DNA of 64,000 nucleotides from an uncultured Nitrospiraceae bacterium (GCA_963705105.1 CAVPIW010000005.1:320001-384000), one strand, 5' to 3'; positions 1 through 64,000 are shown, counted from the stretch's first letter. Numbers and translations: made by a program. The notes: a model not told the origin generated them from the letters alone.

Positions 1-40
1 GCTTTGCCTCCAGACGAACAAACAACGCTACCTTTACCAT
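1..40 (-). CDS. 5' fragment of a putative antibiotic biosynthesis monooxygenase (ABM)-family protein, runs off the window
   Basis: ATG at 40 with AAGGAG RBS upstream; reads MVKVALFVRLEAK, resembling ABM-family N-termini. Confidence 0.55.
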   Translation of the reverse strand, partial: MVKVALFVRLEAK

Positions 41-67
41 CTCTCTTCTCCTTTCCAAACTTATTCT

Positions 68-229
68 TGACGACCTCGTAAAAAGCCTTGCATAGCACTA
101 TTCTGTCATTCCCGTGCAGACGGGAATCCAGCATTTCGAGGCACTTGCTTATAGTCTGGATACCCGCTCCCCGCTTACTATCCGCGGGGACAAGCCTTGC
201 GGGTATGACGACTTTTTACGAATCCATCA
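68..229. mobile_element. MITE-like element family B copy 1 carrying a GTCATTCC palindrome doublet
   Basis: Imperfect TIR TGACGACCTCGTAAAAAG...CTTTTTACGAATCCATCA, TTCT on both flanks; inner palindromes at 105-130 and 157-209; relative at 14846-14981. Confidence 0.7.
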
Positions 230-287
230 TTCTTCGGCCTCTCATTCAAGTTTAGCACCCTTTATGGACAGTGCAAAACAGGCTTTA

Positions 288-500
288 CCTTATCGTTGCA
301 ATACACTTCCGGGAAAGGCGGGGCGTATGCGCCGAAAACCTTGCTGCGGCGACACCATAACTCTCACAGAAGACAACCTTTCAAACCAATGGTCGACCAC
401 ACAAAGAGTGGAATCCTGAAAGACAAACCTGACGAGGCGTATCGTCGCCTTCAGCAAGGCTTTGAGGCGTTTCGCCACGCCTTTCTATGCAACTACAAGG
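288..500 (+). mobile_element. MITE-like element family A copy
   Basis: CCTT...AAGG termini, ~60-bp imperfect inverted arms, TTTA duplicated at 284-287 and 501-504; close to copies at 16089 and 44411. Confidence 0.85.
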
Positions 501-501
501 T

Positions 502-993
502 TTACGGAGGGCAGGCGACCGGCCTTGCCGTAGCGGTGAGATACGTCTGCGTGATGGCCCCCGTTGTGCCGTTACGCCTTGTGTCGATCATTTTTGCAGT
601 GCCGTTCAGCGACGAGTCGAGCACTATCAGGCCTGTCTCGGAAATGAATGATTGAGCCGCAGGCCCGCCCGGTCCTCCGGGACTTGAAAACGTGTAGTGA
701 ATTCGTATCTCGCTTCCGACCACTTCGGCGCTTCCCGAGACAGGTACGATCACGCCGAAGGCGTTCGTCCTGCCCGTGATCGCCACGTGCGGACCGTCCA
801 GGGAAACGCCGAACTGCATGATCGTCGGGATCCCCCCACCAAAATCAACGAGCCAGCAGAAATCTCCGATATAGTCCGCTCCGGCGTCCGGCGCAGCCCA
901 GACAACGGCAACGGCGATGAAAAGCAACACCCCAACAGCCCGCCACTTCACGGTCATGCACATAATCCGTTCACGTCTCTCACTCGTTTTCAC
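502..993 (-). CDS. Hypothetical secreted protein
   Basis: GTG at 993 with AAGGAGG RBS; hydrophobic signal-like segment; stop codon abuts the MITE. Confidence 0.6.
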   Translation of the reverse strand: MKTSERRERIMCMTVKWRAVGVLLFIAVAVVWAAPDAGADYIGDFCWLVDFGGGIPTIMQFGVSLDGPHVAITGRTNAFGVIVPVSGSAEVVGSEIRIHYTFSSPGGPGGPAAQSFISETGLIVLDSSLNGTAKMIDTRRNGTTGAITQTYLTATARPVACPP

Positions 994-1174
994 GGCCAAC
1001 CTCCTTCGATCGTTTTTTTTGTGAAAGATGCACAACGAAGCACTTGAAACAATTATAAACACCTTCCACTGCAAAAGCGACAGGAAAATCTCGCGTCCGT
1101 TGTTTTTTTGCCTCCCCCTCTGGTAGAATCTATGCCCATGATCAACATACTGACAAATAAGGACTATCTTGCCC

Positions 1175-1750
1175 ATGAATAAACGTGAGAGCCTGATAGA
1201 ATTAGTCAAAAAGGTATCGTACCAGTACAGCGAGGAGCCGGTCTTCAAACTCACCTCGGGAGCGGTCAGCAATTTCTATTTCAACATGAAGAAGACGACG
1301 ATGAGCCCCGAGGGTCTTCATCTGGTCGGCAAGATCGTGTATGACAAGATCGTGAATCTTGGCCTCGACAACGTGAAAGGTATCGGCGGCCTCACCCTGG
1401 GGGCCGATCCGATCGCATATGCCGTTTCATACTATGCCATGACCATGAAGCGCATGATATACGCCTTCAGCATCCGCAAGGAGCCCAAGGGTCATGGCCT
1501 GAAGCTGCCCGTGGAAGGGGACGTGCACCCTGGGGACCATGTGGTGATCATCGACGATGTGGTGACGACGGGGGGCTCGACGATCAAGGCGATAAAGGCG
1601 GCGGAAGACTTCGGCCTTGTCATAGATGCAGTGATCGTGCTTGTTGACCGCTGCGAGATGAACGGCAGACAGAATATCGAAGCCCTGGGATATCCCGTGT
1701 ATGCCATTCTGGCGATCGACGACTTCATGCCGGGCCGCTCATCAAAATAG
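1175..1750 (+). CDS. pyrE: Orotate phosphoribosyltransferase
   Basis: FKLTSG, RKEPKGHG and PRPP-binding VIIDDVVTTGGS motifs. Confidence 0.95.
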   Translation: MNKRESLIELVKKVSYQYSEEPVFKLTSGAVSNFYFNMKKTTMSPEGLHLVGKIVYDKIVNLGLDNVKGIGGLTLGADPIAYAVSYYAMTMKRMIYAFSIRKEPKGHGLKLPVEGDVHPGDHVVIIDDVVTTGGSTIKAIKAAEDFGLVIDAVIVLVDRCEMNGRQNIEALGYPVYAILAIDDFMPGRSSK

Positions 1751-1886
1751 CCTGTCACTGCGCATTTACAGCCGCCTCATCCCCGGCCTCTCCTCGCCTT
1801 GCGTTTGCATTTTCATGAAAAGGCAAGTTAAAGCGCCGCAGGGCTCCCTTTTGTTCACGACAGCGACGGCTGTGATAAGATAAATC

Positions 1887-3637
1887 ATGTCCGTCATCCG
1901 CATCCTGCCCGAAAATCTCCGGAATATGATCGCCGCAGGCGAGGTCGTGGAGCGTCCCGCTTCGGTGGTGAAGGAGCTCCTCGAAAACGCCCTCGATGCC
2001 GGCAGCACAAAGATCGAGATCGACATCGCGAGGGCCGGAAAAGGGCTCATCCGCGTCGCCGACAACGGCGGCGGGATGGATCGCGACGACGCCCTTCTCG
2101 CCTTTCAGCGGTACGCGACGAGCAAGATCGGCGCTGTCGAGGACCTCTTCCGCATCCGCACCCTCGGCTTTCGCGGGGAGGCCCTCTCTTCGATTGCGTC
2201 GGTATCAAGAATGCGGCTTATCACCGCCCTGCCCGGACAGACGGGAACTCTCATCGAGATCGACGGCGGCGAGACGAAGGACCTGCGAGACCATCCCGCA
2301 ACGGGCACGATCATCGAGGTAAAGGACCTTTTTTTCAATACCCCGGCGCGCCGCAAGTTCCTGAAGAGCGATACGACAGAGAACCATCACATCATCGATC
2401 GATCACGCGCTCCGCTCTCTCTCATACCGGAGTGTCTTTCACCCTCCGCATGGACGGCGCAGAGGCGCTGTCTCTCCCCCTGGCGGCTTCGCGAAGGGAG
2501 CGCATAGCCCAGATTTTCGGAAAGGAATTCGCCGATGCGCTCCGGGAATGCAAGGACGACCGGGGCGGCTTCCGGGTCCGCCTGTTCTTGGGCAATCCCC
2601 TGCGCCGTTCAAACTCACGGAAGAATCAGTTCATCTTCGTGAACGGGCGTCCCGTGAGAGACCAGATTATCACCTCGGCCGTCTACAGGGCCTGCGAGGA
2701 CGTCATGCCGAAGGACAGCCATCCCGTCTTCTTCGCATTTCTGGACGCCGATCCGGCAAGCGTGGATGTCAACGTCCACCCGACGAAGCGGGAGGTGCGC
2801 TTTGCGGACCGGCAGGCCATCTTTTCCCTGATCCTCGGTACTGCCCGCAAAGCATTAGCACCTGCCGATTCGGCACCTGAGACCCCCTTCCTGCATGATG
2901 ACGTACCGGTTTGCCCGTCCGAAGCCCGATTTGTCAGCGACGGTTCTCCGGTGACCTCAGAAGCGGGTTACCCGTCAGCCGGTCCGGAAAGACAGGGGGT
3001 GATGCTCGGTGACGGGCAGGCCGCGGCGACGTACAGGGCGGGTGACGGAGACACGCCTTTTTTCTACATCGGCGATACCTTTGTTGCCCTTCCCGGAAAA
3101 GACGGGCTGACACTCATGGACTACCACGCCGCGCACGAACGGGTGAATTACGAGAAATTCCTGAAAAAGACAGCCATCTCTGCCCACAGGCTGCTGTTTC
3201 CCCAGCAGGTGAAGCTCACTGCCGCGGACTACCGGATCATCATTGAGAATGCCGGATTCCTCTCCGAGTTCGGCCTCGACGTTGACGATTTCGGCCACGA
3301 AACCGTCGTCGTCAGAAGCCTTCCCGACGTTCTCCGGGATGCCGACGCAGAGGCGCTCCTGGGTGATCTCGCCTCATCACTGCTGAGCAGGGAAGATTTT
3401 GCTGATCCTGCCGACCCTGACCCGGGCCTCGATCCCTCGTGGTCGATAAAAAGGAAGATCGCCGCAAGGCTGGCCTGCCACGGTTCGTACAGGGGAAAGG
3501 AAGACCGCATCAGGGTGCGGATCGGCGAGTTGCTGAGGGACCTGGATGCGGCGGAACACCCTCACGTCTGCCCTCACGGCAGGCCCACGAGGATATTCCT
3601 GTCTCTCAGGGAACTGAAGAAAATGTTCCGGAAATAG
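1887..3637 (+). CDS. mutL: DNA mismatch repair protein MutL, split by an apparent 1-bp deletion near 2400 (error or pseudogene)
   Basis: [57 protein letters not shown] across ORFs 1887-2507 and 2432-3637. Confidence 0.92.
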
Positions 3638-3643
3638 CGGTCG

Positions 3644-4462
3644 TCACCCGAAAGCGACGTCGAGGATCATCATGACGACGAACCCGACGATGGCGCCAAG
3701 GGTGGCAAGGTCGGTGTTGTTGTGGCGCTGTGACTCGGGAATCAGTTCTTCGACGGTGACGAAGATCATGGCGCCGGCAGCGAACCCGAGGGCATAGGGC
3801 AGGATCGACTGGGCGCCAGCAACGAGCGCCGCGCCGATGACTCCCGCCACGGGCTCGACCAACCCTGAGAGTTGACCGTACCAGAAACTTTTCAGCCGTG
3901 ACATCCCTTCCCGTCTCAGGGGGACCGAGACGGCGACCCCCTCGGGGAAGTTCTGGATGCCGATGCCGAGGGCCAGGGCCATCGCCCCCGTTACTGATGC
4001 GCTCGCCACACCTTCGCCGGCTGCTCCGAAGGCGACGCCGACGGCAAGACCTTCCGGAATGTTATGAAGGGTCACGGCGAGGACAAGGAGCGTGCTCCTG
4101 CGCCAGGTCGTCCTGATGCCCTCCGCCTCGCTGATCAAAGCCCCTGTGTGGAGGTGGGGCAATATTCTGTCGACGATCCTGAGGGAAACGCCCCCGAGGA
4201 GAAACCCAGCGGCGGCAGGCAGCCAGGGAGGCAAGCCGAGCCCCTGGGACATCTCGATGGCCGGCGCAAGGAGTGACCAGAAACTCGCGGCGATCATGAC
4301 GCCGCTTGCAAAACCGAGCATGCCGTCAAGGACTTTCCTGCTCACGGTCCTTGTAAGGAAGACGAGCGCCGCGCCAAGGGCCGTCAGGAACCAGGTGAAA
4401 CACGTGGCCAGGAACGCCTGCCCGACGGGGCTGAAGGGCTGAATGAAATCAATGGTGCTCAT
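3644..4462 (-). CDS. ZIP family metal transporter (ZupT/GufA-like)
   Basis: [11 protein letters not shown] and IQNFPEG motifs, many TM segments. Confidence 0.9.
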
Positions 4463-4510
4463 GGGTCCGCTCCATACTACTATTGTAGCCTCCACCACCG
4501 CTCCTGTAAA

Positions 4511-4660
4511 CCTCATCGTTGCGAACGCCCTCCGGAAAGGCGCGGTACGTGCGCCGAAAAGCCTCGGTGCTGCGACACCTTTGTCGTCCCATAGAGACCA
4601 TTTTAGGTCGCTGGTGTCCAAAATGATCTGACACGAAGCGCTTTGCCCCGCCTTTCCCGA
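4511..4660 (+). mobile_element. Degenerate family A MITE copy
   Basis: CCTCATCGTTGC...GAAAGGCG...CCGAAAAGCCT left arm and GCCCCGCCTTTC right arm; core related to the 21091 copy. Confidence 0.6.
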
Positions 4661-4818
4661 TGAATTCCATTCACTGACACTCACTCACACCTACACTGCC
4701 GTCGTCCTTGTTGGCATATGCCTGCGCAATTTAGTACAATGTGGACATGAGGGTTCAGGTTTTTTTAAAGGCCTGCAACGTAACCATCACATCTTCCAGT
4801 CGCACAAGGAGAAAGAAA

Positions 4819-5235
4819 ATGAAAGTGCTGAAGATTCTGCTGCTTTCCGTGATCGTCACGGGACTCGTCTTTTCAGTCGCGACCGCCTCAAAGCACACAC
4901 CGGAAGAACGGGGCAAGGCGCTCTTCAATGACCCGAAGTTCGCCGGCGCCACAGCCGGCAAATCCTGCGCTACCTGCCATCCGAAGGGCAAAGGACTGGA
5001 GGCTGCCGGCGAGAAGAAGGAATTCAAGATCATGGGGAAATCGCAGAAGAGTCTCGAGGAGGCGGTCAACTTCTGCATCGAAGGCGCCATCAAGGGGAAA
5101 CCCATCGATCCGAAATCGGACCAGATGAATGATATGGTCGCCTATATCAAGTCGCTGAAGGGCAAGGCGAAGGCGGAAGACAAGGTAAAGGCCCCCGCGG
5201 AGAAGCCGAAGAAGAAGAAGATCGAAGGCTGTTAA
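4819..5235 (+). CDS. Periplasmic monoheme c-type cytochrome
   Basis: Signal peptide, CATCH heme motif, AAGGAG RBS. Confidence 0.88.
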   Translation: MKVLKILLLSVIVTGLVFSVATASKHTPEERGKALFNDPKFAGATAGKSCATCHPKGKGLEAAGEKKEFKIMGKSQKSLEEAVNFCIEGAIKGKPIDPKSDQMNDMVAYIKSLKGKAKAEDKVKAPAEKPKKKKIEGC

Positions 5236-5242
5236 GCAAAGA

Positions 5243-5278
5243 CGGGGGGAGAGGACAATCTCCCCCCGATTTCCTTTT
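5243..5278 (+). terminator. Stem-loop, probable intrinsic terminator
   Basis: 10-bp stem CGGGGGGAGA/TCTCCCCCCG followed by a T-rich tract just after the stop codon. Confidence 0.6.
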
Positions 5279-5282
5279 AATT

Positions 5283-6047
5283 ATGAACCTCTTTCTCATT
5301 AAATCAGGCCTCTCTGTCCTTTTGCTTCTACTCGCGGGCATTTCGACATTCACGATGCTCGAAGTGTTCGGCAGGAGTGAAAAGCGCTACAACATCCAGA
5401 CGCTGAAGACGATTCACAGGGTCTCAGGCATTGTTTACATCCTCCTCTTCCTCTGTGTCGCATACCTGTGCGTTCATTATCTCGTCGTGGCCAAGTCCGA
5501 TCTGACTCCCCGCAATACGGTCCATATCCTCTTCGCCCTGTCGATCTTTGCGCTCCTAAGTCTGAAGGTCCTGTTCGTGAAGGTGTACCGCCAATTCTAC
5601 CCGAAGGTGCAGACCATGGGGCTTGCCCTGTCCCTGCTCACGGTGGGACTCTTCGGCTTTTCCGGCGGGTTTTATCTTGCCGTGACGGAGTTCGGGACGG
5701 ACGATGCCTACTACCGGAAGCATGAGCAGGCGGAACAGGCCCGGGAAAGCTCCGGAACGGGAGATCCCCTTGCAAAGACGGTCATTCATCGCGGCGATCC
5801 GAAGAAAGGGCGGACTGTCTTCGAAGAAAAGTGCCGCTTCTGTCACGATCCCGGCAGTGCGCAGATCACCGTCGGGCCCGGGCTCAAGGGGATTCTCAAG
5901 GGCTCATCATTGCCGGCGAGCGGCAAGCCGGCGACACCGCAAAACATCGCTCTCCAGTTGAAGAAACCACTCGGCAAGATGCCTTCCTTCGCACACATGA
6001 CGGACGAAGAAGTGGCCAACTTGCTTGCATATCTGAAGACGCTCTGA
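5283..6047 (+). CDS. Membrane protein with C-terminal c-type cytochrome domain
   Basis: About four N-terminal TM helices with His residues; CRFCH motif; distal MPSF Met ligand. Confidence 0.85.
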   Translation: MNLFLIKSGLSVLLLLLAGISTFTMLEVFGRSEKRYNIQTLKTIHRVSGIVYILLFLCVAYLCVHYLVVAKSDLTPRNTVHILFALSIFALLSLKVLFVKVYRQFYPKVQTMGLALSLLTVGLFGFSGGFYLAVTEFGTDDAYYRKHEQAEQARESSGTGDPLAKTVIHRGDPKKGRTVFEEKCRFCHDPGSAQITVGPGLKGILKGSSLPASGKPATPQNIALQLKKPLGKMPSFAHMTDEEVANLLAYLKTL

Positions 6048-6093
6048 AAATAGTGACAGTGTCGGTGTGAGTGTCAGTCAAAGGGAGGGAAAA

Positions 6094-6465
6094 GTGAAGA
6101 TCCGCATCATCCTGTGTGTCATTTCAGGGCTCGTCATCCTGTTTGCTTTCAGCGGCGCCCGGTCCGCATCACCGTCAAAGGCGCAGCCGGTCGTTGTCAA
6201 GAAAGACAGGAAGAGCATCGAGGCGGGCAGGGGCTTGTTCAGGGACAAGTGCTCCTTCTGCCACGAGACGGCGAGCACCGCCTCCATCGTCGGGCCCGGG
6301 CTCAAGGGGATCATGAAAAACAAGACCCTCCCGGTCAGCGGAAGGCCGTCCACAGCGGAAAGCATCGTCTATCAGATGAGGACCCCTTTCAAGGAAATGC
6401 CGTCGTTTTCCTACATGAACGACAGGGACATCGGCAACATCATCGCGTTCCTCAATACGCTGTAG
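6094..6465 (+). CDS. Monoheme c-type cytochrome, paralog of the preceding C-terminal domain
   Basis: GTG with GGAGG RBS; signal peptide; CSFCH, VGPGLKG, MPSF. Confidence 0.88.
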   Translation: MKIRIILCVISGLVILFAFSGARSASPSKAQPVVVKKDRKSIEAGRGLFRDKCSFCHETASTASIVGPGLKGIMKNKTLPVSGRPSTAESIVYQMRTPFKEMPSFSYMNDRDIGNIIAFLNTL

Positions 6466-6476
6466 AGGTCACCGGC

Positions 6477-8507
6477 ATGCCCCGCAACATTCCCGTCGGC
6501 AATGACAGCCTCCTCATCACCTTCGATGAGGACTACTGCATCAGGGACATTTACTTCCCCTGCGTCGGCAAGGAGAACCACACCGTCGGGCACCGATTCA
6601 GGACCGGGCTCTGGGTCGACGGGCAATTCAGTTGGATCGACCGCTCCTGGAACCTCAACCTTGAATACGCGGGAGAGAGCATCATGAGCCACGTCACTGC
6701 CGTCAACGAGCGTCTCGGTGTGACCCTTCACTGCAACGACCTTGTAGATTACCGCGAAAACATCTACATCAAAAAAATCCTGATCAGGAATCTCGCCGAC
6801 CGGAAGCGCGAATTCCGCCTCTTTTTTCAGCACGACTTCCACATCTCCGAGTCCCCGACGGGGGACACGGCTTACTACGACCCGGACGAGCGGGCGGTCA
6901 TACACTACAAGGGGAACCGCTATTTCCTGACAAGCGGCATGCGGAATTCGGCGCACGGCATTGACCAGTTCGCCACGGGCGTCAAGGAATTCAGGGGGAT
7001 GGAGGGCACATGGAGGGACGCTGAGGACGGGGTGCTCGGGGGCAATCCCATCGCACAGGGATCGGTCGATTCCACAATCGGGTTCACCGTCACAGTGGAA
7101 GCCTCGGGCCTGCAGACCATTTACTACTGGATAACGGCAGGGCAGAACTACTCCGAAGTGAGCACCCTGAACAAGATGGTCGTGGGCCACGGCGTGGAGC
7201 ACCTCATCGCGAGGACCGACAGTTACTGGAGCGCATGGATCGACAAGGAGGGGTTCGATCTCTCGGTCCTCCCCGCCGGAGTCGCCAACCTCTTCAGGAA
7301 CAGCCTCCTCATCATGAGGACCAATGTCGACTCGACAGGGGCGATCATGGCTGCCAACGATTCCGACATCCAGCACTTTGCGCGGGATACCTACAGCTAT
7401 ATGTGGCCGAGGGACGGCGCCCTCACGGCCTATGCCTTCGACCTGGCCGGTTATATCGGCATTTCGAGACGGTTTTTCGATTTCTGCCTCGACATCATCG
7501 GCAAGGGCAAGGAATCGGTCGGCTATTTCCTCCACAAGTACAACCCCGACGGGTCCCTCGGCAGTTCCTGGCACCCCTGGATCAGCGACAGCGACAAAAA
7601 ACTGCCCATCCAGGAGGATGGCACAGGGCTCGTGCTCTGGGCGCTCTGGCACCACTTCCATAAATACCGGGACATCGAATTCATCGTCAGGCTCTACGAA
7701 CAGCTCGTCACCCGCTGCGGGGACTTCCTCACGTCTTACCGGGACGGAGAAACGGGCCTTCCCCTTCCCTCCTACGATCTCTGGGAGGAGAAGTGGGGGG
7801 TCCACACCTTCACGGTTTCTGCTGTCTATGCAGGCATCAGGGCTGCCGAGAATTTTACGCGCTTCTTCAGCGACTTCCGGAGGGCAAAGATGTATGCCCG
7901 GGCTGCCGACGAGATCAGGACCGCCATGGACACGTACCTGTACAGCCGGGAGCACGGCAGGTTCCTCAAGTCGATCGTCCCCCGTGACGACGGGTCCTTC
8001 GACGTCGATCTCACCGTCGATTCCAGCATGTACGCGCCTTTCTATTTCGGTGTTTTCGAGCCCGATGACGAGAGGGTCGTGAACACGATGCATGCGATCA
8101 GGGAAAAACTATGGGTCAAAACGGAGGTGGGAGGGATCGCGCGGTACGAGTATGATTACTATCACAGGGTGTCGGACAACGTGAGGGATGTGCCGGGAAA
8201 CCCCTGGTTCATCTGTACCCTGTGGCTCGCCCAGTGGCACATTGCGCGGGCGAAGACGGCCGACGACCTCAAAGAGGTGATCCCGATCCTTGAATGGGTC
8301 GTCTCGCGGGCCTTGCCCTCAGGCGTTCTGGCTGAACAGGTCCATCCCTACACGAACAAGCCACTGTCCGTCTCCCCCCTGACGTGGAGCCACGCAGCCT
8401 TTGTGACAACGGTCCTGGAGTACCTGAACAAGCTCGAAACGATCCATGTCTGCCCCATGTGCGGCGCACCCCTTCACAGCCACAGAAGGGACATGCACCA
8501 CGGGTGA
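6477..8507 (+). CDS. Glycoside hydrolase family 15 (glucoamylase-like)
   Basis: YSYMWPRDG, DLWEE, LAEQV, PLTWSHA motifs. Confidence 0.92.
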   Translation: MPRNIPVGNDSLLITFDEDYCIRDIYFPCVGKENHTVGHRFRTGLWVDGQFSWIDRSWNLNLEYAGESIMSHVTAVNERLGVTLHCNDLVDYRENIYIKKILIRNLADRKREFRLFFQHDFHISESPTGDTAYYDPDERAVIHYKGNRYFLTSGMRNSAHGIDQFATGVKEFRGMEGTWRDAEDGVLGGNPIAQGSVDSTIGFTVTVEASGLQTIYYWITAGQNYSEVSTLNKMVVGHGVEHLIARTDSYWSAWIDKEGFDLSVLPAGVANLFRNSLLIMRTNVDSTGAIMAANDSDIQHFARDTYSYMWPRDGALTAYAFDLAGYIGISRRFFDFCLDIIGKGKESVGYFLHKYNPDGSLGSSWHPWISDSDKKLPIQEDGTGLVLWALWHHFHKYRDIEFIVRLYEQLVTRCGDFLTSYRDGETGLPLPSYDLWEEKWGVHTFTVSAVYAGIRAAENFTRFFSDFRRAKMYARAADEIRTAMDTYLYSREHGRFLKSIVPRDDGSFDVDLTVDSSMYAPFYFGVFEPDDERVVNTMHAIREKLWVKTEVGGIARYEYDYYHRVSDNVRDVPGNPWFICTLWLAQWHIARAKTADDLKEVIPILEWVVSRALPSGVLAEQVHPYTNKPLSVSPLTWSHAAFVTTVLEYLNKLETIHVCPMCGAPLHSHRRDMHHG

Positions 8508-8511
8508 CAAT

Positions 8512-8739
8512 ATGCCGGCGCAGATAGAAGACAACTACGAGAACGAGGCCGTCTGCCTGCGGTTCTGCGGGACCTGCCCCTCCTACCCGGGAGTGAAAGG
8601 CGAAATCCTTTTCTGCGCCCGCGGCAAGAGCGGCGCCCCGAAGCGGAAAACAGGATGCAACTGCGGTCTCTGCGACCTCTGGAACAAGTACGAGCTGTCG
8701 GATTTCTACTATTGCATCGACAGGAAAAAGGAGGATTAG
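8512..8739 (+). CDS. Small Cys-rich protein (DUF2769-like)
   Basis: CGTCPSY, LFCARGKS, GCNCGLC, YYC pattern. Confidence 0.7.
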   Translation: MPAQIEDNYENEAVCLRFCGTCPSYPGVKGEILFCARGKSGAPKRKTGCNCGLCDLWNKYELSDFYYCIDRKKED

Positions 8740-8769
8740 AGGGCGAGCCGCTGTTGCCGTGAAAAGTCC

Positions 8770-10008
8770 ATGGCAAAGTATATGAAGAGACGGGATTTTC
8801 TCAAACACTCCGTTGCGGCAGTCGGCGCGCTCGTCGCGTCGGCTCAGGAAGGGCAGGCGCAGCATGACCACGGGGCCCATGCCGGACATGGCGCCGCGGA
8901 AGGACCGAAGCATGATCACATAAAGATGCACGAGCCCGTCGGATGGTCGGACCCGAAGATCACGATGTCCCCCCCACCCCCCCTCATGGGAAAGCAGATG
9001 GGCAGTGTCCACACGCCGGATGTCCCTCCTATAGGTTACGAACTGGACGGCAGGGTCAAGGTCTTCACCCTCATCGTCCAGCCCGTGGAGCGTCTCATCC
9101 TCGACGGCGAACCTCCCGAGGGCTCCATCTGGGACAGGGTCCACAAGGCAAAGGGAATCATGCAGGGCATGCACATCCCGAAGAAGGTGAGGGTCTGGGG
9201 AGTCAACGGCGTTGTCCCCGGCCCGACCATCGAGGCCGTCGAAGGAGACCGGGTGCGTTTCATCGTCAGGAACGAGCTGCCCGAGCCGACATCGGTCCAC
9301 TGGCACGGCATCGAACTCCCCAATGATCAGGACGGTGTCGGCGGCGTCACGCAACCGCCGGTCCAACCGGGGGAGACCTTCGTCTATGAGTTCACGCTCT
9401 ACCAGCACGGCACGTTCATGTATCATTCGAGCTTCAATGAGAAGAAGCAGGTCGGCATGGGGTTCGGGGGGATGTTCGTCGTCCATCCGAAGAAAAGGCG
9501 TTTCTCCATCGACAGGGACTTCGCCATCGTCATACAGGAGTGGAAGTTCCTCCCGGGCAACGAAAATCCCGAGATCACCTCAACGGACCCCAACTGGTTC
9601 ACCTTCAACGCCAAATCGGCGCCCAGCACGGAGATCCTGACAGTGAACCAGGGAGACCGCGTGCGGATACGCTTCGGGAACCTGAGCAACCAGAACAGCC
9701 ATCCCATCCACCTGCACGGCCACACATGGAAGGTCGTCGGCACCGAGGGCGGTCCGGTTCCCGAATCGGCGCAATGGCCGGGAAACACCGTCGACGTGGC
9801 TCCGGGCTCAGTGCGGGACGTGGAGTTCGTCGCCTGGAACCCCGGGCTCTGGCACTTTCACTGCCACAAGCTCCACCACACAGTCAACGCCCATGCCGAC
9901 ATGCCCATGGGCGTCATGCCCATGGGAGGAATGACCACCTTTCTCCAGGTGATACCGAAAGACCCGAAGCCAACCTGGAGGCACTTCAGCGACAAAGGAA
10001 AGCGATGA
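8770..10008 (+). CDS. Tat-exported multicopper oxidase
   Basis: KRRDFLK Tat motif; HWHG, MYHS, HPIHLHGH, HCHKLHH copper ligands. Confidence 0.92.
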   Translation: MAKYMKRRDFLKHSVAAVGALVASAQEGQAQHDHGAHAGHGAAEGPKHDHIKMHEPVGWSDPKITMSPPPPLMGKQMGSVHTPDVPPIGYELDGRVKVFTLIVQPVERLILDGEPPEGSIWDRVHKAKGIMQGMHIPKKVRVWGVNGVVPGPTIEAVEGDRVRFIVRNELPEPTSVHWHGIELPNDQDGVGGVTQPPVQPGETFVYEFTLYQHGTFMYHSSFNEKKQVGMGFGGMFVVHPKKRRFSIDRDFAIVIQEWKFLPGNENPEITSTDPNWFTFNAKSAPSTEILTVNQGDRVRIRFGNLSNQNSHPIHLHGHTWKVVGTEGGPVPESAQWPGNTVDVAPGSVRDVEFVAWNPGLWHFHCHKLHHTVNAHADMPMGVMPMGGMTTFLQVIPKDPKPTWRHFSDKGKR

Positions 10009-11384
10009 TCACCGCGCGTCGATGGTGGACGTTTGTTTTCTGCCTCTTCGTCCTGGCTTCCTGCGCGCAAATTGACTCAAGCAGGGAGTGGGACAGGACA
10101 AAGAGGGGCGCCCTGGAGCTGACGGGCTATGAGCCCCGTTGGGCCAGGTCGGACGAGGCAAAGGCATCGGTCCGGACGGAGATCGACCGCCTCCTCTCCG
10201 ACGGCCTCACCATGGATGAGGCGGTGCATATCGCCCTCATGAACAATGCGAAAATGCAGGCATCCTTCGAAGAGATCGGCATCGCCGCAGCCGAATACGT
10301 CCGCGCCGGTCTGCCGGCGAATCCGGCAATCGGCGCCGCTTTCCGGTTCCCTTCCGGACAGGGAGATACCGAAATCGATGCGGACATGATGATCGATCTG
10401 GCGGCCCTCTGGCAGATACCGCGGCGAAGTGATGCTGCACGGACGAAAAATGATGTCACACGCGCCGTCATCCTCGATGAGATGGCACGGGTAGTCACGG
10501 AGGTAACAGTCGCCTTCATGGACTGCCTCGCCCTGTCGATGATCAGAGAGGAGGGCCTGCGTTTGAAGAGGGAACTCGACGAGTGGGCGTCGCACCTCCG
10601 GTATCGCAGAGGCTTCGGCTTTACGAGCGATGTCGAGATGCATACGGCCGGGACCGTGATCGCTGAACAGGAGATCGAGCTTATCCGCATCGGGAGCGCC
10701 GAAAAATCGGCGAGGGCGAGACTGACCAGGCTGCTCGGCCTGAAGCCGGGAAGAGCCCGGTATGACATGAAAGGATCCATAGACTATAGCGTCGCTCCGA
10801 TGCCGGATTACGGAGAGGCGCTGACGGCAGCGCTGACAAGGAGACCGGACGTTCAGGCAGCGGAACTCAGGGTGACCGAGGCCGGCCACCTGCTTTCCCT
10901 GGAACGGACGCGAGTCCTGCCGCACCTGGAGGCGGGGATCTCATTTTCCCATGATCATGAGGGGAAGGACGCCTATGGCCCGGCATTCGCCCTCCAACTG
11001 CCCGTCTTTGACCGGAATCAGGCGCAGATATCAGCGGCTGAGCACCGGCTCCGCCAGGCCGAACGGGAACTGGAGGAAAAGAAGGCCATCGTGGGCGAAG
11101 AAGTTGCTGAAGCCATAGAACTTCTTATGGCATCACGCCAGGAGGTGACGATCCTGAAAGACCGCCTCCTGCCGCTGAGAAGGGAAGCCGTTATATTCAC
11201 CGAGAAGTACGTCAATGCGATGGAACTCACCATGCTCAACCTCTTTGAGGCGCGGCTGCGGCTGTTCGAAGCGCAGAGACGGTTCATCGAGGCCATGAGG
11301 GATAGCAGGAAGCGGGAGATCGAGTTCGCCCGGGCAACGGGGAGGCTGACCCCGACTGTGCCGCAGGGACACAAAGGACAATGA
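10005..11384 (+). CDS. TolC-family outer membrane lipoprotein (copper-resistance associated)
   Basis: Lipobox LASC, LPVFDRNQA-type OEP motif, ATGA overlap with the oxidase gene. Confidence 0.85.
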   Translation: MITARRWWTFVFCLFVLASCAQIDSSREWDRTKRGALELTGYEPRWARSDEAKASVRTEIDRLLSDGLTMDEAVHIALMNNAKMQASFEEIGIAAAEYVRAGLPANPAIGAAFRFPSGQGDTEIDADMMIDLAALWQIPRRSDAARTKNDVTRAVILDEMARVVTEVTVAFMDCLALSMIREEGLRLKRELDEWASHLRYRRGFGFTSDVEMHTAGTVIAEQEIELIRIGSAEKSARARLTRLLGLKPGRARYDMKGSIDYSVAPMPDYGEALTAALTRRPDVQAAELRVTEAGHLLSLERTRVLPHLEAGISFSHDHEGKDAYGPAFALQLPVFDRNQAQISAAEHRLRQAERELEEKKAIVGEEVAEAIELLMASRQEVTILKDRLLPLRREAVIFTEKYVNAMELTMLNLFEARLRLFEAQRRFIEAMRDSRKREIEFARATGRLTPTVPQGHKGQ

Positions 11385-11403
11385 GAATAAGGAGGGAACG
11401 GAC

Positions 11404-11910
11404 ATGAAAGCGTTGATCATCAGTGCCGACGATTTTGAGGACACGGAACTCCTCGTCCCCTACTACCGGCTCAGGGAGGAGGGGATCGACGTCGACGTGG
11501 CGTCGATGAAGAAGACGAAGATCAGGGGGAAGCACGGATACGAGGTGACGCCGACCAAAAGGCTCGCCGACGTGAACCCCGACGAGTACGACCTCCTCAT
11601 TCTGCCCGGCGGCAAGGCCCCCGAAGCGGTCCGGAAGGAGGAAAAAGCCCTCGACATAGCCCGCAATTTCTTCCAAAAGAACAAGCCTGTCTCTGCCATC
11701 TGCCACGGGCCGCAGACGCTCATTTCGGCCGGGCTCATGAAGGGGAGGCACGCCACCTGTTACAAGTCGGTGGCGAAGGAGATGAAGGCGGCGGGGGCGC
11801 GCTATGAGGATCAGGAGGTGATCGTGGACGGCAATCTCGTCACATCACGGCATCCCGCCGATCTGCCGGCCTTCATGCGTGAAACGATGAGACTCCTGAA
11901 GAAAGGTTAA
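11404..11910 (+). CDS. PfpI/DJ-1 family (type 1 glutamine amidotransferase-like) protein
   Basis: FEDTE, LPGG, AICHGP, DGNLVTSR motifs. Confidence 0.92.
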   Translation: MKALIISADDFEDTELLVPYYRLREEGIDVDVASMKKTKIRGKHGYEVTPTKRLADVNPDEYDLLILPGGKAPEAVRKEEKALDIARNFFQKNKPVSAICHGPQTLISAGLMKGRHATCYKSVAKEMKAAGARYEDQEVIVDGNLVTSRHPADLPAFMRETMRLLKKG

Positions 11911-12105
11911 CCTTATCGTTGCAATACACTTCCGGGAAAGGCGGGGCGTATGCGCCGAAAACCTTGCTGCGGCGACACCTGTATCGAAGAAGACGAGGCA
12001 TACGCCGATGTCAGGAGAATTGGACATCTTTTCCGACACTGACACACACTGACACTGACACTGTTTTCAGAGTGCTTCGCCACGCCTTTCTATACAACTA
12101 CAAGG
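11911..12105 (+). mobile_element. Family A MITE copy with alternative core containing (GACACT)n
   Basis: Left arm identical to the 288 copy; TTAA duplicated at 11907-11910 (includes the PfpI stop codon) and 12106-12109. Confidence 0.85.
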
Positions 12106-12174
12106 TTAACAGGCCGATTCGCTGGGGCAAAGGAAGAGGCGATTGATCTCCCGTGCCCCCGTCTCTCCGGTCGC

Positions 12175-12603
12175 TCAGTATCTTCTCTCGTACTTCTCGC
12201 TTTCGCAGACTTCCCTGACCTGGTCCTTCACCATCCTGCCGTCTTCCCAGACCTTCTCGTGCACTTTTCTGCATTTGGTCTGGCCGTCAGGATAATAGGC
12301 ACCTCCTTCAGGTTCGGCATAGTAGCGCCCCCGGCCGTCGTCGGTCCTGTATTCCACGGGTCTCCCCGTAGTGGCGACCTGGCGGGACCCCCTCATCGAG
12401 ATATCGGTTATAGTCGCCCCGGCGACGGCGCCGAGGCCTGCGCCGATGACTCCGCCTCTCCACGGGTTCTTATGGTCGATAAGCGCTCCGGCGATTCCTC
12501 CGACGAGACCGCCTGCAGCAGCTCCCTCATAGTGGTACTGTGTGCATCCGGTCATCGATGTCGACAGAGCAATCGCCAGTGCGACGGCAATGATTCCCTT
12601 CAT
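12175..12603 (-). CDS. Glycine-zipper lipoprotein
   Basis: Lipobox-like MTGC; GAAAGGLVGGIAGA and GAGLGAVAGA zippers. Confidence 0.8.
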   Translation of the reverse strand: MKGIIAVALAIALSTSMTGCTQYHYEGAAAGGLVGGIAGALIDHKNPWRGGVIGAGLGAVAGATITDISMRGSRQVATTGRPVEYRTDDGRGRYYAEPEGGAYYPDGQTKCRKVHEKVWEDGRMVKDQVREVCESEKYERRY

Positions 12604-13022
12604 TGTACATCCTCCTGCGTTTTGGTTTCATGCCTGACATGACATTATCTTAAAATCTTTTGTTTATTATAGCCCGTTATCCTTCCCCCTGTCTCTTCTT
12701 CACGCGGAGCAGACCCGAAAGTTCAGTAGTGGAGCGCTGCTCTAATGGACTAAAGACGTCTGACCAATGTACTCCAAGATAAAGACTTCTGACCAATGCC
12801 TGATTTTTGATGTCTAATGATTTATGCCGTGGCATCTTCCCCCCACCTTTTCCGGGGGTTGGATGACCGGTCAAAAAGGCATGCCCTTTTGGATGCGATA
12901 GGGTATAATATGACGTATAATATGACTGGACCGCCGGCTTGGGCATGATGCGACAGGATCGGCGATGGTCGAAAAAAACAGAGGAAGACCACCATACATA
13001 ATGCAATAAAAAGGGGGCAGTC

Positions 13023-13673
13023 ATGGATGCGATTCAGGCAATAAGCGAACGAAGGTCGATAAACTTCTTTGAACCCAACAGAGAGATTTCGGACGACAAG
13101 CTGAACAACCTCCTGGGCATAGCGAACCTGTCGCCGTCTTCCTTCAATCTGCAGCCCTGGAAGGTGCTCGTGATCCGCGACCACGGCAAGAAGAAATTCC
13201 TCCGCCAGTGCGCCTTCAACCAGCCGAAGGCGGAGGAGGCATCGGCGATGCTCATCATCATAGCCGACCCCGCGGCTGTCGAGGAGAACATCGACAAGGT
13301 GCTTAAGAGCTGGGAAAAGCTCGGGTACATGAACCCCGAGATGAGGGACCCCTACATCAAGATGATCAAAGGCCTCTACGGCGAGCAGAACACCGAAAAG
13401 AGGAGGCTCTTCGCCGTGAAGAACGCCGCGCTGTTTGCCATGAACGTGATGATTACGGCCAAGGACCTGGGACTCGAAACGCATCCCATGGACGGTATTG
13501 ACGAAGAGTGCATCAAGAAAGAGTTCAGCATCCCTGAGGACAAATTGATCCCTATGCTCATCGCCGTCGGTTACCTGAAAGAAGGGGTGTCCCTGCTGCC
13601 GAGGGCATGGAGGAGATCAATCGGAGAATTCGTGAGATTCGAATCGTACTACGTCGATCTCGAGATGTACTGA
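13023..13673 (+). CDS. Nitroreductase family protein
   Basis: RRSINFF, SPSSFNLQPW, THPMDG motifs. Confidence 0.92.
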   Translation: MDAIQAISERRSINFFEPNREISDDKLNNLLGIANLSPSSFNLQPWKVLVIRDHGKKKFLRQCAFNQPKAEEASAMLIIIADPAAVEENIDKVLKSWEKLGYMNPEMRDPYIKMIKGLYGEQNTEKRRLFAVKNAALFAMNVMITAKDLGLETHPMDGIDEECIKKEFSIPEDKLIPMLIAVGYLKEGVSLLPRAWRRSIGEFVRFESYYVDLEMY

Positions 13674-13842
13674 TCATGCCTCAGGGACGGCGCCGCTCTG
13701 AAAAACCCGTCCCCGGAAGGAGAAAGGGCCGGTGAATCTCTGCAGAAGGGAATTCCTGATCACAGCCTGTGCCGGCATGACTGCCGCCGTGCTGTGCTCG
13801 TATGATCATCTACCTGCTGAAACAGGAAAGGAGAAAAAAACA

Positions 13843-14421
13843 ATGGCCTATACTGCAAAAGATTATGCAAAACTGATCGGGATGGAGGGTTTCAGCGAAA
13901 CGCTCCTCAAGAACCATTTCACCCTGTACCAGGGCTATGTGACGAACACGAACAAAGTCCTCGACACGCTTGACCAGATGCTCAAAGACGGCAAGACAGC
14001 CACACCGGAGTTTGCCGAACTGAAGAGGAGACTGGGATGGGAGTTCAACGGCATGCGGCTCCATGAGTACTATTTCGAGAACCTCGGGGGCAAGGCCGCC
14101 ATCAACAAGGACGGCAAGCTTGCGAAGAAACTGGCCGGGGACTTCGGAAGCTATGAAGCATGGGAAAAAGATTTCAAGGGGACCGGCACCATGCGGGGCA
14201 TCGGATGGGTCGTCCTGTATCAGGACAGCGCAAACGGAAAACTTATCAATTTCTGGATCAATGAGCACGACGTGTCCCATCCCGCCGGCTGCAACCCCAT
14301 CCTCATCATGGACGTCTTCGAGCATGCCTTCATGATCGATTACGGGCTCAAGAGGGCCGATTACATCGAGGCCTTCTTCAAGAACATCGACTGGGCAGCG
14401 GCGGAAGCGCGGCTTAAGTAG
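13843..14421 (+). CDS. Fe/Mn superoxide dismutase family protein (possible upstream Tat start at 13732)
   Basis: HFTLYQGYV, LHEYYF, MDVFEHAF metal ligands. Confidence 0.9.
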   Translation: MAYTAKDYAKLIGMEGFSETLLKNHFTLYQGYVTNTNKVLDTLDQMLKDGKTATPEFAELKRRLGWEFNGMRLHEYYFENLGGKAAINKDGKLAKKLAGDFGSYEAWEKDFKGTGTMRGIGWVVLYQDSANGKLINFWINEHDVSHPAGCNPILIMDVFEHAFMIDYGLKRADYIEAFFKNIDWAAAEARLK

Positions 14422-14442
14422 AGACCCGCTCCGCTTTCCGTT

Positions 14443-14488
14443 ACAAGACCGGCCGGGACAGACCCTCTGTCCCGGCCGGTCTTGTTTC
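14443..14488 (+). terminator. Intrinsic terminator after the SOD gene
   Basis: Perfect 20-bp stem 14443-14462/14466-14485 ending in a T tract. Confidence 0.75.
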
Positions 14489-14565
14489 TATCCCCGCCCC
14501 TCAAAGTCCTTCTGGATGCAGAAACTATGCACCACCCTCATTTTCAAAGTTCTCCAAGAGTCATT

Positions 14566-14613
14566 TTGGACAAGAGTGACATTCGGGTATAATTAAGGCA
14601 GAAAGGAGGTGAT
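14566..14613 (+). promoter_or_regulatory. Sigma70-like promoter and strong RBS for the small peptide gene
   Basis: TTGGAC-N16-TATAAT (14588-14593); AAGGAGGTGAT at 14603-14613. Confidence 0.6.
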
Positions 14614-14618
14614 GCCGG

Positions 14619-14741
14619 ATGAAGAAGGTGATGAATGAGAAAGCCCTTGCCGCGGAGGCAGCATTCTGGGGAGTCATGAAGAAACCGCTCACCGGGCAAT
14701 CGGGCAAGATCTGTCACAAATGAAAGGGCTGAAAGAGCTGA
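14619..14741 (+). CDS. Putative RiPP precursor peptide, candidate selenopeptide MKKVMNEKALAAEAAFWGVMKKPLTGQSGKICHK(U)KG(U)KS
   Basis: Strong RBS; 34 codons to the first TGA (14721); further in-frame TGAs at 14730 and 14739 in Cxx register; next TAG at 14766; upstream of radical SAM/SPASM gene. Confidence 0.7.
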
Positions 14742-14742
14742 A

Positions 14743-14761
14743 CATTGCCAGGATGGCAATG
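14743..14761 (+). promoter_or_regulatory. Candidate bacterial SECIS hairpin
   Basis: Perfect 8-bp stem CATTGCCA/TGGCAATG with GGA loop, starting 10 nt after the second TGA. Confidence 0.5.
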
Positions 14762-14845
14762 CACGTAGTACAGGCAGGGCGGGCGGGCGGCATTCTTTTC
14801 GATATCGTCACCCTGCCTGTTCCAATTTCTTCCTGTGTCAAGGTT

Positions 14846-14981
14846 TGACGGATTCGCAAAAGGTCCTTTCCAAACACTTGTCCGTCATTCCCGTGCAGAC
14901 GGGAATCCAATGTATTCAGTCAGTTTCTTCTGGTCTGGATACCCGCCTTCGCGAGTATGACAACTTTTTGCGAGGTCGTAA
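14846..14981. mobile_element. MITE-like element family B copy 2
   Basis: TGACGGATTCGCAAAA...TTTTGCGAGGTCGTAA, AGGTT on both flanks; inner palindrome 14884-14909 identical to 105-130. Confidence 0.7.
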
Positions 14982-15012
14982 AGGTTTGACTGAATGAAAA
15001 TGGATCGTCAGC

Positions 15013-16056
15013 ATGCACTATGAATTTTTTATCCAGCTTCACCTCACCGAGAGGTGCAATCTCCGGTGCACCCATTGTTATCAGGGAGGCAACGGGGTTG
15101 ACGAGATGTCCCTTGACGAGATCAGGGACCTCATCGGTGAAGTCGAGGGGATGATCGGGACATGGTCGTCATCGTACTGCCTGGAATTTTCGCCCAGCTT
15201 CACGATTACCGGAGGCGAGCCCTTCCTGAGAAAGGATTTCTTCACGGTCCTTGATGACCTTTCGGCGCGGGGAATCGACACCTTCGTCCTCACGAACGGT
15301 ACCCTTGTCGGGAAGGACAATGCCCGCGACCTTTCACGCCTCGGGATCAAAGGTGTCCAGGTGAGCGTCGATGGACCCCGGGAGATCCATGACCGGATCA
15401 GGGGAAAAGGGAGCTTCACTTCCGCCCTCAGGGGGGTGCGCCATCTCCTTGACGCAGGTATCACAGTCACTCTGAATATGACCCTCTCCTCTCTGAACTC
15501 CGGTTCTTTCATGGAGATGGTCGATCTGTCGAAATCTCTCGGCGTGCAGAGGCTTGGGTTTTCGCGCCTCGTTCCCTGCGGCAGGGGAGAGGTCATGGCA
15601 GGGTCACTCCTCAGCAAGATGGAACTTCGGGAGCTCTGCGAGCGTGCCGAAGCGCTGCACATCGACGGTCTCGAGATCGTCACCGGTGACCCTGTGGCGT
15701 CGCAGATTTCATCTCTCCACGCAGGATGCAGCGATATCGTGCCGGAGAGCGGACCATCCGGTGGGTGCGCCGCAGCCTTTTCAGGATTGACGATCCTGCC
15801 CGACGGCACCATCACCCCCTGCCGGAGACTGCCCGTCCCCATCGGGAATGTGCGCCGTGACAGCCTGAGGGAGGTCTGGGCGACGTCGGAGGTGCTTCAG
15901 CGCCTCAGGGACCAGGGGTCGTACAGGGGAAAGTGCGGGACCTGTTCACGCTGGAATGTCTGCAGAGGTTGCAGGGCCATCGCCTACGCATACGCTCACC
16001 TGCAGGGTCAGGCCGACTACCTGGCAGAAGACCCCCAGTGTTTCATTGAATCATGA
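15013..16056 (+). CDS. Radical SAM protein with SPASM domain (putative peptide maturase)
   Basis: CNLRCTHC, TGGEP, SVDG; SPASM cysteines GGC...GTITPC...CGTCSRWNVCRGC...DPQC. Confidence 0.92.
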   Translation: MHYEFFIQLHLTERCNLRCTHCYQGGNGVDEMSLDEIRDLIGEVEGMIGTWSSSYCLEFSPSFTITGGEPFLRKDFFTVLDDLSARGIDTFVLTNGTLVGKDNARDLSRLGIKGVQVSVDGPREIHDRIRGKGSFTSALRGVRHLLDAGITVTLNMTLSSLNSGSFMEMVDLSKSLGVQRLGFSRLVPCGRGEVMAGSLLSKMELRELCERAEALHIDGLEIVTGDPVASQISSLHAGCSDIVPESGPSGGCAAAFSGLTILPDGTITPCRRLPVPIGNVRRDSLREVWATSEVLQRLRDQGSYRGKCGTCSRWNVCRGCRAIAYAYAHLQGQADYLAEDPQCFIES

Positions 16057-16088
16057 GGCTGGTTCCAACTGTCGAGTACGGATTCATA

Positions 16089-16301
16089 CCCAATAGTTGC
16101 ATGAAAAGGCGGGGCGAAGCGCCTCAAAGCCTTTCTGAAGGCGACGATGAGCCTCGTCAGGTTTGTCTTTCAGGATTCCACTCTCTGTGTGATCGACCAT
16201 TGGCTTGAAAGGTTGTCTTCAGTGAAGGTTAAGGTGTCGCCGCAGCAAGGTTTTCGGCGCATACACCCCGCCTTTCCCGGGAGTGTATTGCAACGATAAG
16301 G
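16089..16301 (-). mobile_element. Family A MITE copy (reverse orientation)
   Basis: Reverse complement closely matches 288-500 and 44411-44624. Confidence 0.85.
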
Positions 16302-16394
16302 ATAACAAATGACTCAATGACTTTCACGTTGGCATTTCGCTCCACCCTTATAATGCAGCAGGCGGGTTTTATTAAATAGAAGGGAGGCTTGGAC

Positions 16395-16841
16395 ATGCCG
16401 CATGCCGGATTGATGGACGAAAGAGAGCTCGGGCCGGAGGCCGGGCCGTTACTGAGGGCAAAGCTCCACATACGGGGCGGGAAGAGACGGTTGCATCAGG
16501 GGAAAATAGCGGCCGGCATCGTCACCCTTTATGACGCCCTGTCCGCAGCCATGGAATGGTATATCAACAGGCCCGGGTGCAGGGAGACCCTGAGAATTCA
16601 GGACGGCGATAACCTCGATGACGAGCGGACGGCCTATGCTGTTCTTAACCGCTCGGGGATTCTCGACGGCTCCTTCGATTATGACGCCTTCGACATCCTC
16701 CTCGAACGGGCCCTTCATGAAGACCTGGAAGGGTTCGACTATAGGCGGATGCTCAAGGGCCTCGAGTCGATCATGACGCAGCTCGGCGTCATGCCCTTCG
16801 ACGAGGCAGCCCTGCCGCCCGAAGACCCATCGACATACTGA
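16395..16841 (+). CDS. Hypothetical protein
   Basis: GGAGG RBS, intact ORF with genome-like codon usage. Confidence 0.7.
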   Translation: MPHAGLMDERELGPEAGPLLRAKLHIRGGKRRLHQGKIAAGIVTLYDALSAAMEWYINRPGCRETLRIQDGDNLDDERTAYAVLNRSGILDGSFDYDAFDILLERALHEDLEGFDYRRMLKGLESIMTQLGVMPFDEAALPPEDPSTY

Positions 16842-16869
16842 ATCGCGATTCCCGATGATTCCTGATTAT

Positions 16870-16977
16870 TATTAACCCGGCAATTGAATACTTGTACCAC
16901 CGCCATTGCCGCAAGCCCCGGTCATACCGGGATGACAAGGCCATTGCAGTTCATCTGTTTAATTGCCGCGGTAAATA
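16870..16977. mobile_element. MITE-like element family C copy 1
   Basis: TIR TATTAACCCGGCAATT...AATTGCCGCGGTAAATA; shares CAATTAAACAGATGAACTGC (inverted) with 26266-26423. Confidence 0.65.
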
Positions 16978-16993
16978 ATATATTTCACGTTGC

Positions 16994-17371
16994 CTATTGC
17001 GTCCACCCTGCCCAACGGCTGATTGTGTACAGCGTTCCCGCCAGGAATAACGTGCCGAAGATCGATTTGTTGTGCCGGGCGACCCAGAGCGGCAGATAGA
17101 TGTCGAAATTGTCCCGCCGATCGTCGGTGTAACGCGCAGCGATGTCGGTTAGCGGACAACGAAGACCATTTCCTATGAGAATCGCCACTTCGACCAGAAC
17201 CACGCCGACGAGCCAAGCCGCTGCCCGGAAGTGTCCCAGGTACCCCAGGATCGGGATCACGATAATGCACGTCGCGAAGAGCGCCCACACAATGGTGTGC
17301 GCCAACCTTACAAGCTCGAGTTTGGTCGTCGATGTCACGGCGAACGAGAGCATTAGCGCAATGCGCCCCAA
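16994..17371 (-). CDS. Hypothetical membrane protein (DUF2784-like; start uncertain)
   Basis: Three TM segments, CPLT motif. Confidence 0.6.
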   Translation of the reverse strand: MGRIALMLSFAVTSTTKLELVRLAHTIVWALFATCIIVIPILGYLGHFRAAAWLVGVVLVEVAILIGNGLRCPLTDIAARYTDDRRDNFDIYLPLWVARHNKSIFGTLFLAGTLYTISRWAGWTQ

Positions 17372-17418
17372 AAGAGAAAACGGTCATGCTCCTGAGACTC
17401 CGAGATCATATCAGGAGA

Positions 17419-17892
17419 TTATGCTATGCGCAACTGCGCAAGCGATGCACGGGCATCTCCTCCACTTATGTCCGGAACGATTCTCAGTTCCAGTGCCGTC
17501 ACCCCGACGAGATCGACCGTGTAATCTTCTAACTCGCGCATCATGCCCGGAGGACTGAAGGTATATTGCTGACGCACAATCTCCCGGTAGGATTGACCGG
17601 CGTCCGGCGACCACCGCAACACGAATTCCTGCGTGCGCGCCTGTTGATCTTCGTGAAACAGTAGTTGAATACGCCTGATCCGCTGCAACTCGTCAAACAG
17701 AAGGCGGATCGTCTGCTCCCCGGCTTCTGCAGCCCGCCAACCCAATCCGACGCCGGGCATCAGCGCCGCCTCAATTGGGTGCGCCTCCTCCTCGGACGTG
17801 ATTTCGACTTGCGCAAGGCTTTGCAAGTCCAACCAACCTTGATCGACGGGTGAGACATTTTGAAGATGTTGACTAATTATCCGCTTTCGCAT
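17419..17892 (-). CDS. Hypothetical protein (carbohydrate-binding-like)
   Basis: ATG with GAGG RBS; WLDL...EITSE...HPIE pattern. Confidence 0.65.
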
Positions 17893-18151
17893 TGGCCTTC
17901 CTCTTACACCTTTCTGTCTTACACAACCTTTTCCCACAGCTGTACTTCAGGTAAAGGTTTTCCACCTTCGTTCTGGCCCATGGGGTCTTCCTTAAGAATT
18001 GCAGGCTGGACTTGATGCCCGGGTTATTGGTAAAGCATCGTATATTGATGATCTGCCCCAATTTCTCCCACCCATGATGCTCCACCAGATGGGTAAGCAT
18101 CATTTCCAGCGTGACACCATGAAGAGGATCTTTATGGTGCTGGTCGCTCAT
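17873..18151 (-). CDS. VF530/DUF2132 family DNA-binding protein
   Basis: [35 protein letters not shown] motifs. Confidence 0.88.
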
Positions 18152-18479
18152 GTCCATCCGCTTTCCGGTTTGCCGGCGCCTTTCCCTGGTCCAACGCGTC
18201 GAGGAATTCCCGAACAGGTGCGGGATCATATTTCCGCATCAACGAGCCGACATACTGCATCTGCCGGGCAAAAGAACCGTGTTTCTTCATGGTCTTCGCC
18301 GCCTTCACGGCATTTAGAATATCTTCAGTCAAACCAATCTGTTTGAGCTGCTTATCCGACAACTTCACCAGACGTTCGCCCAGGTCCTGCAGGGACAGTG
18401 CCGCTTTTTTCTTCTGAGTTCTGCTCAAGCGCACCAGATGCTCTCCCTGTTCCTGCCCGCCTTTCGCTGTCTTCTTCAT
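18132..18479 (-). CDS. Short DarP/YjgA (DUF615)-like ribosome-associated protein
   Basis: SRTQKKK...[11 protein letters not shown] and [11 protein letters not shown] motifs; C-terminal half absent. Confidence 0.75.
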
Positions 18480-18648
18480 GTCTTTCTTGTGTACCAGTCC
18501 CATACATTCACCGTCTTATCAGATCAATTTATGCAAAAATCCGCAATGAGGCGCTGAGCAGTGCCCGAAGAGCATCTGTTTCGAGTGCCTGGATATTTTA
18601 CGGGATGGGGGAGAAGGGGGACAACCCCCTTATTAATTCCTTACCCGA

Positions 18649-19044
18649 TTATGTATCAACTACCTTAAGTCCCAGGTACTCGACCATGGGATCGAAATCT
18701 CTGTCGTCATGCAATAGAGGCAGTTGATAATGAACGCAGAAGGTTCCGATTATGACGTCTATGGTTTTCCTTGGGGTTACGCCTCTTTTCCTAAGAGCCC
18801 TGTAGTTCTCTGCACTTTTTAGGGCGATATCCCGGCCCACCATTGGCATGAATGGCATACCCAGCAGCAGTTCCTTCGCGACCTTGAATTCTTTATTTTT
18901 TTGAAACCCCTGAAGTACTTCAGTCAGGATCAGATCACCCATTATGACTGGCGTGCTTCCGAGTGCCGAATCGAACCAATCCGTTTGCCGTGTGTTGTTG
19001 CCGTTGAAGTAGTCGATCCAGACAGATGAATCGACAATAATCAT
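18649..19044 (-). CDS. vapC: VapC PIN-domain toxin
   Basis: IVDSSVWIDY, EVLQG, TIDVII, LLHDDRDF. Confidence 0.92.
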   Translation of the reverse strand: MIIVDSSVWIDYFNGNNTRQTDWFDSALGSTPVIMGDLILTEVLQGFQKNKEFKVAKELLLGMPFMPMVGRDIALKSAENYRALRKRGVTPRKTIDVIIGTFCVHYQLPLLHDDRDFDPMVEYLGLKVVDT

Positions 19045-19235
19045 CTATCTAACCTCATCTCTTCAAGGTTGCCGGTCCACTTAAGCTTACCCCTAAAACT
19101 CTTTATCTTTTCCTGACTTTTCATTAGCACCAACAGTTTCAGGCCCTCTTCTATTGCCTCTTTCTTTGTCTTAATTCCCGAAGTCCTGAGAGCAGATTCC
19201 ATCAGGTCGTCATTGATCACAACATTAGTTCTCAT
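19041..19235 (-). CDS. vapB: VapB antitoxin
   Basis: MRTNVVINDDLM RHH-type start, GGAGG RBS, ATGA overlap with vapC. Confidence 0.9.
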   Translation of the reverse strand: MRTNVVINDDLMESALRTSGIKTKKEAIEEGLKLLVLMKSQEKIKSFRGKLKWTGNLEEMRLDR

Positions 19236-19247
19236 ACGCCACCTCCT

Positions 19248-19277
19248 ATGTGTATCAATATCTCCTATTATACACAT
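19248..19277. promoter_or_regulatory. Probable VapBC autoregulatory operator
   Basis: Inverted repeat ATGTGTAT-N14-ATACACAT just upstream of vapB. Confidence 0.55.
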
Positions 19278-19348
19278 CAATGAGTCAATTTGGCAGTCCT
19301 ATGTTGTTGAACACGTAACGTAGTAGCGGAGGGGGTCAAGTAGCGGAG

Positions 19349-20276
19349 GGGGTCAGGTCTTGTTTCTTGCATTTTCCATCCTGCTGATCCTGCTTACCGT
19401 TGAGGAATGGATGCCGAGGAAATCCCCAACCTCCTTCAGGCTGTATCCATGTTCCATAACGGCCCTTTTGATCGCTGATGCCCTATGCTTTTCGCCTGTA
19501 GTCCCCTCTTCCTCAAACAGGCTTTCAAGTGATGGCCTTCCCGCATATCGCTGCCTCTTGGGGATCTCTTTGATATCCATCTGTCCTTTGACGTATCCGT
19601 GCAGGCGGTCGACGAAGTCCTCATCACCAAGGATGCTCTGCCCTTTGACCTTCTCCCATATCCCTTTTTCATTTATGCCGGCCGCCACAAACTCACGGTA
19701 TTTTGTCGCAGCCTGCCGCCTCTTTGATCCGAATTGTCCCAGGATCCAGTCCGTTGTGAGGCAGAGATGAGGTTCTTCAAGGGCCGCCATCGCTCGGTAA
19801 CTGCTCCATGTCCAGTCCTCGGGCTTTCCTGCTGCTTTCGCCCTGACCGGATTCAGAACAACGTATCTGCAAACCTCAAGGAGATAACTTTCCTTCTCTA
19901 TCAGGATCGCCTTATACCTGCCCTGAAGGAGGTGGCCGACACGGGTATGTCGTTTGTTGAAAAGCTGCGTGTATACGCCGTTAAGTTGTCTCATGCCTCG
20001 CGAGAGGTTTCCCTCCGGTGTTTCAACAACCAGGTGATAGTGATTGTTCATGAGACAGTAGGCGTGGCAGAGCCAATTGTAGCGTTTGTTGACTTCATGG
20101 AGGATATCAAGGAAGGCCCGTCGGTCAGCATCGTCCCGATAAATGAGTTTCCGCTCATTACCCCGGGAGGTTATGTGATAGAGTGCACCGTCGTATTCTA
20201 TCCTCAGCGGCCGGGCCATTTCACCTAAGAATAGCATATCTCCATGGGGAGATTGCAAGAAACAAGACCTGACCCC
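19349..20276. mobile_element. Tyrosine-transposase element bounded by 23-bp perfect TIRs
   Basis: GGGGTCAGGTCTTGTTTCTTGCA at 19349-19371 and its reverse complement at 20254-20276. Confidence 0.8.
19353..20219 (-). CDS. RAYT-like Y1 (HUH) tyrosine transposase with C-terminal HTH
   Basis: MARPLR, YHITSRGN, LMNNHYHL (HUH), YVVLNPVRA, WSSY; C-terminal HTH. Confidence 0.9.
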   Translation of the reverse strand: MARPLRIEYDGALYHITSRGNERKLIYRDDADRRAFLDILHEVNKRYNWLCHAYCLMNNHYHLVVETPEGNLSRGMRQLNGVYTQLFNKRHTRVGHLLQGRYKAILIEKESYLLEVCRYVVLNPVRAKAAGKPEDWTWSSYRAMAALEEPHLCLTTDWILGQFGSKRRQAATKYREFVAAGINEKGIWEKVKGQSILGDEDFVDRLHGYVKGQMDIKEIPKRQRYAGRPSLESLFEEEGTTGEKHRASAIKRAVMEHGYSLKEVGDFLGIHSSTVSRISRMENARNKT

Positions 20277-20291
20277 ATGATCGCTTCACTG

Positions 20292-21074
20292 TCAGCCCAT
20301 GATGTTCAGGCCGCTGTCGACGTACAGCACCTCTCCCGTCATATGACGTGCGAAGGGGGACGCGAGGTAGGCACAGGCATAGCCCACATCCATGATGCCG
20401 ACAAGTTCTCCCATTGGCGAGCGGGCTGCCGCTGAGTTCACCATCTGGTCGAAGTCCTTCAATCCTGAAGCGGCCCTTGTCTTGACAGGTCCCGGCGAGA
20501 TCGCGTGGACGCGGATCTTCTGCGGCCCGAGCTCCCAGGCAAGATAACGGCAGACCGATTCGAGGGCTGCCTTGACCGGCCCCATGACGTTGTAATTGGA
20601 CACGACCTTGTCGGCGCCGTGAAAGGTCATCGTGAAGAGGCTGCCGCCATCCTTCATGAGCGGCGCGGCGAGCCGTGCCATGCAGATGAAGGAGTGGCAG
20701 GAGATATCCATCGCCATGGCAAAACCTGCGGAGGAACAGTTGAGAATGCCTCCCTGCAGGTCGTCCTTCGGGGCGAATGCGATGGCGTGGACGAGCATGT
20801 CCAGTTTGCCCCACTCCTTTTCGATGCGCCCGAAGACCGCCTCCAGTTCTCCCGGTTTGGACACATCAAGGGGCATGAAGATCGGGGCCTCCAGCTCCTT
20901 TGCCAATGGTTCGACATAGGGTTTCGCCTTCTCGTTCAGATAAGTGACCGCCAGGTCGGCGCCCCACTCCCTGAAGGCCTTCGCGCACCCATAGGCGATG
21001 GAATGTTCGTTCGCAATCCCGGCCACCAATGCCTTTGCGCCCGCAAGCGCACCGTTAGGGAACCTACTCATCAT
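20292..21074 (-). CDS. fabI: Enoyl-ACP reductase
   Basis: GIANEHSIAYG, YNVMGPVKAALE, ISPGPVKTRAASG. Confidence 0.93.
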   Translation of the reverse strand: MMSRFPNGALAGAKALVAGIANEHSIAYGCAKAFREWGADLAVTYLNEKAKPYVEPLAKELEAPIFMPLDVSKPGELEAVFGRIEKEWGKLDMLVHAIAFAPKDDLQGGILNCSSAGFAMAMDISCHSFICMARLAAPLMKDGGSLFTMTFHGADKVVSNYNVMGPVKAALESVCRYLAWELGPQKIRVHAISPGPVKTRAASGLKDFDQMVNSAAARSPMGELVGIMDVGYACAYLASPFARHMTGEVLYVDSGLNIMG

Positions 21075-21090
21075 CCTGTAACCTCCTTTA

Positions 21091-21311
21091 CCTCAGCGTT
21101 TACCATTGTGTTACATATGCCTTCCGGAAGGCGGGGCGAAGATGCCGAAAAGCCTTGGTGCTGCGAAACCTTTGCCTTCCCATACGGATCATTTCAGGCT
21201 AACGGTTTATGACAGGTCGGGTGAAACCCCAATGTCCAATTTCAAATGATCATGCTCGCTATCAGCAAGGCTTTGAGGCAATTTGTCCCGCCTTTTCACG
21301 CAACGACGAGG
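21091..21311 (+). mobile_element. Diverged family A MITE copy between ackA and fabI
   Basis: CCTC...GAGG termini, flanks TTTA/CTTA (the latter holds the ackA stop codon), CAGCAAGGCTTTGAGGC arm. Confidence 0.7.
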
Positions 21312-21312
21312 C

Positions 21313-22491
21313 TTATCCAAGCACTCGCCTCGTATGGCGCGCGATCATCATTTCTTCGTTGGTCGGAATGACCCACGCTGCAACCCGTGATGCACCGGTG
21401 CTGATGCGGGGACCTCCTGCCCTGTTTGCATCGGCGTCAAGCTCCACGCCAAGCCATGCTGCATCGAGGCAGACGCGTTCCCGTATCTGCGCCGAGTTTT
21501 CACCGATCCCGCCGGTGAACACGATCGCATCGACTCCTCCGAGGGCCGCGACGAGCGATCCCATCTCACGCCTGATGCGATAGAGAAAAACGTCGATGGC
21601 GATGCGTGCCCCCGGCTCGTCGCTCGCCAGCAGGGTCCGCATGTCGCTCGATAGGCCCGACAGGCCGAGCAGTCCGGACTGCGTGTAGATCAGCTTCTCA
21701 ATGGCCCGGGCGTCCATGCCGCGCCCATCCATGAGATACAGGAGAACTCCCGGGTCCAGGGCGCCGCTCCGCGTCCCCATGGGCAGGCCCTCGACACCGC
21801 TGAACCCCATGGTGCTCGTCATGCTCCTGCAGTTTTCCAGGGCACACATGCTTGCGCCGTTGCCGAGATGGAGCACGACGGTCCTGCCCGAAGCCGCCCC
21901 CTTATCGAACTCCGGCAGCACCGAGGCGATGTATTCATAGGACAGGCCGTGAAAGCCGTAGCGCATCACTCCCGCCTCTGCGTACTCCCGGGGCAGCGCG
22001 TAGAGTTGGGCTACGTGGGGGTTTGTGCGATGAAAGGAGGTGTCAAAACAGGCGACCTGGGGGAGGTCGGGGCGGCGTTCCAGGAGGAGCCGGATGGGCG
22101 CCAGGTTGTTCGGCTGGTGGAGCGGGACGAGAGGGATCAGCCGCTCAAGGGCGGCCAGCACCTCCGCGTCGACCCGCACCGGCTGCGTGTAATCCAACCC
22201 CCCGTGGACGACGCGATGGCCGACACCTAAGAGGTGGTGGCCGGAAAATTCACCCCGCACATATGCGACCAGGTGTTCGAGGGCCCCTTCATGGCCGAGC
22301 TTGGTGCCCTCAGGCCATGACTTCTCAGAGATGACCGTGCCTTCCCCGTCTTTTGCAACGAAGTGCGGAGCGGTGTAGATGCCCTCGGCCTGCCCGCGGG
22401 CAAGGATCTCCGCCTGACCGTCGCGGAGGACGAAAAGAGAAAACTTAATGCTCGAGGAACCGGCGTTCAGGACTGCAATCGTATCCGCCAT
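21313..22491 (-). CDS. ackA: Acetate/propionate kinase
   Basis: LNAGSSSIK, GHRVVHGG, YGFHG, HLGNGAS, FTGGIGEN, PTNEE. Confidence 0.95.
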   Translation of the reverse strand: MADTIAVLNAGSSSIKFSLFVLRDGQAEILARGQAEGIYTAPHFVAKDGEGTVISEKSWPEGTKLGHEGALEHLVAYVRGEFSGHHLLGVGHRVVHGGLDYTQPVRVDAEVLAALERLIPLVPLHQPNNLAPIRLLLERRPDLPQVACFDTSFHRTNPHVAQLYALPREYAEAGVMRYGFHGLSYEYIASVLPEFDKGAASGRTVVLHLGNGASMCALENCRSMTSTMGFSGVEGLPMGTRSGALDPGVLLYLMDGRGMDARAIEKLIYTQSGLLGLSGLSSDMRTLLASDEPGARIAIDVFLYRIRREMGSLVAALGGVDAIVFTGGIGENSAQIRERVCLDAAWLGVELDADANRAGGPRISTGASRVAAWVIPTNEEMMIARHTRRVLG

Positions 22492-22499
22492 ATGACGCC

Positions 22500-23894
22500 T
22501 CACATGTTCTGACCCGGCGCCGCACCGCGCTTCGCATGGGCGACGAGGGTCATGACCGCAATGGATGCGAGACGGGTGCGCACGCTGTCGGCCCGGCTTG
22601 TGAGCACGATAGGCACACGGGTGCCCGCGATGATGCCCGCCCCGTCGGCGCCGGCCAGATACTGGAGCTGTTTCGCCAGCATGTTTCCCGCTTCCAAATC
22701 GGGGACGAGCAGGATATCTGCCCTTCCCGCCACGGGGGAATCGATCTTCTTCGTCCTCGCCGCCTGCTCACTGACCGCGTTGTCGAAGGCGAGGGGCCCG
22801 TCGAGGATACCACCGGTGATCTGTTTCCTGTCCGCCATCTTGCAGAGCGACGCCGCCTCGATGGTGGAAGGGATGTCGGGGTTCACCGTCTCGACGGCCG
22901 AGAGGATCGCCACCTTCGGCTCTTCGATCCCCAGGATATGGGCGAGGTCGATGGCGTTCTGGACGATGTCCACCTTCTCCTTGAGCCCAGGAGCGATGTT
23001 GATGGCGGCATCCGTCACCAGAAGGACCCGCGGATAGGTGGGTACGTCCATGACGAAGACGTGGCTGATGCGGCGCGTCGTGCGAAGCCCAGTGGCCGAA
23101 GGCACAACAGCGCTCATCAGCTCGTCCGTATGGAGACTCCCCTTCATGAGGGCCTCCACCTCGCCGGCTCGGGCCATGGCCACTGCCTTCTCCGCGGCTG
23201 CATGGCTGTGCTCCACATCCACGATACGATACGATGAGATGTCCACGCCCGCACCCTGGGCCGCTTCACGGATCTTTGCCCCGGGCCCGATCAGCACCGG
23301 CGTGATCAGTTTGCGTTTTGCCGCCTCGATCGGTCCGGCAAGGGAGTCGTGATCGCAGGGGTGGACAACGGCGCAGATCACCGGCTGCAGTCCCTCACAG
23401 CTCCTGATGAGGCGGGCGAAAACGTCGGTGCGGCGGAAGATGACCTCCGGTGTGGCCAGATCGGTATAACTGATGCGCTTCACCGGCGCCGCAACGGTCG
23501 CTGTGCCGGAGGCGATCACGTCGCCCGTCTCGTTCGTGCAGCGGCAGTCGAAGAGGATCTCCTTCCCCTCCGTTCGTTTCTCCCTCGCCGTGACTGTCGC
23601 CGAGAGGGTGTCGCCCAGCACGATGCGTCCGTGGAATGTGAGGTTATGGGAGAGGATCGTCGTGCCCGGTCCGGGCAGCCGGCGGTTGAGGAGATGGGAG
23701 AAAAGGGCCTCGGCGGCCACCGGTTCGGCCGACGGAATATGTTCCGGCCCACGTTCCCGTTCGACATGGGCCTCGTCGACATCTCCTGACACGAGGATGA
23801 GAGATTCCACATCGGTCCGGGACATGGTGCGAGAAACGGTGACGGACTGGCCGACCTCGATCTCGTCGAATGTCACATTGGTGAAAGAGCTCAT
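22500..23894 (-). CDS. Bifunctional MaoC-like enoyl-CoA hydratase / phosphate acyltransferase
   Basis: N-terminal LPGPGT hotdog fold; LMKG, DGPLAFDNA, LTSRAD of the PTA/PTB family. Confidence 0.9.
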   Translation of the reverse strand: MSSFTNVTFDEIEVGQSVTVSRTMSRTDVESLILVSGDVDEAHVERERGPEHIPSAEPVAAEALFSHLLNRRLPGPGTTILSHNLTFHGRIVLGDTLSATVTAREKRTEGKEILFDCRCTNETGDVIASGTATVAAPVKRISYTDLATPEVIFRRTDVFARLIRSCEGLQPVICAVVHPCDHDSLAGPIEAAKRKLITPVLIGPGAKIREAAQGAGVDISSYRIVDVEHSHAAAEKAVAMARAGEVEALMKGSLHTDELMSAVVPSATGLRTTRRISHVFVMDVPTYPRVLLVTDAAINIAPGLKEKVDIVQNAIDLAHILGIEEPKVAILSAVETVNPDIPSTIEAASLCKMADRKQITGGILDGPLAFDNAVSEQAARTKKIDSPVAGRADILLVPDLEAGNMLAKQLQYLAGADGAGIIAGTRVPIVLTSRADSVRTRLASIAVMTLVAHAKRGAAPGQNM

Positions 23895-26221
23895 GATTTC
23901 GCCCCCTTGCTCATCCGGGGCATTTCTTTCTCCTTGAGGTCGAGCACCTCTCCGATACGCTTCAGCATGGCCCGCTGCTCCGGGGTCGCCCCCTCCAGGT
24001 GTACGCGCTTGTCGGAGAGCACGCGGTCGAAGAAGGTCAGCAGCTTCTTCCTGTCCGCCGGGTCTTGCAGGAGCCGGGGCAGGGTCTCAATGGCCTTTTC
24101 GGGCTCGTAACGGACGACGATCTCCTGCTCGCCCCTGATGCGGCGCATCTGATCGCGGGGCATGTCGGGAAGGAGGTCCCGGTATTCTCCTATCAGCTCC
24201 TCTTTGAGGTCCATCCGCGACAGCGGGATCGGCTCGCCGCGGCGTGCAAGGAGCGCCCCTACGCGTGCCAGGGCCTCGGGATAGCCGCCCTCTCCTATGG
24301 AAGCGAGCGCTTCCTGCACGAACGGCAGCTCCCGAGGGTCCTGCGCCTTCGGCACTTCGGCCGCTTTCGCCTCCTGCTTGTCCTCCATATACAGGATGAA
24401 CATGGCGCCGTATGTCTGAAAGAAGAGGGCCTCGCTGACGGCGTCACGGATGTCACGGTACAAGTTGAAAGAGGCGCTCAGGAGGTCCGACACCATTCGC
24501 TCCGCTCTGCGGAGGGGCTGGTCGGGCTCAACAGGCTGACGTTGCTGTTTGACGTATTCTGCAGCGGGCTTGAGCCACCAGAGCCAGGGGTTCCGGTCAG
24601 AAAAGAACCAGCGCTGGAAGCGGAGCGGGTGAAATTCGCGGGCCAGTTTGGCCGACATATTGTTGGACAGGGCCTGGACCAGGGGCTGTGCAAAAAGCTC
24701 GTAGGCCTGCTGGTTGAAATCGGAAATCGCCTCGACGGCCTCGAAGGGCTTCTCGTCGGCACGTTTGAGGCGGTTGAGCCGACCGACGACATCCTCGAGC
24801 CGGTGTTCGATGAATTCGACGTCGTACCGGACCTTGCCGTCGTCACCCTTCGATTCATTTATCTTCATGCCGTAGAGCCCGGGAGGGAGGGCCTCGATGG
24901 ACTTCAGAACCGAAACGATCTGCTTGTGCTCCTTCTTCGCGACCTTACCGGACACGAATATGCCCAGGTGACCGATGTCCTGGTGCAGCAGGCCGACGAT
25001 CGTCTGCCCCCGGGCCTTGATCTCATCGGTCGAGCCGTACACGTCCGCAACCCAGTTGAATGCCTGCTGCGGCGGCGTGATGTTGTCGCCCATAGAGGCG
25101 AAGAGGACGATCGGGGATTTGATCTCGCGCAGATCGAAGGGTTTGCCGCCCTTCGCCCGCACTTTACCCGTCCACAGGTCGTTTCCGACGAAAAGCTCCT
25201 GGACGATCCACTCTATCTCCTCCCGGTTAAGGAGGTAGAAGCCTCCCCACCACCGCTCAAACTCCAGGAAACGGGGCGGTTCCGTGTCGACGTTGGCAAA
25301 TACATGATAGTACTTGTCCCAGAAGGTATTCGCCGGGTTCAGGTTTTCCATGTTCTGGACGAGATAGGCGCCGTCGAACAGACCGTCGCCGAGGTCGGCC
25401 GCCAAAGAGGCCATCCAAGTCCCGCCGAGCATGCCGCCGGCATACCGCATGGGGTTGTCGCCCTCTCCCTCTTTCCAGGCGCCGCCCCAATAAGACATGG
25501 GCGCCCCGTTGATCACGATCGGGCCCGTATCATCAGGGTCCGAGGCGGCGAGCATCATGGCCGCCCATCCGCCCTGGCAGTTGCCGAGGATGGCCGGCTT
25601 GGAGCTATCGGGATGCAACTCCCGGACCTTATGCACAAAATGCGACTCGGCTTCACACACGTCAAGCAGCGTCTGTCCGGGCTCCGGTTGCGGAAAGAAG
25701 ATGATGAAATAGACCGGGTGCCCCTCGCGCAATGCCACACCGACCTGCGAGTCGTCCTTGAAACCGCCGATGCCAGGGCCGTGGCCGGCGCGCGGATCGA
25801 TGATGATATAGGGGCGACGCTTCGGGTCGACGGTCACTCCCGCGGGAGGAATGATGCGCAGGAGGGCATAATTCACGGGACGCTCGAACGTGCGGGCGTC
25901 AACGACGATTTCGTAGTCGAAGTGCAGGACCGGCGGCTTGCCGGCCTGTTCGTGCTCGACGAAATTATCGCCCCTCCGGCGAATCGTATCCCAGAACAGG
26001 ACCGAGCGCTGCGCGAAGTCCGTGGAGTACTGCAGCCAGTTCGTCCAGATTTCCCAGGGCGATAGAGGCTTGCCGACGAGGTCGGCGATCTGCTTGCTGT
26101 ATGCCGCCTGAACGCTCTCATTGAAACGCTTCTGGGCCAGCTCCACCCGTTTCCGGAAGAGCTTGCCGACTTTGGCTGAGAGCTCCTGGTTCTCAGCGAT
26201 CTTCTTTGACACATCCTTCAT
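23891..26221 (-). CDS. DUF3141 alpha/beta-hydrolase-like protein
   Basis: DPRAGHGPGIGGFK, GNCQGGW, GDNITPPQQA, GHLGIFVS motifs. Confidence 0.88.
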   Translation of the reverse strand: MKDVSKKIAENQELSAKVGKLFRKRVELAQKRFNESVQAAYSKQIADLVGKPLSPWEIWTNWLQYSTDFAQRSVLFWDTIRRRGDNFVEHEQAGKPPVLHFDYEIVVDARTFERPVNYALLRIIPPAGVTVDPKRRPYIIIDPRAGHGPGIGGFKDDSQVGVALREGHPVYFIIFFPQPEPGQTLLDVCEAESHFVHKVRELHPDSSKPAILGNCQGGWAAMMLAASDPDDTGPIVINGAPMSYWGGAWKEGEGDNPMRYAGGMLGGTWMASLAADLGDGLFDGAYLVQNMENLNPANTFWDKYYHVFANVDTEPPRFLEFERWWGGFYLLNREEIEWIVQELFVGNDLWTGKVRAKGGKPFDLREIKSPIVLFASMGDNITPPQQAFNWVADVYGSTDEIKARGQTIVGLLHQDIGHLGIFVSGKVAKKEHKQIVSVLKSIEALPPGLYGMKINESKGDDGKVRYDVEFIEHRLEDVVGRLNRLKRADEKPFEAVEAISDFNQQAYELFAQPLVQALSNNMSAKLAREFHPLRFQRWFFSDRNPWLWWLKPAAEYVKQQRQPVEPDQPLRRAERMVSDLLSASFNLYRDIRDAVSEALFFQTYGAMFILYMEDKQEAKAAEVPKAQDPRELPFVQEALASIGEGGYPEALARVGALLARRGEPIPLSRMDLKEELIGEYRDLLPDMPRDQMRRIRGEQEIVVRYEPEKAIETLPRLLQDPADRKKLLTFFDRVLSDKRVHLEGATPEQRAMLKRIGEVLDLKEKEMPRMSKGAKS

Positions 26222-26265
26222 GGTTACCTCCCCAAGTAATAGTAGTCATTAAGTCATTAAATCAT

Positions 26266-26423
26266 TATTAACCCGGCAATTAAACAGATGAACTGCGCTA
26301 TGCTTTGTCATTCCGGCTTGTCCGGAATCCTTCCCTATTTTCAGAAGGATTGCCGACGCCCCCGCATCAAGTGCGGGGTTGCGGCAATGACAGGATTACT
26401 GGTATTTAATTGGCGGGTAAATA
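26266..26423. mobile_element. MITE-like element family C copy 2 with GTCATTCC doublet (26307-26391)
   Basis: TIR TATTAACCCGGCAATT...AATTGGCGGGTAAATA. Confidence 0.65.
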
Positions 26424-26443
26424 GTCAGCAGTCGAAGTCGGGA

Positions 26444-26698
26444 CCACGTTACGATTGCCCAAGCGGGAAGGCTGATGTGGTGAAAAGCCTTTCCGCTAAG
26501 ATACCCTGTTCATCCCCAGACCACCCTTTGCCGTGTCTGTTGATATCACAAGCCCGACAGGCAACAGGCGCTGAACACCCTGAGATGTCTCATCATCGCA
26601 TTGGAAAGGCCTTGAACCATATCTGCCTTCCCGGAGACAGTGTCGCCATCAGCAAGGCTTCGAGGCACTTTGTCCCGCCTTTTCACGCAACTGCAGAG
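26444..26698 (+). mobile_element. Diverged family A MITE copy with long unique core
   Basis: Right arm GTCGCCATCAGCAAGGCTTCGAGGC...CCCGCCTTTTCACGCAAC; left arm degenerate. Confidence 0.55.
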
Positions 26699-26703
26699 TC
26701 AAT

Positions 26704-27660
26704 TCACTCGACCTTCTTCCAGGACGGATCGGGATCGTACTTCTTGATCTTCCCGGCAAGACGTGCCGTGTCCGGCCCGAGGTCCTTCTGGTAGACGACC
26801 CCTTCGTGATTCACCATGAAGGTCATGATGCCCGAGGAGCCGTACTTTGCCGGGTGTGCCACCATGCCGTAACCGAGGATCATCTTGCCCTTTGCAACGT
26901 AATCAAAGGCGCCGCCGTTTGCATGTTTTCCCTGCGCCTTCAGGATATTGAAGTAGTATCCATGGAAAGGAGCAGGCTTGCCTCCGCCACCTTTCTTCCC
27001 GTAACCCTCGGCGGCAGCCCGCGCAATGCGTGGACCGACAGGGCTTTCGGGTTCTCCTTCCTTCGGCTCCCAGTACAGACCGTCCTTCTTGCCGGGAGTG
27101 CTCATGATCTTCTGCGCGTAAGGGTAGATGCCATCGCCGTCCCAGTCCCTGTTGGCATACTCGCGCTGTAAATCCACGTAGGCCCGCATGATTTCGATGA
27201 CGCGGAGTTCGTTCCTGCCGATCCGGCGGTTGAAGAGCTCCTGCTGCCCCGCCTTCACGTCGAAGTACCACGCATCCCCCCTCTTCACGACGGGGATCGG
27301 AAAAGGCCAGTCATCGGCGCCGACGGAGAGGACGGCCTTGTTTGCCGACGGTTTCTCGATCTTGTGCTTCTCGTCATAGGCGGCTAAAAAGCGTGCAACG
27401 TCGGCCTTATCCGCCACGGGATCGCCCGAGGACAACAGGCCTTTGCCCCCTAGAATGGCCCAGACAGCCTCGTTGTCATTGGCCTTGATGCCGTTTACAA
27501 AGGCAGTGACCGCCTCTTCGGGAGAGGCAAAGCCTTTTTGCTTTATGGCCTTCGCCCCGGCGTCGCTGGCGACGCCGAAGAAAAGGGAAACAGCCAGAAT
27601 CAGGCTGAAAAGGAATCCGCACAGTGTAACCTTTTGCAGCGTGTGCAGTGCATTCTTCAT
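26704..27660 (-). CDS. DUF2950 family protein
   Basis: WPFPIP, RRIGRNE, DGLYW, PFHGYYF, YGSSGIMTFMVN. Confidence 0.9.
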   Translation of the reverse strand: MKNALHTLQKVTLCGFLFSLILAVSLFFGVASDAGAKAIKQKGFASPEEAVTAFVNGIKANDNEAVWAILGGKGLLSSGDPVADKADVARFLAAYDEKHKIEKPSANKAVLSVGADDWPFPIPVVKRGDAWYFDVKAGQQELFNRRIGRNELRVIEIMRAYVDLQREYANRDWDGDGIYPYAQKIMSTPGKKDGLYWEPKEGEPESPVGPRIARAAAEGYGKKGGGGKPAPFHGYYFNILKAQGKHANGGAFDYVAKGKMILGYGMVAHPAKYGSSGIMTFMVNHEGVVYQKDLGPDTARLAGKIKKYDPDPSWKKVE

Positions 27661-27741
27661 GTGTTCCTCCCATCGGGAAATGTGCTGCGGTCTGCTCACT
27701 GAGTGCAAGGCACCTGTGAGCCCGGCGACAGGTGAAGCAGG

Positions 27742-29007
27742 CTACCTGCGGCCTCCGCCTCCGCGGCCACCACCGCCACCGCCACGGGACCCACCGCCGG
27801 ACCCGCCGCTGAATCCGCCGCCGGACCCGCCGCCGCTCCGTGATCCGCTGCTCATTCCGCCAGCGCTGGCTCCACCACCGCCACGGGACCCGCTGCTCAT
27901 CTGGCTGCTGCTTCTGCTCGCCTGGCCCCGGTCGCTCGCCTGTTTATCAAAGCCACCCTGGCTTGAGCCGCTGAAGGCGCTGTCACGGCTTCCGCCGCGC
28001 TCGGCCCCGCCGGCCTTGCCGGAATCGGTCCGTGCACTCCGGTCGGAAGCACCGGCCTGCGCCCCGGAACCGCGTCCCTCAGAATATCCCCTGGTGTCCC
28101 GGCCTGCCTGCGATGTGCGCGCCGATGACTGCCCGTGCTTCTGGGCCGTCGCCTGGTCCCGGTAGGCGACTCCGCCCCGGTGGCCCGCGTCATGCTTCCA
28201 TGAACCCTTGCCGGCCTGGTTCACCTGTCCCTTGTTCTGCATCTGCTTCTGGTAATTTTGACGGTTGATATTGTTGTTTATGTTTGTGTTCCTGTTGACA
28301 TCGATATCGACATCGCCCCCTCTCCAGTTCGCATTGCCCCACGCATAGCCCCAGGCGGCGCCGATGGCAACCCCTGTAAGAAGAGCAGCACCTGCCCCAT
28401 ACGGATAATAGGGATAGGGCGGATATGACGGGTATGCCCATGCGCCGTAGACAACAGTCGGGTTGTATGTCGGCACATAGACGACCTGGGGGCTGGCAGA
28501 TTCGATGATGATGACCTCTTGTTCGACCTTGACAACCTGCTCCTTTGTCGTTTTCAGGTTGCCCTCCGCCTTTGCCTTTGCCCGAAGCTTCTGGATTGTG
28601 TTCATGACGTCTTTCTGCTGGGCGAGGAATGCGTCGCCCAACTTCTGTGTCAGGTCGAGCTTCTCGCTCATCATGGTCAGCACGTTGGGAAAGTTCACCA
28701 GGGACTTGACGCTCGGGTCCCAGGGCTGAGCCTCGAGGGCTTTCGTCAGTGCGTCACCCTTCATACTCTTGTTCTGCTTTGCCCAGCGATCAGCCTGCAC
28801 GACCTCAAGGGGATACGTGGAAGCCATCAGTATCTGGGTAAGCAGGGAGTCAGGGTAGAGCGCAATCGGCGCAAGAAGCTGCTCCAGCTCTTCCTGCTTG
28901 AAAGCGGGCTTCCCCCCCGCATCCTGCGCGGCGACGTTGAACGGCATGATCAGCGCCGCGATAAGCAATACACTCATCACGCGCATCCAGTTTCTTCGTT
29001 TGTTCAT
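27742..29007 (-). CDS. DUF3300 family protein with Gly/Ser-rich tail
   Basis: LAPIALYPDSLLTQILMASTYP, WDPSVKSL, VYVPTYNP. Confidence 0.9.
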   Translation of the reverse strand: MNKRRNWMRVMSVLLIAALIMPFNVAAQDAGGKPAFKQEELEQLLAPIALYPDSLLTQILMASTYPLEVVQADRWAKQNKSMKGDALTKALEAQPWDPSVKSLVNFPNVLTMMSEKLDLTQKLGDAFLAQQKDVMNTIQKLRAKAKAEGNLKTTKEQVVKVEQEVIIIESASPQVVYVPTYNPTVVYGAWAYPSYPPYPYYPYGAGAALLTGVAIGAAWGYAWGNANWRGGDVDIDVNRNTNINNNINRQNYQKQMQNKGQVNQAGKGSWKHDAGHRGGVAYRDQATAQKHGQSSARTSQAGRDTRGYSEGRGSGAQAGASDRSARTDSGKAGGAERGGSRDSAFSGSSQGGFDKQASDRGQASRSSSQMSSGSRGGGGASAGGMSSGSRSGGGSGGGFSGGSGGGSRGGGGGGRGGGGRR

Positions 29008-29088
29008 ATTTTCCTCCTTTACAGTTGCTCACAGAGCAGATGTCTTCAACATCCCGTTAAGTTCCACAGCATAGGACTTGCCATTTCC

Positions 29089-29445
29089 GTCATTCCCCGG
29101 CTTGACCGGGGAATCCAGATAGTATGGCCTCATACAGATCTTTCCACTCAGGGTTCCTTTCCTCAATGAGGTCTGTTTTCCACCGGCGGTTGTACTTCTT
29201 CAATCTCTTCTCTCGCCGGATGGCATGTTCAACATCCATGAAGTGTTCATAGTAGACAAGTTTATCAACACCATACCGTTCTGTAAATCCTTTCGCCACC
29301 TTATTCTTGTGTTCCCACACCCGTTTTATCAAATCAGACGTGACTCCTACATACATCGTGCCATTCCGCTGACTCGCCAGTATGTAAACGTAGAAGTTCT
29401 TTTCCAATGAAGAACCTGGATTCCCCGGTCAAGCCGGGGAATGAC
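29089..29445. mobile_element. Palindrome-bounded GIY-YIG cassette
   Basis: 30-bp perfect inverted repeats 29089-29118 and 29416-29445, each itself a hairpin. Confidence 0.7.
29090..29407 (-). CDS. Small standalone GIY-YIG nuclease
   Basis: FYVYIL...MYVGVT...RVWEH...LVYYE...AIRREK...NPEW; TTG start. Confidence 0.92.
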   Translation of the reverse strand: MEKNFYVYILASQRNGTMYVGVTSDLIKRVWEHKNKVAKGFTERYGVDKLVYYEHFMDVEHAIRREKRLKKYNRRWKTDLIEERNPEWKDLYEAILSGFPGQAGE

Positions 29446-29537
29446 AGTCTCCCAAGCGTTCAATTACCACACAATTTCTGCAATTCTCCATTTTCCTGAG
29501 ACCCTTCGCCATTCCGCAATTCTCTGTCTCAACCCCC

Positions 29538-30623
29538 TTACCCCGCCGGGACCGTGATGATCGGGGCGCCCTCCTTGCCTCCCGTCTCGGTAAGGGAAAA
29601 GATGAACATCAGGAACGAAAAGAGCGACTTCGAGCGCACGTCGCGGTCATCGATCCAGAACCAGTGATTCCGATAGGGGACGGCAATGAAGGCGTCAGCG
29701 GGTTTCCCCGCTGAACTCTGGATCCTGATGAGCGGAGCAACGTGGGCGCCCTGCGCCGTCTCCTCAAGCATGGTCGGGGTCACCCGCTTTTCCTCCACGT
29801 GCACGGCCGGCACCTCGATGGTTGACGCCAGATCGATGATGATCTCGAGCATTGACCGGCTCAACATGGCGATCTCCCTGTCGTCTTTGGCTATTGAACC
29901 ATAGGCGATCCTGAATTCATCCGCTGCGAGGTCGAGGCCGAGTGTTTTACGGACAAAGCCGATGTCCTCCTCCAGTGACGGATCGACCTTCCCCCGGAAG
30001 CCCATCAGCACCCCTTCCGTCTCGTTCGTCCTCTGGACCCTTAGCCCTATGGCGCCGGAGTTCTGGATCTTCCGCAATCTCTCCAGGAGAGGGTAGAACT
30101 CAGGGTCGGCAGGGCGTGCCCGCGCAGTGCCTCCGAAGCGGTTTCTGACACCGTTGACGGAGTGGACGCAGATCCGCAGGACGAGATCGATGGGATAGCC
30201 CCCCTGGATCAGGCTCAGTATGGCAGGCGGCGGGATCGGCTTCATCAGGCTCCGGGTAAATTTCTCTCCGCTGAGCGGCATATAGGTGATGGTGGGCCGG
30301 TCGACATACCGCACGGCGGCCCCCGTTGACTGCGCGTTTGTCCCGGCCTGCACCACGGGATTCACCCAGGTGAGCCTGAGGTCCACCTGGCTCTCCACGG
30401 AGTACTGGTTGATCACCGAGGCGACGTCGAGGAAGACGGGCGTGTCGCCATACCGCAGCTTCACCGTGTTGATGAGCATCTGCTGCTTCCAGGAGTCCCC
30501 AAGAGCCCCCGTATAGTCGAAGCGGTCGTGTACGACCGTTTTTGGCCCGATGCCCCCGCAGCCGGAGAGAACGAACAGACTGAGTGAAAGGGTAATCAGC
30601 ATTAACATTTTGACGGATTTCAT
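29538..30623 (-). CDS. Hypothetical lipoprotein
   Basis: Lipobox LSGC; long intact ORF. Confidence 0.75.
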   Translation of the reverse strand: MKSVKMLMLITLSLSLFVLSGCGGIGPKTVVHDRFDYTGALGDSWKQQMLINTVKLRYGDTPVFLDVASVINQYSVESQVDLRLTWVNPVVQAGTNAQSTGAAVRYVDRPTITYMPLSGEKFTRSLMKPIPPPAILSLIQGGYPIDLVLRICVHSVNGVRNRFGGTARARPADPEFYPLLERLRKIQNSGAIGLRVQRTNETEGVLMGFRGKVDPSLEEDIGFVRKTLGLDLAADEFRIAYGSIAKDDREIAMLSRSMLEIIIDLASTIEVPAVHVEEKRVTPTMLEETAQGAHVAPLIRIQSSAGKPADAFIAVPYRNHWFWIDDRDVRSKSLFSFLMFIFSLTETGGKEGAPIITVPAG

Positions 30624-30643
30624 AGTTCTTGTGCTCCGGCACG

Positions 30644-32122
30644 TCATAGAGGGTCCAGACGGAAGAAATGACACTGCCAGGGGCCCAGGGCAACGTACAG
30701 TCCGAAATCCCGCATGTCATCGCCATTCCTGTCGTAGCTCTCACCTGACAGCATATCGTTGAGACGCCAGGTCCTTCCTCTGAGCGCATCCCACGGCATG
30801 TGGACGAGCGCCTGAGCGGTTACTTCAGAGAAATTCACGATGATGAGATAACGCTCGTCGTCCTTGACCCAACACCAGCTTAACACATTGAGACAGCTCT
30901 GGTTGTCGGGCCATCCTGTCCGCTCGCAGAGGCGCCAATCGCCGTTCCGGAAAACATCATGGCCGAGTGCCTTCAGGAGGCCGCTATAGAAGGCCGCAAG
31001 GTCTGTATCGACGGGCTCCTCGGGGCGACGGCCCAAAAACACGGGCAGCCTCACCTTCATCCCCTCGGACTGCCCCTCGTGAAGCAGCCTCGCCCCGGTG
31101 AGCGTGAGGCTCACCACCGCCGCGGCCCGTTCCTTCTCAGTGCCGAACGTTGCCGCGGCCCTCGGCTCGTCGTGGTTCTCGATGAAGCGGACCATCCTCT
31201 CCTGGTAGGCGAGGTCTGCGCAGAGGTGAAGCCGAACGTCCTCGGCATTGCTGTGTTCGAGGCGGTCATAGAGCTTCTTGTCGTAGCAGTAGTCAAACCC
31301 CTGCTGCTGCAGCTCCCATTCGAGGTCCCAGTATGCTTCAGCGATGAACCTGAAGTCGGGATGCTTCGCTCTGACGGGCGGGATAAGGGTCGTCCAGTAG
31401 TCGCTCTCCGGCTTTTCACCGGCGCGCTGCCCCCAGGTCCGCTCGAAGATCGCGTTCAGCACGAGCATCGCCATGTCGCAGCGGATGCCGTCGCACTGCC
31501 CGGCGATGTCTGCAACCGTCCCGGCGATCGCCTGGCGCAGTCCCTGATCGAAGGCGTTCAACTGAAGCACATCGGGCCAGGCCGGAAAGTAGGGGTCCCG
31601 GCCGCAGGCGAAAACGTGGCCTCCCGCTTCAAAGAACGACGCCGGGTCTCTCTGCAGGTCATCGGCATCTCCGCGGATGAAATACCGGGGGTGTTCGAGT
31701 ACCCAGGGGTGATCAGGCGCCACGTGGTTCGGGACGAAATCAAGGATGAGCCGCATCCCCTTTTGACGGAGTATTTTCCGTGCCGCGGCGAGCCCCTCCG
31801 GGCCTCCGAGGTGACTGTCGACCACATATCTCCGCACGCAGTAAGGAGATCCGACAATGTCCTCCGTCCGAAGGTCGGGGAGGGCCCTGCGAAAGTCCGA
31901 CATGAGGCCCTCATTTTTCAACGCAACCTGAATGCCCGCCGGGCTCCGCTCCCAGACGCCCATGAACCAGACGGCATCGGCGCCGAGCGATGCCAGCAAA
32001 TCCCACTCCTGCGAGGGCACTGTGGAAAGCGTCACGGACCGGCCGTATTTCCGGCTCAGCTCATTCAGCCATACCCAGCTATTGATTTCGTAGATGATCG
32101 GATGTTTCGGCCATGGTTTCAT
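30644..32122 (-). CDS. GH13 alpha-amylase family protein
   Basis: LDFVPNH, DGIRCDMA, AEAY, FIENHDE. Confidence 0.9.
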   Translation of the reverse strand: MKPWPKHPIIYEINSWVWLNELSRKYGRSVTLSTVPSQEWDLLASLGADAVWFMGVWERSPAGIQVALKNEGLMSDFRRALPDLRTEDIVGSPYCVRRYVVDSHLGGPEGLAAARKILRQKGMRLILDFVPNHVAPDHPWVLEHPRYFIRGDADDLQRDPASFFEAGGHVFACGRDPYFPAWPDVLQLNAFDQGLRQAIAGTVADIAGQCDGIRCDMAMLVLNAIFERTWGQRAGEKPESDYWTTLIPPVRAKHPDFRFIAEAYWDLEWELQQQGFDYCYDKKLYDRLEHSNAEDVRLHLCADLAYQERMVRFIENHDEPRAAATFGTEKERAAAVVSLTLTGARLLHEGQSEGMKVRLPVFLGRRPEEPVDTDLAAFYSGLLKALGHDVFRNGDWRLCERTGWPDNQSCLNVLSWCWVKDDERYLIIVNFSEVTAQALVHMPWDALRGRTWRLNDMLSGESYDRNGDDMRDFGLYVALGPWQCHFFRLDPL

Positions 32123-32251
32123 ATCTTTGCCCTCCGTTCCGGTTTCTTTCGCGTGAAGGCCCCGCCCTTGCCTGCTTCGTCCTCGCCATGGTTGCCTTCG
32201 CTGTTCGTGAGCCCGAAGAGACGCTCTTTGAGAATGGGGTCCTTCATTGCT

Positions 32252-32324
32252 AATTGGACATCTTTTCCGACACTGACACTGACACTCACACTGACACTGT
32301 TTTCAGAGTGCTTCGCCCCGCCTT
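32252..32324 (+). repeat. Partial family A element (core with GACACT repeats and right arm)
   Basis: Near-identical to 12018-12088. Confidence 0.75.
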
Positions 32325-32350
32325 GCCGCTAATATCCGCTATGCTTGCGG

Positions 32351-32890
32351 CTACCCCCCTGCCAGGGACATCGTCACATGCACGACGTCATCCTCCCGCG
32401 TCTCTTTGACGGGCAGACCGCTCTTGGCGAACACCCTCAGCATCGCCTTGTTCCCGGGCAAAACATCGGCCTCGAAAGCCGCTATGCCTTTGTCGCGGGC
32501 TATACCGGTGAGGTGACCCATGATTCTGCCGGCGATGCCGAGGCCGTGATAGTCCTCTTCGACGATGAACGCCACCTCTGCGTTGCGCAAACCGCCGGGG
32601 GCGTTATAGGCGAAGTAACGTCCCCCGCCGATGATCGTTTCGTCCTGCCCTTCGCCCTTCGTCATCACCAGGGCGACGACGTTCTCGAAATCCACATCGG
32701 TGATCCCCCTGAGCTCCTCTTCGGTCAATGCTTCCTTGTACCTGAACAGGCGGGTATAGACGGACTCCCGCTCGAGGTTGCTGAATGCGCCGGCGATCCT
32801 GTCCCTGTCATCGGGCCTGATCGCCCTGACGGCAACGACCGTGCCGTTTTTTAGGGTCTCCGAAACACTGTAATTCCGCGCGTCGATCAT
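32351..32890 (-). CDS. GNAT family acetyltransferase
   Basis: AEVAFIV, YHGLGIAG, NKAML motifs. Confidence 0.88.
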   Translation of the reverse strand: MIDARNYSVSETLKNGTVVAVRAIRPDDRDRIAGAFSNLERESVYTRLFRYKEALTEEELRGITDVDFENVVALVMTKGEGQDETIIGGGRYFAYNAPGGLRNAEVAFIVEEDYHGLGIAGRIMGHLTGIARDKGIAAFEADVLPGNKAMLRVFAKSGLPVKETREDDVVHVTMSLAGG

Positions 32891-32945
32891 TGTCGCTTCT
32901 CCTTTTTTCCCCGGCATATGAGGCGGCACTCACCTCATTCCCGGT

Positions 32946-34175
32946 CTACTTGTGAACAGCGCCGGCCGGTTGCAGAAAACCCGGCGGCGTCTTCTGCCAC
33001 GGATACCCCTTTGCCGCCATATTGTATCCCACTTCAAAAAGCTGACGCATGTATGCCGTATCGAAATCCTCCTTCTTCGGCACATTGAAACTCGACGGGA
33101 TGTAGGCCAGGTGATAATCGAGGCCGTCTTGCTGAGCCGTCAGGTAGATCCGATAGAGGTCGCCGATGCCCTGAGTGTGAATCAGTGCCCCGATGGCCCG
33201 CCCGGCAATGGTCAGCGTCCGGCGATCCACCTGGGCCCACTCGGGGTCAAGCCGGCTGTTGCGGATGATGTAAAGCTTTCTTTCCCTCACCTCACCTCGC
33301 TCCTTCTCAAAGTCTTTCACCTTAGCGCTGATTGCCGGCGGGTAGACGAAGACCTGCGCCATTGTGCCGCCATCCACGTGCATTTCCTGGTATTTCTGCC
33401 CCCCTGCCTCCACATCGATCATCACCGGAGGGAAGGCCCCGGGGATGGCCGCAGAGGCGATCAGGATGCTCCGGAACAGCTCAAGCGCCCCGGGATGGCC
33501 GCTCACGGCAATCTTGGTCATATTCCAGATGAGCCCCTGGCGGGCATCGAGGTCCACAGTGGCCACCAGGAGGAAGCGCCCCTTCTTGTACTCGGCCCCG
33601 ATTGCGTCAAGCATCTTCTGGTCCACCGCCTTTCCAACCAGTCCCCATAAGGGCCGGTTGTCGGCCATGGCGTCATCGGTAAGGGCTGACAGCATGCTTC
33701 GTTTCTCCAGGATGTCCTTGGGGGATATGTTTGTGTAGAACTCCTTCAGCTGGGCGTCGTATGACGGCCCCAGAAAGGCAAAGGGGGCGATCAGGGCCCC
33801 GGTGCTGATGCCCGTCACCAGCTTGAACACCGGCCGGTCCCCGGCTGCTGTCCATCCACAGAGCAGCCCCGCGCCGAACGCACCATTGTCGCCCCCGCCG
33901 GAGACTGCAAGATAGACCGCCGGTGGAAGCGGACCGGAATGTCCGCTCGCTGCAAGCAGCTCCTGCTCACGCCTGTAAGAATCGAGGCCTTCCTGCGACA
34001 TGGCAGCCATGTCTCTGGCGACGCCGACGCGGTAACGAACATCAGCAAGCCCGGGCACCTGTGCCTGATCCTCCAGGCCCATGGGAACCGCGGCCTGACG
34101 CGTCGGTGTGGCGCAGCCCTGCAGGGCCATGACAAAGATCGCGAGCACAACCATGATAAATCTGGAACAGTTCAT
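32946..34175 (-). CDS. Patatin-like phospholipase lipoprotein
   Basis: SGGGDNGAFGAG, GISTG, DGG; lipobox LQGC. Confidence 0.9.
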   Translation of the reverse strand: MNCSRFIMVVLAIFVMALQGCATPTRQAAVPMGLEDQAQVPGLADVRYRVGVARDMAAMSQEGLDSYRREQELLAASGHSGPLPPAVYLAVSGGGDNGAFGAGLLCGWTAAGDRPVFKLVTGISTGALIAPFAFLGPSYDAQLKEFYTNISPKDILEKRSMLSALTDDAMADNRPLWGLVGKAVDQKMLDAIGAEYKKGRFLLVATVDLDARQGLIWNMTKIAVSGHPGALELFRSILIASAAIPGAFPPVMIDVEAGGQKYQEMHVDGGTMAQVFVYPPAISAKVKDFEKERGEVRERKLYIIRNSRLDPEWAQVDRRTLTIAGRAIGALIHTQGIGDLYRIYLTAQQDGLDYHLAYIPSSFNVPKKEDFDTAYMRQLFEVGYNMAAKGYPWQKTPPGFLQPAGAVHK

Positions 34176-34269
34176 TGAAGTCCTCCTATGCGCAATATCG
34201 GTTTTGCGCAGATGGCACGTCCGGGAACGGTCCTGGTGGCGGATGAAAGCAGCTCCGGGCATCGACCGT

Positions 34270-34929
34270 TCACTCGTTCAGTTCAGAATCTTTCAAAAAC
34301 GTTGTCCCCCCCCAGTTCGCCTGGAGCAGGAGCCCCTTGTCCGTAATCTGGTAGACCTTTATGTAGGGGTTGAAAGAGACCGCCTCGGCGGCCCCCGCTT
34401 CCTTGTCGCCCATCTTTACCACGGCATCTGCCGAGGCGCCTGCGTCCATCCCGATCGTGGTGAACTGGTCGAAGACGGTCTTGTTTTTGAAGACCAGGAC
34501 CATGCGGTAATCCTTGTACCCGACTCCCGGCCCCGTCCCCGCCTTCATCATGGTCATATACGTCGCCTTGCCGGACGCATTGTCAACAGCGATACCCTTG
34601 CCCTTGACACCGACGAACAGGACGACGTTGATCCCCGTGGCATCGAACACCGCGTAGCCCGTGGCACTCTTGATTTCGGTCTTCGCGTCGGGATTTGTCT
34701 TGTAAAGCTGCTCGAGTGTCCTGTCTTTCATAGCCATGACGGCCCGCCGCTTTTCTTCCTTCTTCGGGTCCTTCTTCGGCTGCTCCCCGGTGTCATTTGT
34801 TGCCGCGTCGGCGGGTGCGGATGCCGCTTTCTGATTGACCGCTTTTTTCTCCGCTGCCGGGAGGGAGGACAGACCGGCGGATAGACAGAAGGCTACCAAA
34901 AGAACTAACGTCACAACATATCTATTCAT
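34270..34929 (-). CDS. Ysc84/SYLF-like exported protein
   Basis: Signal peptide, GYAVF, YQITDKGL; paralog of the next gene. Confidence 0.7.
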   Translation of the reverse strand: MNRYVVTLVLLVAFCLSAGLSSLPAAEKKAVNQKAASAPADAATNDTGEQPKKDPKKEEKRRAVMAMKDRTLEQLYKTNPDAKTEIKSATGYAVFDATGINVVLFVGVKGKGIAVDNASGKATYMTMMKAGTGPGVGYKDYRMVLVFKNKTVFDQFTTIGMDAGASADAVVKMGDKEAGAAEAVSFNPYIKVYQITDKGLLLQANWGGTTFLKDSELNE

Positions 34930-34992
34930 GCAGAATACCCCTTTAACTACATATTTTATAGTACAGAAACCGGGACGCCTGAAGGCATCCCG

Positions 34993-35565
34993 CTAATTCA
35001 ACTCATCGTTCTTGTAGTACTTCGTCCCTTTTGCCGTGATCTCGGCAGCCAGGCCCGTGTCCGTGAGCTGATACATCCAGACCCCCGGGGACACGGAGGC
35101 GGCCCCGGCCATGGCCGCACCCTTCCGGTCGACTTTCGCCGCTGCCGTGGTCTGTCCGCCGAACTCCCATCCCTTGTTGACAAAGCCGTCCAGGGCCGCG
35201 GCGTTGTCGAAGACGAAGATGACGCTGAACTTCTTGACCCCGAAACCGAGGCCGGCCTGAACCTCGACCATCTTCATGAAGGTCTCTTTCTTCGTCGTAT
35301 TGCTCACTGCCACGCCTTTGCCTGAACCGCCGCCTGCAACAAAGATCTTGGTGCCGAAGTTGCTGAAGACGGCGTATCCGGCCGAGCGCCCGATTTCGTT
35401 CTTCGCAGAAGGCTGCAGCCTGTACAGACGCGAAAGCGTCTGCTTTGCCATCTTCCTGATCTCCTGCCTCTCGCTCTCCTTCGAGGCGGACTCAGCCGCC
35501 AACGGGAGGGTAACAAACAGGAGCACTGCAATTGCCGCTGTCATACTCCGCAGAAAACTATTCAT
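34993..35565 (-). CDS. Ysc84/SYLF-like exported protein
   Basis: Signal peptide, GYAVFSN, YQLTDTGL, GTKYY. Confidence 0.75.
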   Translation of the reverse strand: MNSFLRSMTAAIAVLLFVTLPLAAESASKESERQEIRKMAKQTLSRLYRLQPSAKNEIGRSAGYAVFSNFGTKIFVAGGGSGKGVAVSNTTKKETFMKMVEVQAGLGFGVKKFSVIFVFDNAAALDGFVNKGWEFGGQTTAAAKVDRKGAAMAGAASVSPGVWMYQLTDTGLAAEITAKGTKYYKNDELN

Positions 35566-35622
35566 GTCACGCACCCCTTTCACGATTCCTCATGATCAGT
35601 TCATAGATCCTGCCCCGGTGTC

Positions 35623-36021
35623 TCACTGAAGAGTCGTGCAGGCGCCGAAGATCACGAAGGCCGATTCCATGCCTGCCATCGTGACCGTCATCTTCCCTGT
35701 TTCACGGTCAAGGATGAAGGCCCATCCGTAGCCGAGCTCGAAACCCTGGAGTGTAATCTGCTCGTCGCTCTTTTCCATCAGGCGTATCTCCGTGGTCCTC
35801 CTGGGTCCGACGATTACTTTCTTGCCGAAGTCGACGCGCATGAACTGGGGGGCGCCGAAGCTCTCTGGCAGCCCTTTCTCGCATGCCTCTCCGGGCTCGC
35901 AGCCGATGGCCTCGACGCTCGCACAGAGGAGCGTCTTCGTACCGTCGAAGTCCTCAGTGGCCCAGGCCGGCAGACTGACACACAGAAGACCGGTGATGAA
36001 CAGACATAGAAGTGATTTCAC
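35623..36021 (-). CDS. Hypothetical exported protein
   Basis: GTG with AAGGAGG RBS; signal peptide; spaced Cys residues. Confidence 0.7.
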   Translation of the reverse strand: MKSLLCLFITGLLCVSLPAWATEDFDGTKTLLCASVEAIGCEPGEACEKGLPESFGAPQFMRVDFGKKVIVGPRRTTEIRLMEKSDEQITLQGFELGYGWAFILDRETGKMTVTMAGMESAFVIFGACTTLQ

Positions 36022-36043
36022 GAGGACATCCTCCTTCAGACTC

Positions 36044-36553
36044 TTACTTGACCACATAGCCGCGGCCCTCCATGCATGCGCCGAAGGCGCGGTTGAAGCT
36101 CTGGAGCGTCGATGACTTCGCCTGTTCAGCCTGCTGCTGCTGCGCCGCCTTGTTCTTTCTCGCCTGGTGCCCTCCCGCCATGGTTCCCACAACGGCGCCG
36201 GTCGCCGCGCCTTTGCCGGTATCTCCGGCGATGGCGCCCACCGCCGCACCCCCGACGGCGCCGCGCGCCGCGCCGCGGGCCCGCTCGCCTCCGCCTGCGG
36301 CAGGTCCTGACGGCGGAGGAGGAGTGTTGGCCACAGCCACCGGGTCGATACCGGTCTGCTGTTTGGCCCAGGCATAGCACTCACCTTCATCTTTGTTCTG
36401 CTGTGAAGCCGACTGACCCTTCGACGGGTAGGGGACCACGCCGAGTGACGACGAGATGGACTGCTGGGCGGCGGCCAAACCCCAGGAAGCCAGAAGGGCG
36501 ACGCACAGCACCAGTACAATACACGTCAACTGTCTGCTTCTGTTTTGTAGCAT
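36044..36553 (-). CDS. Exported glycine-zipper protein
   Basis: Signal peptide; YPSKGQS...DEGECY; glycine zipper; CMEGRGY. Confidence 0.8.
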   Translation of the reverse strand: MLQNRSRQLTCIVLVLCVALLASWGLAAAQQSISSSLGVVPYPSKGQSASQQNKDEGECYAWAKQQTGIDPVAVANTPPPPSGPAAGGGERARGAARGAVGGAAVGAIAGDTGKGAATGAVVGTMAGGHQARKNKAAQQQQAEQAKSSTLQSFNRAFGACMEGRGYVVK

Positions 36554-36652
36554 CCGTACTCCTCCTTCATAAAATTGCGTACCCCATGACGACCGGCAGT
36601 CGCCGGCCCGGGATGGCACGACCTGATTCCTGTAACAAAAGACCTGTTTTCT

Positions 36653-36711
36653 GTCACTCCCGCTTGCCGGGAGTCCTTCCCTGAGAAAGATGCCGGACGA
36701 GCCGGAATGAC
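36653..36711. repeat. GTCATTCC-type palindrome doublet
   Basis: GTCACTCCCG...GGGAGTCC / CCGGACGAGCCGGAATGAC; similar to 37262-37341. Confidence 0.7.
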
Positions 36712-36742
36712 AATGCATGAGACATTGCCTCTGCATCCTTCA

Positions 36743-37216
36743 TTATTTCAACAGCGGCACTTCCTTGGCCAACTCGTACTTCACGATCGCCTCAATCTTG
36801 TTTTCGAGCTGATAATAGCGGGCCACCTTTTTGGCAGGCAGCACCTTGCTGAACCTGGGCAGGAAAGAAGCCTTGAGGTCTGCCCGCTCCTTCTCAAGCG
36901 CCACGAGGTCCTTGACGATTGCGCCGGCCTTCTCGTCCGTCATCTTCTCGTAGTTCGAAAGGTAATCATCGATAAGCTTGATCGTCCTTTCGTTGAGCTT
37001 CATCTTGGCCTGCTGGAACTCGTTGTACAAGGGCCAGAAGGCCTGGCTCTCGGCCTCTGTGAACTGCATGTTGTCGGCGACGATCGCCTTCTTTCCCGTC
37101 TGGAGCTGCGAGCGTATCAGCTCCTCCTCGTCAGCCTGAGTCTGGGCAAACAGCGCCGCAGGGATAATGATCATACACAATACCATCAATACGAACACAA
37201 CACTTCTTTTCATCAT
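36743..37216 (-). CDS. Hypothetical periplasmic helical protein
   Basis: AAGGAGG RBS, signal peptide, FWPLY motif. Confidence 0.75.
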   Translation of the reverse strand: MMKRSVVFVLMVLCMIIIPAALFAQTQADEEELIRSQLQTGKKAIVADNMQFTEAESQAFWPLYNEFQQAKMKLNERTIKLIDDYLSNYEKMTDEKAGAIVKDLVALEKERADLKASFLPRFSKVLPAKKVARYYQLENKIEAIVKYELAKEVPLLK

Positions 37217-37261
37217 CACATCCTCCTTTATCGATTTGGTCCATTGTGCAATCTCATGCTT

Positions 37262-37341
37262 GTCATTCCCGCAATCCCGCATCCTATGCGGGGGCGTCGG
37301 GAATCCTTCCATGAGAAAGATTCCGGACGAGCCGGAATGAC
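37262..37341. repeat. GTCATTCC-type palindrome doublet with inserted hairpin
   Basis: Same right arm as 36653-36711; CCCGCAT/ATGCGGG insert. Confidence 0.7.
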
Positions 37342-37452
37342 AAAAAACGATCTCCGAATATTTGCCGTTTGTGCGCGTCCTCCGTCGTCACGATCCTCCT
37401 TTATTCACGCATTTCCTCTCTTCATTTCTATGTGTTCAGGGACTAATGCGGC

Positions 37453-39951
37453 CTACTCTCCTCCGGGTTTAATATCCCAGATGTTCTTACAGTATTCCCG
37501 TATGGAGCGGTCGGAAGAAAACTTCCCCATGCGTGCCACATTCAGGATGGACATGCGGGACCACTGTTCCCGGTCGCGATAGGCCGAGCTCAGCCTGTCC
37601 TGGCAATCGATGTAGGACTGATAGTCTGCCAGGAGCATGAACGGGTCATAGCCCAGCAGGCTGTCGACAAGGGGCTTGAAGAGTCCCGCGTCTCCTTCCG
37701 AAAAGTATCCCGAGCGCACCTGGTCGATCGCTTCCCTGAGTTGTTCGTTCGTCTCGTAATGGCTCCGCGGATTGTAGCCTCCCTCCCGCAGGCTCAGCAC
37801 CTCTCCGGCGGTCAGGCCGAAGAGGAAAAAGTTCTCGGGCCCTACCTCTTCGCGGATCTCGACGTTTGCGCCGTCGAGGGTGCCGATGGTGAGGGCGCCG
37901 TTCATGGAGAACTTCATGTTTCCCGTGCCCGAGGCCTCCTTCCCGGCCGTCGATATCTGCTCCGAGAGATCTGCCGCAGGATAGACATGGTGAGCGTTCT
38001 TCACGTTGAAGTCAGGGAAGAAGATGACCTTCAGCCGACCGGCCACGTCGGGGTCGTTGTTCACCACATCGGCCACGGAATTGATCAGCTTGATGATCAG
38101 CTTGGCCATGAAATAGCCGGGGGCGGCCTTGCCGCCGAAGATGACCGTGCGGGGGACGATCTCCTGCCCGGGGTCCTTCTTGATCCTGTTGTACAGGGTT
38201 ATTATGTGGAGCACGTTCAGGTGCTGCCGCTTGTACTCATGGAGCCGCTTCACCTGTATGTCGAACATCGAATCGGGGTCCGTGGCGACGCCGGACCTTT
38301 CCTTCATGATCGCCGCAAGCCTGTCCTTATTGCTGCGCTTGATCTTTTGCCACTCTTGCCGGAATCCGGCATCGTCTGCGAAGGGTTCGATTTTCCTGAT
38401 CTCGTCTTCAAAGTGTTTGATCCAGCCGTCACCGATTTTCCGGGTGAGCAGTTCCGTGAGTCCCGGGTTGCTCAGGGCTATCCACCGCCGGGGGGTGACC
38501 CCGTTTGTGACGTTCATGAAGCGCTCGGGATAGAAGTCGTACAGGTCCTTCATGACTGTCCTGGTGAGGAGATCGGAGTGCAGCGCCGCCACCCCGTTGA
38601 CCCGGTGGCTTCCCACAGCGGCAAGATGGGCCATGCGGACGTACTTCTCCCCGCTCTCGTCGATCAGCGAGAGGCGTGATGCCAGTCCGTCATCACCGGG
38701 GAACCTCAGGCGGACTTCATCGAGAAACCGCCTGTTGATCTCATAGATGATTTCCATGTGGCGGGGAAGGGAGCGGCTGAAAAGCTGCAGGGACCATTTC
38801 TCGAGCGCCTCGGGCAGCAGTGTATGGTTGGTATATGCCATGGTCTGCCGGGTTATCTGCCATGCCCTGTCCCATTCCATGATGTGCTCATCCAGGAGGA
38901 GCCGCATCAGCTCTGCAACGGCAATGGAAGGATGGGTGTCGTTGAGCTGAACGGAAAAACTCTCGTGGAATGTATCGAGGCTCCTCCCCCGCTGGAGATG
39001 AATGCGGATCATGTCCTGAAGGGAGCAGGAGACGAAGAAATACTGCTGTCCAAGACGGAGTGTCTTCCCTATTTCCGGTTCGTCGTTCGGGTAAAGGACC
39101 TTGCTCACTGTCTCGGAAATGACCTTCTCGTTCACGGCCTTGTAGTAGTCGCCGACATTGAAGGACTCGAAGTCGAAGGACTCGACGGCCTCAGATTTCC
39201 AAAGCCTGAGCAGGTCTATAAGGTCGCCCCGGTAGGACGAGACGGGCGTGTCGTGGGCAATGCCTTTGACGACGCGGTGGGGAACCCAGCGCACCCTGAA
39301 ATTTCCCTGTTCGTCATGAAACTGTTCTGTCCGGCCGCCGAAATTCACATAATAGGAGACCTCCGGCCTGCAGATCTCCCAGGGATTTCCGAAGCGAAGC
39401 CACTTGTCGGTCTTCTCTACCTGCCATCCGTCACGGATCTCCTGATCGAAGATGCCGAACTCATACCGCAGACCGTACCCGATGGCCGGCACGCCAATCG
39501 ACGCGAGGGAATCCATGTAGCAGGCAGCGAGCCTGCCGAGGCCGCCGTTGCCGAGTCCCGGCTCCTCCTCCTGGGCAAGCAGGTCGTCCAGCTCCAGGCC
39601 GAGCTCTTTCAACGCCTCCCGCATGGAGTCGGTCATGTCCAGGTTCAGCAGATTGTTTCCCAGGTGGGGACCCATCAGAAACTCGGCGGAGAGGTAGCAG
39701 GCGATCTTCACATCAGGGCGGGAAATCTCCCTGAGGGAACGCAAAAAGCGTTCGAGCATATGGTCCCGCACCGTATGGGCCACTGCCATATACCAGTCGT
39801 TCGGCGTGGCAAGTTCCGGAAGGCGTCCCTGGACGTAATAGAGGTTATCGAGGACAGCCTGTTTGACGGAGGAAACGCCGGTCCCTGTCCGGGCATTCCT
39901 GTCTGTTCCGACAGATGATGAACCGCTCATATTTGCTGATCCTTTCGCCAT
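37453..39951 (-). CDS. glgP: Glycogen/starch phosphorylase
   Basis: GLGNGGLGRL, LNDTHP, KRLHEYKRQ, EASGTGNMK. Confidence 0.96.
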   Translation of the reverse strand: MAKGSANMSGSSSVGTDRNARTGTGVSSVKQAVLDNLYYVQGRLPELATPNDWYMAVAHTVRDHMLERFLRSLREISRPDVKIACYLSAEFLMGPHLGNNLLNLDMTDSMREALKELGLELDDLLAQEEEPGLGNGGLGRLAACYMDSLASIGVPAIGYGLRYEFGIFDQEIRDGWQVEKTDKWLRFGNPWEICRPEVSYYVNFGGRTEQFHDEQGNFRVRWVPHRVVKGIAHDTPVSSYRGDLIDLLRLWKSEAVESFDFESFNVGDYYKAVNEKVISETVSKVLYPNDEPEIGKTLRLGQQYFFVSCSLQDMIRIHLQRGRSLDTFHESFSVQLNDTHPSIAVAELMRLLLDEHIMEWDRAWQITRQTMAYTNHTLLPEALEKWSLQLFSRSLPRHMEIIYEINRRFLDEVRLRFPGDDGLASRLSLIDESGEKYVRMAHLAAVGSHRVNGVAALHSDLLTRTVMKDLYDFYPERFMNVTNGVTPRRWIALSNPGLTELLTRKIGDGWIKHFEDEIRKIEPFADDAGFRQEWQKIKRSNKDRLAAIMKERSGVATDPDSMFDIQVKRLHEYKRQHLNVLHIITLYNRIKKDPGQEIVPRTVIFGGKAAPGYFMAKLIIKLINSVADVVNNDPDVAGRLKVIFFPDFNVKNAHHVYPAADLSEQISTAGKEASGTGNMKFSMNGALTIGTLDGANVEIREEVGPENFFLFGLTAGEVLSLREGGYNPRSHYETNEQLREAIDQVRSGYFSEGDAGLFKPLVDSLLGYDPFMLLADYQSYIDCQDRLSSAYRDREQWSRMSILNVARMGKFSSDRSIREYCKNIWDIKPGGE

Positions 39952-40258
39952 GACGTATCTCCTTTTCAGGTGATGACCGCAGGTGCATGCTCTATCTATA
40001 ATTCATTGGTGTCCAAAAGAACGTGACACGAGGATAGGGCATGCTTTCTCCGCAAGATAGACGTTGTCGCACACACACTCTGCGGCTTGCGCCTTCGACT
40101 CCCGCCGCCGTTCACGTTACCCGTGAATTTTGATTCAGAAACCACACCCTATCCTCGCTTTCAAGGTCCCGCTGCAAGATATTTTGGACAGGGGCGACTC
40201 ATACTATATAGTATAGCGTATTATTTCACTCCCGGCCCTATACGAGCGGGCCACCGGA

Positions 40259-41449
40259 TCACGGCCGTATCCAGGCGCTGCCGAACTGCACATAGATCGC
40301 GGCATCGGGGCCGAAGGCCACGTCCACACCCATGTGCAGCCCGTATTTGCGAGCCAGCTCGTAACGAAAGCCCATGCCACCCGTCACCACATCGAGCGTG
40401 TTTTCGACGCGCTTGAAATCGTTCCATGCCAGGCCGGCGCCGGCAAAGCCGACGAGGCTGAAGCGCTTCCAGAGCTGCCACCTCAACTCCGCCTCGATCT
40501 GCGCCACGTGATCACCCTGGTAGCGCATGAGCTGCGCCCCGCGCAGGGCGATGAAGGGCCGCAAATAGAAGGGCACGTCGCCGAAGCTCATGACGGCGTC
40601 GCACCTTACCCCGAGCACCAGTTCCGGACGCAGGGCCAGGAAGCGCATCGCCGTCAGATTGACACGCTGGAACTCGTCGTCTCCTCCCAGGGCCTGGCTG
40701 AACAACCCCGCCGACGCCTCGAGATAGGCGCCGCGCGCCGGGGTGAAGATGGTGTCCCGTGAATCGTAGATGAGCGACGTCGTCAAACCGCCCACGCGGG
40801 ACTCACTCCGGAAATCGGGCAGGCGGGGCGTTGCAGGCGGCGCGTCAAAGGAGATCTTCGTCGTGGCGAAGGCGTACCCGAGTCCGACCGAAACCCGTGA
40901 ACCGCCGAGCCTGTACTTCACGTGCACGAGGCCGCCCAGGGGCTCGAGGTTGTACGTGAGCGGGTTATCCTTCAGCACGTCGTCCCGTCCGATGCCGTAA
41001 AAGTCGAGATTGACCGATGCATAGATCAGTCCCGCGAGCGTCTGCAGCCGGTCGTCCAGCCAGTGCCGGACGTCACCGGCCAGCACACCCCAGGTGCCGT
41101 TTTCCGTCGCGAGTCCTCCCACCACGGTGAGGTTCGGCCTCCCGAAGCCGTCTGCCGCTTCGCCGACGGGTTTGTCAATGAACACCAGGCCGCCTGCGGC
41201 GCCATAGCCGACGGCCGGCTCGGTGACGGGCATCACCACCGGCACGAAGCCGTAGGCCTGGTCAAGGAAACCGCTGACATCCAGCCAGCCGTCCTCGGAG
41301 GAGCGGAACTTTGACGGGGCGTGAGTGGTTCCGGCAGCCTGCGACGGCTCTTTGTTCACATCAGTTTCTGAGGCTGACGCAACGGCTGCCGACAAGATGA
41401 CCATCAACAGAATAACCCACCCCGCGCGCCTCACCATGGCCGTTCTCAT
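40259..41449 (-). CDS. BamA/TamA-like outer membrane beta-barrel protein
   Basis: Signal peptide, YDSRD...P..G motif, alternating beta-strand pattern. Confidence 0.7.
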   Translation of the reverse strand: MRTAMVRRAGWVILLMVILSAAVASASETDVNKEPSQAAGTTHAPSKFRSSEDGWLDVSGFLDQAYGFVPVVMPVTEPAVGYGAAGGLVFIDKPVGEAADGFGRPNLTVVGGLATENGTWGVLAGDVRHWLDDRLQTLAGLIYASVNLDFYGIGRDDVLKDNPLTYNLEPLGGLVHVKYRLGGSRVSVGLGYAFATTKISFDAPPATPRLPDFRSESRVGGLTTSLIYDSRDTIFTPARGAYLEASAGLFSQALGGDDEFQRVNLTAMRFLALRPELVLGVRCDAVMSFGDVPFYLRPFIALRGAQLMRYQGDHVAQIEAELRWQLWKRFSLVGFAGAGLAWNDFKRVENTLDVVTGGMGFRYELARKYGLHMGVDVAFGPDAAIYVQFGSAWIRP

Positions 41450-41508
41450 CGTCTGAACCTTTCGGTTACGCGAAAAGACGGGAGGAGCGAAGCTCCTCCC
41501 ATGAGGAG

Positions 41509-43359
41509 TCACGACTTCGGCGCCTTTTCCTTCTTCGGGGTCTTCGCAGGCCCCGGTTTTGCCGGCTTTGCCGCGTTGTCGCCGGCGATCCGGCCGAAGG
41601 TGATCGTCTCGGAGATCGAGTTGCCGCCCAGGCGGTTCGCGCCGTGGACTCCGCCTGTCACCTCTCCCGCCGCAAAGAAACCGGGGATGGGCTTACCGTT
41701 CTTGCCGATGACCTGGGCTCCGGTGTTGATCTTGAGGCCGCCCATGGTGTAGTGAACGCCCGGCATGATCTCGATAGCGTAGTACTTGGGCGTCCGTAAA
41801 GGCCGCGGCATGTCGGGCCGCTTGAACTCCAGGTCGTTCTTGTCATCGAAGGCCTTGTTGTACCCGTTCACCGTCGCCTCAAAGGCTTCAGCCGGAACTT
41901 TCAGCTTCCCCGCCAGGTCTTTGACGGTTTCCCCCTCGACCACCAGGTTGAGGTGGAAGTACCCGTCGATCTGCTTCAGGCTCTTCCGCACGCCCTCATC
42001 AAAGACCAGGAAAGCCGTCTTGCCGGTCTGGGCGAGAATGGCCGCCGAGGCGGCGTCACGGGTGGTGAGCTCATTGACGAAGCGCTTCCCTTCGCGGTTG
42101 ACAAGGATGGCCCCGTTGCCGCGGACCGCTTCGGTAATCAGGATACGGCTTCCCGCTGCAACAGTCGGGTGGATCTGGATCTCCTTCATGTGGATCAGGT
42201 TTCCGCCGGCGGCATCGCCCAGTTCCATCCCGTCACCCGTCGCCCCCGGTTGGTTGGACGTAGTCATGCCTTTGAATGGAGGCTGATAGAAGGCGACCTT
42301 CTCAGGGTTTGCCGAGAAACCACCCGCAGTAAGGACAACGGCTTTTGCCTCGATCTTATACAGCTTGCTGTGCTTGCCCTCGACCAGCACGCCCGTTACC
42401 CTGCCCTTCTTGTCCTCCAGGACCTTCAGGACCCTGCTGTTAAGACGCACGTCGATCTTACGGTTCTCGGCATTCTTCTTCAGCACCTGCGTGATGTGGG
42501 CGCCGACGGCGGCGCCGCCAGTCGGTCGGTGGGTGCGGTAGACGCTCGCGCCGCCCATCTGGCCGACGTCACTCACATCAGCCCCGAGGCTTGTGAGCCA
42601 GTCGACGGAGCCGGCCGAGTTGTTGGCAAGGACCCGCACCAGCTCGGGGTCATTGAGATTCTTTCCGCCCTTCATCGTGTCGTCGAACATGATTTGGCAA
42701 GTGTCTTTGATGCCCTTCTTCTTCTGGAACTGCGTCTCACAGGCGTTCATGCCGCCGGCGGCGAGCTGGCTGTTGCCCCCGGTGATGGGCATCTTCTCCA
42801 GCAGTATAACCTTCGCTCCTTTGTCGTGGGCGGTGATCGCGGCGCTGAAGCCTGCCGCCCCCGCGCCGATGACGAGGACATCGGTCTTCTCGGTCCTGAT
42901 CTTCTTCGGCACATCCTTCACTTCCGGCAGCTTGACGGACGGCAATTGGGCGGCAAGGGCGCCCGCCGGGATCTTCAGGTCAAAGCCGTGGCAGTTGAGG
43001 CAGTATGTCCACGAAGTCGTGTGGCCGTGGTGGCAGACGGTGCAGTCGATGTTCCCCAGATGGGCTTTGTGCGGATTGACCTCGTGCTTCGACTTTTCGG
43101 CGATTTTCTCCAGCGAGCCGTGACACTCGATGCACTTCCCGTTCACCACGGTCTCGTTGTCGTCGACCTTTGTCTCCTTCCCATGGCACGACGAGCACTC
43201 CATGCCTTTGTCCTTGTGCATGTCGGCGAGGAACGCACCCTTTGCCGGCTGAGCCTGCTTGCCGCCCTTGCCCGGGGCGGTCTCGGCCCAGGCCGCAGGC
43301 ACAGTCAGCGCAAGCGCAACGGCAACCATCAGCATGACGGCGACTTTCATTATTTTCAT
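41509..43359 (-). CDS. Tetraheme flavocytochrome c (FccA-like soluble fumarate reductase family)
   Basis: Four CxxCH motifs; GAGAAG FAD site; QIHPT, TTRD, HYTMGG, NRLGGN. Confidence 0.9.
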   Translation of the reverse strand: MKIMKVAVMLMVAVALALTVPAAWAETAPGKGGKQAQPAKGAFLADMHKDKGMECSSCHGKETKVDDNETVVNGKCIECHGSLEKIAEKSKHEVNPHKAHLGNIDCTVCHHGHTTSWTYCLNCHGFDLKIPAGALAAQLPSVKLPEVKDVPKKIRTEKTDVLVIGAGAAGFSAAITAHDKGAKVILLEKMPITGGNSQLAAGGMNACETQFQKKKGIKDTCQIMFDDTMKGGKNLNDPELVRVLANNSAGSVDWLTSLGADVSDVGQMGGASVYRTHRPTGGAAVGAHITQVLKKNAENRKIDVRLNSRVLKVLEDKKGRVTGVLVEGKHSKLYKIEAKAVVLTAGGFSANPEKVAFYQPPFKGMTTSNQPGATGDGMELGDAAGGNLIHMKEIQIHPTVAAGSRILITEAVRGNGAILVNREGKRFVNELTTRDAASAAILAQTGKTAFLVFDEGVRKSLKQIDGYFHLNLVVEGETVKDLAGKLKVPAEAFEATVNGYNKAFDDKNDLEFKRPDMPRPLRTPKYYAIEIMPGVHYTMGGLKINTGAQVIGKNGKPIPGFFAAGEVTGGVHGANRLGGNSISETITFGRIAGDNAAKPAKPGPAKTPKKEKAPKS

Positions 43360-43401
43360 AATTCCTCCTATCGTCTGATTAGCCTGCGAGCTTCTTGTAA
43401 A

Positions 43402-43749
43402 TCTCATCGACACATATACCCAACCGAAAGGCAAGGGGCATGCTCCGAAAACCTTGCTGCGACGACACCGTAACCCTCACAGAAAACACTCAAGCCAATG
43501 TCGAAAAAGATTATCCTGACAATACAAATCGACAATTTTCAAACTCTTTCGCCTTATAACAGAAGGTGCCCAACCGTAAGGCAAGGGGCATGCTCCGAAA
43601 ACCTTGCTGCGACGGTACCTTAACCGTCACAAAAGACAACGCCTCAAGCCGATATCTGAAATATCGTGCCTTTTACTGACACTCACACTCACACTGTCAC
43701 CGACACTGTTTTCTGGGCTCTTTGTCCCGCCTTTTCATGCAGCTGAAGG
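43402..43749 (+). mobile_element. Two adjacent family A-related elements (truncated ~43402-43551; complete 43552-43749)
   Basis: Duplicated AAGGCAAGGGGCATGCTCCGAAAACCTTGCTGCGACG; right end AAGG abuts the TTA stop at 43750. Confidence 0.7.
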
Positions 43750-44340
43750 TTACTTCTTCTTCGCCTTCTCCACGGAAACGGCCAGCGCCTCGGTGTAGGT
43801 GATCTGCACCTCGTCGCCCACCTTTATCTTCTCCAGGTTCTTGGGGTTCTCCGCCTTCACCGTCACTGTCCTGCCCTCCGGTCCCTTCAGGGTAACGGTG
43901 GCCTTCTTCTTGTCGATTGCCTGGATCGTCGCGACAAGGCTCACCTCGCGGCCCACCTTGCCCGCAGGGCTCTCTCCCGGCTTCGCACGAGACATGGTTT
44001 CGGTCTCCCGCACGCCCTCTGCAATCTCCCCGGGCTTCAGGATCCGGAACGCAATCGATTCATAGTACTTCACCACGACGATGTCACCGACCTTCACCTG
44101 AGGCAGGTTCCTGACTTCCTCGCCCACGGCGACATCGAACACATTGCCCTTTTCACCCTTCAGCGTCACAACGCGCTTCTCAAGGTCGACGGCCTGAACG
44201 GTCGCCTTCGTCGAAACGGCCCTCTCCTTCTTCACGGATGGTTGTTTGTCCGTAGATGCAGCCTTCTCTCCGGCGAAAGCCAGGCCGGCAAGGGACAAAC
44301 CGAAAAGGACAACGAGACAGAGTGCAAATACTTTCTTCAT
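43750..44340 (-). CDS. Hypothetical exported protein with two internal beta-rich repeats
   Basis: AAGGAGG RBS, signal peptide, repeated AT(V/I)QA(V/I)D...VTLKG...KVGD. Confidence 0.8.
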   Translation of the reverse strand: MKKVFALCLVVLFGLSLAGLAFAGEKAASTDKQPSVKKERAVSTKATVQAVDLEKRVVTLKGEKGNVFDVAVGEEVRNLPQVKVGDIVVVKYYESIAFRILKPGEIAEGVRETETMSRAKPGESPAGKVGREVSLVATIQAIDKKKATVTLKGPEGRTVTVKAENPKNLEKIKVGDEVQITYTEALAVSVEKAKKK

Positions 44341-44410
44341 TACTACCTCCTTTTACCGATGTGGTTTCTAATAACTATGCAAACTATATCACCCTGTAGG
44401 TATATCTTAA

Positions 44411-44624
44411 CCTTATCGTTGCACTACACTCCCGGGAAAGGCGGGGCGTATGCGCCGAAAACCTTGCTGCGGCGACTCCGTAACCCTCACAGAAGACGAC
44501 CTTTCAAGCCAATGATCGATGCCACAAAGAGTGGAATCCCGAAAGACAAACCTGACGAGGCTCATCGTCGCCTTCAACAAGGCTTTGAGGCGCTTCGCCC
44601 CGCCTTTCAATGCAACTACTAAGG
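44411..44624 (+). mobile_element. Family A MITE copy
   Basis: CCTT...AAGG termini, TTAA duplicated at 44407-44410 and 44625-44628. Confidence 0.85.
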
Positions 44625-44653
44625 TTAAGTCAGGGGAATTTGTCATGACATTC

Positions 44654-45355
44654 TCACCCTTTCTTCGACCGTCTTGTCTCGATCTCCAGCGAAACCAGCC
44701 TGGCGAGCAGAATCGCGGGATAGAGCTGCCCGATGAGCGCTTCGAGCATCACGAGGGAGCGCGCCAGGGGGTGGATCGCCGTGATATCTCCGAAGCCGAC
44801 CGTTGTCAGTGCGACCATGCTGAAATACATGAATGCCTCAGTCCGCTCAGGCCCGGTCTGGGATACCCAGGCAGGCAGTTGAAACGAGCCGGGGACCAGA
44901 TGAGACATGATCGTGTAGCCGAAAGCGAACAGCACCGCAAGGAGCAGATATGCGGCGACGGCGCCTCGGACACGATGGCCTGTCACCGGGCCTTCACGAT
45001 AGACCTGCCACAGCACCACAACCACCATGCCGACAATCGACAGCAGCGAGAGCAGGGCGTCCCACAGCACAAGGCCGGAAATGTCGAAGACGACCCGGGC
45101 CAGTCGAATCCCGATGGCGCAGACAATAAACACCCCGGAAACCACCTGGATAATCCTGTGACGGACCATCGCAAGCAACCCTGCAAGGAGCATAAGAGAA
45201 AAGACGACGGCGGCCAACAGTCCTGTTGCAAAACCGGCCCTGGTTGACGGCATGGTTATGAATATTTCGACGATCAGCAGGACAAGGAGCGCGGTGAGGC
45301 TGCGCTCTTCCGTCAGGAGGCTCATCAATCGCTGAACCGTCGACAGAGGCTTCAC
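44654..45355 (-). CDS. Potassium channel family (Ion_trans_2) protein
   Basis: YFSMVALTTVGFGDI pore motif, TM helices. Confidence 0.85.
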   Translation of the reverse strand: MKPLSTVQRLMSLLTEERSLTALLVLLIVEIFITMPSTRAGFATGLLAAVVFSLMLLAGLLAMVRHRIIQVVSGVFIVCAIGIRLARVVFDISGLVLWDALLSLLSIVGMVVVVLWQVYREGPVTGHRVRGAVAAYLLLAVLFAFGYTIMSHLVPGSFQLPAWVSQTGPERTEAFMYFSMVALTTVGFGDITAIHPLARSLVMLEALIGQLYPAILLARLVSLEIETRRSKKG

Positions 45356-45426
45356 ATCATCTCCGTTTCGGGCCGAAAGAGGCTGGTGCCCGCTTCCGTC
45401 TGTCCCGATGTGGCGTGCGTTCCGGG

Positions 45427-46879
45427 TTACCGTGCCTCAGGGGTCTCCTGGGTCATGTGGTCCGCCTCGACGACCCATCCGCCTCCCATGGCTTTGTACA
45501 CGTTGACGAGGGCCTGAAACAGGGTCCCCTGTGTCTGCACGTATGTCAACTCGGCATTGTAAAACCTGCTCTGCGCATCGAGCACTTCGAGATAACTGGT
45601 GTATCCGTTGTCATAGCGCAGCCAGGAGAGGCGCAAGATAGTCGCGAAGGGAGTCCACCTGCTTCGCAAGAGCTTCCAGTTGCTCCCTCGTTCTCTTCTG
45701 GTCGACGAGGGCATCATCCACCTCGCGAAATGCCGTCTGGATCGACTGCTCGTACGACAGAAGCGCCTGCTGCTGAACCGCCTCGGCGGACTTTACCTGT
45801 CCGGCAATGGCGCCGGCGGTGAAGATCGGCGCGGAGACCGGCACCGCCCAGCTCCAGGTTTTCGCCGGCCCCTTGAAGAGGTCCGACAGGTCGTTGCTGG
45901 CGAATCCGAGGAGCCCCGTAAGGGAGATGCTCGGGTAATAGAGCGACTTCGCGACACCGATGTTCGCATTGGCGGCGATGAGGTTCTGCTCGGCCTGGCG
46001 GATGTCGGGACGGTTCCCGAGGATATCCGAAGGCAGGCCTGCAGGCACGGCGGGAGACACGAGCTGATCGATCGTCCTGCCGCGCGGAATGGGACCGGGG
46101 TTCCTTCCCAGGAGCACACTCAACGCATTCTCCTGCTGGCTGATGAACTTCTCGAAGAGAGAGACGTTCGAGAGCGCCTGTTCATACTGGGATTTCGACT
46201 GGCTGACTTCCACTTCAGAGACGATCCCGTACTCGAAGCGGAGCTTGAAGATATCGTACGACTCCTTATAGCTCTGTGCGGTCTCCTTCGTGAGCTCGAT
46301 CTGCTTGTCGAGGTCACGGAGGTTGATGTAGGAATTCGCCACAGAGCTGACGAGGGTCAGGATCACCGATCTCCTCGCCTCCTCCGAGCTGAGGATGTTC
46401 GCCCGGGCGGCCTCCGTCGCGCGCCGCAGCTTGCCCCAGAGGTCGATCTCCCAGGCGGCATTGAGAAACAGTTCCGAGCTGTTAAACGTTGCGTTGGCGC
46501 CGGTCCCATCGAGAGGTGTCGGCCCTGTCAGTTCACTCGCCCGCTGTCTCCCATAGGCTGCGCCGGCGAATACTTGCGGGAAGAGAGCCGCACGCGTCGT
46601 GCCGTAAAGGCCGGCGAACTCTTCGACCCGCGCAGCGGCGATCATCACATCCTTGTTCTCCCGGAGGGCGGTCTGAATGAGCTCATTCAGGACCGGGTCA
46701 CCGAACTGCTCCCACCAGGCGGTATTGGCAAGGTCCTTGGCTTCTTCCTCAGACAGCCGCCAGGAAGGGGGGACATCGACGGTCGGTCGCTGGTAATCCG
46801 GACCGACCATGCAGCCGCAGAGTGTCAGTGCCAGTGACAGTGCCAGTGTCTGGAAAAGACGAGCACGTATCCTACGCAT
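45427..46879 (-). CDS. RND efflux outer membrane lipoprotein (NodT-like), apparent +1 frameshift near 45635
   Basis: Lipobox LCGC, WWEQFGDP, WEIDLWG, RPDIR, YKAMGGGW in the second frame. Confidence 0.85.
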
Positions 46880-46894
46880 GGCTCTCTCCCTCCT

Positions 46895-49800
46895 TTATCC
46901 CGGCATGTCCGGTCGGCGGTGTCCCATGGCCTTCAGCCTCTCCGCCGGACGGCGGATGGGCGCCGGTATCGCCCTTGCGAGCGATTTTTCCACCACATAG
47001 AAGGTGACGGGGATGAGGAATATGGCGATGAAGGAGGCAGCCAGCATCCCGAAGATGACGGTGTAGCCCATGACCTGCCGCGAGATGGCGCCGGCCCCGC
47101 TGGCGATGGCCAGCGGCACACAGCCGAGGATGAAGGCGAAGGAGGTCATCAGGATCGGCCTGAGGCGCTAGCTTGGCCCCGTCCAGGGTCGCATCCATCA
47201 GCGGTCTCCCCTTTCTCATACTCCAGCTTGGCGAACTCGACGATGAGGATGGCGTTCTTCGCCGCCAGACCGATCAGCATGACCAGGCCGATCTGGGCAT
47301 AGATGTTGTTCTCGAATTTGCCGAAGAGGAGGCCGGCAAAGGCTCCGGCCACGGCCACCGGCGTTCCCAGCAGGACCGAGAACGGCAGCGACCAGCTCTC
47401 GTACTGGGCCGCCAGGATCAGGAATACGCAGAGGAAGGAGAAGGCGAAGATCACCGCCGGTGATATCCCCTTCTGGGCCTTCTTCTCCTGGAATGACATG
47501 CCGCTGTAGTCGTAGCCCATCTCCTGCGGCATGGTCTGGGCAAAGGCCTCTTCCAGCGCCTGCATGGCCTGGGCCGAACTATAGCCGGGGGCCGCGGTGG
47601 CGTTGATCTGGGCCGAACGGTACAGGTTGAAGCGCATGGTGAATTCCGGGCCGGTAATGTTGCGAACGGAAGTCAGCGCCGAGAGGGGAACAGCTTGCCC
47701 ATCTTTGTTGCGCACATAGAACTGGCCGATATTCTCGATGTTGGTCCGGTAGTCCCCCTCAGCTTGGATATAGGTCTGCCACTGACGGCCGAATTTATTG
47801 AAGTAATTGATGAAACCGCTCCCCATGAAGCTCTGCAGGACCTTGTAGACGTCGCTTATTTCAACCCCCTGCTTCAGCACCTTGTCGCGGTCCACATCCA
47901 CGAACAGCTGCGGCACGTTGGGGAGGAAGGTGGTGGTAACCCGGGCCAGTTCCGGCCTTTTCCTGGCCGCTTCGATGAATTTCTGCGTATTTTCGGCCAG
48001 GAAAGCGACATCCTTGCCGGCCTTGTCCTGCAGCATGAAGGTCGCTCCGCCCGAGGTGCCGATACCCATGATGGCCGGCGGCGGGAACGGGAAGGCGATA
48101 GCGCCCGGAAGCCCGCCCAACGTTTTCGTCAGGGAGGCCTTGATGGCCTCGTACTGCTCTTCCGGAGCCTTGCGCTCTTTCCACTCTTTCAGGGAGATGA
48201 AGAAAAAGGCACTGTAGGTATTACTGACCTGGCTGAGCATGCTGTAGCCGAGAATCGACGAACAGTACTGGACACCCGGGGTTTTCATGATGATCTCTTC
48301 GGCCTGACGGGCGACTTCACTGGTCCGCTGCAGCGAAGAGGCGTTGGGGAGTTGGATTGCGGCGAAGATAAAGCCCTGGTCCTCGTCGGGGAGGAATCCG
48401 GTGGGAATGCTCTTGCCAGCAACCCCGGCCAGGATGGTCACCCCGAGCAGCAGGAGCAGACTGGTCTTGCTTTTCCTGATGGCGACAGAGCAAATCCCCA
48501 CATAGCCATCGGTGGCCCGGCCAAAGACCCGGTTGAACCAGTCGTAGAACTTCTGCAGCGGGCCGGTCCCCTTGACCTTCGGCTTCAGCAGCAGGGCGCA
48601 GAGGGCCGGGGAGAGGGTCAGGGCGTTGAAAGCGGAGATGATGACCGAGATGGCGATGGTCACGGCGAACTGCTGGTAAAGCTGGCCGGTGATGCCGGGG
48701 ATGAAGGCGGTCGGCACGAAGACCGCCGCCAGGATGATGGCAATGGCGACGACCGGGCCGGAGACCTCCTCCATGGCCTTTGAAGGTCGCATCCTTGGGC
48801 GACATGCCATGTTCGATATGGTGCTCCACCGCTTCGACCACGACAATGGCGTCATCGACGACCAGGCCGATGGCAAGGACCATCCCGAAGAGCGAGAGGG
48901 TGTTGATAGAAAAACCGAGCATCGGGAAGATGGCGAAGGTTCCCACCAGGGACACCGGCACCGCCAGCAGCGGGATGAGGGTGGCCCGCCACCCCTGGAG
49001 GAAGATGAAGACCACCAGGATGACCAGCACCAGCGCCTCGAAGAAGGTATGCTTGATCTCGTTGATCCCCTCGGTGACCGCCAGGGTGGTGTCGAGCGCC
49101 ACCGTGTACTCAAGGTCAGGCGGGAAGCTCTTACTCAGCTCCGCCATCAGTTTCTTGGCGTCGTTGGCCGATTCAAGTGCGTTGGTTCCCGGCATCTGGT
49201 AGAGGGCAACCAGGGCACAGGGCTTGCCGTTGAGGCGTCCTTCCTGCTTATAGTTCTGGGCGCCCAATTCGATGCGGGCCACGTCCTTCAACCCGGACAA
49301 GGGAACCGTCCGGATTAGCGCGCAGCACGATGTTGCCGAACTCGGCCTCGCTCTGCAGACGTCCCTGGGCGCGAACCGTGTAGGTGAATTCCTGCCCCTT
49401 CGGCACCGGCTGGCTGCCGACCTGGCCGGCCGGGTTGACGGTGTTCTGGGCCTTGACCGCGTTCATGATTTCCGGGATGGTGATATTCAACTTGGCCAAC
49501 TGGTCCGGTCGGACCCAGATCCGCATGGCGTACTGGCCGGCGCCGAAGACCGAGACGCTGGCGATGCCCTTGATGCGGGTCATCTGGTCGTTGATGTTGA
49601 TATAGGAGTAGTTGGTCAGGAAGACGTTGTCGTAGGTACCTTTGGGAGAGGAGAGGGCGAACATCAGGTACGGCGCCGAGGTCGACTTCGCCACGGTAAC
49701 ACCGTAGCTGGTGACATCGGCCGGCAATTGAGACGCCGCCTGGTTCTGGCGCATCTGGGAGAGGATCTGGTCGGTGTTGGCGTCGGTACCCAGTTCGAAG

Positions 49801-50078
49801 TAGTTGTAGAGGGTCATGGAACCGTCGTTGGCGTTGACGGAGTACATGTAGTCCAGGTTGTCGACGCCGGACATCTGCTGTTCGATGGGTGTGGCCACCG
49901 ACTGCTCCACGGTAACAGCGTCGGCGCCGGTGTAGACGCCGTTCACCTGGATCGCCGGCGGGACGATGTTGGGGAACTGGGCAATGGGAAGTCCCGACAT
50001 GGCCACAGCGCCGAGGATGACCATGAAGATGGAGATCACCATGGCCACAATAGGGCGATTGATGAAGAACTTTGACAT
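46895..50078 (-). CDS. RND efflux permease (AcrB-like) split by about four single-base insertions
   Basis: MSKFFINRP, IGLVVDDAIVVVE, GLAAKNAILIVEFA, MTSFAFILG spread over several frames. Confidence 0.88.
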
Positions 50079-50081
50079 GGG

Positions 50082-51344
50082 CTACCTCTTCTCTGCGGGC
50101 GCGGCCGGTTTCGCCTCAGGTTTGGCGGCAGCTCCCTGGGCCGGTGCCGCTGCCGCCTTGGCAGCTGCTTCCGGATCGAAGGGCTGCGGAACCACCACCA
50201 TGTCCGGTTTCACCTTCTGCGTCCCCTCGACGACAACCTTCTCTCCGGCCTTCAGACCTTCCTCGATGATCCAGTCCGAGCCGATCCGCTCCGCCACTTT
50301 CACCGGGCGGATGCTGACCTTGTTGTCAGCACCGACTACTGCCACCAGGTATTTCCCCTGCATGTCGGTGACGGAGCGCTGAGGAATGAGGATTGCACCT
50401 TTTTTGACCGACATGACCGCCCGCACCAGGCCGTAGCCGCCGGGGCGGAGCCTGTTCCCGGGGTTGGCAAAGAGCGAGCCCACCTTGAGGGTGCCGGTGG
50501 TCGGGTCGATCTGCCGGTCGGCCAGCGCCAGCTTCCCTTTATGGGGATAGACGCTGCCATCGGCCAGGATCAGCTCAAGATTGATATCCGCAGCCTTTTT
50601 CCCCGAGGCGCTGACTGCGAGATATTCCCGTTCGCTGACATTGATGTAGGCCTTGATCGGGTCAACGGAGGAGACGGAGGTCAATTCACTCTGCATGTTC
50701 GGACCGACCAGGTTGCCGAGTTGGGTCTTGGCGATGCCGGCGACGCCGTCGACGGGAGAGACGATTTTAGTGAACTCCAGGTTCAATTGAGCCTCCTCGA
50801 CAGCCGCCTGCGCAGCCTCAACGGAGGCCCTCATTGAGAGTTCCGCACCCACGGCATCGTCAAGGTCCTTCTGACTCACAGCGTTCTTTGCCGCCAGGGG
50901 CCTGATCCGTGCCAGGTTGGCCTTGGTCGTGTCGTGGCGCGCCTTCTGCTGGGAGAGCTGCCCCTTTGCCTGGTCAAGGGCTGCCTGGAAAGTGCGCGGG
51001 TCGATCTCGAAAAGCACCTGTCCTTTCTTGACCAGTTCACCTTCCCGGTAGTTCTGTTTGATGAGGTAACCGGTCACCTGGGGGCGGATGACTGCATTGA
51101 CGTAGCCGTCCAGTGCGCCGACCCACTCCTTGTAGATCGGCACATCTTTCTGGATAACGCTCACCACCTCAACCACCGGGGGCTGTGGCGCCGCTGCCTG
51201 CTCTTTCTTGCAGCCTGCCATGAGCAGCGCAGCTGCCAGCAAGAACACTGACAGGAGTGAGAGACTTCGCATGAGACCGGAACTCCCTGATCGGCTATCG
51301 CCGGTCATGACAGCAGGAACTGCAACAATCGGATTCCTCTTCAT
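50082..51344 (-). CDS. RND efflux periplasmic adaptor (AcrA-like); start uncertain
   Basis: Lipobox MAGC, IRPQVTG, LFEIDP, SPVDG. Confidence 0.9.
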   Translation of the reverse strand: MKRNPIVAVPAVMTGDSRSGSSGLMRSLSLLSVFLLAAALLMAGCKKEQAAAPQPPVVEVVSVIQKDVPIYKEWVGALDGYVNAVIRPQVTGYLIKQNYREGELVKKGQVLFEIDPRTFQAALDQAKGQLSQQKARHDTTKANLARIRPLAAKNAVSQKDLDDAVGAELSMRASVEAAQAAVEEAQLNLEFTKIVSPVDGVAGIAKTQLGNLVGPNMQSELTSVSSVDPIKAYINVSEREYLAVSASGKKAADINLELILADGSVYPHKGKLALADRQIDPTTGTLKVGSLFANPGNRLRPGGYGLVRAVMSVKKGAILIPQRSVTDMQGKYLVAVVGADNKVSIRPVKVAERIGSDWIIEEGLKAGEKVVVEGTQKVKPDMVVVPQPFDPEAAAKAAAAPAQGAAAKPEAKPAAPAEKR

Positions 51345-51498
51345 CAGAAATACCCCCTGGTATGGTGTTTGGTTTTCATGGAACCTTCGTGCCTGTCATA
51401 ATAAATGAACAGCGAGGCGGCCTGCCACACTGTTCATTAGTCGCTCATGATGGATTTAACTATCCCGCATCCCGATCCACCCCCGGCTGCAGTCGCGT

Positions 51499-51900
51499 TC
51501 ATTCTTTTTCCTGACCCCTTTCGCTGCGGGCGAATCGAAAGTACGCCCTGACCGTCATGAAGTTGATGATCACGGCAACCACGTTCCACGCTATCACCGG
51601 CCGCGACCCAATCAAAAGGCCGTAATAGACCCACACAATCTGAAAAACGCCCATAATCCCCGCCATCGTCGGGTTTATACCCTTGCTTGACCGCCGCCTG
51701 AACATCTTGACGAGGTCCGGTACGGCGGCAAAGGTCGTGCCGAAACCTGCCACAATGCCCAGGACCTCAGACTGTTGAAACCTGGGGAGCAGCAGGCTCG
51801 ACGCGTCGCGTATGACCAATTCCTCACATCCATAGAGCGTGATCACGCCCAGCAGGATAACCCCGCGTATCATCCAGTCGATGCATTTCTTCTCCGGCAT
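51499..51900 (-). CDS. SemiSWEET/PQ-loop-like small transporter
   Basis: GIVAGFGTTFAAVP...WVYYG...PVIAWN three-helix pattern. Confidence 0.65.
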   Translation of the reverse strand: MPEKKCIDWMIRGVILLGVITLYGCEELVIRDASSLLLPRFQQSEVLGIVAGFGTTFAAVPDLVKMFRRRSSKGINPTMAGIMGVFQIVWVYYGLLIGSRPVIAWNVVAVIINFMTVRAYFRFARSERGQEKE

Positions 51901-51995
51901 GGTCACTCCTTTCTGCCGCTGACGGCGACTGTTTCACCCGCTCGACGGGCATCAGGCAGGCGGCTGCACGCTCCGGTATGCAGAGGCCATGTTCT

Positions 51996-54806
51996 TCATC
52001 TCTTTTCCTTCCCGGCTTTCGGGGCGCCCTTCGGGGACGCGGTCTGCGCCCCGCTGACCTGCTCCCTGAAGAGCCGTCTTGCAGCTTTGTGGCGTGAAGT
52101 CTCAAGCAAGGTTTTGGCGTCGAGACGCCCGAAAAGGTCCAGAATGAGAGCGACCAGTCCGGTCCACCCCGTCTGGTGGCTGGCCCCGAGCCCGGCTCCG
52201 TTGTCACCGTGGAAATACTCATAGAAAAGGATCAGGTCGCGCCAGTGCGGGTCGTCCTGGAACTTGGCCGTCCCCCCGTAGACCGGCCGTCGTCCATGGG
52301 TGTCGCGAAGGAATGTGCCCGCCAGTCGTCGCGAAATCTCCTGCGCCACCTCGAACAGCGTCATATAACTGCCGGAACCCGTCGGACACTCGACCTTGTA
52401 TTCGTCGCCGTAAAAATGGTACAGGTTCAAGAGCGCCCGGAGGATCAGCGCATTGACCGGCATCCAGACCGGACCCCGCCAGTTGGAGTTCCCGCCGAAC
52501 ATCCCCGTGTTGGACTCGCCCGGCAGATACTGCACCCTATACTCCTCATGTCCCACCCAGAACGTGAACGGATGCTCCAGGTGAAACCGCGAGAGGGAGC
52601 GTATCCCGTGCGGTCCCAGGAACTCATTCTCGTCGAGCATGTACCCGAGCACCTGCGTGAGCTTCTTCTTGTTGAGGATCGAAAGCAGCCGCCGATCTTT
52701 ATAGCCGATGAACCCCTCGTCGGTCGGCGCCACGTGGGAAACCACCTCGGGATGCCGTTTTCGGAACAGGGCGATCATCTCAGCCAGCTTCGGAAAGCGC
52801 GTCAGGTAATCTCCCTCGAACACGCTGGATGCGCAGAGCGGCAGCAGTCCCACCAGCGACCGCACCTTCAGCCGCATGGCCTGGCCGTCCGGCAGACGCA
52901 GCAGATCATAGAAGAAGCCGTCCTCCTCATCCCACATCTCGTCGTGATGCTCGCCCATGCGGTCCATGGCGTAGGAAATCCAGATATAATGCTGGATGAA
53001 CTTGAAGGCGACCTCCTCGTACATCGGGTCGTATTCGGTCAGAATCAGGGCTATCTCCAGCATGCACTGGCAGTAGAAGGCCATCCAGGCGGTGCCGTCC
53101 GCCTGCTCCAGCGACCCGCCCGTCGGCAGTTGCGCGCTCCGGTCGAACACGCCGATGTTGTCCAGCCCCAGAAAGCCGCCGGCGAAGACGTTGCGCCCGG
53201 CCGGGTCCTTGCGGTTCACCCACCAGTTGAAGTTGAGCATCAAGCCCTGAAAGGACCGCTCCAGGAACCGCATGTCCGCCCGGCCCAGCGTCTGCTCCAT
53301 TTTGAACAGGTAGACCGTGGCCCAGGCGTGCACCGGGGGATTCACGTCGCTGAAGTTCCACTCGTAGGCGGGAATCTGGCCGTTGGGGTGGAAATAGAGA
53401 TTGCGCAGCATCAGCAGGAGCTGCTCCTTGGCGAAGTCGAAATCCACCAGGGCCAGGGCGGTCGTGTGGAAGGCCAGGTCCCAGGCCGCATACCACGGGT
53501 ACTCCCACTTGTCGGGCATGGAGATGATGTCGGCGTTCAGCATATGGAACCACTCCATGTTCCTTATGCCGCGCGGGTCTGCATCGAGCAGCGGATGGCT
53601 CTTGTGCTCGGCCAGCCAGAGCTCCAGGTCGAAGTAGTAGTACTGCTTGCTCCACATCATCCCCGCCAGCGCCTGACGGTGCACCCGGCGCTCGTCTTCG
53701 TTCAGCGATTGCGGCGTGATCCTCTCGTAGAATTCGTCCGCGTCCGCGATCCGGCTCTTGAAGACCCCCTCGAAGCCCTTGAAGGCATTGTCCGCCGCCG
53801 CGGCTGCGAGCCGCAGGCGGACCGCGCTGCTTCCGCCGCCGGGCACGTCGAGCACGTAGTGAGCCGCGGCCTTGGTCCCCGTCTTGGCGGGATTCACCGC
53901 GTCGCCCTGTCCCTCGATGATGTAGGCGTGGAACGCATCCTTGCAGTAGGGAGAAGCGCCGGGCCGGCCCCAGAGGCGCTGTGTGTTACTCTCGTTCTCC
54001 GTGAACAGCAGCTCCGGGTCCCCGTCACAATACAGCCAATACTCGCCCAGCTCATGGTGGGAGGTTTGAAGGGCACCCGGCGCCACCTCGCGGAGGGACG
54101 GCTTGCGATCATCCTCACCCCAGGACCATGTGTTCCGGAACCAGAGTGTCGGCAGCAGGCGAAGCCGGGCTGCTTCCGGCCCGCGATTGTGCACGGTGAC
54201 CCGGATGAGCATGTCCTCCGGGCCTCCCTTGGCGTATTCCACGAAGACGTCGAAATAGCGGTCGCCGTCAAACACGCCCGTATCGAGCAGCTCGTACTCG
54301 AACTCCTCCCGCGACCGTGCCCGGTTCGTCTCGACCAGTTTCCGGTAGGGAAACTCACTCTGCGGGTATTTGTACAGGTACTTCATATAGGAGTGCGTGG
54401 GCGTGCTGTCGAGGTAGAAGTAGTACTCCTTCACGTCCTCCCCATGGTTCGCCTCGCTGTTGGTGAGCCCGTACAGCCGCTCCTTCAGGATGGGGTCGCG
54501 CTCATTCCACAACGCCAGGGCGAAACAGAGCTGCTGCTTGTCATCGCAGATCCCGCCGAGCCCGTCCTCGCCCCACCGGTAGGCCCGTGAGCGCGACTGC
54601 TCATGGGAGAAATAGTCCCAGGCGTTGCCGTCCTCGCTGTAGTCCTCGCGGACCGTGCCCCATTGCCGCTCGCTGAGGTAAGGGCCCCATTTCTTCCAGG
54701 GAATGCCTTTCTCGCGCGCGTCGTTCAGGCGTTTCTGTTCGGTGACGTCGGCGATTTTCCGCTTCCCCGTCACATCAACTCTTTTCTTCCCCGTAGGACC
54801 ATTCAT
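51996..54806 (-). CDS. GH63-like glucosidase
   Basis: [52 protein letters not shown]. Confidence 0.9.
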
Positions 54807-54983
54807 GTTCTTCCTCCTCGATATGCCTGAATTTCGTGGCTGCCTGATGACGCCGGATTGACATGACCTTAACCCCTTTGATACTCATTAGGGCCACATC
54901 CCCTCAGAGACAGACGTCCTGTACGGCCTGCAGCAGCCCCGCCCCCTCGGCCATGGGCCGCTGGAATGCCTTTCTTCGACCGG

Positions 54984-55814
54984 TCAGAACCTGAAAACAA
55001 AGCCCAGTTGTCCGCCGCTCAGGGACAGATCGTTGAAAGGTTCATCATCGTCGAAATCATACTCCAGGTGGCGGTAGCCGAGCGTCATCGAGAAGAGCTT
55101 GCTGAAACGGTACCCGATCCCCCCGAAGAGCTGCCAGTTCATCTCGTTGTTGATGCCGAAGCCGCCGATATCGGCGTAGTAGGGCAGAAACCATCCCTTG
55201 CCCAGCTCAAACCTCCCTTTGAAACCGATGATCGGGTCGAAGTAATCCTTCTTTTCGGAAAAAGTCCGGGACGGGATGCTGACAGGCAATGCCGTGCTGG
55301 GATTCAGGGTGACATCGGCATCTATCCCGATATACCGTATCCCCGCAAGGACATCGAACTTTACACTTTCACTGTGGTACAAGGCATACGCCGGGGCTAT
55401 CTCAAAGGCCACGGCCTGAAGTTCGTTGTTGGACTTGATCTGGAGTCCGCCGCTGGGTAGATTCGGGAATTTCGTCGTCGTTTCTTCGTTTTCGAAAGAA
55501 ACGTACACGAAGTCCGTCAGGATAGACCACCTGCCCTTCTCTGCTTCGAACGACAGCATTAAGGCAAACTGCAGGCTGTCAAGATAGTCGTCATCGCTCA
55601 GGTCAGCGGTGCCGGTGACGTCTCGCCTCGGAAGGTTTACATTCATCGATCCGTCTATCGAGGGCAGCCAGATATAGGGAACGAGCGTGAAATGCCAGCC
55701 GTCATCCTTTTTGGCGTCTGCCGCATACACATCGGCGGCGCCTGCAAGCATTAAAACTGACACAAGCAGTACTGCGACAACCCGTGAGATTCTTCGCAGA
55801 ACAAGGTCGTTCAT
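54984..55814 (-). CDS. Outer membrane beta-barrel protein
   Basis: Signal peptide, PYIW, ADIGGFG, C-terminal FRF. Confidence 0.75.
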   Translation of the reverse strand: MNDLVLRRISRVVAVLLVSVLMLAGAADVYAADAKKDDGWHFTLVPYIWLPSIDGSMNVNLPRRDVTGTADLSDDDYLDSLQFALMLSFEAEKGRWSILTDFVYVSFENEETTTKFPNLPSGGLQIKSNNELQAVAFEIAPAYALYHSESVKFDVLAGIRYIGIDADVTLNPSTALPVSIPSRTFSEKKDYFDPIIGFKGRFELGKGWFLPYYADIGGFGINNEMNWQLFGGIGYRFSKLFSMTLGYRHLEYDFDDDEPFNDLSLSGGQLGFVFRF

Positions 55815-55975
55815 CTTTCACTCCTCCGGTCTGATCTGATATGCGCCCAAAGGGCGCTGTCATTATTCAATGATTTCCGCTTGCCTCTTGAAAAGCCTGT
55901 CCTTGTCAAAAAGACCCTTTTGGGCCTTCGGCATGAACGAGCCTCCCGGTGATGCTCCGCCGGAACATTTACGGA

Positions 55976-56980
55976 CTACTTCATCCTTGACTCAAGCTCC
56001 TGGACCGATTTCATCGTGCTGTTGACCCTCGTGAAATCAAACCAGGTTTCGTTTTCAACGGGGAGATTGACGTTGCTTCCGTATACCCTCCAGCCGTCAT
56101 GGAAAATAGCCACATTCTTGTATCCAAGGGCCCTCAGGACAAGATATGCGTATGAGGCCCGATGACCCGACTGGCAATGCGTGATGACCCGGCTGTTGTA
56201 CGGTATGTCTCTGTATATCGATTTCAGATCCGAGAGCGACAGGATCCGATACGACTTTGGATCGAAGTTCTCAAAATAGTCTATGTTCACCGCTCCGGGG
56301 ATATGACCTCCACGCAAGGCCCTCACGTCGGTGCCTTCATACTCTGCGGTCGTTCTCACGTCGACGATGACCGCCTTTTTCCTGCCGTCGACGATCTGTT
56401 TGACTTCATCGGCATTCGCACCTCTCCGTGATCCCCGTACTGCTTTGAATGTCGTTGCCTTGACTTTACTCTCCGCCCGCTCGGGTTTGCCCCCCTCAGC
56501 CTGCCATCTCTCGATTCCGCCGTCATAATAATGAACGGTGCACTTGGAGAGTTCACTGTTACACCCCATTGCTTCGAGCATCCAGAACATCACCGCGTCC
56601 CAGCTTTTCTTGTGAGGATAGCCATAGACGATGACATGGCTCTCATTTCCGATCCCCATCTCGCCGATAGCCTTTTCCAGGCGGGAGACCACTGTCGGGA
56701 ACCGCTTGGTGTCATCGACATAGAGCTTCGATATCCACCCCGGAAGGAGCACGGCTCCCGGTATATGTCCCTCCGCATACTCATCGGAATGCCTCACGTC
56801 CATGATCACCCAGCCGGGTTTGCCGATCTTATCGCTAAGGAAGCCGGTATCAACGATCAGTTCCGACGCTTTTTCGGCTGAAAAGGCCATGGACGAGCAC
56901 AGCATGCACAGCGAAAAAAAGATCACCGCCGCTGTCACAGCATTTATACTTACCGCCGGACTCGCGATTGTTTTGGTCAT
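55976..56980 (-). CDS. Exported tandem-domain rhodanese/sulfurtransferase
   Basis: Two GHIPGA motifs, active site HCQSGHRA, signal peptide. Confidence 0.9.
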   Translation of the reverse strand: MTKTIASPAVSINAVTAAVIFFSLCMLCSSMAFSAEKASELIVDTGFLSDKIGKPGWVIMDVRHSDEYAEGHIPGAVLLPGWISKLYVDDTKRFPTVVSRLEKAIGEMGIGNESHVIVYGYPHKKSWDAVMFWMLEAMGCNSELSKCTVHYYDGGIERWQAEGGKPERAESKVKATTFKAVRGSRRGANADEVKQIVDGRKKAVIVDVRTTAEYEGTDVRALRGGHIPGAVNIDYFENFDPKSYRILSLSDLKSIYRDIPYNSRVITHCQSGHRASYAYLVLRALGYKNVAIFHDGWRVYGSNVNLPVENETWFDFTRVNSTMKSVQELESRMK

Positions 56981-57265
56981 GAGACGCTCCTTTCTGAAGC
57001 AAGATAGATTTTCACAAACTACCGGTCCCGGAAGCTCGCGAGAAACGCTGCAGGACAGCGAAATTGTTTCAATAACCCGGGGTCATCTCGTCATCATTCA
57101 ATAGGCACATTATATCACTGCGACGCTAAATTTATAACCCTGCCGTTAAGCTCCGGGTGATGAACTGCAGGGAGGCGTCCGTATAGTCTCCCGTCACCCT
57201 TCTGCCGCGGTCCACCGTTAAGAGACATCGACAGGTCTGTTTGACGGGCATGCTCATCCATGATG

Positions 57266-58120
57266 TCAGAACTGGAACTTCAGCCCGACCAGGGGACCGC
57301 TGATATACAGGTCGTCAAGCACCTTATTATCCTTAAAATTCCAATACAGATACCGATACGCGGCAACGACATCCACCTTCTTGCTGATCTTGTAGCCGAC
57401 ACCCATCATGGCCTGCCAGGTGAATGCGCTCTGTCCTGTACCCATATCAGCAAAGTACGGAATATACCACTTCTCGTCCAGGTTCACCTTTCCCCTGATT
57501 CCGACGACACCGTCCCATACATTTCCCGACTCAGAGATCTTTTTGTCTCTTGGCTGGAGCGGCCCATCAACTTCCAGGTCCAGTTCCGACTTTATCCAGA
57601 GATAGCGCACACCGGCAACAACTTCCGAGCTGAGCTTTCCGTTGTCAAAAAAGGTGTACCCGACCAGTGGCGTCACTACCCATGCATGCAGTCTCACCGT
57701 GGCGCCCGCATCAACGGTGATCTCCTGTCCACTGGGGCCGACAGACGTGGTCACCGAATTGCTGTTGTCCCCCTTCAGTTCCACAGTCGCGACGTCCGTT
57801 GTGAGCGACCATTTGCCGTTGCGAGCCACGACACCACCCATAATTGCAAATTCCAGGTTACGGAGGACATCATCGAATTCTAATTGGATATCGCCCCCCC
57901 CGGTCGTCTTTCCCCCCATGCCGGACATCCATCCGTAAATATCTGCGCCGAACTGCCAGCCTGTCTTCCGCTCTGTCTCTTCTGCCGCCGCAGGGGCAGG
58001 CAATGCCGCCACATGCATGAAGAGCAGCAAAACAGAAAGAGCGATCGCGTTCACCATCCACCTGATTACGCTGCATTGACCGCCTTCGTATTTCGAATGA
58101 AACATCGTTTTTTTCTTCAC
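57266..58120 (-). CDS. Outer membrane beta-barrel protein, paralog of 54984-55814
   Basis: Signal peptide, AGVRYL, WYIPYFAD, C-terminal FQF. Confidence 0.75.
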   Translation of the reverse strand: MKKKTMFHSKYEGGQCSVIRWMVNAIALSVLLLFMHVAALPAPAAAEETERKTGWQFGADIYGWMSGMGGKTTGGGDIQLEFDDVLRNLEFAIMGGVVARNGKWSLTTDVATVELKGDNSNSVTTSVGPSGQEITVDAGATVRLHAWVVTPLVGYTFFDNGKLSSEVVAGVRYLWIKSELDLEVDGPLQPRDKKISESGNVWDGVVGIRGKVNLDEKWYIPYFADMGTGQSAFTWQAMMGVGYKISKKVDVVAAYRYLYWNFKDNKVLDDLYISGPLVGLKFQF

Positions 58121-58324
58121 TCCTGTCTCTCATTCCAAATGACATATTTGTATACAGACTCTTCGTATCCCCGGACATCGTGCCGGTTCCAGTGGCTCGC
58201 GAGCACGGGCCGACAGGTCCCGGCCGAAGCCGGGGTCTGTCGGCCCGTGCGCCTCCCTCCGACCGAATGCTCACAGCGACCGCACGGTCGGCTGATACTA
58301 TCGGTCTGCAGCTTCCACTGCTGG

Positions 58325-59002
58325 TTACGGCACGTAATTGGCGCTGGTGTCCTTGCCGTAGCCGCAGCCCTGGTAGGTGCAATGCAGGTCGTCGCGGATG
58401 ATGGCAGCCCATCCGCCCGCGCGACCCGTGTCCAGCACCAGGTCCTCGGTCAGCACCTTGGTTTCGAACTTCCAGCCTTTCGGCAGGTTCTTCAGCTTTC
58501 CGCCCAACTCGTTGAGGTTGTCGGGGGTGAGGCCCGGGTCGACCGCCTTGGTATATTCCTGCAGGACCCAGACCGGGCCATTGGGCTCGCGCAGGAGATA
58601 TACGGGTTTGCCCGCCTTGAAGGTCCAGATGGTGTCGCGCCTGATCAAGCACGGCAAATAGGCGTTCTCGAACTGGGCGACCATCTCGGCCCCGGTCATG
58701 TCGCCGGCCCAGATCATATCGACACCATGAAAGTTGACCGTGTCTCCGGCGGCGACCTCGAGCTCGTCCATCATCCAGAAGCGCCCGTGGTTGACGAAGC
58801 ACATGTCCACTTCGAGTTCTTCAGCGAGCTTCTTGGGATCGATCTTCTTGTAGGCCTCGGGGTCGACGGGGACCGATGCCGCCGAGTAGACGTGAGCCCG
58901 CTGGGTCCTGCCGGTGCCGACGAAAGCGCCCATTCCGTGGAACGCGGCACCGCGGGTGTTTTTGGCTTGGGATCTGCGTGTGGGACCTATTTTCAGTTTC
59001 AT
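58325..59002 (-). CDS. Hypothetical protein
   Basis: AAGGAGG RBS, strong GC3 codon bias. Confidence 0.7.
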   Translation of the reverse strand: MKLKIGPTRRSQAKNTRGAAFHGMGAFVGTGRTQRAHVYSAASVPVDPEAYKKIDPKKLAEELEVDMCFVNHGRFWMMDELEVAAGDTVNFHGVDMIWAGDMTGAEMVAQFENAYLPCLIRRDTIWTFKAGKPVYLLREPNGPVWVLQEYTKAVDPGLTPDNLNELGGKLKNLPKGWKFETKVLTEDLVLDTGRAGGWAAIIRDDLHCTYQGCGYGKDTSANYVP

Positions 59003-59071
59003 TGTGTTTCCTCCTTTTGGGTGATCGGGGTGCGGGAGCACCGCGCCCCGAGGTTTGGGGCACATCAACAC

Positions 59072-59470
59072 TTACTTCTTCATCTGTTTCGCGACAAACT
59101 CCTGGACTCTCTTGCCTTGCGCAGCCAACCCTCCAGCGGTGCTGAACTGGATGATCTCGGCCCCTTCCTTCGACTTGAAGTTGTGCGGAGCCGGCCAGAA
59201 GCACACTTCCCCGGCGCGGCAAATCTCAACGGTCCCGTCAAGGTAAATGACCTCCACCGAGCCCTTCAAAACGTAAGCCCAGTGTTCAACCCCGCACAGA
59301 TCGTGTTCCAGTCCCTTTCCCTTCAGAATGTCTGTGAAGTCAGTACCCGGGGCAAAGATGTGGTAGGCGCACTGCATGCCGCCCCATTTCTCATCCCAGA
59401 TCTTGAGGCCCGGGGTGTTCCTGGTGACGAAGTCGTCTACTGGGTTCATATCTGTCAGTTTCTTGTGCAT
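59072..59470 (-). CDS. Cupin-like protein
   Basis: AAGGAG RBS; C..EHWAYVLKG and AGEVCFWPAPH motifs. Confidence 0.7.
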   Translation of the reverse strand: MHKKLTDMNPVDDFVTRNTPGLKIWDEKWGGMQCAYHIFAPGTDFTDILKGKGLEHDLCGVEHWAYVLKGSVEVIYLDGTVEICRAGEVCFWPAPHNFKSKEGAEIIQFSTAGGLAAQGKRVQEFVAKQMKK

Positions 59471-59674
59471 AAGTTTTCTCCTTTTTGTTTCAATGTTGGT
59501 TTTTGAAAACAGCCTGGATCGGCTGAAAACCTTTCCGTTTACGTAAAAATCCAGCGACCATAACTTCGTCATTCATGGAAGCCCCCTCCTTTCTCGTGCG
59601 CTGCCATGAACCTGATTTACCGCACGCTGTCCTGATGTTACCGAGTTCTCCTTGCACTTATTACGGGGCGCATC

Positions 59675-61447
59675 TCACTCCGATGCAGTTTCCTGTGTCA
59701 CCCGTCCCGTCTCCCCGCGAAATGCCGCAATCGCATGGCGGTTGGTCGGGTACATCCGGTTTTTCCCGATCAATTCCAGCAGATGATATTGCGCCAACAA
59801 AGCAGTGGTCGGCTGATTGGCACGGCTTACGGCAACGGTCACCCCACGTTTGGTCAGCCACGTCAGGACCTGATGCAGTGTTTGCTCACCGGTCGTGTCA
59901 ATATCAACCATGGCTTCCGCATCAAACACAAACCATTTGACGGGTGTGACGGCTTGCGTGACCAGTTTCTCCACCTCTTCCTCAAAAAGAGTGGCATTGG
60001 CGAAATAGAGCGGCGCGCCAAAGCGATACATGATTAACCCGGAGGGTTCCGGGGCATGGCCTGTTTCCTCAGGGATAAAATGACTGCCGTCCGGCGCTTC
60101 CTGTAACACCCAGGTGCCGGGCCGGGAAGCCCGCCGGAGCAGATCAATCGTGGCAAGCAGAAAGGCAATGATGACAGCCTGCAATGGCCCAAAAACCAGA
60201 ACACTGAGCAGGCAGACCGCGGCAACCCAGAATTCAGACCGGCGCATCTGCCACAATTCCCGAAGCTCCCCGACCTCGATCAGATTCAACACGGCACTGG
60301 CGACAACCCCGGCCAATGCCGCAGTGGGCAGGTACGCCAATTCATCGGTAAAGAAAACCATGACCAGGGCAACCACTACTGCCGCCACCAGACTCGAGAG
60401 TTGGGTGCGGGACCCGGCGGCGTCCATCGCCGCGGTGCGCGAGGCACTGGGTCCCGAGACCAGCGAACCGGTGAATCCGCTGACGACACTGGTCATGCCG
60501 TAGGCAAACAACACCTGGTCACCATCCGCCTTGGTGTTGTGCTTGCGGCTGCAGCTGCGGACCAGCAGCAATGCCTCGCACAGGGTGATGCCGACCACCG
60601 CCATGGCGCCGGGCAGCAGGCGCAGATAGTCGGCAAACGGCACATTGGGCAGCGTCAGGGATGGTAGTCCCGGCGGCAGCGACCCCAGCACTTTAACCCC
60701 TTTTTGGTCCAGGCCGAACAGGGCTACGGTGAGCGTCATCAGGACCAGGGCTATCAGCGCCGCCGGTGCTTTGGGCAAGTATTTTTTCATCAGACGCACG
60801 ATAACAAAAGCCCCCAGCCCGATCGCGACTGAGTAAAGATTCGCATGGGGTATGGACTCAAACAGAGCGATGACTTCCACAAAATAACCCGTGGTGTCAA
60901 CGGTAGTTGCCATCGAATCCTTGAGATGGTGGGCGACCGCCGCCAATCCCGATACTTCACCATGAGAAGCCCCAAGGATCCTCCTGACCTGGTTTGTCAA
61001 CACCTCGATCCCCAGACCGGTGATGAAGCCGGCCAGCACCGCCCGGGACAGGAAATTGGCAAGAAACGCCAGCCGGAAGAACCAGAACACAAAGAACAGC
61101 AGGCCGCACATCATAGCAAGGGCCAGGGCGTATTGCACCCGGAGAGGGTCCCCAACCGGAGCAAAGCCGATAAGCATTGCTCCCATGATCGCAGAAATGG
61201 GGGCGTCCGGGCTTCCCACGACATGGCGCGAGCTGGTGAAGAGGGCAAATATCGCCAGCGGAATGATGCCCGCATAGAGGCCGAACACAGGAGGTAACCC
61301 GGCTACCTGCGCATATCCAATATTGAGGGGGATGATCAGGGCTGCCAGGGTAATCCCCGCTGAGATCTCGCGGGGAACATTTTCCCACGTCATTCCCTGC
61401 AAACCTGAAAACATCGTGGGCCATTGGAACTTATTTGCGGTGCTCAT
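59675..61447 (-). CDS. SulP family anion transporter with STAS domain
   Basis: IPLNIGYAQVAGLPPVFGLY, APLYFAN, DIDTTG. Confidence 0.92.
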   Translation of the reverse strand: MSTANKFQWPTMFSGLQGMTWENVPREISAGITLAALIIPLNIGYAQVAGLPPVFGLYAGIIPLAIFALFTSSRHVVGSPDAPISAIMGAMLIGFAPVGDPLRVQYALALAMMCGLLFFVFWFFRLAFLANFLSRAVLAGFITGLGIEVLTNQVRRILGASHGEVSGLAAVAHHLKDSMATTVDTTGYFVEVIALFESIPHANLYSVAIGLGAFVIVRLMKKYLPKAPAALIALVLMTLTVALFGLDQKGVKVLGSLPPGLPSLTLPNVPFADYLRLLPGAMAVVGITLCEALLLVRSCSRKHNTKADGDQVLFAYGMTSVVSGFTGSLVSGPSASRTAAMDAAGSRTQLSSLVAAVVVALVMVFFTDELAYLPTAALAGVVASAVLNLIEVGELRELWQMRRSEFWVAAVCLLSVLVFGPLQAVIIAFLLATIDLLRRASRPGTWVLQEAPDGSHFIPEETGHAPEPSGLIMYRFGAPLYFANATLFEEEVEKLVTQAVTPVKWFVFDAEAMVDIDTTGEQTLHQVLTWLTKRGVTVAVSRANQPTTALLAQYHLLELIGKNRMYPTNRHAIAAFRGETGRVTQETASE

Positions 61448-61570
61448 ATAGCAATCCTTTTCTTGTTCGATCTTTCCATTTGAGAGGTCCGGCCACCTTG
61501 ATGCACCTGGTTCATTGCATGCCGCCCTGATGGTGCACTGTATTTCACCTGCTTTTCACGCTTCCCTGAT

Positions 61571-62095
61571 TCACTGGCCGGCTCTTTTCTGGAGAAAGAG
61601 AGCCCGGATCTTTTCCGCTCCCAACACGCGCGCCAACTCCTTGACGCCGAAGAAGGGGATGAATATGACGAAGAGCATCACACTCCCGGCGAGAAATTCA
61701 TGAGGACCGTCCTTGAAGTAGTCAATGACGCCTCCCGTGAGCCCCTTCCCCTTAAAAAGTCCCTTGATCGCATGCTCGGCGAGGGTAAAGACAGCGACAA
61801 AGATCGTAAAGACGACAGTCTTGTAAAGGGTGGGATAGATCAGGGGCTTCTGTTCAAGGCCCCGACCGAGGCGCAGCACAGCTCCGATCATGATCACTTT
61901 TGCAAGAATCAAGGCTTGGATCACGGCCACGCCGTAATCCGTGTACGTGATATCATAGGCAGCCAGAAGAAATCTTCGGTACTGCGTGAAAGCCGCGAAC
62001 ACCACCGCGAGGTATGCGACATTTATCCAGTACTCGACCAACTCATGGAAAATTATGTTCTTCCAGTCCTTTTTTTTCTTGTCAGGGCTACTCAT
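61571..62095 (-). CDS. Hypothetical membrane protein
   Basis: Four TM segments, GGAGG RBS. Confidence 0.7.
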   Translation of the reverse strand: MSSPDKKKKDWKNIIFHELVEYWINVAYLAVVFAAFTQYRRFLLAAYDITYTDYGVAVIQALILAKVIMIGAVLRLGRGLEQKPLIYPTLYKTVVFTIFVAVFTLAEHAIKGLFKGKGLTGGVIDYFKDGPHEFLAGSVMLFVIFIPFFGVKELARVLGAEKIRALFLQKRAGQ

Positions 62096-62185
62096 GATCT
62101 ATGGCCCTCCCACGAAGCATCGTTCCCTCTGCTCAGCTGATAGTGACACGTTCAGGTCTGTCGCCACGACGTTTCTTCCGCTCTT

Positions 62186-63874
62186 TCACTTTGCCGCGAC
62201 CATGGAACGCGACAGCATGCCGCCGGAGATGTTTCGGGCCTTGAACCCGTTCTGCAGCAGGATCCGCGTCGCCCAGTAGGCACGCCCGCCGGAGCGGCAG
62301 ATGACGTGGATCTCGCGGTCGCGGGGCAGTTCGCCGAGGCGTGCGCGGAGCGCCGGCAACGGAATGTTGACCGCACCGGGCACGGACTCCGCGGCAAGTT
62401 CCGGCGGGTTGCGGACGTCAAGGAGGAACTTGCCGTCCACGGAGTCCCAGTGGCAGAGCGGCATATCGCCCCGGAGGACATTGGCTGAAACCATCCCCGC
62501 AAAGTTGACGGGATCCTTCGCGCTTCCGAAGGCGGGCGCGTAGCAGAGCTCTGCTTCTTCCAGGTCGTACACCGTGGCGCCCAGCTGGATCGCCATGGCA
62601 AGGACATCGATCCGCTTGTCAACGCCGTCCAGGCCCAGCGCCTGCGCCCCGAGCAGACGTCCGTCGGATTTCCGGAATATGACTTTCAGCACGATCGTTT
62701 TGGCGCCAGGGTAGTACCCCGCGTGCGAGTTCGGGAACAGGTAGACCTTATCGAAGTCATCATGGCCCAGGCGCTTGAGAAGCTTCTCGTTGGCGCCCGT
62801 CATGGCGACCGTGGCCCCGAAGATCCCGATGACCGAGGTGCCCTGGGTGCCGCGGAACCTCGAGTCGCGTCCGGCGATTACATCGGCTGCGATGCGGCCC
62901 TGCCGGTTCGCAGGCCCTGCCAGCGGGATCAGGGACCATTCCCCGGTGACGAAATCCTTGACTTCGACCGCGTCTCCGACAGCGAAGATATCCGGGTTGC
63001 TCGTGCGCATGTGTTCGTCGACGCGAATCCCTCCGCGCCGGCCGATCTCGAGCCCGGCCGCCTTTGCCAGCTCCGCCTCAGGACGCACGCCGATGGCGAG
63101 GATCACGATGTCTGCCGGATGAGCCTTGCCGGATTTCGTGAGAACCTCCAGCGAGCCGCCCGCGGTCTGCTTGAAGCCGGCCACTGCGTCACTGAGCGCG
63201 AGGCGGATGCCGTTCTTTTCGAGGTGGCGCTCAACGAGACGGGCGCATTCGAGGTCGAGCGGGGCCATGACCTGGTCGAGCATCTCGACGATCGTCACTT
63301 CAAGACCGCGGTGGACCAGGTTCTCCGCCATCTCGAGTCCGATATACCCTCCGCCCACAACCACCGCGCGTTTCGGCTTCTCCAGCGGCCGGAATCCGGC
63401 GGATGCCTGCTCCTCGGTCAGCTCGCTGGCACCCCTCTCGATCCACTCCCGGATATTCCTCGCGTCCGGCACGGTGCGCACCGAGAAGATCCCCGGGAGG
63501 TCGATGCCGGGCAGGGGCGGGCGGATCGGGGCCGCCCCCGGCGAGAGCACGAGCTTGTCGTAGGACTCGGTCGTCACCTCGCCGGTGGAGACATTGCGCA
63601 GCTCAACGGTCTTCTTATCCGGTGAGATATTCACGGCTTCGCATTTCGTGCGCACATCGATCGCGAACATTGCACGGAACATCTGCTCCGAGAACACGAG
63701 GAGGCTCGACTCCTGCTCGATCAGGCCGCCGACATGGTAGGGGAGCCCGCAGTTCGCGTACGAAACATAGGGTCCGCGCTCCACCATGAGGATCTCGGCA
63801 TTTTCATCCAATCTGCGCAGCCGCGCCGCACACGACGCACCCCCTGCCACTCCGCCAACAATGATGACTTTCAT
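62186..63874 (-). CDS. CoA-disulfide reductase/persulfide reductase-like flavoprotein with rhodanese domain
   Basis: GGVAGG, SYANCGLPY, GGGYIG, YAPAF, C-terminal CRSGGR. Confidence 0.9.
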   Translation of the reverse strand: MKVIIVGGVAGGASCAARLRRLDENAEILMVERGPYVSYANCGLPYHVGGLIEQESSLLVFSEQMFRAMFAIDVRTKCEAVNISPDKKTVELRNVSTGEVTTESYDKLVLSPGAAPIRPPLPGIDLPGIFSVRTVPDARNIREWIERGASELTEEQASAGFRPLEKPKRAVVVGGGYIGLEMAENLVHRGLEVTIVEMLDQVMAPLDLECARLVERHLEKNGIRLALSDAVAGFKQTAGGSLEVLTKSGKAHPADIVILAIGVRPEAELAKAAGLEIGRRGGIRVDEHMRTSNPDIFAVGDAVEVKDFVTGEWSLIPLAGPANRQGRIAADVIAGRDSRFRGTQGTSVIGIFGATVAMTGANEKLLKRLGHDDFDKVYLFPNSHAGYYPGAKTIVLKVIFRKSDGRLLGAQALGLDGVDKRIDVLAMAIQLGATVYDLEEAELCYAPAFGSAKDPVNFAGMVSANVLRGDMPLCHWDSVDGKFLLDVRNPPELAAESVPGAVNIPLPALRARLGELPRDREIHVICRSGGRAYWATRILLQNGFKARNISGGMLSRSMVAAK

Positions 63875-64000
63875 TGTCTTCCCTCCTTATTCATTATTCA
63901 TTGGCTTGATCTTCCGCATCACAAAAGCTGTATAAAATCATGAAGAAAACTGACTTCTGTTTCAGGTCCATATCGATTCCTCAACGTTCTCTTTGCCGCC

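Follow-up and report, generated by a model that had tools for sequence, protein, structure and literature searches.

A probable two-selenocysteine peptide encoded beside a radical SAM/SPASM enzyme in an uncultured Nitrospiraceae bacterium

In this report, we focused on a small two-gene locus within a window of 64,000 nucleotides (the whole stretch of DNA that was analysed) from an uncultured Nitrospiraceae bacterium. The most likely reading of its first, tiny gene is that two UGA codons are decoded as selenocysteine (Sec), giving a 40-residue selenium peptide. The association of this two-Sec precursor with a dedicated radical SAM (rSAM)/SPASM enzyme is real, well supported and apparently undescribed, and we put the probability that the two genes form a selenopeptide system of the RiPP type, operating as proposed below, at roughly 0.7. 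In its manner of working, the pair resembles RiPP systems such as SbtA/SbtM or those of ranthipeptides, and it is a member of neither. It represents a second selenopeptide-plus-rSAM family with a precursor type unrelated to SbtA, which has escaped notice since gene callers end the ORF at residue 34, and which is widespread in Nitrospirota and delta-proteobacterial anaerobes. Replacement of Sec by Cys is so rare that the system seems to require selenium. As a two-gene, synthesisable unit, the pair lends itself to testing radical C–Se chemistry, and it is also a model for RRE-free leader recognition and for the way in which a single bacterial SECIS would serve two UGAs close together.

A 2026 inventory covers 119 families of prokaryotic selenoproteins (PMC13188914); in its Table 1 and the accessible text, the "selenobacteriocin" TIGR04081 (SGUG) is the only recognisable rSAM-linked selenopeptide, and no entry of the table matches a 40-residue C-x-x-U-x-x-U peptide. 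A description of the family was absent from the literature searched, including the accessible text of PMC13326102 (BSepDB) and PMC13692751, with subscription journals mostly outside that search.

The precursor gene and its UGA codons

The precursor gene lies on the plus strand at 14619..14741, encodes 40 aa and ends at the TGA at 14739-14741, an assignment that rests on conservation and coding constraint. Every coordinate listed in the preliminary description held, including that of its near-perfect ribosome-binding site, a strong plus-strand AAGGAGGTGAT at 14603..14613 ahead of the ATG at 14619; a site of the GGAGGTG/GGGGGTG type precedes the start in 40 printed upstream regions of homologs. 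The TATAAT that had been described as a promoter is present at 14588 and, together with TGGACA and a 15-nt spacer, gives a possible plus-strand promoter at 14567..14593. However, a consensus promoter scan of 14400-16400 returned 0 sites, leaving the motif as a −10 look-alike only. The encoded peptide has a basic leader of 31 residues, with invariant E13 and W17, and the core C32-H-K-U35-K-G-U38-K-S40, in which the Cys32 codon is TGT at 14712 and the TGAs stand at 14721, 14730 and 14739. Among 66 leaders, entropy at the three codon positions is 0.86/0.73/1.35, the third being the most variable, and in-frame stops are absent (0/66). The peptide matched 0 families among the NCBIfam models and had no usable match in the Atlas. 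The 120 listed database homologs carry no precomputed Pfam domain, and all of them end two residues past Cys32.

The evidence for Sec comes from comparing homologous loci. A pattern scan of GTDB genomes, in which TGA, TGC or TGT was allowed at both sites, returned at least 119 loci, and a leader test (E-x3-W) assigned 105 of them to the family (73 from the first 80, 32 from the remaining 39). The seven dropped from the first 80 were six unrelated sequences and one that looks like a frameshifted member (L153); the seven dropped from the other 39 were five unrelated sequences and two in which the leader is cut off (L174 and L175). In the 105 family loci, the codon pair is TGA/TGA in 104 and TGC/TGA in one (L193), which shares its contig with L147 as a second copy and whose Cys codon at position 35 could be a base error. 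The UGA at 14721..14723, read as Sec35 and 27 nt from the SECIS loop, is TGA in 104/105 loci, and that at 14730..14732, read as Sec38 and 18 nt from the loop (both on the plus strand), is TGA in 105/105, with no Cys at position 38 in any of them. The equivalent of 14739, in contrast, is TAA in 49, TGA in 47, TAG in 7 and TCA in 2. The same picture emerges from 301 genomes of the phylum: in 26 of the 30 best enzyme loci, our own included, a homologous small ORF precedes the enzyme gene; both TGAs are present in 26/26, and the third position is TGA (13), TAA (11) or TAG (2). A profile built from these 26 ORFs found the peptide in 57/301 genomes, each full-length match carrying two TGAs, although the 26-ORF, 57-genome and 105-locus sets overlap and are kin, so that their counts are not independent. 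Homologs therefore do not end at the first TGA with variable stops, as the preliminary description had feared they might; only the third position varies among stop codons. Its other concern, that the repeated 9-mer is a local tandem duplication, is refuted by the synonymous variation of the codons around the TGAs, with Ser encoded as both AGY and TCN. This conservation of the two TGAs among homologs, flanked on either side by sequence under coding constraint, indicates that the gene encodes 40 residues with two Sec, and Sec insertion at both sites under the direction of one SECIS is very probable on the sequence evidence.

Other translations of these codons fared poorly. The preliminary description had proposed a third Sec followed by a read-through tail, while suspecting that the third TGA might be the true stop. 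It is the suspicion that held: the third position is TAA or TAG in 56/105 loci, the loop is only 9 nt away and the tail is not conserved as protein, which together identify this TGA as the stop. A three-Sec or 49-aa product is rejected on account of the variable stop codon and the 9-nt spacing. A reading of TGA as Trp was also rejected; P0244 has W at both sites, which we take to be a gene-caller artefact, and TGA serves as a stop codon in the source genome. No Cys form of the peptide turned up when 1.84 billion representatives were searched with a profile, the sole full-length match having Trp at the TGAs, and an all-Cys pattern search of metagenomes gave 3 matches, all unrelated to the family.

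Two further observations concern the locus as such. Two metatranscriptome assemblies hold short contigs over the peptide gene, one equal to 14633-14791 with 0 differences (X1) and one corresponding to 14610-14773 with 9 differences (X2); being contigs, they demonstrate neither transcription nor its level. Between the two genes, at 14880..14960 on the plus strand, lies a genome-wide palindromic repeat (REP/MITE-like; 24 copies by pattern in the source genome, G000), which is outside the system.

Hairpins, Sec machinery and distribution

Directly behind the stop codon, at 14743..14761 on the plus strand, there is a hairpin of the bacterial SECIS type, with a perfect 8-bp stem, a GGA loop and a folding energy of −9.1 kcal/mol. 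Its loop is 27 nt from UGA1, 18 nt from UGA2 and 9 nt from UGA3. The consensus bacterial SECIS given in the accessible text of PMC13188914 has a G starting a small loop 16–37 nt after the UGA, a model that UGA1 and UGA2 fit and UGA3, at 9 nt, fails. Taken alone, the hairpin does not rise above shuffled sequences (z 0.31 to −1.42), and its significance thus lies in its conservation across the family rather than in its folding energy. A stem of at least 6 bp with a G-led loop 16–19 nt past UGA2 is found in 65/73 family loci versus 119/8000 random TGAs of the source genome, a range chosen after the spacing distribution had been seen; an earlier range of 17–20 nt, which missed the modal 16-nt spacing, gave 21/73 versus 49/6000. 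The family consensus is a 6-bp stem with a GGUC loop. In an alignment of 68 distinct sequences, which left out four of the 73 loci (longer spacer or broken hairpin) and L097 and to which the window's own sequence was added, 99.8% of cells pair and 4/6 pairs show two-sided changes, whereas slid controls drop to 16–59% pairing; for this covariation, the shuffle control is inflated by kin sequences. The SECIS-like hairpin of the preliminary description is thereby upheld, together with the covariation that it had suggested looking for. The selD SECIS of the source genome is constructed likewise (17 nt, 6 bp, GUC loop). A comparison with Rfam produced no match that reached a gathering score. A long second hairpin (−26.3 kcal/mol) follows at 14770..14820 on the plus strand, between the peptide and enzyme genes, and a long stem occupies this place in most of the homolog folds printed; it is a probable terminator or mRNA stabiliser.

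The machinery for Sec insertion is present in the source genome (99% complete), which has selA, selB, selC/tRNA-Sec and a selD with its own in-frame TGA. Carriers among the pattern loci are mostly Nitrospirota, with delta-proteobacteria, Syntrophorhabdales, Syntrophus and one Chloroflexota bin besides, and include a cultured organism, Syntrophorhabdus aromaticivorans UI (L151). Of the 57 phylum genomes with the peptide, 51 have selA. Another Sec component is present in four that lack it (G111, G127, G212 and G218); G260 (63% complete), with no selA match, was covered by a search for selA and selD alone, and no Sec component was found in G151 (86% complete). Conversely, 93 selA-positive genomes have neither gene, and the pair is therefore not a general Sec marker. 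It also occurs independently of SbtM, which is found in only 14/57 peptide genomes.

The peptide and the enzyme travel together. With the enzyme clade set at a gap in scores (E < 1e-110; 58 of 301 genomes), both genes are found in 56 of the 59 genomes having either, two having only the enzyme (G024, and G131, whose match holds a TAA) and one only the peptide, near a contig end (G182). In 53 of the 56 the two are neighbours, while in G138, G235 and G288 they are far apart within the same genome. The enzyme is downstream of the peptide at 59/73 pattern loci, and for nine of the other 14, those tested, it lies elsewhere in the genome in 9/9 cases, at 55–61% identity. The preliminary description had expected a conserved peptide beside homologs of the enzyme, and this is what the genomes contain. 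The rSAM enzyme is the sole constant neighbour: among the ORFs within 2.5 kb of 73 loci, neither a protease nor an exporter recurs, and the commonest variable neighbours are YceI (14), a PEMT/ICMT-like protein (8) and a pyridine nucleotide-disulphide oxidoreductase (5). A protease or exporter is usual in RiPP clusters and not obligatory.

The radical SAM/SPASM enzyme and its modelled grip on the leader

The next gene on the same strand (15013..16056, 347 aa) encodes, as had been proposed, an rSAM enzyme with SPASM cysteines, matching Pfam Radical_SAM and SPASM. It has what is expected of such an enzyme, a CxxxCxxC motif (Cys at 15, 19 and 22) and SPASM cysteines (252, 270, 308, 311, 317, 320 and 343) on a partial TIM barrel, and these ten Cys, seven of them SPASM, are invariant in 121/121 sequences. 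Its AlphaFold model (pLDDT 89) begins straight at the barrel, so that the enzyme has no RRE. Among NCBIfam models, the enzyme scores below every cut-off: 178 against 500 bits for AhbD (TIGR04545), 169 against 400 for ACGX (TIGR04340), 129 against 350 for SbtM (TIGR04082; profile positions 199-503 of 516 matched), 68 against 340 for PapB and 68 against 300 for SkfB, with NirJ2 among the top scores and no score over the cut-off of the PapB, SkfB or StsB maturase models. In the Atlas it falls near generic rSAM clusters only, the ACGX cluster being among the nearest, and a quick tree of 24 rows gave its clade a support of 98 and no supported sister group. A search for related loci seeded with the enzyme alone returned none. 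The nearest solved structures are SkfB, SuiB, PqqE, anSME, CteB and ChlB (16–23% identity), SkfB being the best match both by sequence (E 2.7e-17) and by fold. The spacing of its SPASM cysteines, 18/38/3/6/3/23, is close to that of CteB, 18/38/3/6/4/19. According to the accessible text of PMC10177961, the first auxiliary cluster (AC1) of CteB is held by three Cys and has an open site. The same text describes selenoether formation by PapB and Tte1186 on substrates containing Sec, whose Se binds at AC1. By analogy, the enzyme studied here is predicted to hold its auxiliary cluster 1 by three Cys and to leave a site on it open.

Binding of the leader by the enzyme is supported by a predicted complex with peptide residues 1–34, residues 35–40 being outside the model. 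The complex scored 0.89, and the best of 3 controls scored 0.02; the mark used is reached by 116/157 solved and 2/215 mismatched pairs, figures that apply to the present case only approximately. Between runs, at least 79% of the contacts agree, with a partner pLDDT of at least 75, although solved rSAM–peptide complexes (SuiB, CteB and ChlB, at 16–23% identity) may have guided the model. In the predicted interface, the invariant E13 and W17 of the peptide touch the invariant W51, R286 and W289 of the enzyme, and Cys32 sits at enzyme residues 251–253, with C252, C270 and C320 in the interface.

Proposed mechanism, rival explanations and known systems

The locus has the leader-plus-core precursor genetically linked to a maturase that is characteristic of RiPP systems, the binding of the two being modelled only. 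In the mechanism that we propose, SelB acting on one hairpin behind the stop codon would decode two UGAs nine bases apart, which would give a cytoplasmic precursor of 40 residues whose core is C-x-x-U-x-x-U, and the second hairpin would probably keep the precursor mRNA in excess of the enzyme mRNA. The RRE-less enzyme would grip the leader helix, through E13 and W17, on its own surface, and a core thiolate or selenolate would be bound at the open iron of the three-cysteine auxiliary cluster. The enzyme would then modify the core oxidatively. That the core is modified by this enzyme is likely; that the products are thio- or selenoether cross-links, the likeliest form being S/Se–carbon bonds to neighbouring Lys, Gly or Ser at −2 Da each, is a tentative proposal to which we give slightly less than an even chance. 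As neither an exporter nor a protease is conserved, the product probably acts inside the cell, in redox or in metal or selenium handling, and not as a secreted antibiotic, a biological role that we assign with low confidence. More tentative still is the full picture of a natural selenoether-macrocycle RiPP from sulfur-cycling anaerobes, combining Se–carbon cross-links, an almost obligately Se core, one-hairpin decoding and an intracellular Se/redox role. In the literature searched, selenoethers were found on synthetic substrates only.

The nature of the modification is where rival explanations carry most weight. The enzyme might instead perform SbtM-like chemistry, a four-electron oxidation of each Cys/Sec to a 5-thio/seleno-oxazole (−4 Da each) that would give a metal-binding (e.g. 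copper) peptide. This is, in the accessible text of PMC11002830, the only rSAM chemistry described for a natural Sec peptide. The SbtM model is matched over the rSAM/SPASM part, and three chalcogens at i, i+3 and i+6 could suit metal chelation, yet the score of 129 bits is far under the cut-off, identity to the SbtM of the source genome is 26%, the N-terminal extension is missing, there are seven rather than eight SPASM Cys and the core lacks SGUG, all of which make the oxazole reading unlikely. A different possibility is that the selenopeptide is not an end product and serves as enzyme partner or selenium carrier, its triad binding a metal or Fe–S cluster or delivering electrons, or the enzyme stripping Se in an anSME-like way for storage or donation. 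The missing protease or transporter within 2.5 kb of 73 loci would suit such a role, as would the presence of anSME among the fold matches, the replacement of Sec by Cys at only 1/105 loci and a core spacing like CxxCxxC, which is the spacing of ferredoxin. Two orphan peptide genes (L102 and L123) adjoin a selD-like gene, but this adjacency is seen at only 2/73 loci. A leader-plus-core layout, a precursor-first operon with a hairpin in between and a core Cys (here Cys32) modelled at the auxiliary cluster are what substrate peptides typically show, and we regard a carrier or partner role as rather improbable.

Two further alternatives are weaker. A selenium-sensing leader peptide (uORF) controlling an rSAM enzyme with another substrate, for example in heme or cofactor synthesis, would explain why the peptide lies upstream with a terminator-like hairpin between the genes, and AhbD and NirJ2 are among the top NCBIfam scores of the enzyme. 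However, peptide and enzyme share a genome even when far apart (the 9/9 tested loci; G138, G235 and G288), the leader is constrained at the protein level, the complex model supports binding and the genome has a separate AhbD-like gene, so that such regulation is very unlikely. Least credible is a gene that ends at the first TGA, giving 34 aa with the terminus C-H-K, the later TGAs and the hairpin being a conserved RNA signal or backup stops. Gene callers do yield exactly this form, but a plain stop should vary as the third position does (TAA 49, TGA 47, TAG 7), whereas TAA and TAG are absent from the first two positions in all 57 matches found without a pattern, the codons behind the TGAs vary synonymously, one paralog has Cys35 and all carrier lineages use Sec. 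A RiPP-type pair, with the peptide as substrate, is the reading that we prefer.

Such a pair has clear parallels among known systems. It shares with SbtA/SbtM ("selenobiotic" or "selenobacteriocin") a small multi-Sec precursor beside an rSAM/SPASM enzyme, a bacterial SECIS after the UGA and an occurrence in anaerobic Sec users. The source genome itself has two SbtA/SbtM loci, on other contigs, which served as internal references for SECIS geometry, and TIGR04081 matches only C12 and C17 in this genome and not the peptide. The distinction from SbtA/SbtM that had been surmised is borne out, peptide and enzyme both falling under the cut-offs of TIGR04081 and TIGR04082. The leader is basic and helical here and hydrophobic in SbtA, and the core is C-x-K-U-K-G/S-U-K instead of SGUG repeats. 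In the SbtA genes of the source genome, each UGA is followed by a hairpin at a distance of about 21 nt, whereas here there is one per two UGAs; since one of these SbtA hairpins also lies behind a stop codon, it is the single hairpin for two UGAs, and not the 3′ position, that sets the locus apart. The 347-aa enzyme is without the N-terminal part of about 200 aa found in SbtM, and eight SPASM Cys are found in both the SbtM and the AhbD-like enzyme of the source genome.

The maturases of ranthi- and sactipeptides (CteB, PapB, Tte1186 and SkfB) resemble the enzyme, for which an open AC1 site is predicted, in their seven-Cys SPASM domain with such a site and in acting beside a Cys-rich precursor, CteB also in the similar Cys spacing. 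PapB and Tte1186 accept Sec in vitro, as the accessible text cited above describes. Unlike these maturases, the enzyme is below their cut-offs and has no RRE region, Sec is natural here, the chalcogens are spaced with a period of three and accompanied by Lys, cross-links are only proposed and, unlike in PapB substrates, the core has no Asp of the C-x3-D type. The highest profile scores, for ACGX rSAM and AhbD enzymes, go with a similar length and the lack of an RRE. However, these scores are far below the cut-offs, the peptide has no ACGX repeats and the separate AhbD-like gene of the source genome encodes a protein with 33–35% identity to the enzyme. This AhbD-like gene adjoins a uroporphyrinogen-decarboxylase-like ORF, a label that comes from reading the translation.

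In the phylum, the next tier (36–42% identity) consists of rSAM/SPASM enzymes beside TIGR04222 membrane proteins. To our knowledge, no chemistry is known for them. All seven of the loci examined adjoin, or lie close to, a gene for a protein whose C-terminal tail consists of C-x-x-C/CGG units, the TIGR04222 cut-off being passed by 3/4 of the proteins scanned, and these Cys/Gly-rich tails fit a Cys-modifying neighbourhood while proving nothing. The presumed substrate in this tier differs from the peptide in being a membrane-protein tail without Sec, and 6/7 of the enzymes keep a Cys where the clade described here has the invariant Thr260.

Genomic setting of the peptide and enzyme genes

Just 5' of the locus encoding the 40-aa two-Sec peptide (window 14619-14741) lie genes for a nitroreductase and an Fe/Mn superoxide dismutase; after them comes an inverted repeat, long and perfect, at about 14445-14484. 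The whole segment spans window 13023-14484. At the loci of peptide homologs, the variable neighbours repeatedly include stress and redox genes. A palindromic REP/MITE-like repeat (window 14880-14960), which occurs at least 24 times across this genome, is inserted between the peptide gene and the gene for the 347-aa radical SAM/SPASM enzyme (window 15013-16056). The same genome also carries 23 tRNA genes in one array (contig C4, 10181-12340) and five tRNAs on a 9-kb contig (C3) with 67% GC, compared with 57% for the genome; these may represent mobile or mis-binned DNA.

Variants of the peptide family and a probably degraded enzyme match

A selD-like gene—a label read from its translation—adjoins the peptide gene at two of 73 loci (L102 and L123), where the enzyme gene is not adjacent. 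Some delta-proteobacteria carry two precursor copies on one contig (L077/L156 and L147/L193), and in one of these copies a Cys replaces the first Sec. At four other loci (L031, L112, L122, and L141), the spacer from stop to SECIS is 6-7 nt longer, and a GAGC located 5' of the stop is able to pair with a GCTC 3' of it. In another genome of the phylum (G131), the enzyme match on its contig C3 (9828-10814; L021 and L207) is interrupted by an in-frame TAA and lacks a peptide gene 5' of it; this match is probably a decaying copy.

Other selenopeptide and radical SAM/SPASM systems

The genome containing the window also harbours two loci of the known SbtA/SbtM selenopeptide system, on contigs C12 (near 186300; L043) and C17 (near 58000; L044). 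At the C17 locus the SbtA precursor contains three UGAs, and a hairpin with a GGA loop lies 21-22 nt 3' of each. The C12 precursor, with two internal UGAs, may have a C-terminal Sec, because the gene ends in TGA-TAG and a SECIS-like hairpin lies 17-20 nt behind this end. A separate group of radical SAM/SPASM proteins related to the enzyme (L195-L201; 36-42% identity) is encoded next to TIGR04222-type membrane proteins that end in Cys/Gly-rich C-terminal tails, a possible protein-tail modification system.
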